DNA from: Desulfobacterales bacterium
Lineage (GTDB): Bacteria; Desulfobacterota; Desulfobacteria; Desulfobacterales; JAFDMD01
DNA length: 35,672 nucleotides
Direction of reading: 5' to 3'
NCBI GenBank assembly: GCA_029939135.1
Contig: JAOZTP010000003.1
Location: forward strand, 1 to 35,672
The notes below the pieces were generated by a model. The model was given only the letters and a program-made list of their open reading frames with translations, did no database searches and was not told the DNA's origin. The translations under genes and the position numbers were made by a program. Below, in pieces: positions 1 through 35,672 of this stretch (position 1 is the stretch's first letter; each line of letters begins with the position of its first letter).

Positions 1-1
1 T

Positions 2-2905
2 TCCCCTGAAGACGGAGCAAAAATGGGGCTTCAAGGAATGATAAATCATATGATGAGTCTCCTTGATTTTTCGACCCTAAAAGAAAACATAGAAAAAAGG
101 ATAAACGAACTTAACCCGGACAACAAACTTCTTACGGCAAACTTTATTACCGCAATAGAGCAGTTTAAAAAAACCGACAAAGCAAAAAGCGATTCTTTGG
201 CTGCGGCGCTTAAAGAAAAAGCCTCCGATAAAAAAATTCCGGTAATAGGAATTACAGGCACGGGCGGCGCCGGCAAATCCTCTTTAACGGACGAATTAAT
301 TCTTCGTTTTTTACGCGACGTTAAAGACATAAAAATAGCGATAATATGCAGCGATCCTTCCAAACGTAAAACCGGCGGCGCGCTTTTGGGCGATAGAATA
401 CGAATGAACGCCATAGACGACAACAGGGTTTATATGCGCTCCCTTGCGACAAGAGAATCTTTAACCGAAGTTTCCGAAATGCTTTACGAGGCTATACAGG
501 CGGCAAAAGCCTCAGGGTATGATCTTATTATTACCGAAACCGCAGGCATAGGACAAGGCGATTCCAGAATTACCGATATATCCGATATATCCTTATACGT
601 TATGACAAGCGAATTTGGCGCCGCATCTCAGCTTGAAAAAATAGACATGCTTGATTACGCCGACCTTATAGCAATAAACAAATTTGAAAAAAAAGGAGGC
701 GAAGACGCTCTTAGAGACGTCCGAAAACAGTTTTTAAGAAACCAAGACGCATGGGATCAAAAGCCGAAGGACATGCCGGTTTACGGAACCATAGCTTCAA
801 AATTCAACGACGACGGAGTTACCGCTTTATATTCTGCGCTGATAGAGGCAATAAACAAAAAAACAGGCGTAGCCTTTAAATCGAATATAACTCCGCCTAA
901 CATAAAATATTCAACATCAAAAACCATAATAATACCGCCAGAAAAAATTCGTTATCTTGCAGAAATAAGCGATACCGTTCGCAAATACCATGATCAAACC
1001 GAAACAAATAGAAAAAATATAGAAAAAGCATGGCATCTTAAAAAGGCTGCGGAAATAATCGAAAAAGAGAATAAATCTTCCGAATTATCGGAAACGCTTA
1101 AAAATCAAATTAAAACAGCCGAAGAAAAGATAGACAAAGAAACGGAAAACCTTCTTAAAGATTGGGACAAAATCCGACAGAATTATAAAAAAGAGGAGTT
1201 CGTCTATACTGTTCGAGATAAAATAATAAAAATACCTCTTTATAAAACCTCCTTATCTCAAAAGAAAATACCTAAAATATCGCTGCCTAATTTTAAATCC
1301 AAGCCCGAAATATATCAATGGCTGCGAAAAGAAAACCTTCCGGGACGCTTTCCTTTTACCGCCGGAGTTTTTCCATTAAAAAGAGCGGACGAAGACCCCA
1401 CAAGAATGTTCGCGGGCGAAGGAGATCCCGCAAGAACAAACAGACGATTCAAGCTTTTATCCGGAAACTACAAAGCAAAACGCCTTTCCACCGCATTTGA
1501 TTCGGTTACTTTATATGGACGCGATCCGGAAATAAGACCGGACATATACGGCAAAGTAGGAACCTCCGGGGTAAGCATATGCACATTGGAAGACGTAAAA
1601 GTTCTCTATGACGGGTTCGATCTTGCCTCGCCAAACACCTCCGTATCAATGACAATAAACGGACCCGCTCCCATAATGCTCGCTATGTTTTTAAATGCCG
1701 CAATAGATCGGCAGATAGACAAATTTAAAGCGGAACAGAAAAAAGAGCCTTCAGCCGAAAAAATCGAAAAAATAAAAGCTGATACCCTATCCAAAGTAAG
1801 AGGCACGGTTCAGGCAGACATATTAAAAGAGGATCAAGGGCAGAATACCTGCCTGTTTTCTACGGACTTTGCTTTAAAAATGATGGGAGACATACAGGAA
1901 TACTTTATACAAAAAAATGTCCGTAACTTTTATTCCGTATCAATATCAGGCTACCACATAGCCGAAGCCGGGGCAAACCCGATTACCCAGCTTGCCTTTA
2001 CCCTTGCAAACGGATTTACCTACGTTGAATACTACCTTTCAAGAGGAATGGACATAAATGCGTTCGCCCCCAATCTTTCATTTTTCTTTTCAAACGGAAT
2101 GGATGCCGAATATACGGTTATAGGCAGAGTAGCCCGAAGAATATGGGCGATTGCGCTTAAAGAAAAATATGGTGCTTCCGTCCGTTCTCAAATGTTAAAG
2201 TATCATATACAAACCTCCGGTAGATCATTACATAGTCAGGAAATACAATTTAACGACATACGAACGACATTACAGGCGCTTTGCGCAATATACGACAACT
2301 GCAACAGCTTGCATACAAACGCATTTGACGAGGCAATTACAACGCCGAGTCAAGAATCAGTCCGCCGCGCCCTTGCAATACAATTAATAATAAACAGGGA
2401 ATGGGGGCTTGCAATAAATGAAAACGTCCTACAAGGAAGCTTTATAGTAGAAGAGCTTACAAGTCTTGTAGAAGAGGCGGTTCTATCAGAATTTGACAGA
2501 ATAACGGAACGAGGCGGGGTTTTGGGCGCTATGGAAACCGGTTATCAGCGAAATAAAATACAAGACGAATCATTATATTACGAACATCTGAAACATACGG
2601 GAGAGCATCCGATAGTAGGAGTCAATACATTCCGAGAAGCCGATGCGGACGAAGATCAGTTAAGCGAAAACATAGAGCTTGCAAGAGCCACAGAAGAGGA
2701 AAAAAATTCTCAGCTTACAAGGCTTGCGGAATTTCACAATAAAAATCAAGAGCATGCGCCGGAGGCTTTAAAAGGGCTTCAGCAGGCGGCTTTGGCAAAC
2801 CAAAACGTTTTTGAAGAGCTTATGAACACAGTTAAATACTGCTCGCTTGGGCAGATTACAAAAGCGCTTCATAACGTAGGCGGAAAATACAGAAGAAACA
2901 TATGA
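2..2905 (+). CDS. icmF: Fused isobutyryl-CoA mutase/MeaB-like GTPase IcmF (5' part, including the B12-binding domain, lies left of the window)
   Basis: The frame is open from base 2 ([14 protein letters not shown]), so the gene starts upstream. It has a P-loop [12 protein letters not shown] and [16 protein letters not shown] (MeaB GTPase) followed by acyl-CoA mutase motifs [47 protein letters not shown] and [10 protein letters not shown]. Confidence 0.95.
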
Positions 2906-2950
2906 TAGAGAAAAATTGACAAATAAAACCGTCGTAATCATAAGTAAAGG

Positions 2951-3196
2951 ATGACATATATGAAAACAGTTTCTTTAATTGAATCAAAAGTAAATATATA
3001 CAATCTGTTTGACGAAGTATTACGCACAGGAATGCCGATTGAAATAGATAAGCAAGGTAAAAAGTTAATAATTATGCCTTCAGGCAAGGCAAAAAAACTT
3101 CAAAACCTCGTCTTGCGACCAGACGCAATAAAAGGAAACCCTGACGAGCTTGTAGATATTACATGGGAAAAGGAGATGAATTTTGATTTACCTTGA
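2951..3196 (+). CDS. Phd/YefM-family antitoxin (type II TA)
   Basis: 81 aa with a Phd-like N-terminus (SLIESKVNIYNLFDEVLRTGMPIEIDKQGK). It overlaps the downstream PIN gene. The start may be the ATG at 2960. Confidence 0.8.
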   Translation: MTYMKTVSLIESKVNIYNLFDEVLRTGMPIEIDKQGKKLIIMPSGKAKKLQNLVLRPDAIKGNPDELVDITWEKEMNFDLP

Positions 3197-3557
3197 TACG
3201 CACATAGTTGTATGGCTGTATGCAGGTCAAATAGAAAGGTTAAGCGAATATGCTAAAGAACTAATAAATGATCACGAAATTTTTATTTCTCCTGCCGTGA
3301 GGTTGGAGTTGCAATATCTATTTGAAATTAAACGCATTACATACGAAGCTAATGATATTGTATTTGATCTGTTCAATAAAATAGGATTAAAGGTATGTAA
3401 TAAAAGCTTTAATACTATTATAAGCGTTGCATTGGATTTTTTTTGGACAAGAGATCCATTTGATCGAATTATTGTCTCGAATGCAGCTGCAAATCGTAAT
3501 ATTCTATTAACAAAGGATAAAAATATTTTAAAAAATTATGAAAAAGCAAAATGGTAA
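3183..3557 (+). CDS. vapC: PIN-domain VapC-family toxin
   Basis: IYLDTHIVVW N-terminus, RDPFDRII and LLTKD motifs; 124 aa; TTG start overlapping the antitoxin. Confidence 0.9.
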   Translation: MIYLDTHIVVWLYAGQIERLSEYAKELINDHEIFISPAVRLELQYLFEIKRITYEANDIVFDLFNKIGLKVCNKSFNTIISVALDFFWTRDPFDRIIVSNAAANRNILLTKDKNILKNYEKAKW

Positions 3558-3593
3558 ACGCCATTTTCAATTAAAGGATATTTTAGCTAAACA

Positions 3594-4173
3594 ATGTCAG
3601 TTATAGCGCCGGATTTAGATTGGTATAAGAAAAAAAGTTTAGACCAAGAAGTGAACATTCGCTGCCCTTTTACTTACGTGGAGGCCTGCCCGCGATATTA
3701 CCAGAGTTTGCCTCTGATGGGAGAAGCCAGAGCTATCAAGATCGAACCTCGTGGAAGATAAGCGATTATTGAAGTTTTGGGAAAAAAGTGATTTATGTCC
3801 ACAAACAATGGAAGAGAAAATATCAATTTTCGGCAAGGGACAGATATTTGATAATTTTTGTCCGGAAGTTGTCTTTAAAAAATTTGGCTACTTTGCTTCT
3901 TATATAAGCCGATTCTCCGATGAAACAGATCAAGATATTAGACATAAAATGCTTGAAGAGGAGAAGCAAATTGAAAATGATCGGAGATGGCTATTCTCAA
4001 GCCTATCTCCACAACATTATACAGAATGCGATCTTTATTCGGCTCTAAAGCAACGCAGCAAAAATTATAAGAAATTATGGTATAAAAAACCTGTGGGAAT
4101 AATAATTTTAGGGGTAATGATTACAGTAATTGGCGGGTTAATTTTTTTTATAATTGGGAAACAATTTGACTAA
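3594..4173 (+). pseudogene. Hypothetical protein with C-terminal membrane anchor, split by an apparent frameshift near 3748-3751
   Basis: ORF 3594-3761 (MSVIAPDLDWYKKK..RCPFTYVEACPRYYQSL..KIEPRGR*) overlaps the next-frame ORF 3751-4173 (VEDKRLLKFW..GIIILGVMITVIGGLIFFII). The two read as one continuous protein. Confidence 0.55.
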
Positions 4174-4240
4174 CAACCGCATTAATCTCAATATTAGTAG
4201 AAATATAAAAAAATAACAATAAAGAAAGGGGAAATAAAAA

Positions 4241-5023
4241 ATGAATCTAATAGTATTATTAAAACAGGTTCCTTCTACCGAATCTTTTGTAAGCGTAGGA
4301 GAGGATAAAAAATCGGTAAAGACCGAAGATGTTAAATGGGTTATAAACCCGTATGACGAATTTGCCGTTGAAGAGGCATTAAAAATAAAAGAAGCTCTCG
4401 GCGGAACAGTAACAATATTAACCGTGGGAAACGATAAAGCGGTAGAAGCCGTAAGAACCGCTTTGGCTATGGGAGCGGACAACGGCATACTTATAAACGA
4501 CCCCGATGCTTACAATTGCGACGGAGCAGGAATTGCCAAAATACTTGCGGCGGCGCTTAAAAATATTGAATATGATCTTATAATTGCGGGGCAAAGAGCG
4601 GTTGACGACGACAACTACTATGTAGGAGCGGCGACTGCGGAGTTTTTAAATATTCCTCATGTTTCGATGGTAATAAAAGAGGAAATAACCGATAAAACAA
4701 TTAAATGCACAAAAACAATAGAAGGCGGCTCATTTGTATTTGAAGCAAAATTGCCCGCTCTTATAACAACCCAGCGCGGATTAAACGAACCGAGATATGC
4801 ATCTTTGCCCGGCATAATGAAAGCAAAGAAAAAACCGTTAGATACCAAAACATTGGCAGATATAGGAATAAGCGCGGCAGATTTGGGCGAGCCTATGCTT
4901 ACAATAAAAGAGGTTAAAAAGCCTTCTCAAAGAGAAGCCGGAGTTATGATACAGGGAGATACGCCCGCGGAACTTGCGGCGGCTCTTGTAAAGGCTCTTC
5001 ATGAAGAGGCTAAAGTAATATAA
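4241..5023 (+). CDS. etfB: Electron transfer flavoprotein beta subunit
   Basis: LLKQVP, INPYDEFAVEEAL, ALAMGAD, GQRAVDDD and NEPRYASLPGIMKAKKK motifs. Confidence 0.97.
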   Translation: MNLIVLLKQVPSTESFVSVGEDKKSVKTEDVKWVINPYDEFAVEEALKIKEALGGTVTILTVGNDKAVEAVRTALAMGADNGILINDPDAYNCDGAGIAKILAAALKNIEYDLIIAGQRAVDDDNYYVGAATAEFLNIPHVSMVIKEEITDKTIKCTKTIEGGSFVFEAKLPALITTQRGLNEPRYASLPGIMKAKKKPLDTKTLADIGISAADLGEPMLTIKEVKKPSQREAGVMIQGDTPAELAAALVKALHEEAKVI

Positions 5024-5083
5024 ACATAAGATAGGAAGAGAGAGGGATAGTAATAAAAATATTTAATCCCCAAAAAAATGATA

Positions 5084-5167
5084 AAATTTTGCAGGATAAC
5101 AAAGAATTTTGTTTATTTTAGTATAACAAAGAAAACGGGCAAAATATGAAGTTAGACGGTAAAATTT
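5084..5167 (-). repeat. Internally deleted copy of the ATAAC..GTTAT palindromic intergenic element (family A)
   Basis: Reverse complement of 5132-5167 (aaattttaccgtctaacttcatattttgcccgtttt) matches the left end of the 27329 copy. Reverse complement of 5084-5114 matches its right end (aacaaa..ctttgttat..caaaattt). Confidence 0.75.
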
Positions 5168-5198
5168 AATAAAAAGTTTAATAATATAGGAGAAAAAA

Positions 5199-6158
5199 AT
5201 GAGAGTGCTTGTAATTACGGAACAAATAGACGGTATATTCAGAAAAGTCAGCTATGAGGCTTTAAGCGAAGGCAGACGAATAGCGGACGCTATGAATTGC
5301 GAAATGACGGCGGCAATACTCGGAAGCGGCATTGATAATCTTGCCGAAGATATAAAAAAATACGGGGCGGATAAAATAATACTTGCAGACGATCCCGCCC
5401 TTGCGGAATATATCACTGATAAATACGTACTAACCCTTGCGGATATAATAGAAAAAGAGAAACCGGAAGTTATAATACTCGGTTCTACAAGCATTGGAAA
5501 GGATATAGCGCCTCGTCTTTGCGCAAAATTCAACGGCGCAATAGCTACAGACTGCATAAGCGCTTCAATCGAAGAGGGCAAAGTCTGCGCCTCAAGATAC
5601 ATATACGGAGGCAAATTAATAACGGATGTAATATTAAACAGAAAACCTGCGTTTATTGCTTTAAGGGCAAACTCCGTATCGATTAAGGAGGCGGACGGCA
5701 AAGGAGAAATAGAAAAAATTCAAGCGAATATGCAGGATGCGTCCCTTACTTTTATAGAGAAAAAAATGGATGCAGGTAAAAAAGAGCTTACAGAGGCGGA
5801 TATTATAGTGGCGGGCGGCAGAGGCGTAAACGAAGGCGATTTTTCCGCTATAGAGGAGCTTTCCGAAATATTGCAAGGGGCGGTAGGGGCTTCAAGAGCG
5901 GCTGTGGACGAAGGATGGAGACCCCATTCGGATCAGGTGGGACAAACAGGCAAGGTGGTTTCTCCGAACCTTTATATAGCCTGCGGCATATCCGGCGCAA
6001 TACAGCACTTTGCAGGAATGGCGTCCTCTAAAGTTATAGCGGCTATAAACAAGGATGAAGAAGCGCCGATATTTGCTAAATCGGATTATGGCGTAGTAGG
6101 AGACCTGTCTAAAGTTATGCCAGAAGTAATCAAAGAGGTTAAAAAAATTAAAGGGTAA
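5199..6158 (+). CDS. etfA: Electron transfer flavoprotein alpha subunit
   Basis: LTEADIIVAGGRG, GASRAAVD and QVGQTGKVVSPNLYIACGISGAIQH FAD-binding motifs. Confidence 0.97.
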   Translation: MRVLVITEQIDGIFRKVSYEALSEGRRIADAMNCEMTAAILGSGIDNLAEDIKKYGADKIILADDPALAEYITDKYVLTLADIIEKEKPEVIILGSTSIGKDIAPRLCAKFNGAIATDCISASIEEGKVCASRYIYGGKLITDVILNRKPAFIALRANSVSIKEADGKGEIEKIQANMQDASLTFIEKKMDAGKKELTEADIIVAGGRGVNEGDFSAIEELSEILQGAVGASRAAVDEGWRPHSDQVGQTGKVVSPNLYIACGISGAIQHFAGMASSKVIAAINKDEEAPIFAKSDYGVVGDLSKVMPEVIKEVKKIKG

Positions 6159-6164
6159 GCCCTA

Positions 6165-7544
6165 TTGGAAAACAAATCAAACATAAAAAATAACTCCCCG
6201 CGTCGGCATGCGGGGAGTTTATATCTTTTAAGTCTCGGCTGCGCTAAAAATTTAGTTGAAAGCGAATTTTTACTATGGCGTTTAAAAACGGACGGATGGA
6301 ATATAATATCCGATCCCGCCAAAGCCGAAGTAATAATAATAAATACCTGCGCTTTTATAACTCCGGCAATAGAAGAATCAATAGACGAAATATTGTCGCT
6401 TGCGGAAAATAAAAAAAACGGAGCTTGCAAAAAGCTAATAGTAGCGGGCTGCTTGCCTCAACGGTTTGAAAAGGAAATATCGGAAAGCATGCCGGAAGTA
6501 GATTATTTTGTCGGAACCGGAGCGTTTCATAAAATACCGGAAATTGCGAGTATAAATAAGAGAAAGAAAATTTTTTTTCCGGACCCAAATCTAAGTCCTT
6601 TTCCAAAACCGAATCAAAAAAGAATTATTCAAAACAAAAAAAGCGTATATCTAAAAATAGCCGAAGGCTGCAATAGAAGATGCTCATACTGTATAATACC
6701 GAAGCTAAAAGGGAAATATAGAAGCAGATCGGTTTTTGATATATGTTCCGAAGCCGAAGCCTTAACAAAGGAAGGGGCAAAAGAGATAAGCTTAATAGCG
6801 CAGGAAACCACCATTTACGGAAAGGATTTGCGAGTCGCCTCTGATTTTTCGGAATTATTAAAACGGATTTCCGAAAAAGCTTTTTTATATTCAAAGGATA
6901 TAATAATAAGGGTTCTTTATACCCATCCTGAAAGCCTTGATGAAAAAATAATTAAAACCATAGCTCAAACCAAAAATATAGCCTCCTATTTTGACCTCCC
7001 GATTCAGCATGCAAGCGATAATATATTAAAAAAAATGGGACGAGGATATAATGCAGAAAAGTTATATGAGATTATCAATACCATAAGAGATTACGCTCCG
7101 AATGCGGTTTTGCGCACAAGCCTTATAGTAGGATTTCCGAATGAAACCGAAAAAGATTTTAAACGGCTTTACGATTTCATTAAAAAGGTAAAGTTCGATC
7201 ATCTCGGAGTTTTTACATATTCTGGTGCGAAGGATATACCTTCCGGCAAGATTAAAAAGAAGGTAACCAAAAAAATTGCGGAAAAACGTTATAAAACCCT
7301 TATGAAAAAACAGGCGGAAATATCTTTTGAAAAAAACCAAAAACGTATAGGAGAAACCTATAAAGTTTTAATCGAAGAGGAGGAAAAAGGTGTTTTTACC
7401 GGCAGGACTTGGTTTCAGGCGCCGGAGGTTGACGGAATAGTTTATGTTAACGCATTGGCGGATAATAAGCTTGAAAAAGGGGATGTCGTATCGGTAAAAA
7501 TAAACGAGGCTGCGGAATATGATCTGTTCGGAACGCCGATATAA
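6165..7544 (+). CDS. rimO: Ribosomal protein S12 methylthiotransferase RimO
   Basis: SLGCAKNLVESE, INTCAFI, radical SAM CNRRCSYC, and C-terminal TRAM region with QAPEVDG. TTG start. Confidence 0.93.
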   Translation: MENKSNIKNNSPRRHAGSLYLLSLGCAKNLVESEFLLWRLKTDGWNIISDPAKAEVIIINTCAFITPAIEESIDEILSLAENKKNGACKKLIVAGCLPQRFEKEISESMPEVDYFVGTGAFHKIPEIASINKRKKIFFPDPNLSPFPKPNQKRIIQNKKSVYLKIAEGCNRRCSYCIIPKLKGKYRSRSVFDICSEAEALTKEGAKEISLIAQETTIYGKDLRVASDFSELLKRISEKAFLYSKDIIIRVLYTHPESLDEKIIKTIAQTKNIASYFDLPIQHASDNILKKMGRGYNAEKLYEIINTIRDYAPNAVLRTSLIVGFPNETEKDFKRLYDFIKKVKFDHLGVFTYSGAKDIPSGKIKKKVTKKIAEKRYKTLMKKQAEISFEKNQKRIGETYKVLIEEEEKGVFTGRTWFQAPEVDGIVYVNALADNKLEKGDVVSVKINEAAEYDLFGTPI

Positions 7545-7635
7545 CGAAAAATTGTAACAGATATCATAAAGGGATTTTTTGCTTTGCTTGAAATAATGGG
7601 AAGCAACTTTTTTTGCCGGTTATTTATACAAATCA

Positions 7636-7684
7636 AATGTTATTTTTGTTTGTCATTTCGACGAGCGAAGCAAGGAGAAATCCC
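7636..7684 (+). repeat. TGTCATTTCGA-type REP-like palindromic repeat (family B)
   Basis: aatgttatttttgtttgtcatttcgacgagcgaagcaaggagaaatccc. It matches the reverse complement of ~27623-27651 and the direct copy at 27670-27696. Confidence 0.7.
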
Positions 7685-7905
7685 TTATTAAAAAAAATAA
7701 ATAGACAAAAGAATGATTACAAAGGTTAGAGGCGTTCAAACTTGTTTGCTCCGCTTTTGCTTGTCTCTTGGGATTTTTGACAGGGCTTTTCTAACAACTA
7801 TACAAAAAAAATGAACATCTCCAAATCGAATATAATCATAGGAAAGTCTCGTTATTAACACAATCTAAACAGAAGAAAGAATTTAAAAAAACAGTATAAC
7901 AAATT

Positions 7906-8358
7906 ATGAAACCTATAATAAAATTTTTACGTTTAAATCCTGAAGCGGATAAGGATATAGAGCTTCCGAAGTATATGACCGGTTTGTCTGCGGGAATGGA
8001 TATAAGAGCCGCCATAAAAAAAAGTTTAACCCTTAAACCGCAAGATATAACTTTAATTCCTACGGGCTTTGCAATTGCGATTCCCGAAGGCTTTGAAGCC
8101 CAAATAAGACCCAGAAGCGGACTTGCCATAAAGCATGGCATAACGATTATAAACTCTCCGGGAACCATAGATGCGGACTATAGAGGCGAAGTTAAAATGG
8201 GGGTTATAAATTTAGGCAAAGCAGAATATAAAATCAAGCGAGGCGATAGAATAGCCCAGATGGTTATTAAAAGGGTATATCAGGCGGTTATTGAGGAGAC
8301 GGATAGATTGGATTCCACAAAACGAGATGCGGGCGGTTTTGGGCATACCGGCGTTTAA
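7906..8358 (+). CDS. dut: dUTP diphosphatase
   Basis: [33 protein letters not shown] and [10 protein letters not shown] motifs. Confidence 0.98.
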
Positions 8359-8564
8359 AATTTTGAGAGGCATTTTGTTTCTATGCCGCGCTGTTGCGAA
8401 GCGTCGGTATTCTTCTTATTTTACGCTGTTTTCAACGATTTTTATTTCCTCTTTTGTTAGCTCGTAAAGTATATTGCGTCCAAAAGTCAAGACAGTAAAA
8501 AATAATTTTATAATTTTTTATTGTATGCTCATTCTGAAAAGACAAATTTAAAAGATTGTCTTTT

Positions 8565-9881
8565 TCAATACATGAGATTCGGCAGCCATAAGACTATGTT
8601 CGGAAATATCATAAGCAATATTATGCCTACTATTACCGCGCATAAAAAGGGGATTATTCCTTTAAATATGGATTCTAAAGGGACTCCTCCTTTTATTACC
8701 TTTTGAGACACCCCGTAAACTACATAAACGTTGATACCTACGGGCGGGGTTATTACTCCCATTTCCGTTACCAAAACTATAATTATTCCGAACCAGATGG
8801 GGTCGTAACCCAGATTTTGCACTATAGGAAAAAAGATTGGTATGGTAAGCATTATTAAAGCAAGCGAATCCATAAAACATCCGCCGAGAAAGTATATTAT
8901 TATGATTAATCCAATTATCATATAGGAGGGGAGATCAAAGCCGCTTACCCAGTTTGCTATGTTAAAGGGTATTCTTGTAACCGCCAGAAATTTTCCGAAT
9001 ATAACTGCGCCTGCAACTAAGAATAGCACCATGCAAGAGGTTCTTATGGTTTCGTATAATGATTTCACAAAACCTTTCCATGTAATTTGACGTTTTATTA
9101 CGGATATTGCCAAAACCCCGAAGGCTCCTACGCCTGCGGCTTCGGTAGGGGTAAATAATCCCTTAAATAGTCCGCCCATAACCAGAATGAAAACCAAAAG
9201 AGTATCCGCCAGATTTTTTAAGGAGATTAGTTTTTGTTTTAAAGTGAATTTGTCTCCTTTTGGTCCTTGTTTCGGAGATACGGAACATGTAACGTATATG
9301 CATGTAATAAAAAGAAAGGTCAGCAGCAAAGCCGGAAATATTCCGGAAACAAATAAAGCGCCTATTGATTGCTCGGTTAGTATTCCATAGACTATTAGCA
9401 CTACGCTGGGAGGCATTATCATTCCGAGTCCGCCGCCGGCGGAAACGGAGCCTGCCGCAAGTCTGTTTGTGTAACCGTAGCGTTTCATTTCGGGCATTCC
9501 TACGGTAGCCATTGTAGCCGCTGTAGCGGGGCTTGATCCGCATACGGCTCCGAATGCGGTGCAAGAGCATACCGTAGCCATAGCAAGACCGCCTCTGATT
9601 GCTCCGAGAAATTTATAAGCTGTATCGTATAGCCTTCGACTTATGCCGCCGTTGAACGCAAATTGTCCCATTAGTATAAAAAGGGGGATTGTAGTAAGGT
9701 CGTAGGATGAAAATGCTGAGTATATTTCTCTTGAAAGCAGGTTTAGTCCGCCTTTAAAAGATATTAACAGGCTGAAACCTATAAAGCCTATTAAAGCCAT
9801 AACATAAGCTACGGGCATTTTGGTCATAAATATGGCAATCATTATAATTATGCCGATTATGCCGAGTAATGTGGGATCCAT
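8565..9881 (-). CDS. dctM: TRAP transporter large permease
   Basis: 438 aa polytopic membrane protein with GSSPATAAT, GMIMPPSV, FTPTEAAG and ITPPVGIN motifs. Confidence 0.95.
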   Translation of the reverse strand: MDPTLLGIIGIIIMIAIFMTKMPVAYVMALIGFIGFSLLISFKGGLNLLSREIYSAFSSYDLTTIPLFILMGQFAFNGGISRRLYDTAYKFLGAIRGGLAMATVCSCTAFGAVCGSSPATAATMATVGMPEMKRYGYTNRLAAGSVSAGGGLGMIMPPSVVLIVYGILTEQSIGALFVSGIFPALLLTFLFITCIYVTCSVSPKQGPKGDKFTLKQKLISLKNLADTLLVFILVMGGLFKGLFTPTEAAGVGAFGVLAISVIKRQITWKGFVKSLYETIRTSCMVLFLVAGAVIFGKFLAVTRIPFNIANWVSGFDLPSYMIIGLIIIIYFLGGCFMDSLALIMLTIPIFFPIVQNLGYDPIWFGIIIVLVTEMGVITPPVGINVYVVYGVSQKVIKGGVPLESIFKGIIPFLCAVIVGIILLMIFPNIVLWLPNLMY

Positions 9882-9898
9882 TTGGTTTTCCTTTGTTT

Positions 9899-10039
9899 AA
9901 ATTTCGATTTACAACTTCGTATTTTGCCCGTTTTCCGCGTTATGCTCAAATTTTCATCCTCGAAATACATTAGTACTCCGGCGGTGAAAATTTTTTTTGC
10001 CTTGAAAATGAACAAACCACTTTGTTATCCGGCGAAATT
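9899..10039 (+). repeat. Full-length family A palindromic element between dctQ and dctM
   Basis: Shares aacttcgtattttgcccg, atcctcgaaatac, gcggt, gccttg and gaacaaaccactttgttat in the same order with 27329-27472. It folds as a long imperfect hairpin. Confidence 0.85.
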
Positions 10040-10068
10040 GTTTTTCATATTTTTATGATTAACCGTTT

Positions 10069-10587
10069 TTAAATTGTTTCCGGTCTTTGCTCTGGCGTCT
10101 CCGTTTTATGATTTTTTTTTTTAAAGAAGTTGAAGATGTCCTTAAGGATAAAGAGAGAAAATATTAAAAAACATAAGGAGAGTATATAGATAACATAATA
10201 TTCCGGAAGCTGAAGATTCATGGAAACTTCGCCGGTTTGCTTCATTGTATAAGCATAAACTGCTATTCTCCAAGTTACGAATATAAATAGTATAAAGGAT
10301 ATAATGTTTGTTATTACTTTTATGATTGAGCGGGTTTTTGCCGTAAAAAGTCTTACGAGTATTTCTACTCCTATATGAGCATCTTCTTTATGAGCGTAAG
10401 GAAGGCTCATAGCTACAACAAAAGCGGCAAGAAAACCGATTATTTCTTCGGTTCCGAAAATCGGATAATTGAAGAATCTACCCGCTACATTTATGCAGGT
10501 AAGAAATACCATTGCCAAAAGGCATACGGCGCCGGTTATTTTCATTTTATTTTGTATGTATTCTAATATGTGCCAAAATTTATTCAT
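10069..10587 (-). CDS. dctQ: TRAP transporter small permease
   Basis: Four TM segments, GRFFNYPIFGTEEI and HIGVEIL motifs. The start is moved to the ATG at 10587 because it has AGGA upstream and the longer ORF start at 10632 lies inside a hairpin. Confidence 0.9.
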   Translation of the reverse strand: MNKFWHILEYIQNKMKITGAVCLLAMVFLTCINVAGRFFNYPIFGTEEIIGFLAAFVVAMSLPYAHKEDAHIGVEILVRLFTAKTRSIIKVITNIISFILFIFVTWRIAVYAYTMKQTGEVSMNLQLPEYYVIYILSLCFLIFSLFILKDIFNFFKKKNHKTETPEQRPETI

Positions 10588-10594
10588 TTTCCTG

Positions 10595-10636
10595 AATTTT
10601 GCCAGATAACAAAGTAGTTTGTTATCTGGCAAAATT
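10595..10636. repeat. Perfect 19-bp-stem hairpin between dctP and dctQ (collapsed family A-like element; possible attenuator or mRNA stabiliser)
   Basis: aattttgccagataacaaa-gtag-tttgttatctggcaaaatt. Confidence 0.8.
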
Positions 10637-10709
10637 TCCTCTTTGCAATTAAAAAATTAAAAATCGCTTCCTTTATTCTTTTGCCCTTTTGTTACTCTGT
10701 AACTTTAAA

Positions 10710-11738
10710 TTATTGCAGGCTTTTTAATGTTTTTTGGGTAAAGTTGATTATTTCTTTTCCGTTAAACCCTTTTTCAGCCAATTCTTTTTGATAAGCCTCT
10801 ATGATGGGTAGAGCCGCTTTTCTCCATTTTTCGGCTTCTTTTTTATCTATTCCTATTATTTGATTGCCTTCGTTTAAAAAGAATTTTATGCCTTCCACAT
10901 CGCTTGCGTCCCATGCTTGCCCATGTTTCTCCGCCCATTCGATATTAATTTCTTCTATGATTTTTTTGGCGTTATCCGGCAAAGAGTTCCATTTGTCTTT
11001 ATTCATCACCACAAAAAATACCGTAGTATATGCGCATGAAAATGCGGCGGTAGAATAATCAGTTACCTCTCCGAGTTTCCATCCTTTGTTTGATTCCAAA
11101 GGATACATGCCGCCGTCAACTGTTCCTTTTTGTATGCTTTGGTATGCTTCTGGCATTGGAGTGGCTACGGGAGTCGCTCCAAGCGCTCGAACAAGCGCTG
11201 CGCTGTTGCCGGTAGCTCTTAATTTAACGCCTTTTAGGTCTTCAAGTTTTTTTATCGGCTTTTTTTTGGTATGGATCAGTCCTGGTCCATGAGCATGGAA
11301 GTATAAAATTTTGGTATCGTCAAATTCTTTAGGCTGAAATTTTTTATAGATTTCGTTTGCAACTTTTGTGGCGGCAATTCCGCTGGTATAGCCGAGAGGA
11401 AGATCAACCGTTCCTAAAACGGGAAATCTGCCTTTTGAATATGCAAGAACCGAAAATCCTATATCCGAAAGCCCTTCTACTACTCCGTCGTAGCACTGAT
11501 TGGCTTTTGTGAGGGTTTGCCCCGGATAGTATTGAATTTTAACCTGTCCGTTTGTTTTTTTTTCAACCTCTTTGCACCATTGTTCCGCAAGCTGCGATTG
11601 AATGTGGGTCGGAGGGAAAAAATTGCTGTATGTAAATGTAAGGGTTTTTTCGGAGGCGGCGGTTGAATAGGTTGTAAAAAAACCGGTTATAAAGAATAGA
11701 ATTAGTAAAGATGTAAAGATTGTTGTTAATTTTTTCAT
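10710..11738 (-). CDS. dctP: TRAP transporter substrate-binding protein
   Basis: Signal peptide, YPGQTL, PIKKLEDLKGVKLR, ALGATPV, EAYQSIQKGTVDG and VVMNKDKWNSLP motifs. Confidence 0.95.
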   Translation of the reverse strand: MKKLTTIFTSLLILFFITGFFTTYSTAASEKTLTFTYSNFFPPTHIQSQLAEQWCKEVEKKTNGQVKIQYYPGQTLTKANQCYDGVVEGLSDIGFSVLAYSKGRFPVLGTVDLPLGYTSGIAATKVANEIYKKFQPKEFDDTKILYFHAHGPGLIHTKKKPIKKLEDLKGVKLRATGNSAALVRALGATPVATPMPEAYQSIQKGTVDGGMYPLESNKGWKLGEVTDYSTAAFSCAYTTVFFVVMNKDKWNSLPDNAKKIIEEINIEWAEKHGQAWDASDVEGIKFFLNEGNQIIGIDKKEAEKWRKAALPIIEAYQKELAEKGFNGKEIINFTQKTLKSLQ

Positions 11739-11880
11739 TGTTTTGTTTCCCGCTTATTTTGTTTTCTTATAAAAAAGTTTTCTTTTGCCAGATGTGAATT
11801 CTGAAATAGTATTGAACTGCAATGAAGATTTTTTCCGCTATTAATTTAAGCGTAATGAAACCTTTTTCATAAGGCATTAT

Positions 11881-11914
11881 AACCGCCGTTATAATACTGC
11901 TTATAACGGCGGTT
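11881..11914. terminator. Hairpin downstream of ygeY and upstream of dctP; possible terminator
   Basis: 14-bp perfect stem aaccgccgttataa-tactgc-ttataacggcggtt. The U-tract on the minus strand is weak. Confidence 0.5.
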
Positions 11915-11986
11915 TTATATCTTGTTTTCTCGGTTGCGGTTTATTTAAAGGAGTATTCGGCGCAAGTATGAGTCGGGTCGGGATAA

Positions 11987-13192
11987 TTAGTCTGAAATGG
12001 TTAAATAAACGTTAGGCAAAGCCGCATAAAGAGCTGCGCATTTTACAAGGTCTTCTTTCCATGTTTTCTCATTCGGGGCATGCGCTTCCGCCTCTTTTCC
12101 GGGTCCAAAACCTATGGTGGGGATGCCGAACATGCCTGTTATGGCAACTCCGTTTGTAGAGAATGTCCATTTGTCTATTCTCGGCTCTTTATTAAATAGG
12201 TTTTTGTATGTTTTAACTACCGCCTCGCATGCCGTATTCTTTTCTTCCGTTATCCAAGAAGGAAAATAGCACTCCGTAGGATAAACGAAACCTGTATATG
12301 ACGGTTTTTGATATTTATATAATTCAACTTTTGCTCCGGCTTTTTTTACGGAGGTCAATTCTTTTATTTGGTTTAAAGCTAATTTTTTATTTTCTCCTTT
12401 TGTAAGGCGTCTATCGATCGATATGCTGCATTCGTCTGCAACAGCGCATCTTGACGGAGAAGAAAAAAATATTTCGGATACCGTAAGGGAGCCTTTGCCT
12501 AAAAATTTATCTTCCGCCAGCTTTGTATGAAGCTCTTGCAGCTCGATGAGTATCGGAGCCATTTTAAATATGGCGTTGTCTCCTCGTTCTGGAGCGGAAC
12601 CATGAGCGCTTATTCCAGAAGTTGAAACTTTTATTTCCATTCTTCCTCTTTGTCCTCTATAGACGCCGCCGTCCGTAGGTTCGGTTGAGACGACAAATTC
12701 CGGTTCTATCCCGAGCTCTTTAATAATATACTGCCAGCAAAGCCCGTCGCAGTCTTCTTCTTGAACCGAGCCTACCATAATAAGAGTATAATCATCTTGC
12801 AGGCCGAGCTCTTTTATTATTTTGCCCGCATAAACCATTGACGCCATACCGCCTTCCTGATCGCTGGCGCCCCTACCTACTATGATGTTATCATCTTCGT
12901 ATCCTTTATAAGGATCATATTTCCAATTTGCGACATTTCCTATTCCTACAGTATCAATATGGGCGTCGTAGGCTATTATTTTTTTGCCGTTTCCTATGGT
13001 TCCGTGGATGTTTCCCATTTTGTCTATTTTGGTTTTATCAAAGCCGACTTTTTCCATCTCTTCTTTGATGCGTAAAACCACTTTTTTTTCATCTCCGCTT
13101 TCGCTAGGGATGCTTATCATATCTCTTAAAAATCGGGACATATCTTTTTTATACGCCTCCGCCTTTAGTTTGATTTCATTAAAGTCTAACAA
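11987..13192 (-). CDS. ygeY: YgeY-family M20 metallohydrolase (selenium metabolism-linked family)
   Basis: [43 protein letters not shown] and AHAPNE motifs. Confidence 0.9.
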
Positions 13193-13440
13193 TTACTACC
13201 TCCGAACTTTTCAGTTGCATTTTACTATTAAAAGATTAAAAACCAATTCTTTTGTTGCTTTATCGTTAATAGATTGTCTGAATTTTTTTCGCAAACCCTT
13301 TTATTATAAAACCAATAGAATTGCAAATATAGATTTTTATTTTTTTAAAAATAAAAATCTATATTGACTATATCTGTTATTATGTAAAAAATAATAATAA
13401 AATTCGTCTTATTTTTTAATTCCGTAATAAAAGATTTTTT

Positions 13441-15591
13441 ATGATTAGAATAACCGACATATTAGATAAAATTCAACAATATAATCCGAAAGCGGATCTT
13501 AATATTATAGATAAAGCTTATATTTTTTCCGCGCGCTCTCATGCAGGGCAGGTAAGACTCTCTGGCGAACCTTATCTTTCTCATCCGTTGGAGGTGGCGG
13601 GTATTCTTGCGGATATGAAGTTAGACACAGTTAGTATAGCGGCAGGTCTTCTTCATGACGTTATAGAGGATTCCAAAGCCGAAAAGAAGGAGATAGCCGA
13701 GATTTTCGGAGCAGAAGCGGCGCATATCGTAGAAGGCGTTACAAAATTAAGCAAATTGAAATTTAGCAGCGCTCAAGAAAGAGAAGCCGAAAGCATAAGA
13801 AAGATGATTCTTGCAATGGCTGACGATATAAGGGTTATATTGATTAAGCTTGCAGACCGTATTCATAACATGAGAACTTTGGATTATCATCCTACGGAGA
13901 AGAAAAAAAAGAAGATAGCCAAAGAAACTCTTGATATTTACGCTCCTATTACGGCAAGGCTAGGCATTAAGTGGATGAAGATAGAGTTGGAAGATACGGC
14001 TTTTAAATATCTTCAGCCGGAAGAATATGCGATGATTAAGAGTATGGTCGTTAAGAGTAAAGAGGAAAGAAAGGAATATGTAGAAAAAGTAAAAGGTTTA
14101 ATTGAAAAGAAAATAGAGGCGGCGGGTTTGAAATGCGAGGTTCTCGGAAGATTTAAATATTTTTACAGTATATATAATAAGATGGCTCAGCAGAATCTCG
14201 AATTTGAAGAGGTGTATGATATAATAGCTTTTAGGATTATATTGGATACGGTTCATCAGTGTTATGAAGCTTTGGGTATTATTCATTCTCTTTGGAAGCC
14301 TATTCCGAAAAAATTTAAAGATTATATAGGGTCTCCGAAACCTAATATGTATCAGTCTCTTCATACTACGGTTGTAGGTCCTTACGGAGAAAGAGCGGAG
14401 ATACAGATAAGAACAAGGGAGATGGACGAAACCGCAAGACTCGGCATTGCGGCTCATTGGAGTTATAAAGAAGGAGTAAGGGGGGACGAAAAAACCGAAA
14501 AAGCTTATGCGTGGCTGCAAGAGATTATAGAAAATCAGAAGAATATAAAAGATTCTAATGAGTTTATGGAGAATATAAAGATAGATCTTTTTCCGGACGA
14601 GGTCTATATTTTTACTCCTATGGGCGAAATAAAATCTTTTCCTAAAGGATCCACTCCGATTGACTTTGCCTATTCGATTCATACGGAGGTAGGCAACGAA
14701 TGCGTAGGCGCTAAAATAAACGGTAGGATGGTTCCTTTAAAGTATGAGCTTAATACCGGAGATATTGTTACTATTTCAACAAAAAAAGGCGGTAAACCGA
14801 GTAAAGACTGGCTTGGGTTTGTAAAAACCGTCCGAGCTCGTTCCAAGATAAGACAAAGCATTAAAACTGAAGAAAGGGAAAGAAGCGTTACATTAGGCAG
14901 AGAGATGTGCGAAAAGCTTTTTAGGAAAAATAAGCTTAACTTTAATTCTTTTGCCAAATCGGAAGATATGGAAAAGGCGGTTGAAACTTTAGGGTTTAAA
15001 ACTTTAGATGATTTAATAGCAAGCGTAGGTTACGGCAAAACAACTTCTGCTCAGATAATCGGAAGGCTTCAAGCCATTGACGAAGCAAAGAACGAGGATA
15101 AACAGGACGCTATTTTAAGCAAGGTAGCGGAGCGTCCTAAAAAAAGAAAGGATAAAAGCGGAATAATCGTAAAAGGGTTAGACGATATTCTTATTAGATT
15201 CGGAAATTGCTGCCAGCCCGTTCCAGGGGAGCCTATTGTAGGTTATATTACGCGCGGATACGGGGTTACAATACACAGAGCCGATTGCGTTCATGCCTTG
15301 AATATGAATCCGGAAAGACAAATCGAAGCGGATTGGGGCAAAGAGGATAAGCGGGGAAGGTATCCCGCAAAATTAAAGATTGTATCTTACGACAGAGTAG
15401 GGCTACTTGCAGACCTTACGGCAGGTATGAAGAAAAATGATTCTTCGATAGAGGATATTAAAATATATAAATATCCTAATAAAACGGCGGATTGTATTTT
15501 TTTTATAATGGTTAGAGATAACAAGCATTTAAAGGAGATAATGGCGGATCTTAAAAGAGTTAAGGCTGTGCAGCATGTTCGCAGATTATAA
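13441..15591 (+). CDS. relA: Bifunctional (p)ppGpp synthetase/hydrolase Rel (RelA/SpoT)
   Basis: Intact HD hydrolase motif (LLHDVIED), synthetase motifs KPNMYQSLHT and EIQIRT, TGS (DFAYSIHT), ZFD (CCQPVPG) and C-terminal ACT domain. Confidence 0.96.
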   Translation: MIRITDILDKIQQYNPKADLNIIDKAYIFSARSHAGQVRLSGEPYLSHPLEVAGILADMKLDTVSIAAGLLHDVIEDSKAEKKEIAEIFGAEAAHIVEGVTKLSKLKFSSAQEREAESIRKMILAMADDIRVILIKLADRIHNMRTLDYHPTEKKKKKIAKETLDIYAPITARLGIKWMKIELEDTAFKYLQPEEYAMIKSMVVKSKEERKEYVEKVKGLIEKKIEAAGLKCEVLGRFKYFYSIYNKMAQQNLEFEEVYDIIAFRIILDTVHQCYEALGIIHSLWKPIPKKFKDYIGSPKPNMYQSLHTTVVGPYGERAEIQIRTREMDETARLGIAAHWSYKEGVRGDEKTEKAYAWLQEIIENQKNIKDSNEFMENIKIDLFPDEVYIFTPMGEIKSFPKGSTPIDFAYSIHTEVGNECVGAKINGRMVPLKYELNTGDIVTISTKKGGKPSKDWLGFVKTVRARSKIRQSIKTEERERSVTLGREMCEKLFRKNKLNFNSFAKSEDMEKAVETLGFKTLDDLIASVGYGKTTSAQIIGRLQAIDEAKNEDKQDAILSKVAERPKKRKDKSGIIVKGLDDILIRFGNCCQPVPGEPIVGYITRGYGVTIHRADCVHALNMNPERQIEADWGKEDKRGRYPAKLKIVSYDRVGLLADLTAGMKKNDSSIEDIKIYKYPNKTADCIFFIMVRDNKHLKEIMADLKRVKAVQHVRRL

Positions 15592-15625
15592 CTTTGTAAC
15601 CGGCAACATAATAAGGAGTAAGTTT

Positions 15626-15757
15626 ATGAGAAAAAATTTGGATTATATTATTTCAATTGCCTGTGTATTCTGTTTATGTCATTCCATAAATGCAATAAAT
15701 GAGATAATAGCCGATATTAAAAGGGTTAAGGACGCGCAGTATGTCCGAAGGCTCTGA
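15626..15757 (+). pseudogene. 43-aa chimeric ORF: signal-peptide-like N-terminus fused to a diverged duplicate of the Rel C-terminus
   Basis: RBS aaggag at 15613-15618, ATG at 15626. It ends EIIADIKRVKDAQYVRRL*, versus Rel EIMADLKRVKAVQHVRRL*. Confidence 0.55.
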
Positions 15758-15767
15758 TTGGCTATAC

Positions 15768-16046
15768 TTAAATTTTGCCGTTATATAAATCCCATATCGG
15801 AAAAATCAGGTCGTAATCGTTCCAATTCAGATTGCCGTCAATTATTTTGAAATTGGTAAAATAATTTTTGTCTGTATACTTTTTAATCGAAGGATGAATT
15901 GATTTTGATAGGAAAGGTTTAAAATCAACTAATCTTGCTGTTCCGTCGCTGAATTTTATTTTGATGACAAAATCGGAAAGACATTGAGCGGAATCCACTT
16001 TTAAAATTTCATTATTCGTTTCTTTGTAATTAACTGATATTTTCAT
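15768..16046 (-). CDS. DUF2442-family protein (putative antitoxin)
   Basis: IKFSDGTARLVDFKPFL, F.IIDGNLNWNDYDL. The start at 16046 overlaps the upstream stop (ATGA). Confidence 0.8.
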   Translation of the reverse strand: MKISVNYKETNNEILKVDSAQCLSDFVIKIKFSDGTARLVDFKPFLSKSIHPSIKKYTDKNYFTNFKIIDGNLNWNDYDLIFPIWDLYNGKI

Positions 16047-16237
16047 TTTATTCTTTTTGAAATACGTTCGCATTTAATACCTTTATGATATACAAAATAA
16101 TCAATCCATTTTTCAATCAAGCGGAGCGACTCCGCTTTATTCTCAAATTCGCTTTTTTTTGCATGGACATGGATTGGTTCATGTTCGTTTGAGTAAAAAA
16201 AAATTAAAATTCAAAAATATTCAAAAATTTTTGGCAT
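16043..16237 (-). pseudogene. DUF4160-family (putative toxin) pseudogene
   Basis: Manual translation: MPKIFEYF*ILIFFYSNEHEPIHVHAKKSEFENKAESLRLIEKWIDYFVYHKGIKCERISKRIK*. It carries the NEHEPIHVH signature, an in-frame TGA at codon 9 (16211-16213), and appears internally shortened. Confidence 0.8.
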
Positions 16238-16302
16238 ATTTTTTTTTGCAAGATTAGAAATTTTTAAATAATTATGTATTCGATTACTTAAAAATAAATT
16301 TA

Positions 16303-17487
16303 TTAAGTTCTATAATCCGCATTTATTTTTACATAATCAACCGATAAATCACAGGTATATACGGTTTCGGAAGCTTCGCCTCCCATGTTTATATCAAGCA
16401 GAATAACAAATTCGTTTTTTTTAATAATTTCCGAAGCCTGTTTCTCCGCCTCCTCGCCGCAAGGCTGAGAGTTTTCCATTATCATAACATCGTTAAAAAA
16501 TAGGTCTATACGGTTCGGGTTAAAGTTTACTCCGGCTCGTCCTGCTGCGGCAAGTATTCGTCCCCAGTTTGCATCCTCTCCGAAAACGGCGGTTTTAACC
16601 AAAGGAGAGCTTGCTATTACGTCTGCTATTTTTTTTGCATCGTCTCTTGTAAGCGCCCCGACTACTTTTATTTCAATAAGTTTTGTAGCGCCCTCTCCGT
16701 CTTTAACAATTTTTTTTGCAAGGGTTAATAATATTTCGTTAAGACTTTTTTCAAAAGCCTTTTTTACTTCCTTATTATCTACGCTTAACCCTGAATCTCC
16801 GTTTGCAAGAAGTAAAACCGTATCGTTTGTGCTTGTATCTCCGTCTATCGTAACTTTATGGAAAGAGTTTGCTATGGCGTTATTTAATATTGTTTTAAGT
16901 TGATCCTGTTCCGCTTTAATATCCGTACATACAAAGCAGAGCATAGTAGCCATATCGGGATGTATCATTCCGGCTCCTTTTGCCGCGCCGGAAACGGTAA
17001 AAGATACGCCGTTTATTTTTTTTGATACGGACGCCAGTTTAAAAACCGTATCCGTAGTCATTATAGCTTCCGCAAGATTTTTGCCGTTGGAATCATTTAA
17101 ATTTTCTACAAGTTTCGGTATTGCACATTTAATTTTTTCTTTGGGAAAGGGCTGCCCTATTACTCCGGTTGAAGATATAAAAATTAAACTCGAATCGATT
17201 TGCAGGCGTAAGGCAAGAGAATTTATAACATCTAAAGCGTCTTGCAGCCCTTTTTTGCCGGTGCAGCAGTTGGCGTTTTTACTATTTATAATAACCGCTT
17301 GAGCATAACCCGCTTTTATTTTTTCAATATTGATAATTACCGGAGCGGCTTTTACAATGTTTTTTGTAAAGACTCCCGCAATAGAAGCCGGAGTTTTGCT
17401 ATATATTAAGCCCAAATCCTTTTTGTCGTCTTCTTTAAGCCCAGCGCTTATTCCGGCGGTTAAAAATCCAGGACAAAATTTACTCAT
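16303..17487 (-). CDS. argJ: Bifunctional ornithine acetyltransferase/N-acetylglutamate synthase
   Basis: NSKNANCCTG, STGVIG, IMTTDT, KGAGMIHPDMATML (autocleavage Thr), DGDTSTND, DGEGATK and NADYRT motifs. Confidence 0.97.
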   Translation of the reverse strand: MSKFCPGFLTAGISAGLKEDDKKDLGLIYSKTPASIAGVFTKNIVKAAPVIINIEKIKAGYAQAVIINSKNANCCTGKKGLQDALDVINSLALRLQIDSSLIFISSTGVIGQPFPKEKIKCAIPKLVENLNDSNGKNLAEAIMTTDTVFKLASVSKKINGVSFTVSGAAKGAGMIHPDMATMLCFVCTDIKAEQDQLKTILNNAIANSFHKVTIDGDTSTNDTVLLLANGDSGLSVDNKEVKKAFEKSLNEILLTLAKKIVKDGEGATKLIEIKVVGALTRDDAKKIADVIASSPLVKTAVFGEDANWGRILAAAGRAGVNFNPNRIDLFFNDVMIMENSQPCGEEAEKQASEIIKKNEFVILLDINMGGEASETVYTCDLSVDYVKINADYRT

Positions 17488-18197
17488 TATATTTCGCCTT
17501 TCAAATATTTTTTTCTTTTATTCTCTTCAAATTTTTCTATGGCATATCGAAGCATTGTTCGCGGCATACTTTTGTATTGATTTTTTAAAAAAAATTCTTC
17601 GGTTTCAAGGCTTCGTTTGCCTACCTCCCTTATTGTCCAACCTACCGCCTTATGAATAAGATCCTCTTTATCCGTCAATAATATATCCGATATGTTTAAG
17701 GCGTCTTCAAAGCTATTCTTTTTAATAAAATGATGGGTTGATATTATTGAAATTCTCCGCTCCCATAAATCTTTTGATAGAGCGAGATCATAAAGCGGTT
17801 TTTTATCTTTATCCTCCAAATAAGCGCCCGCTATATTAGAAGCGGATATATCGACTATATCCCAGTTATTTATAAATTCGGTATTGTTAAGATAAAATTT
17901 GTATATGGTTTTTTTTATATTTTCGTCTCCTTTTTTAAAAGCGTTTATTATTATTAAAACGGCAAGAAGACGCTGTTCATGATACTTTGAGTCAATAAGT
18001 TTCGATATATCGCTAATGGAAATATCTGGATATGTTTTGGCGATTTTTCTTAATACGGGAACTCTTATGCCGAAAAACTCATCTCCTTCTCCGTATTCTC
18101 CCTTTTTTGTTTTGAAAAATTTTAGAGCATGGAGAGCGATTTTTTTATCTCCGGTTTTTTCAAGTTCCATTTTTATCTTTGTTACTATCGCGCTCAT
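17487..18197 (-). CDS. DNA alkylation repair protein (AlkD-like HEAT-repeat family)
   Basis: FFKTKKGEYGEGDEFFGIRVP, INNWDIVD, LWERRISI, LIHKAVGW and MPRTMLRYAIEKF motifs. Confidence 0.9.
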   Translation of the reverse strand: MSAIVTKIKMELEKTGDKKIALHALKFFKTKKGEYGEGDEFFGIRVPVLRKIAKTYPDISISDISKLIDSKYHEQRLLAVLIIINAFKKGDENIKKTIYKFYLNNTEFINNWDIVDISASNIAGAYLEDKDKKPLYDLALSKDLWERRISIISTHHFIKKNSFEDALNISDILLTDKEDLIHKAVGWTIREVGKRSLETEEFFLKNQYKSMPRTMLRYAIEKFEENKRKKYLKGEI

Positions 18198-18351
18198 ATT
18201 ATTTCCTTTTTTAATGAAAGTATTTAAAACGGATAACTGACATAATTATAAGATAATTGTCAAATATAATTATCTTTACTTAATTATTTTTTTTCCGTTT
18301 AACTATTTTTCGACAAACAGGTTTCGTCCAACATATAACTATAAAATTAGT

Positions 18352-18380
18352 TTGACAATAAATTAAGAATACTTGATAAT
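18352..18380 (+). promoter_or_regulatory. Putative sigma70 promoter of the giant fibre gene
   Basis: TTGACA (18352-18357), 17-nt spacer, GATAAT (18375-18380); about 115 nt upstream of the ATG at 18494. Confidence 0.55.
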
Positions 18381-18493
18381 TATGCAAAAGGATATTTTTT
18401 TGCTTCTCTTTGTTTGAGTTGACGCCTTTGATCTTGAATCGGAATCGTTTTATGAATTCGCATTAAAATTTTTTTTAAGGATTGGAGGATACT

Positions 18494-21400
18494 ATGAAGA
18501 AGTTCTTCATATGTTTCATAAGCATGCTGTTTATATTTTTATTATTTAACATATATGCCCAAGCTGCAAAAAATAACAATGAGAATAAAACGCCTTCATC
18601 CACAACGGATAAGCCGAAGCCCGAGCTGCCCTATTTGCCTAAAATCAAACCTTTAAAATCAAAGATTTTTAAAAAAACCTCTCTTGAAATAGCGGCGTTG
18701 AAAAAAGCGGCTATCTCCTATTATGAAGAAACAGGCGCATGGCCACTTGACGCTGAAAGACTTAAAGCTTTTGGTCTTAAAAAATGGAACGGCAAAAGCT
18801 CTTGGGGAACGCCGATAAGCTTTTATGTGAAAAACGGAGAGTTTATAATATCTAATAAAGTGCCAGATAATTTACATGCGGCTTTTGAGGGTTTCGGAAG
18901 AATTGAAAAAGATAAAAAAACAGGAAAAGTTAATATACATATTGCCCCGCCGAATTCGATTCAAATTAGAGACAACGCCAAATTATTCGAACAGGATATA
19001 ATTATAAGCAAATCCGAGCCTATATTACGCTTGGAAGACACAAATATATCCGATCTAAACTTAACGGACTCAAATATATCCGATTCTAACCTATCAGACG
19101 CTAATAATTCCTTATCTGTTTTTATTATGAATAAAAATGGGGAGTTGGTTTTTTTAGACAATAAAAAGCTCCCTAATATTCGGGTAAAACAGAAAGGAGA
19201 TGTAGAAATAAAAGGAAACTTAAGCGCGGTTTCCAATAGCATCCGATTAAAAAATATCGAAAACGAGGGTTCCTCTCTTATAGAGATGGCGGACGCCGCT
19301 AATAAATATAAAGCCGTATTAAGAGTCGGGGACAAATACAAAAATGATAAAGAAGAGGTAATACCGGAAGGTTTTCAGATGGGCACCATCTCGAAGCATC
19401 CGGTAACTATGCTTGTAAACAATTCCCCGCGCGTTATTATAGATGAAGAGAATTTAAGCTCTCCGAATATTAACGCCATTAATATTCACTCTGGCAATAT
19501 TGCCGCAGATAATATCAAAATAAATAAAACAATAAACGGCGAAGATATTACCAAGCTTCTTGACGGGCTTATAGTTTTAATCAACTCTAAAGAGTTGTCC
19601 GACATTGTTAATAGAAACGTAAAACTTATGACCGAAACAAATATAGAGGACTATGCAATATCCATAGCCGGAACAAAAGCGCTTGTAGGCGATATAATTC
19701 CGGCGATATCAAGCAAATATATTATAGGCTCTTCAGCCCGCTCCTTTAAAGCGGGATATTTTGACAGTCTATACATTTCAGGCTCCTCGCTTTATATGGA
19801 CGGAGTAAAAGTGCTAAGCTCGGAAGGAGCGATTTTAAACGGCGACATTTCCGGCACAGGCGTTAAAGCCGTTATTGACGAAAATAATCCGAGCGATGTT
19901 AAACTTGCTTCCGAAAAAGCGATTACAGATTATGTCCAAGAGAAAGTCGCAAACATATCAGGCATTCCGGGCAAACTTCAACTCGGAGGAGATTTTATAA
20001 CTACCGGAGATATGACGCTTAATGTTATGGGCGGCGGAACAACCGAAATTACCCTTCCGGTAACCGGAACTTTGGCTACTCGCGAGTGGACGCTGGCGCA
20101 AAATTTATCAGCTAATATTGCCTTGTCCGATTTAACAAACGTAGCCGATAATCTGCCAGATACGGCGGGCAATATGTTAATATGGGATAACAGCGGAATA
20201 TTGCAAAGCAAAGCTTTAACAAGAGACGTATCCGTAAATCAATATGGCGTCGCTACGGTTAATAGCATAGACGGCGAACCTATAACTTTAGGCGGAGCTT
20301 TTGAAACTGTTAATCCGATAAAATTAGAGGCTTCAAAGGATGTAACCGTTAAAATAGAAGACAGCGGAACTCTTGCCACGCAGGCTTATGTAGTTAGTCA
20401 AATAGTAGGTTCCAATATGTCGGCGGCTACTACGTTGGCAAGTCTTACGGATACGGACATAACCGCTTCCGACTCTTCCGGCGATATAATAATATGGGAT
20501 GCCGGCAGCAATACATGGATTAACAAAAAAATTTCGCAGGATGTTAGCTTGGAAAAGACAGGCGCTGCAACGGTTACAAGCATAGGCGGAAAATCTATAA
20601 GTTTGGAAGCGCCATTTAAAACTACCGGCGATAAAATTATAGAGTTAAAGGCTTCCGCTCAAAACGTCATGCTTACAATAGAGGATACCGGCATTGTTGC
20701 AACCAAAGGATATGTAACGGAACAGATGAAAGATGTTATGCCTAACGAGATAAGCTCTCCTGTTACCGGCAATCTCGTAATTTGGGACGGAGACAAAAAT
20801 AAGTGGGTTAATAATTCGCTTTATCAGGACGTTAGTTTGGAAAAGGACGGCAAGGCAACGGTTACGCACATAGGCGGCAAGACTATAAGTTTGGGAGCGG
20901 GATTTAAAACTAACGGAGCCGGCGGCAATATAGAATTAAACGCATCCGCTCCGGTATCCGTTGAAATACACAGAAGCGGAGTATTGGCTACCATTGACGA
21001 CATTAACGATTATATTATAGCCGCAGGCGAGGCTGCGAGATTAGAAGATCTTACGGATGTCGCCATAACTACTTCCGGCGTTTCCGGCGATATAATAATA
21101 TGGGATGCCATAAGCAATAAATGGGTTAACAAAAAAGTTTATCAGGATGTTGAGTTGGCAAAAGACGGCAAAGCGACGGTTACGCACATAGGCGGCAAGT
21201 CTATAAGTTTGGGAGCGGGATTTAAAACTAATTGGGGCGGCAATATAGAATTGAACGCATCCGCTCCGGTATCCGTTGTAATAACAGACAGCGGGACACT
21301 TGCCACTAAAGAATATGTCGATAAAGAAATATTTGCCGCAAGCGGATCCGCCAAATTAAAAGATTTATCGGATACGGTTATTTCTGATACAATAAGCGCC

Positions 21401-24400
21401 GGCGATTTATTAATATGGGACGGTTCGTCCGAATGGGTTAGCCGATCAATATCCGGCGATATTAATTTGGATGCGGGCGGAGCCGCAATCATAAGCAAAA
21501 TAGGCGACAAGCCTATAAGTTTGGAGGCGGAATTTAAAACTACCGGCGGAGGCAATATAGAGTTGAAAACTCCTAATACTTCTCCGGTATCAGTCGAAAT
21601 AAGAGACAGCGGAATTCTTTCTACAAGAACCTATGTTGACAAGCAGATACTTGCGGCAAACAGAGCCGCAACATTGGCAAACCTATTAGATGCCAATATT
21701 AGCTCCCCTATTGGAGGCAACATATTAATATGGGACAGCGTCAGACAGCAATGGGCAAACCGAAAAATGATGGGAGATGCCTCTTTAGAAGCAAACGGAG
21801 CAATAGAGGTGGCTAAAATAAAAGGGAAAAGTATTACTTTGGGAGGGACTTTTGAAACTTCGGACGCTATAAAATTAAACGCCCCGAATTCAGTAATAAT
21901 AGACATACCCAAAAGCGGCACATTAGCCACAATCGCAGACGTCGATAGATACATAGAAGCGGCAAACAGTTCGGCTACTTTGGGTAATCTTATAGATACA
22001 AATATTTCCGACGCTATAGCTTCCGGCGATATGCTTTTATGGAATGACATGGAAGAGCAATGGTATAATAAGTCGATAACCGGAGACGCTTCTATAGATA
22101 AAGACGGAAATACCACGGTTACCAGCTTAAAGTCTGGGACAATAGAATTCAACTCTGCAAATCCGGTTAATATCGAAATAGTCAAAAGCGGAGAGATGGC
22201 TACGCTTGCAGACATAGATATAAGTTTAGAGGCGGCAAACAGATCTGCCACTTTGGAGAATCTTATAGATACAAACATTTCCGGCTCTATAGCTTCCGGC
22301 GATATGCTTTTATGGAATAATATAGAAAAACAATGGTATAATAGGCAGATAATCGGAGACGCTTCTATAGATAAAGACGGAAATATTACCGTTAACAGCC
22401 TTAGAGCGGGAATGGTAGAATTTAACGCGTCTTCGCCGATCAGCATTGAGATAACCAAGAGCGGAAGGCTTGCAAGAATGGAAGATTTGGACGCCTACAT
22501 AATAGCGGCAAACGCTACCGCTACATTATCGAATCTTGTAGATACCGATATAAATTTGGCTGCTGCGGGCAATATTGTAATATGGGACGATAGCGCCGAA
22601 AAATGGATTAATAAAGGGCTTTCGCAAGATGTAACCATAGATAAAGGCGGTGTAGCCACAGTTCATAGTATAAACAACAAGCCTGTAAGTTTGGGAGCCG
22701 GTTTTAGTACCGACGGAGAAGGAACAATAGAATTCAAAGCATCCTCGCCCGTATCAATTGAAATAAAAAATAGCGGGGTATTGGCTACGCAGGATTATAT
22801 AGCAGGACAAATAGAGGCTGCAAATAAGGCGGCGGAACTTAGACATCTTGTCGATACCAATATTTCCAATACGCCGGTTAACGCTGATATATTAGTATGG
22901 GACAACAACCAGTGGTTTAACCGCTCAATAAGCGGCGATATTGTTTTAAATAAAACCGGCGAAGTTACTATAAGTAAGGTGGGCGGCGAGTCTATAAGTT
23001 TGGGGGGCGGTTTTCAGACCACAGGCGACGGAACAATCATTCTCGGCGGACCCGTTGAAAGCAGCGAATCCGTGAATGTAATAATAGAGGATAGCGGAGT
23101 ATTAGCTACAAAAGATTATGTCAGCGAAATGATGATCGCCGCAAACAATTCGGCTACTTTGGAAAACCTTACGGATACCGAAATTTCGGATACAATAGCT
23201 TCTCGAGATATATTAATGTGGGACGGAGCTAAATGGGTTAGCCGTAGCGTATCCGGCGATATTCAGTTGGCGGCGGACGGCGGTTCCGAAGTGAAACGTA
23301 TAGGCGGAATGAATGTTGATTTAAGCGGACATTTTGCAACTACAGGCGCGGGAACCATCACATTAAACAATCCGGCGACCAAAGATATATCCGTCAACAT
23401 AAACAAAACCGGCACGGTGGCAATGGTAGATGATCTTAATAACTACATAGGAAATGCGATCGGCGAGGCGCAGTTAAACAAGCTTACGGATACCAACATT
23501 TCGGACGCAATACCTTTGGAGTCCGGAAATATATTGGTATGGGAGGATAACGATCAAAAATGGTTTAATCGCAAAGTTTCCGGCGACGTTAGTTTGGCGG
23601 CAAGCGGCGAGATTATCATAAACAAAGTAGCGGGTAAATCTATAAGCTTGGGAGCCGACTTTAAAACTCCCGGCGCGGGACAAATTGAGTTGAACGCATC
23701 TTCGCCGGTATCAATCAAAATAGCGGAGAGCGGAATAATGGCGACGCAAAATTATGTAAACGCCAGAATAAACGATTCCGGCACGCTTAAAACCCTTATA
23801 GATACCGAAATTTCGGATACAATAGTTTCTCGAGATATATTAATGTGGGACGGAACTAAATGGGTTGACCGTAGCATATCCGGCGATATTCAGCTCACCC
23901 AAGAAGGCAAAGCTACAGTAAGAACGTTAGACGGCGTTTTTATTAATCTGGGCGCCGCTTTCGAGACAAGAGGACCCGGCGCCATCAATATAACCGCTCC
24001 CTTGAATGTGGCGGTTACAATGGATGAAAGCGGAATATTAGCCACTAAAAATTATATTGCCGAACAAATAGATGAGGTTAATAATTCCGGCACATTGAGC
24101 AACCTTAACGATATACAGCTTGCATCGGAAGGGGTTATGATAAACGGAAGTTTATTAATTTGGGATAACGTTCAGAAAAAATGGTTTGATAGAGAGATCG
24201 GACTCGATGCAAGCCTTACAGAAGACGGCAGGCTAACCGTTAAAAGCATAGGCGGAAAATCTATTAGTTTGGGCGGCGAACTTAATACATCAGGCGGAAA
24301 ATTTATTACAAACGGCGGAGATATTACTTTTAACGCCGAAGGCCCCACAATTTTAACATTGCCTACAACCGGCACATTAGCTACTAAGGAGTATGTGGAC

Positions 24401-26269
24401 GATAAAGATCACGCTCTGGCATCTTTGTCGAACGTAATAATAGATAGCGTAAACGATGGCTCAATATTAGTATGGGATGTGGACGGAGGAGCCGACGGAA
24501 CCGGAGTTTGGAAAAGCAAGTCTTTAAGCGGAGACGGCTCTGTTGACGCCGAGGGAAAACTTACCATAACCCACATAGGCGGACAGCCTATAAATTTAGG
24601 AGGCGAATTTAGAACTGCCGGCAAATTTATTACATACGGCGGCGATATAAGATTACGCGCAACAAGCGGCTACGCGGATCTGATTTTGCCTCAAAGCGGA
24701 ACTTTGGCTACGTTAGATAATATAACCGATATGATAAGAGCCTCTAATTTAACCGATTTAAATGACGTTGATCTTGACTACGACACGTTAGAGGGCGGAC
24801 AAATTTTAGTTTGGGACGCCGCCGTTGCTAAATGGAGAAATAAAGGCTTAACAGGAGATATAAGTTTAAACAACTCCGACGGAAATGCAACCGTTAAAAG
24901 CATAGGCGGGCATCCGGTTACATTAGGAGGCAATTTTACCACTGACGGCAACCTAACCTTTAACGTTGCCGGTGGCGAAGCAACTCTTACCCTTCCCGTA
25001 GAGGGAGTTTTGGCTACGCTTAAAGGAAACGAAACTTTTTTTAATAAAATAATAAAAGATAGCAACGCCAGTTTCAATAAGCTTTCATTAGATTTTGAGG
25101 ATAACAAATACGGAGATAAGAGTTTTGACGAAAATGAAACCGAAAGATGGGTTATGACCTTAAAAGATCAAAACGGAACAGCAGAATGGAGAAGAGCTAC
25201 CGATATAGGCGCCGTTTGGGTGGCGGGAAAAGATTCGCAGTATGAGGAGTTGGCATATTATGACGATAATAAAACGGATAATAGAAGTTTAGGCATAGGA
25301 TTCAGTTTTAATCTGATAAACGAAGACGAATCCCCCTACCCTGTAAGAGATAATCAGAGTTTTGATATTTCCGAAACAGGAGATGAAGATACTATTTTAG
25401 ATTATCAGCTTTATGTGGGCAGAAAAGAGCCTCTTGGAGGCAGCATATATGCTTACGGACATATAATGGCTAAAGATTATTATGAATTCAGCGACGAACG
25501 CTTAAAAGAAAACATCGCAAGCATATCTTCTTACGCGCCTATAATGGATAAAATAAGAAATATAGAAGGGGTTTATTACGATTGGAATTCCTTATATTAT
25601 GATAAGAATAAAATAAATAAAAAGCAAAGACGCCAAATAGGATTTATAGCGCAGCAATTGGAAAAAGAATTTCCGGAACTTGTTCAAACCGAAACAGACG
25701 GTTTTAAATCGGTTACATATTCAAAATTCGTTCCGGTGCTTTTAGAAGGCATAAAAGAATTAGATAGGCAGATTAATCATAGAGAAAATTCCATTTTTAT
25801 AGATCCGGACGGAAATATAAACCTTAAAGGAATCGTAAAAATAGACAATATCGCTATTATAGATAAAAAAGGAAATATTGCCGCAAACAACCTTAAAGTA
25901 AAAGAGGATATCCAAACATCCAATACCTTCTCGATACTTCGGTCCGATACGCTATCGGCTTTAATTGCAGTTTCAACCGAAAAAAGAGCGAATAAAAAGG
26001 TAGAGGGTTATATCTCGGCAAAAGACATATACATTGCGGATAAAGACAGATGGGCTTCCGAATTCGATTCTAGGATAAAAATCGTTTCCGAAACTCCGGA
26101 GGATACAAGCTGCTCCGCCGAAAACGTCGGGGAGATGCGTTTCGTTTCAAAAGATTCAACCCTGTGCATATGCGACGAAAAAGGGAGTTGGTTAAAATTT
26201 AATACATCCGAAAAGGAAAAAAAGCTTGCCGCTTCGACTCCGATAGATATTGACGCTTTTTTCGATTAA
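18494..26269 (+). CDS. Giant secreted tail-fibre-like repetitive protein with peptidase S74 intramolecular chaperone domain (putative adhesin)
   Basis: RBS ggagg at 18484-18488, then ATG 18494 with a Sec signal (MKKFFICF..IYAQA). About 16 tandem ~90-110 aa repeats at ~19975-25050. S74 motif SDERLKENI..YDW..IGFIAQQLEKEFPELV..Y..LLEGIKEL from 25490. Confidence 0.85.
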   Translation: MKKFFICFISMLFIFLLFNIYAQAAKNNNENKTPSSTTDKPKPELPYLPKIKPLKSKIFKKTSLEIAALKKAAISYYEETGAWPLDAERLKAFGLKKWNGKSSWGTPISFYVKNGEFIISNKVPDNLHAAFEGFGRIEKDKKTGKVNIHIAPPNSIQIRDNAKLFEQDIIISKSEPILRLEDTNISDLNLTDSNISDSNLSDANNSLSVFIMNKNGELVFLDNKKLPNIRVKQKGDVEIKGNLSAVSNSIRLKNIENEGSSLIEMADAANKYKAVLRVGDKYKNDKEEVIPEGFQMGTISKHPVTMLVNNSPRVIIDEENLSSPNINAINIHSGNIAADNIKINKTINGEDITKLLDGLIVLINSKELSDIVNRNVKLMTETNIEDYAISIAGTKALVGDIIPAISSKYIIGSSARSFKAGYFDSLYISGSSLYMDGVKVLSSEGAILNGDISGTGVKAVIDENNPSDVKLASEKAITDYVQEKVANISGIPGKLQLGGDFITTGDMTLNVMGGGTTEITLPVTGTLATREWTLAQNLSANIALSDLTNVADNLPDTAGNMLIWDNSGILQSKALTRDVSVNQYGVATVNSIDGEPITLGGAFETVNPIKLEASKDVTVKIEDSGTLATQAYVVSQIVGSNMSAATTLASLTDTDITASDSSGDIIIWDAGSNTWINKKISQDVSLEKTGAATVTSIGGKSISLEAPFKTTGDKIIELKASAQNVMLTIEDTGIVATKGYVTEQMKDVMPNEISSPVTGNLVIWDGDKNKWVNNSLYQDVSLEKDGKATVTHIGGKTISLGAGFKTNGAGGNIELNASAPVSVEIHRSGVLATIDDINDYIIAAGEAARLEDLTDVAITTSGVSGDIIIWDAISNKWVNKKVYQDVELAKDGKATVTHIGGKSISLGAGFKTNWGGNIELNASAPVSVVITDSGTLATKEYVDKEIFAASGSAKLKDLSDTVISDTISAGDLLIWDGSSEWVSRSISGDINLDAGGAAIISKIGDKPISLEAEFKTTGGGNIELKTPNTSPVSVEIRDSGILSTRTYVDKQILAANRAATLANLLDANISSPIGGNILIWDSVRQQWANRKMMGDASLEANGAIEVAKIKGKSITLGGTFETSDAIKLNAPNSVIIDIPKSGTLATIADVDRYIEAANSSATLGNLIDTNISDAIASGDMLLWNDMEEQWYNKSITGDASIDKDGNTTVTSLKSGTIEFNSANPVNIEIVKSGEMATLADIDISLEAANRSATLENLIDTNISGSIASGDMLLWNNIEKQWYNRQIIGDASIDKDGNITVNSLRAGMVEFNASSPISIEITKSGRLARMEDLDAYIIAANATATLSNLVDTDINLAAAGNIVIWDDSAEKWINKGLSQDVTIDKGGVATVHSINNKPVSLGAGFSTDGEGTIEFKASSPVSIEIKNSGVLATQDYIAGQIEAANKAAELRHLVDTNISNTPVNADILVWDNNQWFNRSISGDIVLNKTGEVTISKVGGESISLGGGFQTTGDGTIILGGPVESSESVNVIIEDSGVLATKDYVSEMMIAANNSATLENLTDTEISDTIASRDILMWDGAKWVSRSVSGDIQLAADGGSEVKRIGGMNVDLSGHFATTGAGTITLNNPATKDISVNINKTGTVAMVDDLNNYIGNAIGEAQLNKLTDTNISDAIPLESGNILVWEDNDQKWFNRKVSGDVSLAASGEIIINKVAGKSISLGADFKTPGAGQIELNASSPVSIKIAESGIMATQNYVNARINDSGTLKTLIDTEISDTIVSRDILMWDGTKWVDRSISGDIQLTQEGKATVRTLDGVFINLGAAFETRGPGAINITAPLNVAVTMDESGILATKNYIAEQIDEVNNSGTLSNLNDIQLASEGVMINGSLLIWDNVQKKWFDREIGLDASLTEDGRLTVKSIGGKSISLGGELNTSGGKFITNGGDITFNAEGPTILTLPTTGTLATKEYVDDKDHALASLSNVIIDSVNDGSILVWDVDGGADGTGVWKSKSLSGDGSVDAEGKLTITHIGGQPINLGGEFRTAGKFITYGGDIRLRATSGYADLILPQSGTLATLDNITDMIRASNLTDLNDVDLDYDTLEGGQILVWDAAVAKWRNKGLTGDISLNNSDGNATVKSIGGHPVTLGGNFTTDGNLTFNVAGGEATLTLPVEGVLATLKGNETFFNKIIKDSNASFNKLSLDFEDNKYGDKSFDENETERWVMTLKDQNGTAEWRRATDIGAVWVAGKDSQYEELAYYDDNKTDNRSLGIGFSFNLINEDESPYPVRDNQSFDISETGDEDTILDYQLYVGRKEPLGGSIYAYGHIMAKDYYEFSDERLKENIASISSYAPIMDKIRNIEGVYYDWNSLYYDKNKINKKQRRQIGFIAQQLEKEFPELVQTETDGFKSVTYSKFVPVLLEGIKELDRQINHRENSIFIDPDGNINLKGIVKIDNIAIIDKKGNIAANNLKVKEDIQTSNTFSILRSDTLSALIAVSTEKRANKKVEGYISAKDIYIADKDRWASEFDSRIKIVSETPEDTSCSAENVGEMRFVSKDSTLCICDEKGSWLKFNTSEKEKKLAASTPIDIDAFFD
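19975..25050 (+). repeat. About 16 full plus one partial intragenic tandem repeats of ~100 aa
   Basis: Recurrent consensus ISLG..F.T.G...IEL....V...I..SG.LAT..YV......A.L..L.DT.I......G.ILIWD....W.N....GD..L...G...V..IGGK, counted by hand in the translation. Confidence 0.9.
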
Positions 26270-26301
26270 GGAACAGAGCCGCAATAAATTTAATATACCT
26301 T

Positions 26302-26331
26302 TTTAATCCCCTTTTTTAAGAGGGGATTAAA
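26302..26331. terminator. Hairpin between the fibre gene and aroQ
   Basis: 11-bp stem tttaatcccct-tttttaag-aggggattaaa, 33 nt after the stop. No clear U-tract on the plus strand. Confidence 0.45.
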
Positions 26332-26343
26332 GGGAAATAACAT

Positions 26344-26799
26344 ATGAAAAAAATAGTAATAATCAACGGACCAAACCTTAATATGCTCGGCAAAAGAGAG
26401 CCGAATATATACGGAAACGCAACCCTTGAGCAGATAAACGCAGAACTTTGCGCAATAGGAAAAGAAAAAAAAGTATCCGTTGAAACCTTTCAATCAAATC
26501 ATGAAGGGGCGATAATAGATAAGATACAGGAAGTATCGGATAAATGCGCCGGATTAATAATAAACCCCGGCGCATTTACCCATACAAGCATAGCCATAAG
26601 AGACGCTCTTCTGCTTATTCAGGCTCCCATAATAGAGGTTCATCTTTCAAACATATACAAAAGAGAAGCCTTCCGTCATAAATCTACAATATCCGATATT
26701 GCAGCCGGAAAAATAACAGGCTTTGGAGCGGCAGGATATTTCTTTGCCTTAAAAACCCTTATAGCCGAAATGTCCGTTAAAAACGGTTATAATGAATAA
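26344..26799 (+). CDS. aroQ: Type II 3-dehydroquinate dehydratase
   Basis: INGPNLNMLGKREPNIYG, FQSNHEG, NPGAFTHTS and EVHLSNIYKRE motifs. Confidence 0.98.
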   Translation: MKKIVIINGPNLNMLGKREPNIYGNATLEQINAELCAIGKEKKVSVETFQSNHEGAIIDKIQEVSDKCAGLIINPGAFTHTSIAIRDALLLIQAPIIEVHLSNIYKREAFRHKSTISDIAAGKITGFGAAGYFFALKTLIAEMSVKNGYNE

Positions 26800-27316
26800 A
26801 CTCATCAACCTCTTTTCTTTTAGGCGGTTTAGGAGATTGAGCTGGATACCCCGCGCAAATCAAAGTCGCCAATTCGTAGCTTTTTGGAACAGATAAAATA
26901 TCTTTTGCCTTATCATGATCAAAAGAGCCTATAATTAAGGTTCCAAGCCCCATATCATGAGCCGCAAGAGCAAGACTTTGAGTCGCAATTCCCAAGTCAT
27001 GCATAAACCAGTCTCCGAATATAGTGGTTGCTTTGCCTTTATAATATCCAGCGACTTCCAACTTTCCGCATAGCGCAAAAAGAATCGGAGCGCTTACGAC
27101 AGCTTCGGTTGCCGGATTTTTAGGACTTATAATCGCTTTCAGCGCCTCCCTTATTTTATTATCCGAAACCGATATTATCTCCCAGCATTGAGTATTTGCC
27201 CAAGAGGGCGACCATCTTACCGCTTTCAAAAGTTTTTGGACATTCTCTTTGGATACCTCTTTGTTTTCATATTTTCGGATACTTCTTCTTGTTTCTATTA
27301 GTTGGGTTGAATTCAC
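26777..27316 (-). CDS. Nitroreductase family protein
   Basis: TRRSIRKY, SPSWANTQCW and LAAHDMGLGT motifs. GTG start with AGGAGG upstream; 3' end overlaps aroQ by 23 nt. Confidence 0.93.
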   Translation of the reverse strand: MNSTQLIETRRSIRKYENKEVSKENVQKLLKAVRWSPSWANTQCWEIISVSDNKIREALKAIISPKNPATEAVVSAPILFALCGKLEVAGYYKGKATTIFGDWFMHDLGIATQSLALAAHDMGLGTLIIGSFDHDKAKDILSVPKSYELATLICAGYPAQSPKPPKRKEVDEFIHYNRF

Positions 27317-27327
27317 TTTTCCTCCTT

Positions 27328-27473
27328 TAAATTTTGGCGCATAACTTCGTATTTTGCCCGTTTGCGGCGTTAAAAAACTTTTTTAATCCTCGAAATACTC
27401 CATGTATTCCTGCGGTTAAAAAAGTTTTTCGCCTTGCAAACGAACAAACCACTTTGTTATGCGCCAAAATTTA
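27328..27473 (+). repeat. Full-length family A palindromic element with perfect 18-bp terminal inverted repeats (MITE/REP-like)
   Basis: taaattttggcgcataac (27328-27345) and gttatgcgccaaaattta (27456-27473). Inner arms aaaaacttttttaa / ttaaaaaagttttt surround a central gaaatac..gtattcc hairpin. Confidence 0.85.
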
Positions 27474-27496
27474 TTCATTCTTTTTATGATTAAAAA

Positions 27497-27575
27497 AACA
27501 AACTCCTTTGTTATGCGCCAAAATTTTATTCGTCTCAAAACCGAACAAATTATTTTGTTACCCGCCAAAATTTTA
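27497..27575 (+). repeat. Two extra tandem right-end fragments of family A
   Basis: aacaaactcctttgttatgcgccaaaatttt (~27497-27527) and gaacaaattattttgttacccgccaaaattttt (~27543-27575). Confidence 0.7.
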
Positions 27576-27622
27576 TTATTTTTTTATAATTAGATATTTT
27601 TAAATTACCTCTAAAAAAATAT

Positions 27623-27696
27623 TCGTCGAAATGATAAGCAAAAATAACATTCGGCAAAAATAAGAAGTCTGTCATTTCGAGCGAAGCGAGAAACCC
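27623..27696. repeat. Two oppositely oriented family B (TGTCATTTCGA) repeats
   Basis: tcgtcgaaatgataagcaaaaataacatt (inverted relative to 7636-7664) and tgtcatttcgagcgaagcgagaaaccc. Confidence 0.7.
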
Positions 27697-27871
27697 ATTA
27701 ATTCTTTTTATGATTAACTTTTTTTAATATTTTAATAACGGGCGTTCTTTTGTTTATATTTTAAAATATTTAATTAAAAAACTTATCAAAAAAAAAGAAA
27801 AAATTAAAGCAAAAGATTCTATTTTTTCCTTGCAATTATTAAAATCATTGAGTATTTATGCTTGCAATGGC

Positions 27872-27959
27872 GCCCGGGTGGCGGAACTGGTAGACGCAAG
27901 GGACTTAAAATCCCTCAGCCCTTGTGGCTGTACGAGTTCAATTCTCGTCCTGGGCACCA
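27872..27959 (+). tRNA. tRNA-Leu (anticodon UAA)
   Basis: Acceptor stem gcccggg/cctgggc plus A-CCA, D-arm gtggcggaactggtagacgc, anticodon arm aggga-cttaaaa-tccct, long variable arm, T-arm acgag-ttcaatt-ctcgt. Confidence 0.97.
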
Positions 27960-28102
27960 TCTTCTCTTTTTCAAATCCATTAAAAACCTATTTTGTAAAT
28001 TTTTTTTTATTTGCGATTTATTTGCGTTATATAAAATAAAAGAGTATCTCGCCAAACATATAATTAAAACATATTCCAAAATAATTTTACGGCGTATAAT
28101 TA

Positions 28103-29490
28103 ATGACAATTTTTTTTAGTATAATTGCAATTTTTACGGCTTGCATAATAGCCGCTTTTAATCATTCCTATAAACTGCTTAAAGAGGAGGCTGGAGCAAA
28201 AAGATATATAGAGATATTAAGAGAAACCCGCCCGAAGTTTGCAAAAGAATATAAAAAATATTTAAAAGCAGGGTTGGATAAACTTGATTCTATTTTCGGA
28301 AAGCCTTTTAGCGATCAGGCTTTAACTATTAATACATCCTTTGCGGTTTTCTATGCAATATCCTTTTTTGCGTTATCTTGGCTTATAGGCGGAAGCGGTA
28401 AAATAGGCTCTATAATCATACTGTCGGAAAACCTTTCCATTCCTTTAAGGTTTTTCTCCGTTTTTATTTTTATACTTGTCTTTATTTTAATCTTTTATCT
28501 AATTTTTAATTACAAAAAATTTGACATAGCAGCCGAAAATATTCTTTCAAAAATAGTCCCGAAAAATTTTCAAGATGGATTTATCGCCTATTTTTTGCTC
28601 TGTCATTTCTTGCTTCAGCCTTTGTTTTAGATAATTATTTTATTTTATTTTTTTCAGCTTTGTTAAGCCCTGCATTCGTATCCGTATTCATATTCGCAGC
28701 CATATTCGCAGGAGCAGGAATGGGAATATTTTCATTATTATATGTCGCAGCCTTATTATTATATAAAAAAAGATTTTTATTATATTATATATCATCCGTT
28801 ATTATTATTTTATTCTTTACGGTTTTGGGTTTGGAGATAAAAAATATTAAAGTTGATAATGAATCGGTCTCATCTTTATTCTTTTTTATTATCCTTCCTT
28901 GCACAAACGGAGCTATGGACTTTATATCCTTTTTGATAAGCAGAATTTTGGGCAGAAAGATAGAAAAGGATGAAAAAATTTGCTCTTTTCTATGGCATTT
29001 TGCAATTGATTTTATTGCGGCTGTAACTTTGCTCGTGCTGTTGATTTTCGGAATAACCTTTTTAACCGAAATTTTTAATATTTTAATTATAAAAAATCCG
29101 AAATTGATGATAAATCTGCCTGAAATCATAGAGAATGCAAAGGCGGAGCCTTGGGGCGCAAAAGGTTTATGGATAACCTTAATGTTAATAAGCACCCTTA
29201 TCCCCACCTTTTCTCATTTTATAATAGCATTTGTCGGAGCTTATACCCTCTATTTTACGCCGGCAAAAATAAGAGAAGCTATTGCTTTAAAAATAGAGCA
29301 AAAAAAGAGCCCGCAGGATTTAACTTTGTCCGCCCTTTATTTTGCGCTTAAATATCCGTTATGCGTAGCTGTTGGAATTGGCTTTTGGACGCTTTTAATA
29401 TTTTTTTTAAATAAATTTATGCATGTTGCGGCAAAATTATCAGACGTAGCCTATGCGGGAATAGATTTTGCCGAATATATTATTCGTTAA
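28103..29490 (+). pseudogene. Polytopic membrane protein of unknown function, split by a single-base frameshift near 28567-28570
   Basis: The frame of ORF 28660-29490 is open back through 28570 (SRWIYRLFFALSFLASAFVLDNYFILFFSALLSPAF). One extra T in the aaaaatttt run would fuse it with ORF 28103-28630 into about 460 aa. Confidence 0.6.
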
Positions 29491-29624
29491 GTTAAAGGAA
29501 GCCGCTTTAACTGGTTTTTTCTTGACAAAAAGCTCCTGCCAATATAGACAAATAAAATTATTTTGTGGAAAATCAGATTAACCGGTAATTTTTATAAAGT
29601 TTTATATCACAATACGGAGTCTTT

Positions 29625-30257
29625 ATGAGCGAAACTCAGAAAGTTTCCGCCTCCGATAATAAAAAAAAAGATGCGGGCGGTACTACAATTTTGTTTTTTT
29701 TGATAGGCGTTGCAATAAGCCTTGCCCTCGGATGGATCATATTTCCGAAACTCCTTTACTCTAAAAAAAGTCAGCCTATAGATTTTAGCCATGTCGTGCA
29801 TAGCGAGGCTGTGGGCGATTGCGACAGTTGTCATTTTTTTCGAGAAGACGGAACATTTTCGGGTGCTCCTACGCTTGCCGAATGTATAGATTGTCATGAA
29901 GAGGCGCAAGGGGATACCGAAGATGAAAGAATATTTGTAGAGGAGTATGTCGCTCAGAACAAAGAGGTTCCATGGCTTATATATTCGGAACAGCCGGACT
30001 CCGTTTTCTTTTCTCATGCCGCTCATGTTAAAAAAGCGAAAATGTCTTGCGAAAGCTGCCATGGCGAAATTGGAACATCCGACGCCTTGCCGATTTACGA
30101 GGAAAATAGAATTACGGGTTACAGTCGTAATATATGGGGCAAAAATATAGCCGGAATTAAAAAGCATACATGGGACCGTATGAAAATGAACGACTGCGGC
30201 GAGTGTCATGAAGAAGAGATCGGCGATAAAGGCTCCTGTTTTCAGTGTCATAAATAG
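29625..30257 (+). CDS. qrcA: Quinone reductase complex multiheme cytochrome c subunit
   Basis: N-terminal TM anchor, QPIDFSH, and five CxxCH motifs (CDSCH, CIDCH, CESCH, CGECH, CFQCH). First gene of a qrcABCD-type cluster. Confidence 0.92.
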   Translation: MSETQKVSASDNKKKDAGGTTILFFLIGVAISLALGWIIFPKLLYSKKSQPIDFSHVVHSEAVGDCDSCHFFREDGTFSGAPTLAECIDCHEEAQGDTEDERIFVEEYVAQNKEVPWLIYSEQPDSVFFSHAAHVKKAKMSCESCHGEIGTSDALPIYEENRITGYSRNIWGKNIAGIKKHTWDRMKMNDCGECHEEEIGDKGSCFQCHK

Positions 30258-30300
30258 GTTATAGTATTTGACTTGAAAGTTATACGCGAGGAAGATTTTT

Positions 30301-32508
30301 ATGAAGATAGACAGACGAAGTTTTTTATCGCTTGGAGCGGGCGCAACCGCGGGGCTTGCATTTTCGCCGCTTCCTTGGAAATTAATGGACGATTCGTCAA
30401 TATGGACGCAGAATTGGCCTTGGGTTCCGGTTCCTACGGACGGAGAGGCGAGTTATGTAGATACGGTATGCTCCCTTTGTCCGGGAGGCTGTGGAATTAC
30501 CATAAGAAAGATAGACGATAGAGTAGTTAAGGCGGAAAAGAAAGATAGCGATAACGCTAACTCTGGCATTTGCATTTTGGGGCTTTCATCTCCTCAACTT
30601 CTTTACAGTCCTTCCCGTATAAAAACTCCTTTAAAAAAGATTGAAGGCAAATGGGTTAAAATAAGCGTAAAAGAGGCGGTTGCCGAAATTGCGGAAAAGC
30701 TTAAAGATTTACGAAAAGACAAATTGTCTCATACTTTGGCTTGCATTTCTGGCTCCTCTTCGGGAACGGTTCCGGCTCTTTTTGAAAGATTTCTTAAAGC
30801 TTACGGATCGCCTAATTTTATAACGGTTCCTTCGGTTAAAGATGTTTATAAGCTTGTTTTTTCTTTGTCTCTCGGTTCGCCTTATGTTCCCGTATTTGAT
30901 ATTGCAAACTCCGATTTTGTAGTAAGTTTCGGGACCGGACTTTTAGACGGATGGGGAAATCCGGCTCAAGCATTTAAAGCCCATAGTATTTTAAAGGATA
31001 ATAAGAAAAAATTAATTCAGATAGAGGCGCGTCTTTCCAATACCGCCGCAAAAGCGGATAAATGGATACCTATAAAGCCGGGCACCGAAGGGGTTTTGGC
31101 GTTGGGCATGGCGAATATAATAATTGAAAAACGGCTTTATCTTAATAAAAATATTTTATTCGATAGCGTTACCGAGGGTTTTGAAGAATTTAAAGCCCTT
31201 GTAGCAAAAGATTATTCGGTTAAAGCGGTCGCCGAAATAACAGGCGTAAAACAGGAAGATATAACCGCTTTGGTGGAAGATTTTATGAAGGCTCAAAGCC
31301 CTGTCGCATTATTCGGCAGAGGCGAAGGCACTATACCAGGAAGCCTGCATGAAATGATGGCGGTAAACTTTTTAAATGCGCTTGCAGGCAACTTTAATAA
31401 AGCAGGAGGCGTTCATCTTCTTTCGGATAATAGCTATATTAATTGGACAGAGCCTATTTTAGACGATACGGCTTATTATGGCATAAACAAAAAAAGATTA
31501 GACGGCGCCGGAGACGGAAAATACTTTTTGGCAAAACATCTTTTAAATCGCCTGCCGGAAGTTCTTAATTCTTCCGAAACCTCTCCGATAAACATGCTTT
31601 TTGTAACGGATTCAAATCCGTTTTATACTATGGCGGATACAAAACTTGTTCGGGAGGCATTCGAGAAAATACCGTTTATAGTATCCTTTTCATCTTATAT
31701 GGACGAAACCGCATCTATGGCGGATATTATTTTGCCAAATCATTTCTTTTTGGAACGTTATCAAGACGTAGTCGCTACATGCGGGCTTAAACCTGCGGTA
31801 GGGCTATCCAAACCTGTAGTTAATCCTATTTTTGACACAATTCATTCTGGAGACGCCGTAATATTTATTGCAAAGGCTTTGGGCGGAACCATAGCCGAGT
31901 CTTTTGCTTGGGATGATTACAAGGCTTGTCTTGACGAAACGTTAGAGGCAAAAAAAGATATTATGGATAAAGAGCTTTTCTGGGTAGACGAAAGCGGAGT
32001 TTTTAACGCTTTTGCCGACGCCGAAAGCTCCGGAAAGTTTGAATTTATAAACGATAAAATCAGACAAACAAAGCCTTATACCTTTGTTGAAGCCGAAGGG
32101 GAAAAGAAGCAATATCCTCTTACCCTTATCCGATTCGATTCAATGAGAATCGCATCCGGTTACACGGCTAATTCCCCTTTTATGACAAAAACGGTAGCCG
32201 ATACAGTCATTAAAGAGAATGATATTTTTGTAGAGATTAATCCGAAAACGGCGGCGGAATATAATCTAACCGACGGAAGTAAGGCTCTTTTGACCACTCC
32301 CAAGGGAAAGGCTCAAGTTAGAGTTCATCTTTACGAAGGCATAATGCAGGGTATTATATCAATGCCGAGCGGACTTGGACATTCCGGCTATGATAACTAT
32401 TTGGCGGGTAAAGGTATAAATATTAATGAACTTATCGGGCAAATCGAAGATCCTGCATCCGGTTTTGATGCCGCATGGGGAATCCGAGCGGTATTGGTTC
32501 GTGTCTGA
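30301..32508 (+). CDS. qrcB: Quinone reductase complex molybdopterin-oxidoreductase-like subunit
   Basis: Tat motif DRRSFL, PWKLMDDSSIWTQNW, CSLCPGGC, and DMSO-reductase-family fold motifs. Confidence 0.92.
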   Translation: MKIDRRSFLSLGAGATAGLAFSPLPWKLMDDSSIWTQNWPWVPVPTDGEASYVDTVCSLCPGGCGITIRKIDDRVVKAEKKDSDNANSGICILGLSSPQLLYSPSRIKTPLKKIEGKWVKISVKEAVAEIAEKLKDLRKDKLSHTLACISGSSSGTVPALFERFLKAYGSPNFITVPSVKDVYKLVFSLSLGSPYVPVFDIANSDFVVSFGTGLLDGWGNPAQAFKAHSILKDNKKKLIQIEARLSNTAAKADKWIPIKPGTEGVLALGMANIIIEKRLYLNKNILFDSVTEGFEEFKALVAKDYSVKAVAEITGVKQEDITALVEDFMKAQSPVALFGRGEGTIPGSLHEMMAVNFLNALAGNFNKAGGVHLLSDNSYINWTEPILDDTAYYGINKKRLDGAGDGKYFLAKHLLNRLPEVLNSSETSPINMLFVTDSNPFYTMADTKLVREAFEKIPFIVSFSSYMDETASMADIILPNHFFLERYQDVVATCGLKPAVGLSKPVVNPIFDTIHSGDAVIFIAKALGGTIAESFAWDDYKACLDETLEAKKDIMDKELFWVDESGVFNAFADAESSGKFEFINDKIRQTKPYTFVEAEGEKKQYPLTLIRFDSMRIASGYTANSPFMTKTVADTVIKENDIFVEINPKTAAEYNLTDGSKALLTTPKGKAQVRVHLYEGIMQGIISMPSGLGHSGYDNYLAGKGININELIGQIEDPASGFDAAWGIRAVLVRV

Positions 32509-32535
32509 AATATTATTTAATCTATTGAGGTAGTA

Positions 32536-33312
32536 ATGAGTAAAGGATCTAAACATAAAGATAAAAAATTCGGAATGGTCATTGATCTTGATAAATGCAC
32601 CGGTTGCGGCGCCTGTATGGTCGCCTGTATGTCCGAAAATAACGTGCCCTTTAAAGAGAATGAATCCAACAAATTAGATTCTATAACTTGGATGAGGGTT
32701 TATAAATTGGAAAACGGCAAATCTTTTCCTGATGCGGATATTTGCTTTTTACCGAGACCATGTATGCACTGCGAAGGGGATCACGGGCATGCCCCATGCG
32801 TTTCTGTCTGCCCCGCCATTGCTACCGATTATGATCATAAGACCGGAATTGTAAGCCAAATATATACAAGATGCTTTGGCTGCCGATATTGTATGGCGGC
32901 TTGTCCTTATCATGCTCGCTATTTTAATTGGTGGGATCCTGTATGGCCGGAAGGCATGGAAAAGTTGTTAAACCCGAATGTTTCTCCTCGTATGCGCGGA
33001 GTAGTTGAAAAATGTAGTTTCTGCCATCATAGGTATCAACTTGCGCTTGATAAGGCTTATGCGGACGGCAGAGATAAGATAGAAGAGGATGAATATCAGA
33101 CTGCATGCACTCAAGCCTGCCCCGCAAATGCAATAATTTTCGGAGACTTGGATAATAAAAAGCATGCAGTTTACAGCTTAAAAAAGAATCCTAATACTTT
33201 TAGGCTTCTTGAAAGACTCGGAACCAACCCGAAAGTATATTATCATTCAAGTAGAGAATGGGTTCGAAGAGCGGGCGATAATTATTTAAAACATGAAACT
33301 ACAAAGGCATAG
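32536..33312 (+). CDS. qrcC: Quinone reductase complex iron-sulfur subunit
   Basis: CTGCGACMVAC, CMHC..PCVSVCP, CFGCRYCMAACPY and KCSFC..ACTQACP motifs. Confidence 0.93.
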   Translation: MSKGSKHKDKKFGMVIDLDKCTGCGACMVACMSENNVPFKENESNKLDSITWMRVYKLENGKSFPDADICFLPRPCMHCEGDHGHAPCVSVCPAIATDYDHKTGIVSQIYTRCFGCRYCMAACPYHARYFNWWDPVWPEGMEKLLNPNVSPRMRGVVEKCSFCHHRYQLALDKAYADGRDKIEEDEYQTACTQACPANAIIFGDLDNKKHAVYSLKKNPNTFRLLERLGTNPKVYYHSSREWVRRAGDNYLKHETTKA

Positions 33313-33385
33313 CCGCTGCATTTTATAAATTAAATAAAGTAAAAATTTTATAATATATTATGAAAATATTAGGAGCATAAGGTCT

Positions 33386-34624
33386 ATGGATTCGGCATTA
33401 ATACCCAAAGGAGTTAAACGTTGTTCGTTAGGACGGTTTTCATTATGGATGATAGCGCTTACCGCCATTCTGTTGTGGGGCGTTATTGCCATGCTTTTAT
33501 GCTGGTTTAAAGGACTTAATCAGACTAATATGAATGATGCTTACGGTTTTGCATTATGGATATGGGCTGATTTGGCGGTTATTGCTTTGGGCGGCGGAGC
33601 TTTTTTTACAGGTTTTTTAAAATATATAGTCGGTAAAGACGAACTTAAAAATATTATCAATTATGCGGTTGTAATAGGGGTTGTCTGCTATGTTTCCGCT
33701 TTATTGATATTGGCTATAGACGTAGGGCAGCCTTTAAGAAGCTGGTTTATCTTTTGGCATGCAAATGTTCATTCTATGCTTACGGAAGTTGCTTTTTGTC
33801 TTTCCTGCTATCTTGTGGTTCTTATTATCGAGTTTTTGCCACTGTTATTTGAAAATCCCAAATTGGATAGAAAACCTTTTTTCCATCATTTAAGCCATAA
33901 CATGCATGAAATAATGGCTATATTTGCCGCTACCGGAGCCTTTTTATCTTTTTTCCATCAAGGTTCCTTGGGCGGAGTATCTGGCGTTCTTTTCGGACGC
34001 CCCTTTGCTTTTAGAGAAGGATTATTTATTTGGCCTTGGACATTCTTCCTATTTACTTGGTCTGCGGCGGCATGCGGTCCCTGTTTTACCATTTTAATTA
34101 CTCGCATAACCGAAAAAATAGCGAAGAAAAAGTTGGTAAAAGATAATGTTATAGATCTTCTTGCCAAAATATCCGGTTGGATGCTCGGTACATACATTAT
34201 AGCGAAAATATTCGACACATGGTATTGGGCGGCATATACTCTTCCGAAACAAGGATTTTCTTTAATCGATTTTTATTCCAATAATCCTTTTTACGGAATA
34301 TGGATATTAATTGTCGAAATATTCGTATGCGGCATTATTCCCGCCGTAATACTTATAAGCTCCAAAGGGCGCAAAAATAAGAGATTATTTATGACGGCAA
34401 TAATTCTTGCGGTTATCGGAGTTTGTATAAACAGATGGGTTATGGTGATGCAAACTATGGCGGCGCCGGTAATGACATTTGAAGACTGGTTTATGTATTA
34501 CCCAAGCTGGCAAGAGGTGGCGACTACAATTTTACCTGTTGCTTTTGGCGCTATTTTTATATCTTTTGCATACAGATATTTACCTATATTTCCACAGGAA
34601 AGCGAATTAAATCCAATAGATTAA
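33386..34624 (+). CDS. qrcD: Quinone reductase complex NrfD-family membrane subunit
   Basis: WIWADLAVIALGGGAFF, DVGQPLR, HSMLTEV and FFHQGSLGG motifs; about 10 TM segments. Confidence 0.93.
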   Translation: MDSALIPKGVKRCSLGRFSLWMIALTAILLWGVIAMLLCWFKGLNQTNMNDAYGFALWIWADLAVIALGGGAFFTGFLKYIVGKDELKNIINYAVVIGVVCYVSALLILAIDVGQPLRSWFIFWHANVHSMLTEVAFCLSCYLVVLIIEFLPLLFENPKLDRKPFFHHLSHNMHEIMAIFAATGAFLSFFHQGSLGGVSGVLFGRPFAFREGLFIWPWTFFLFTWSAAACGPCFTILITRITEKIAKKKLVKDNVIDLLAKISGWMLGTYIIAKIFDTWYWAAYTLPKQGFSLIDFYSNNPFYGIWILIVEIFVCGIIPAVILISSKGRKNKRLFMTAIILAVIGVCINRWVMVMQTMAAPVMTFEDWFMYYPSWQEVATTILPVAFGAIFISFAYRYLPIFPQESELNPID

Positions 34625-34649
34625 TCTTTTTTTAGAAGGGATAAACAAT

Positions 34650-34808
34650 ATGTTTCCATTTTGTTTTGAATGGGTTTGGGATATGTCTCATATAGTGTTC
34701 ATGGGCGGTTTATGGTATGCTTTGGGAATAGTCGGAGCGGGTTTAACATACTGCATTGTAAAAGCCGCAAAAGAATCGTCCGATAATCATAGCAATGGCG
34801 ATCATTAA
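34650..34808 (+). CDS. Small (52 aa) single-pass membrane protein directly after qrcD
   Basis: Manual translation: MFPFCFEWVWDMSHIVFMGGLWYALGIVGAGLTYCIVKAAKESSDNHSNGDH*. RBS gaaggga upstream; 25 nt after the qrcD stop; below the ORF-track size cutoff. Confidence 0.75.
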   Translation: MFPFCFEWVWDMSHIVFMGGLWYALGIVGAGLTYCIVKAAKESSDNHSNGDH

Positions 34809-34824
34809 AAATAAATTTTTTGTA

Positions 34825-34848
34825 TAGGATATAACCGGTTATATCCTA
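34825..34848. terminator. Perfect 24-bp palindrome at the end of the qrc cluster
   Basis: taggatataaccggttatatccta, 16 nt after the small ORF stop. Confidence 0.5.
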
Positions 34849-35039
34849 ATATTATTTATAATAATTCTTTTTCCATCTTCAAAGGCTTTGCTTCTCTTTT
34901 TACTTTCTTGAAAATTTTTTCTGCGTTCTTAACGGTTCCGATTTTTGCTTCTGATCCTTGTTTCTCAATTATTTTATAATATTTTTATAATAAAGGGCTT
35001 AAGCGTTTTTTAAAGGTGAACATATAATGGTTTTAAAGC

Positions 35040-35672
35040 ATGACTTTTAATATTTTAAATGGGAGATTATATAACGGCTTTTATATAGGAGATAGACAAA
35101 TAGTCGTTTGCCAGCTTGCAAAAAGCAGAAAAGGCTTTAGTCTTAAAAAAATTCTTTTTTTTGAAATAGAGCCGGAACTTATAGATAGAAAAGGAGTTAT
35201 AACGGAGCCGACGCGTTTGGCTTATCTGATAAAAAAAGGGTTTTCCGATAATAATTTCAAACCTAAAAAAGCGGCGTTAAGTTTGGGGGGATTTTTTGTA
35301 AGCTTTAAAAAAGTATTAATAGAAAACCCTTTGGATACTGATTTGAAAAAGCGGGTATTTGCGGAAGCGCAAAAGCATATTCCTTTTGATTTAAAAGAGG
35401 CTTATTTTGATTTTAATATGTTAGAAACAGGCGATAACAAAGGGAAAGCAAAAGAGGCTCTGATTGTTGCGGCAAAAAAGGATATTGTAGATTCTTATAT
35501 TCTGCTTTTAAAAAAAATATCGGTTGAGCCTACGGTTATAGACGTTGATATTTTTGCTTTATATAATGCTTATATATTAAATTACGGAATATCGGATAGA
35601 ATAATTCTTCTTATGGATATTAATTATAAAAGAACTCTTTTTATTATTATAAAAGGTAAATATCCTTTATGT
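35040..35672 (+). CDS. pilM: Type IV pilus assembly protein PilM-like (3'-truncated by the window edge)
   Basis: Manual translation is open to the end: MTFNILNGRLYNGFYIGDRQIVVCQL..EAQKHIPFDLKEAYFDF..ALIVAAKKDIVDSY..VIDVDIFALYNAY..LLMDINYKRT, matching the PilM actin-like pattern. Confidence 0.8.
   Translation, partial: MTFNILNGRLYNGFYIGDRQIVVCQLAKSRKGFSLKKILFFEIEPELIDRKGVITEPTRLAYLIKKGFSDNNFKPKKAALSLGGFFVSFKKVLIENPLDTDLKKRVFAEAQKHIPFDLKEAYFDFNMLETGDNKGKAKEALIVAAKKDIVDSYILLLKKISVEPTVIDVDIFALYNAYILNYGISDRIILLMDINYKRTLFIIIKGKYPLC

What the first reader, a model, noticed from the sequence alone, without database searches (positions are those of the whole stretch)
18494..26269. Stand-alone ~2590-aa secreted phage-tail-fibre-like protein with S74 chaperone among housekeeping genes
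Seen: Sec signal peptide, its own sigma70-like promoter and RBS, about 16 tandem ~100-aa repeats, a fibre-like LATLKGNETFFNK motif, and an S74 motif beginning SDERLKENI. Neighbours are alkD-like/argJ and aroQ; no integrase, capsid, baseplate or autotransporter beta-barrel is visible in the window. Established: S74 domains are self-cleaving chaperones that trimerise phage tail spikes and fibres, and also the mosaic adhesive trimer fibres of Bdellovibrio. Inference: a domesticated, very long trimeric surface fibre in a probable sulfate reducer, possibly used to attach to a syntrophic partner, host or mineral, with an unknown route across the outer membrane. This is the best candidate for an undescribed system here.
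Basis: partly seen in the sequence, partly recalled or inferred. Interest (0 to 1): 0.85.

Follow-up and report, generated by a model that had tools for sequence, protein, structure and literature searches.

The report
Giant self-cleaving trimeric fibre gene
A sulfate-reducer-type bacterium from hydrothermal vents carries, among housekeeping genes, one very long exported protein built like a phage tail fibre, which probably forms a three-stranded fibre for sticking to something outside the cell.

Summary
Window 18494..26269 (+) is one intact 2591-aa ORF. It has a Sec-type signal peptide (judged by eye), a 514-aa N-terminal region found only in this genus, and 16 diverged ~100-aa repeats. A 143-aa tip follows, then a Pfam-confirmed Peptidase_S74 chaperone domain with the S-D-x-x-x-K dyad. 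The last ~150 aa are an unusual genus-specific extension.

All neighbours are housekeeping genes. The same ArgJ-AlkD | gene | AroQ-nitroreductase order recurs in both other genomes of the genus. There dS matches the neighbours and dN/dS is 0.12-0.42, so this is an old, vertically kept, selected gene and not a prophage remnant.

A homotrimer test of three repeats passed: ipSAE 0.79, best control 0.00, pLDDT 90-91.

The repeat is not in Pfam. It has 1634 profile relatives among 1.84 billion representatives, many of them mosaic phage-tail-fibre-like proteins. In 151 genomes of the same order it was found only in this genus.

Best reading: a Sec-exported, self-processing homotrimeric fibre, probably a surface adhesin, analogous to Bdellovibrio MAT fibres. 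Its anchor, its route across the outer membrane and its ligand are unknown. It is a new variant of a known kind, of moderate interest.

The parts
18352..18380 (+). Sigma-70-like promoter candidate TTGACA-17-GATAAT, 114 nt upstream of the ATG
   Evidence: 11 of 12 positions match. The region holds 4 such sites against 2.9 expected in shuffles, so this is weak on its own.
18484..18489 (+). Shine-Dalgarno-like GGAGGA, 4 nt before the ATG
   Evidence: read from the sequence.
18494..26269 (+). Whole coding sequence: 2591 codons plus stop
   Evidence: Purifying selection in all parts.
18494..18565 (+). Sec-type signal peptide, aa 1-24 (MKK, hydrophobic run, AQA|A)
   Evidence: Judged by eye; conserved in orthologues P0004 and P0153. 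There is no lipobox and no prepilin motif.
18566..20107 (+). N-terminal region, aa 25-538, known only from this genus. It is the candidate cell-proximal or anchoring part. Its last ~45 aa (about nt 19970-20107) look like the second half of a repeat.
   Evidence: only 2 proteins match, both orthologues; 82-87% identical; dN/dS 0.16-0.24; no Pfam or PDB sequence match. AF2 monomer failed (pLDDT 29); weak Atlas look-alike to Shufflon_N/PilV (0.86), a lead only.
20108..25060 (+). 16 tandem repeats of 90-113 aa (aa 539-2189), the fibre shaft. R7 and R8 (21965-22507) are short and are the only pair still alike at the DNA level.
   Evidence: period 273 nt, 74% matches for R7/R8 only; the homotrimer test of R14-R16 passed.
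25061..25489 (+). Distal tip region, aa 2190-2332. It becomes the C-terminal end of the mature fibre after self-cleavage and is the candidate ligand-binding end.
   Evidence: conserved only in orthologues; 83% identity, dN/dS 0.21; no Pfam match.
25490..25810 (+). Peptidase_S74 intramolecular chaperone / self-cleaving domain, aa 2333-2439. Ser2333 and Lys2338 sit in SDERLK.
   Evidence: PF13884, E 1.1e-14; 61.5 bits; profile matches solved chaperone domains 6f45, 8jov, 7dc3 and 3gud; dN/dS 0.12.
25811..26266 (+). Genus-specific C-terminal extension behind the S74 domain, aa 2440-2591. It holds the only three Cys of the exported protein and would be released together with the chaperone.
   Evidence: 258 aa follow the catalytic Ser here, against 94-134 aa in 10 other S74 proteins. 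Cys at 2540, 2558 and 2560; no Pfam match; dN/dS 0.32.

Best explanation
The gene encodes a Sec-exported protein of 2591 aa. After signal-peptide removal, three chains are brought into register by the C-terminal S74 chaperone domain and zip into one long, intertwined homotrimeric fibre. The mature chain spans aa 25-2332 (246 kDa, acidic, cysteine-free).

The chaperone then cuts itself off before Ser2333. It leaves together with a ~150-aa extra domain, and this exposes a conserved 143-aa tip.

The conserved N-terminal ~500 aa would hold the fibre at the cell, and the tip would bind a ligand that does not change between species. That makes the protein a long-reach surface adhesin.

Shown: the domain order, the S74 membership, the conserved chromosomal position and the purifying selection.
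Shown in silico only: trimerisation of the repeats.
Inferred: export, self-cleavage, surface display, adhesion, and the route across the outer membrane. Two secretin systems exist in the genome, but nothing links them to this gene.
For: - Architecture is established.
- The S74 domain scores over Pfam's cut-off and carries the S-D-x-x-x-K motif. The motif is defined in PMC10769870 (passages). A profile of the C-terminal part matches solved chaperone domains: 6f45 at 2e-13, 8jov at 3.4e-13, MyRF 7dc3 at 1.3e-7 and phi29 gp12 3gud at 1.7e-6.
- A homotrimer of R14-R16 gave ipSAE 0.79 in each of 3 runs, against a best control of 0.00. pLDDT was 90-91, there were about 1400 contacts, and the runs agreed in at least 95% of contacts. 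The mark was reached by 20 of 30 calibration homomers and 1 of 23 single chains. The calibration used two copies and its own alignments, so these counts hold only roughly.
- All neighbours are housekeeping genes.
- Orthologues sit in the same ArgJ-AlkD | x | AroQ-nitroreductase position in 2 of 2 other genomes of the genus.
- dS is 0.35-0.49 against G002, compared with 0.26-0.41 for AlkD and AroQ. dN/dS is 0.12-0.42 in every part.
- The genome holds one S74 gene. No Phage_sheath_1 or Phage_capsid match was found.
- The signal peptide is conserved in the orthologues. Phage fibres assemble in the cytoplasm (established knowledge), so a signal peptide fits a cellular role.
- Bdellovibrio MAT fibres give a precedent for signal peptide + trimeric fibre + S74 displayed on a bacterial surface (PMC10769870, passages).
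Against: - There is no evidence of expression: no RNA holder was listed.
- The signal peptide was judged by eye. Its hydrophobic run is long, so it could be an uncleaved membrane anchor.
- No anchor or secretion partner was identified, and no outer-membrane barrel or known anchor domain was found.
- AF2 monomer models of the N-terminal and C-terminal parts failed (pLDDT 29 and 38). The fold of the tip, the N-terminal region and the extension is therefore unknown, and no fold comparison was possible.
- The trimer pass is a model's own confidence. It may partly reflect likeness to solved phage fibres.
- The conserved tip is unlike the fast-changing tips of phage fibres and MATs, so 'adhesin' is an analogy and not a result.
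- Direct sequence links of the repeats to phage families are weak. Only 2 of 16 repeats hit phrog_9627, best E 2.6e-4. A tblastn of three repeats against 50,697 phage records found nothing.
Confidence: 0.6

Rival explanations
1. It is an exported trimeric fibre that is not held at the cell. It would be released into the surroundings as a matrix or biofilm scaffold, or to bridge cells, rather than act as a cell-anchored adhesin.
For: No anchor domain, lipobox, sortase-type or barrel motif was found. The mature protein is acidic and cysteine-free, as is common for extracellular proteins. The trimer is supported in silico.
Against: The N-terminal 514 aa are the best conserved long part: 82-87% identity, dN/dS 0.16-0.24. 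That fits a specific docking partner. MAT fibres with the same overall plan are surface-held (PMC10769870, passages).
Confidence: 0.15
2. The hydrophobic N-terminus is an uncleaved signal anchor. The fibre would then stay in the cell envelope, tethered to the inner membrane in the periplasm, as a structural element rather than an external adhesin.
For: The hydrophobic run is long, about 15-17 residues. No route across the outer membrane is evident. The N-terminal part gave a weak pilin-like look-alike (Atlas 0.86, a lead only). AF2's only half-confident stretch there is a helix followed by strands.
Against: An A-x-A site follows the hydrophobic run in all three orthologues. By my own rough recall of phage fibre dimensions, not computed here, a 2300-aa trimeric shaft would be on the order of a hundred nanometres. 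That is far longer than a periplasm is wide. Two secretin systems are available.
Confidence: 0.1
3. It is a phage-derived tail-fibre gene that still serves a virus-like particle (prophage, tailocin or contractile injection system encoded elsewhere), or it is a decaying remnant.
For: The S74 domain and PHROG hits are of tail-fibre type. Of 58 repeat relatives scanned, 24 match phrog_9627 and 13 match phrog_9729 'tail fiber protein'. S74 domains occur in injection-system fibres (search listing only). The genome is a 204-contig assembly, so a particle cluster could be missed.
Against: It has a signal peptide. The 7.8-kb frame is intact with dN/dS 0.12-0.42, and dS is like that of the neighbours. 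It occupies the same housekeeping position in 3 of 3 genomes of the genus. No sheath or HK97 capsid family was found in a genome rated 97.6% complete. No phage family was found in the 20 window ORFs scanned.
Confidence: 0.05
4. It is a monomeric repeat adhesin or S-layer-like protein that merely carries an S74-like end.
For: Long tandem-repeat adhesins are common. The monomer models were uninformative.
Against: The trimer test passed, with contacts all along three repeats. S74 domains are trimerisation chaperones (PMC10769870, passages). No adhesin or S-layer family matched.
Confidence: 0.03

Closest known systems
Bdellovibrio bacteriovorus MAT (mosaic adhesive trimer) fibres, S74 subgroup, e.g. 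Bd3182 (PMC10769870)
   Same: Both are bacterial chromosomal genes, not prophage genes. Both have a signal peptide, a fibre that is trimeric along its length (predicted here), and a C-terminal S74 domain with SDxxxK that cleaves to expose the tip.
   Different: - MATs form a family of 21 paralogues with variable tips and one shared ~130-aa beta-rich N-terminal domain. Here there is one copy per genome.
- The tip is conserved between species.
- The N-terminal region is 514 aa with no relatives outside the genus.
- There are sixteen ~100-aa repeats.
- An extra ~150 aa follow the chaperone.
- The host carries dsrA and is not a known predator.
- No MAT sequence could be fetched, so homology of the N-terminal parts was not tested. 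Solved MAT tips did not appear in my PDB sequence searches.
Phage S74-capped fibres and spikes (K1F endosialidase, T5 L-shaped fibre, as named in PMC10769870; solved relatives 6f45 and 8jov)
   Same: It has the same chaperone/protease domain and motif. It has a fibre shaft of repeats whose relatives sit in mosaic tail-fibre-like proteins.
   Different: It carries a signal peptide, lies in a housekeeping context and is inherited vertically. It is 2-5 times longer than the S74 proteins I retrieved (378-1289 aa). The chaperone is not the end of the protein.
Trimeric autotransporter adhesins (YadA type)
   Same: The proposed job is the same: a long, Sec-exported homotrimeric surface fibre.
   Different: There is no C-terminal barrel anchor or any YadA family match. 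The trimerisation device is a cleaved chaperone, and the polarity would be the opposite, with the free end at the C-terminus.
Uncharacterised 'tail fiber domain-containing proteins' of other phyla (e.g. P0020, 2104 aa; P0027, 1750 aa; P0154, named so by NCBI)
   Same: They have a signal-like N-terminus, matches to the same repeat profile, and a C-terminal S74 domain.
   Different: Their N-terminal parts are different, they have fewer full repeats, and they lack the extension behind S74. None has a studied function as far as my searches show.

Membership tests
Peptidase_S74 / intramolecular chaperone domain | Match to PF13884 above the curated cut-off | tested here: met
   54.8 bits against 22, aa 2333-2397; 61.5 bits on the DNA.
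Peptidase_S74 / intramolecular chaperone domain | Catalytic Ser and Lys in S-D-x-x-x-K (motif as given in PMC10769870) | tested here: met
   SDERLK at aa 2333-2338. It aligns with the same motif in 6f45 and 8jov. Of the two orthologues, L009 keeps SDERLK and L010 reads SDKRLK, which still fits S-D-x-x-x-K.
Peptidase_S74 / intramolecular chaperone domain | Self-cleavage before the Ser, dependent on trimer formation | not testable with these tools
   This needs expression of wild type against a Ser2333Ala variant.
Peptidase_S74 / intramolecular chaperone domain | Usual architecture: the domain ends the protein, about 95-135 aa after the Ser | tested here: not met
   258 aa follow the Ser here and in the orthologues, against 94-134 aa in the 10 other hits where the motif was found. 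This is a usual feature, not a defining one.
Bdellovibrio MAT fibres | Signal peptide | tested here: met
   Judged by eye only, with no predictor.
Bdellovibrio MAT fibres | Shared ~130-aa beta-rich domain directly after the signal peptide | tested here: inconclusive
   No MAT sequence was available to compare. The N-terminal region found only 2 orthologues. The AF2 model failed, and its secondary structure starts with helices.
Bdellovibrio MAT fibres | Trimeric along the fibre | tested here: met
   ipSAE 0.79 against a best control of 0.00, for 3 of the 16 repeats only and in silico.
Bdellovibrio MAT fibres | Multi-paralogue family with swapped tips | tested here: not met
   There is one S74 gene in the genome, and all 16 repeat matches lie in that one gene. 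The tip is 83% identical between species.
Trimeric autotransporter adhesin | C-terminal YadA-type membrane anchor | tested here: not met
   no such family even at E up to 1.
Virion or prophage tail fibre | Encoded within a tail or structural gene module | tested here: not met
   20 neighbouring ORFs, none of phage type; no sheath or HK97 capsid family in the genome; housekeeping synteny in 3 of 3 genomes.
Virion or prophage tail fibre | Sequence membership of a phage protein family over the shaft | tested here: inconclusive
   PHROG hits cover only the S74 part, plus phrog_9627 at 3.1e-4; 2 of 16 repeats match; no tblastn match in 50,697 phage records; the relatives of the repeat often carry tail-fibre modules.
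Type IV pilin / PilV (Shufflon_N)-like N-terminal module | Prepilin leader and family match (N_methyl, Shufflon_N, T2SSG) | tested here: not met
   No such Pfam hit at E up to 1 or 10. No G|F-T-L-x-E motif in the sequence. There is only an Atlas feature score of 0.86, below the tool's own 0.9 line.

The most novel reading that the evidence does not exclude
The genus-specific N-terminal region is a leaderless pilin-like docking module. It would plug a phage-derived, S74-matured fibre onto the cell's type IV pilus or secretin machinery. The bacterium would then display a ~100-nm trimeric fibre by a route not described for any adhesin, and use its invariant tip to hold a fixed partner, for example a syntrophic archaeon in vent sediments. 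The extra domain released with the chaperone would have a job of its own.
Probability: 0.08. Interest if true: 0.8.

Novelty: new variant of a known kind. Interest (0 to 1): 0.5.

Why it matters
Phage-type, S74-matured fibres used by bacteria for their own purposes are so far documented experimentally only in the predator Bdellovibrio. This is a giant, single-copy, vertically inherited one, with a conserved tip, in a small-genome sulfate-reducer-type bacterium from hydrothermal settings.

If it works as proposed, such fibres would be a general bacterial surface tool and not a predator's speciality. It would also offer a clean case for three open questions that apply to MAT fibres too:
- How such fibres cross and attach to the outer membrane.
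- What a non-variable tip binds.
- What a domain placed behind the chaperone does.

The ~100-aa repeat is absent from Pfam but has more than 1600 profile relatives. It deserves a family of its own.

Tried and rejected
- AF2 monomer model of the N-terminal 513 aa (3-row alignment): pLDDT 29.3, unusable.
- AF2 monomer model of the C-terminal 402 aa (7 rows): pLDDT 37.6, unusable. I therefore ran no fold search, since low-confidence models give meaningless matches.
- PDB sequence searches with the repeat profile gave a best E of 0.14. The N-terminal region gave no hit.
- Pfam at E up to 10 on two N-terminal pieces, the tip and the extension returned only chance-level hits. NCBIfam gave nothing credible.
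- A near-length search of 5.8 billion proteins found one weak hit, P0003.
- tblastn of repeats R3-R5 against the phage collection found no match.
- No RNA holder was listed among the sequencing runs, so nothing can be said on expression.
- Joints in metagenome contigs hint at forms with fewer or more repeats. Their flanks are only 20-48 letters at 85% likeness, so I do not count them as findings.
- Lipoprotein was rejected. Cys7 is not in a lipobox and is Tyr in the orthologues.
- Assembly artefact was rejected. The repeats are too diverged to collapse. Contigs of a second sample tile the gene with 0 differing letters in the 6 listed pieces: 18569-19671, 19724-20788, 20884-21230, 21202-22043, 23239-24392 and 24449-26248. 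The stretch 22044-23238 had no listed identical piece in that run.
- Supplementary tables of PMC10769870 (the list of MAT proteins) were not seen. They could bear on the comparison of N-terminal domains.
Full report
OBSERVATION. The window holds one uninterrupted frame from 18482 to 26269 on the + strand. The ATG at 18494 is preceded by GGAGGA at 18484-18489 and gives 2591 aa. Both orthologues begin at the same MKK.

The first 24 residues read as a Sec signal peptide: MKK, a hydrophobic run, then A-Q-A before Ala25. This is by eye, as no predictor was at hand. The pattern is kept in both orthologues. Cys7 is not in a lipobox and is Tyr in the orthologues.

A W-anchored motif recurs 16 times at spacings of 90-113 aa. 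The 16 units (aa 539-2189) align with a mean pairwise identity of 39%. At the DNA level only R7 and R8 are still recognisably tandem, with period 273 nt and 74% matches. The array is therefore old and cannot be an assembly collapse.

Pfam places Peptidase_S74 at aa 2333-2397 (E 1.1e-14, 54.8 bits against a cut-off of 22). SDERLK begins at aa 2333, which is nt 25490. The promoter-like TTGACA-17-GATAAT at 18352-18380 is a good match (11 of 12). However, the spacer is AT-rich and the scan found 4 sites against 2.9 expected.

SURROUNDINGS. Twenty ORFs of the window were scanned against Pfam.
- Upstream lie a fused MeaB/methylmalonyl-CoA mutase, ETF beta and alpha, a radical-SAM methylthiotransferase-type protein, a TRAP transporter (DctPQM), an M20 peptidase, RelA/SpoT, a DUF2442 protein, ArgJ and a DNA_alkylation (AlkD-like) protein.
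- Downstream lie type II dehydroquinase (AroQ), a nitroreductase, two ORFs without a family, and a molybdopterin oxidoreductase with its Fe-S and NrfD partners.
- None is of phage, integrase, transposase or autotransporter type.
- A tRNA-Leu lies 1.6 kb downstream, but AroQ and the nitroreductase sit in between and are syntenic in the relatives.

The genome (G000) is 2.05 Mb in 204 contigs and rated 97.6% complete. It has exactly one S74 match. It has no Phage_sheath_1 match and no HK97-type Phage_capsid match. It has dsrA above its curated cut-off. It also has two secretins: one next to PilN/PilO/PilP, and one (STN + Secretin) near a T2SSF-family gene.

CONSERVATION. Among 40 relatives searched with the whole protein, both other genomes of the genus hold the gene at 75-83% identity, and there it is broken over contig ends inside the repeats. 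Four of the 38 other genomes of the order matched only over the S74 domain, in 444-514-aa frames.

In both congeners the N-terminal piece abuts AlkD and ArgJ, and the C-terminal piece abuts AroQ and the nitroreductase. The repeat profile found matches in 3 of 151 genomes of the order, namely the three of this genus. All 16 matches in G000 lie in this gene.

Nei-Gojobori estimates are as follows.

| Part | dN/dS vs G002 | dN/dS vs G001 |
|---|---|---|
| N-terminal region | 0.16 | 0.24 |
| Repeats | 0.28-0.39 | 0.42 |
| Tip | 0.21 | - |
| S74 domain | 0.12 | - |
| Extension | 0.32 | - |
| Whole C-terminal part | - | 0.14 |
| AlkD (neighbour) | 0.19 | 0.21 |
| AroQ (neighbour) | 0.10 | 0.20 |

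dS of the parts against G002 is 0.35-0.49, in the range of the neighbours (0.26-0.41). The gene has therefore been in place since these species split and is kept by selection.

THE PARTS.

(i) N-terminal region, aa 25-538. Only the two orthologues were found among proteins under 1425 aa, and nothing was added by the near-length search. There was no Pfam, NCBIfam or PDB sequence match. The Atlas gave Shufflon_N/PilV clusters at 0.85-0.86, below its own 0.9 line, so this is a lead only. There is no prepilin motif. AF2 failed.

(ii) Repeats. They are not covered by Pfam. Against 1.84 billion representatives, the repeat profile found 1634 proteins at E<=1e-3, 241 at <=1e-10 and 13 at <=1e-30. Three of the best four hits are fragments of the orthologues. 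Many hits match only profile positions ~3-40, the L-x-D-L-x-D...G-D-x-L-x-W-D...W part, so the unit is composite.

- Of the 147 listed non-self hits, a crude pattern called 35 signal-like and 7 carried SDxRxK.
- I scanned 58 of the 147: those of 1500 aa or fewer, in rank order, up to the size limit. In Pfam most had nothing (DUF2793 in 5, DUF5907 in 2).
- In PHROGs, 24 matched phrog_9627, 23 matched phrog_13853, 13 matched phrog_9729 (tail fiber protein), 10 matched phrog_11660 (tail protein) and 10 matched phrog_677 (baseplate wedge tail fiber connector).
- Of 10 relatives chosen for a full-length repeat match, 5 had PHROG hits at <=1e-6. These hits lie mostly beside the repeat rather than on it.
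- Directly, only 2 of the 16 repeats hit phrog_9627, best E 2.6e-4. Three repeats found nothing by tblastn in 50,697 phage records.

The repeat thus belongs to the mosaic world of tail-fibre-like proteins by company and by profile, not by close similarity.

(iii) Trimer test. Three copies of R14-R16 (325 aa, 7-row alignment A6) gave ipSAE 0.79 in all three runs against 0.00 for the best of three controls. pLDDT was 90-91, with about 1400 contacts spread along the whole length, and the runs agreed in at least 95% of contacts. The mark was reached by 20 of 30 calibration homomers and 1 of 23 single chains. The tool warns that its calibration used two copies and its own alignments, and that a pass may reflect likeness to solved complexes. 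This supports, but does not show, a trimeric shaft. It speaks against the clause 'repeats model as a known monomeric adhesin'.

(iv) Tip, aa 2190-2332. It is found only in the orthologues and has no family. It is 83% identical between species with dN/dS 0.21, so it is conserved, unlike receptor-binding tips under arms-race pressure.

(v) S74 domain. A profile of the C-terminal alignment hits the solved chaperone domains 6f45 (2e-13), 8jov (3.4e-13), MyRF 7dc3 (1.3e-7) and phi29 appendage 3gud (1.7e-6), with the SDxRxK motif aligned.

(vi) Extension. Here 258 aa follow the catalytic Ser, against 94-134 aa in the 10 other S74 hits in which the motif was found. The surplus (aa ~2440-2591) is conserved only in the genus, holds the only three Cys of the exported chain and matches no family. 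AF2 on the C-terminal 402 aa failed.

HOW IT MOST LIKELY WORKS.
- Sec export is inferred from the signal peptide.
- Registration and zipping of three chains by the S74 domain follows from established knowledge of the family (PMC10769870, passages) plus the in-silico trimer.
- Self-cleavage before Ser2333 is inferred from the intact motif. It would release a 259-aa, 29.5-kDa piece (chaperone plus extension) and leave a 2308-aa, 245.8-kDa, pI 4.6, cysteine-free chain per strand.
- The conserved N-terminal region would dock the fibre at the cell and the conserved tip would bind a constant ligand. Both are inferred by analogy with MAT fibres.
- How it passes the outer membrane is open. The genome has a PilQ-type secretin and a second secretin, but nothing links them to this gene.
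- By my rough recall of phage fibre dimensions, not computed here, a shaft of this length would be on the order of 100 nm.

WHERE IT OCCURS. The DNA is held by runs labelled hydrothermal vent metagenome: X1-X4, one study, with X1 possibly being the source. A sediment metagenome run of another study holds a 0.31 share of the words. No RNA run was listed. Contigs of X3, a second sample, match the gene in six listed pieces without a differing letter. A relative's record is titled 'MAG: Deltaproteobacteria bacterium'.

COMPARISON AND NOVELTY. The closest described system is the S74 subgroup of Bdellovibrio MAT fibres. It shares the plan of signal peptide, trimeric fibre, and an S74 domain that cleaves to expose the tip.

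It differs in six ways:
- one copy instead of a 21-member family;
- a conserved tip;
- a long orphan N-terminal region instead of the shared ~130-aa domain (not testable here for lack of MAT sequences);
- a 16-repeat shaft;
- an extra domain behind the chaperone;
- a host with dissimilatory sulfite reductase.

Long S74 proteins with signal-like N-termini in other phyla (P0020, P0027, P0155, P0157, P0160, P0161, P0165) show the general kind is widespread, though unstudied. My literature searches found no paper on such fibres in sulfate reducers or syntrophic consortia:
- 'tail fiber' with sulfate-reducing/syntrophic/adhesin/ANME returned 10 papers, 9 of them listed, and none of the 9 holds 'tail fiber';
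- Peptidase_S74/PF13884 returned 32 papers, of which 25 listings were seen. These were phage, injection-system and virus work;
-.

I file it as a new variant of a known kind.

VERDICT. Interest is 0.5. It is a solid and unusual example that sharpens open questions about bacterial use of phage-type fibres, but it is not a new kind of system on present evidence.

Noticed in passing
window 27328-27590 (intergenic, between the nitroreductase gene and tRNA-Leu): A cluster of four copies, direct and inverted, of a short element with a 19-nt core. The core matches 44 places across the genome at up to 2 mismatches, against 0 for the reversed control. Metagenome contig depth jumps about tenfold at 27086-27400. 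It looks like a dispersed REP/MITE-like intergenic repeat family.
   Followed up: partly
window 21890-24342 (repeats R6-R14): Metagenome contigs show joints that would remove or duplicate whole repeats. Examples are a skip of 571 nt with 25 other letters between (a net 546 nt, in frame, about R7+R8), a skip of 1572 nt with 30 letters between, and a go-back of 614 nt. The flanks are only 20-48 letters at 85% likeness, so these are weak hints of repeat-number variants among strains.
   Followed up: no
window 21965-22507 (R7, R8): The two shortest repeats (91 and 90 aa) both lack the ~15-20-aa 'IGGKxISLGxxFxT' segment. They are the only pair still similar at the DNA level (74%), which points to a recent duplication of a shortened unit.
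   Followed up: no
window 26111-26190 (aa 2540-2566) and the C-termini of P0008, P0018 and P0028: The Cys-bearing end of the extension (G-E-M-R-F...C-I-C...G-S-W) resembles, by eye, the extreme C-termini of several unrelated repeat-bearing proteins. DUF2793 occurs in 5 of 58 relatives scanned. This may be a recurrent small end module. It was not tested.
   Followed up: no
window 26270-26343: Only 74 nt and no terminator-like hairpin separate the fibre gene from aroQ. aroQ may be read through from the fibre gene or have its own start.
   Followed up: no
G001 contigs C47 and C25; G002 contigs C168 and C128: In both congeners the orthologue is split over contig ends inside the repeat array, so their repeat numbers are unknown. 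In G001 repeats R14-R16 are only 58-59% identical to the window's, while the N-terminal and C-terminal parts are 81-83% identical.
   Followed up: partly
window 28103-28630 and 28660-29490: Two adjacent + strand ORFs (175 and 276 aa), just after tRNA-Leu in the lowest-GC stretch of the window (0.29), have no Pfam family.
   Followed up: no
window 23-2905: A single 960-aa ORF fuses a MeaB-type GTPase to a methylmalonyl-CoA mutase domain, which is an IcmF-like architecture. It is unrelated to the finding.
   Followed up: no
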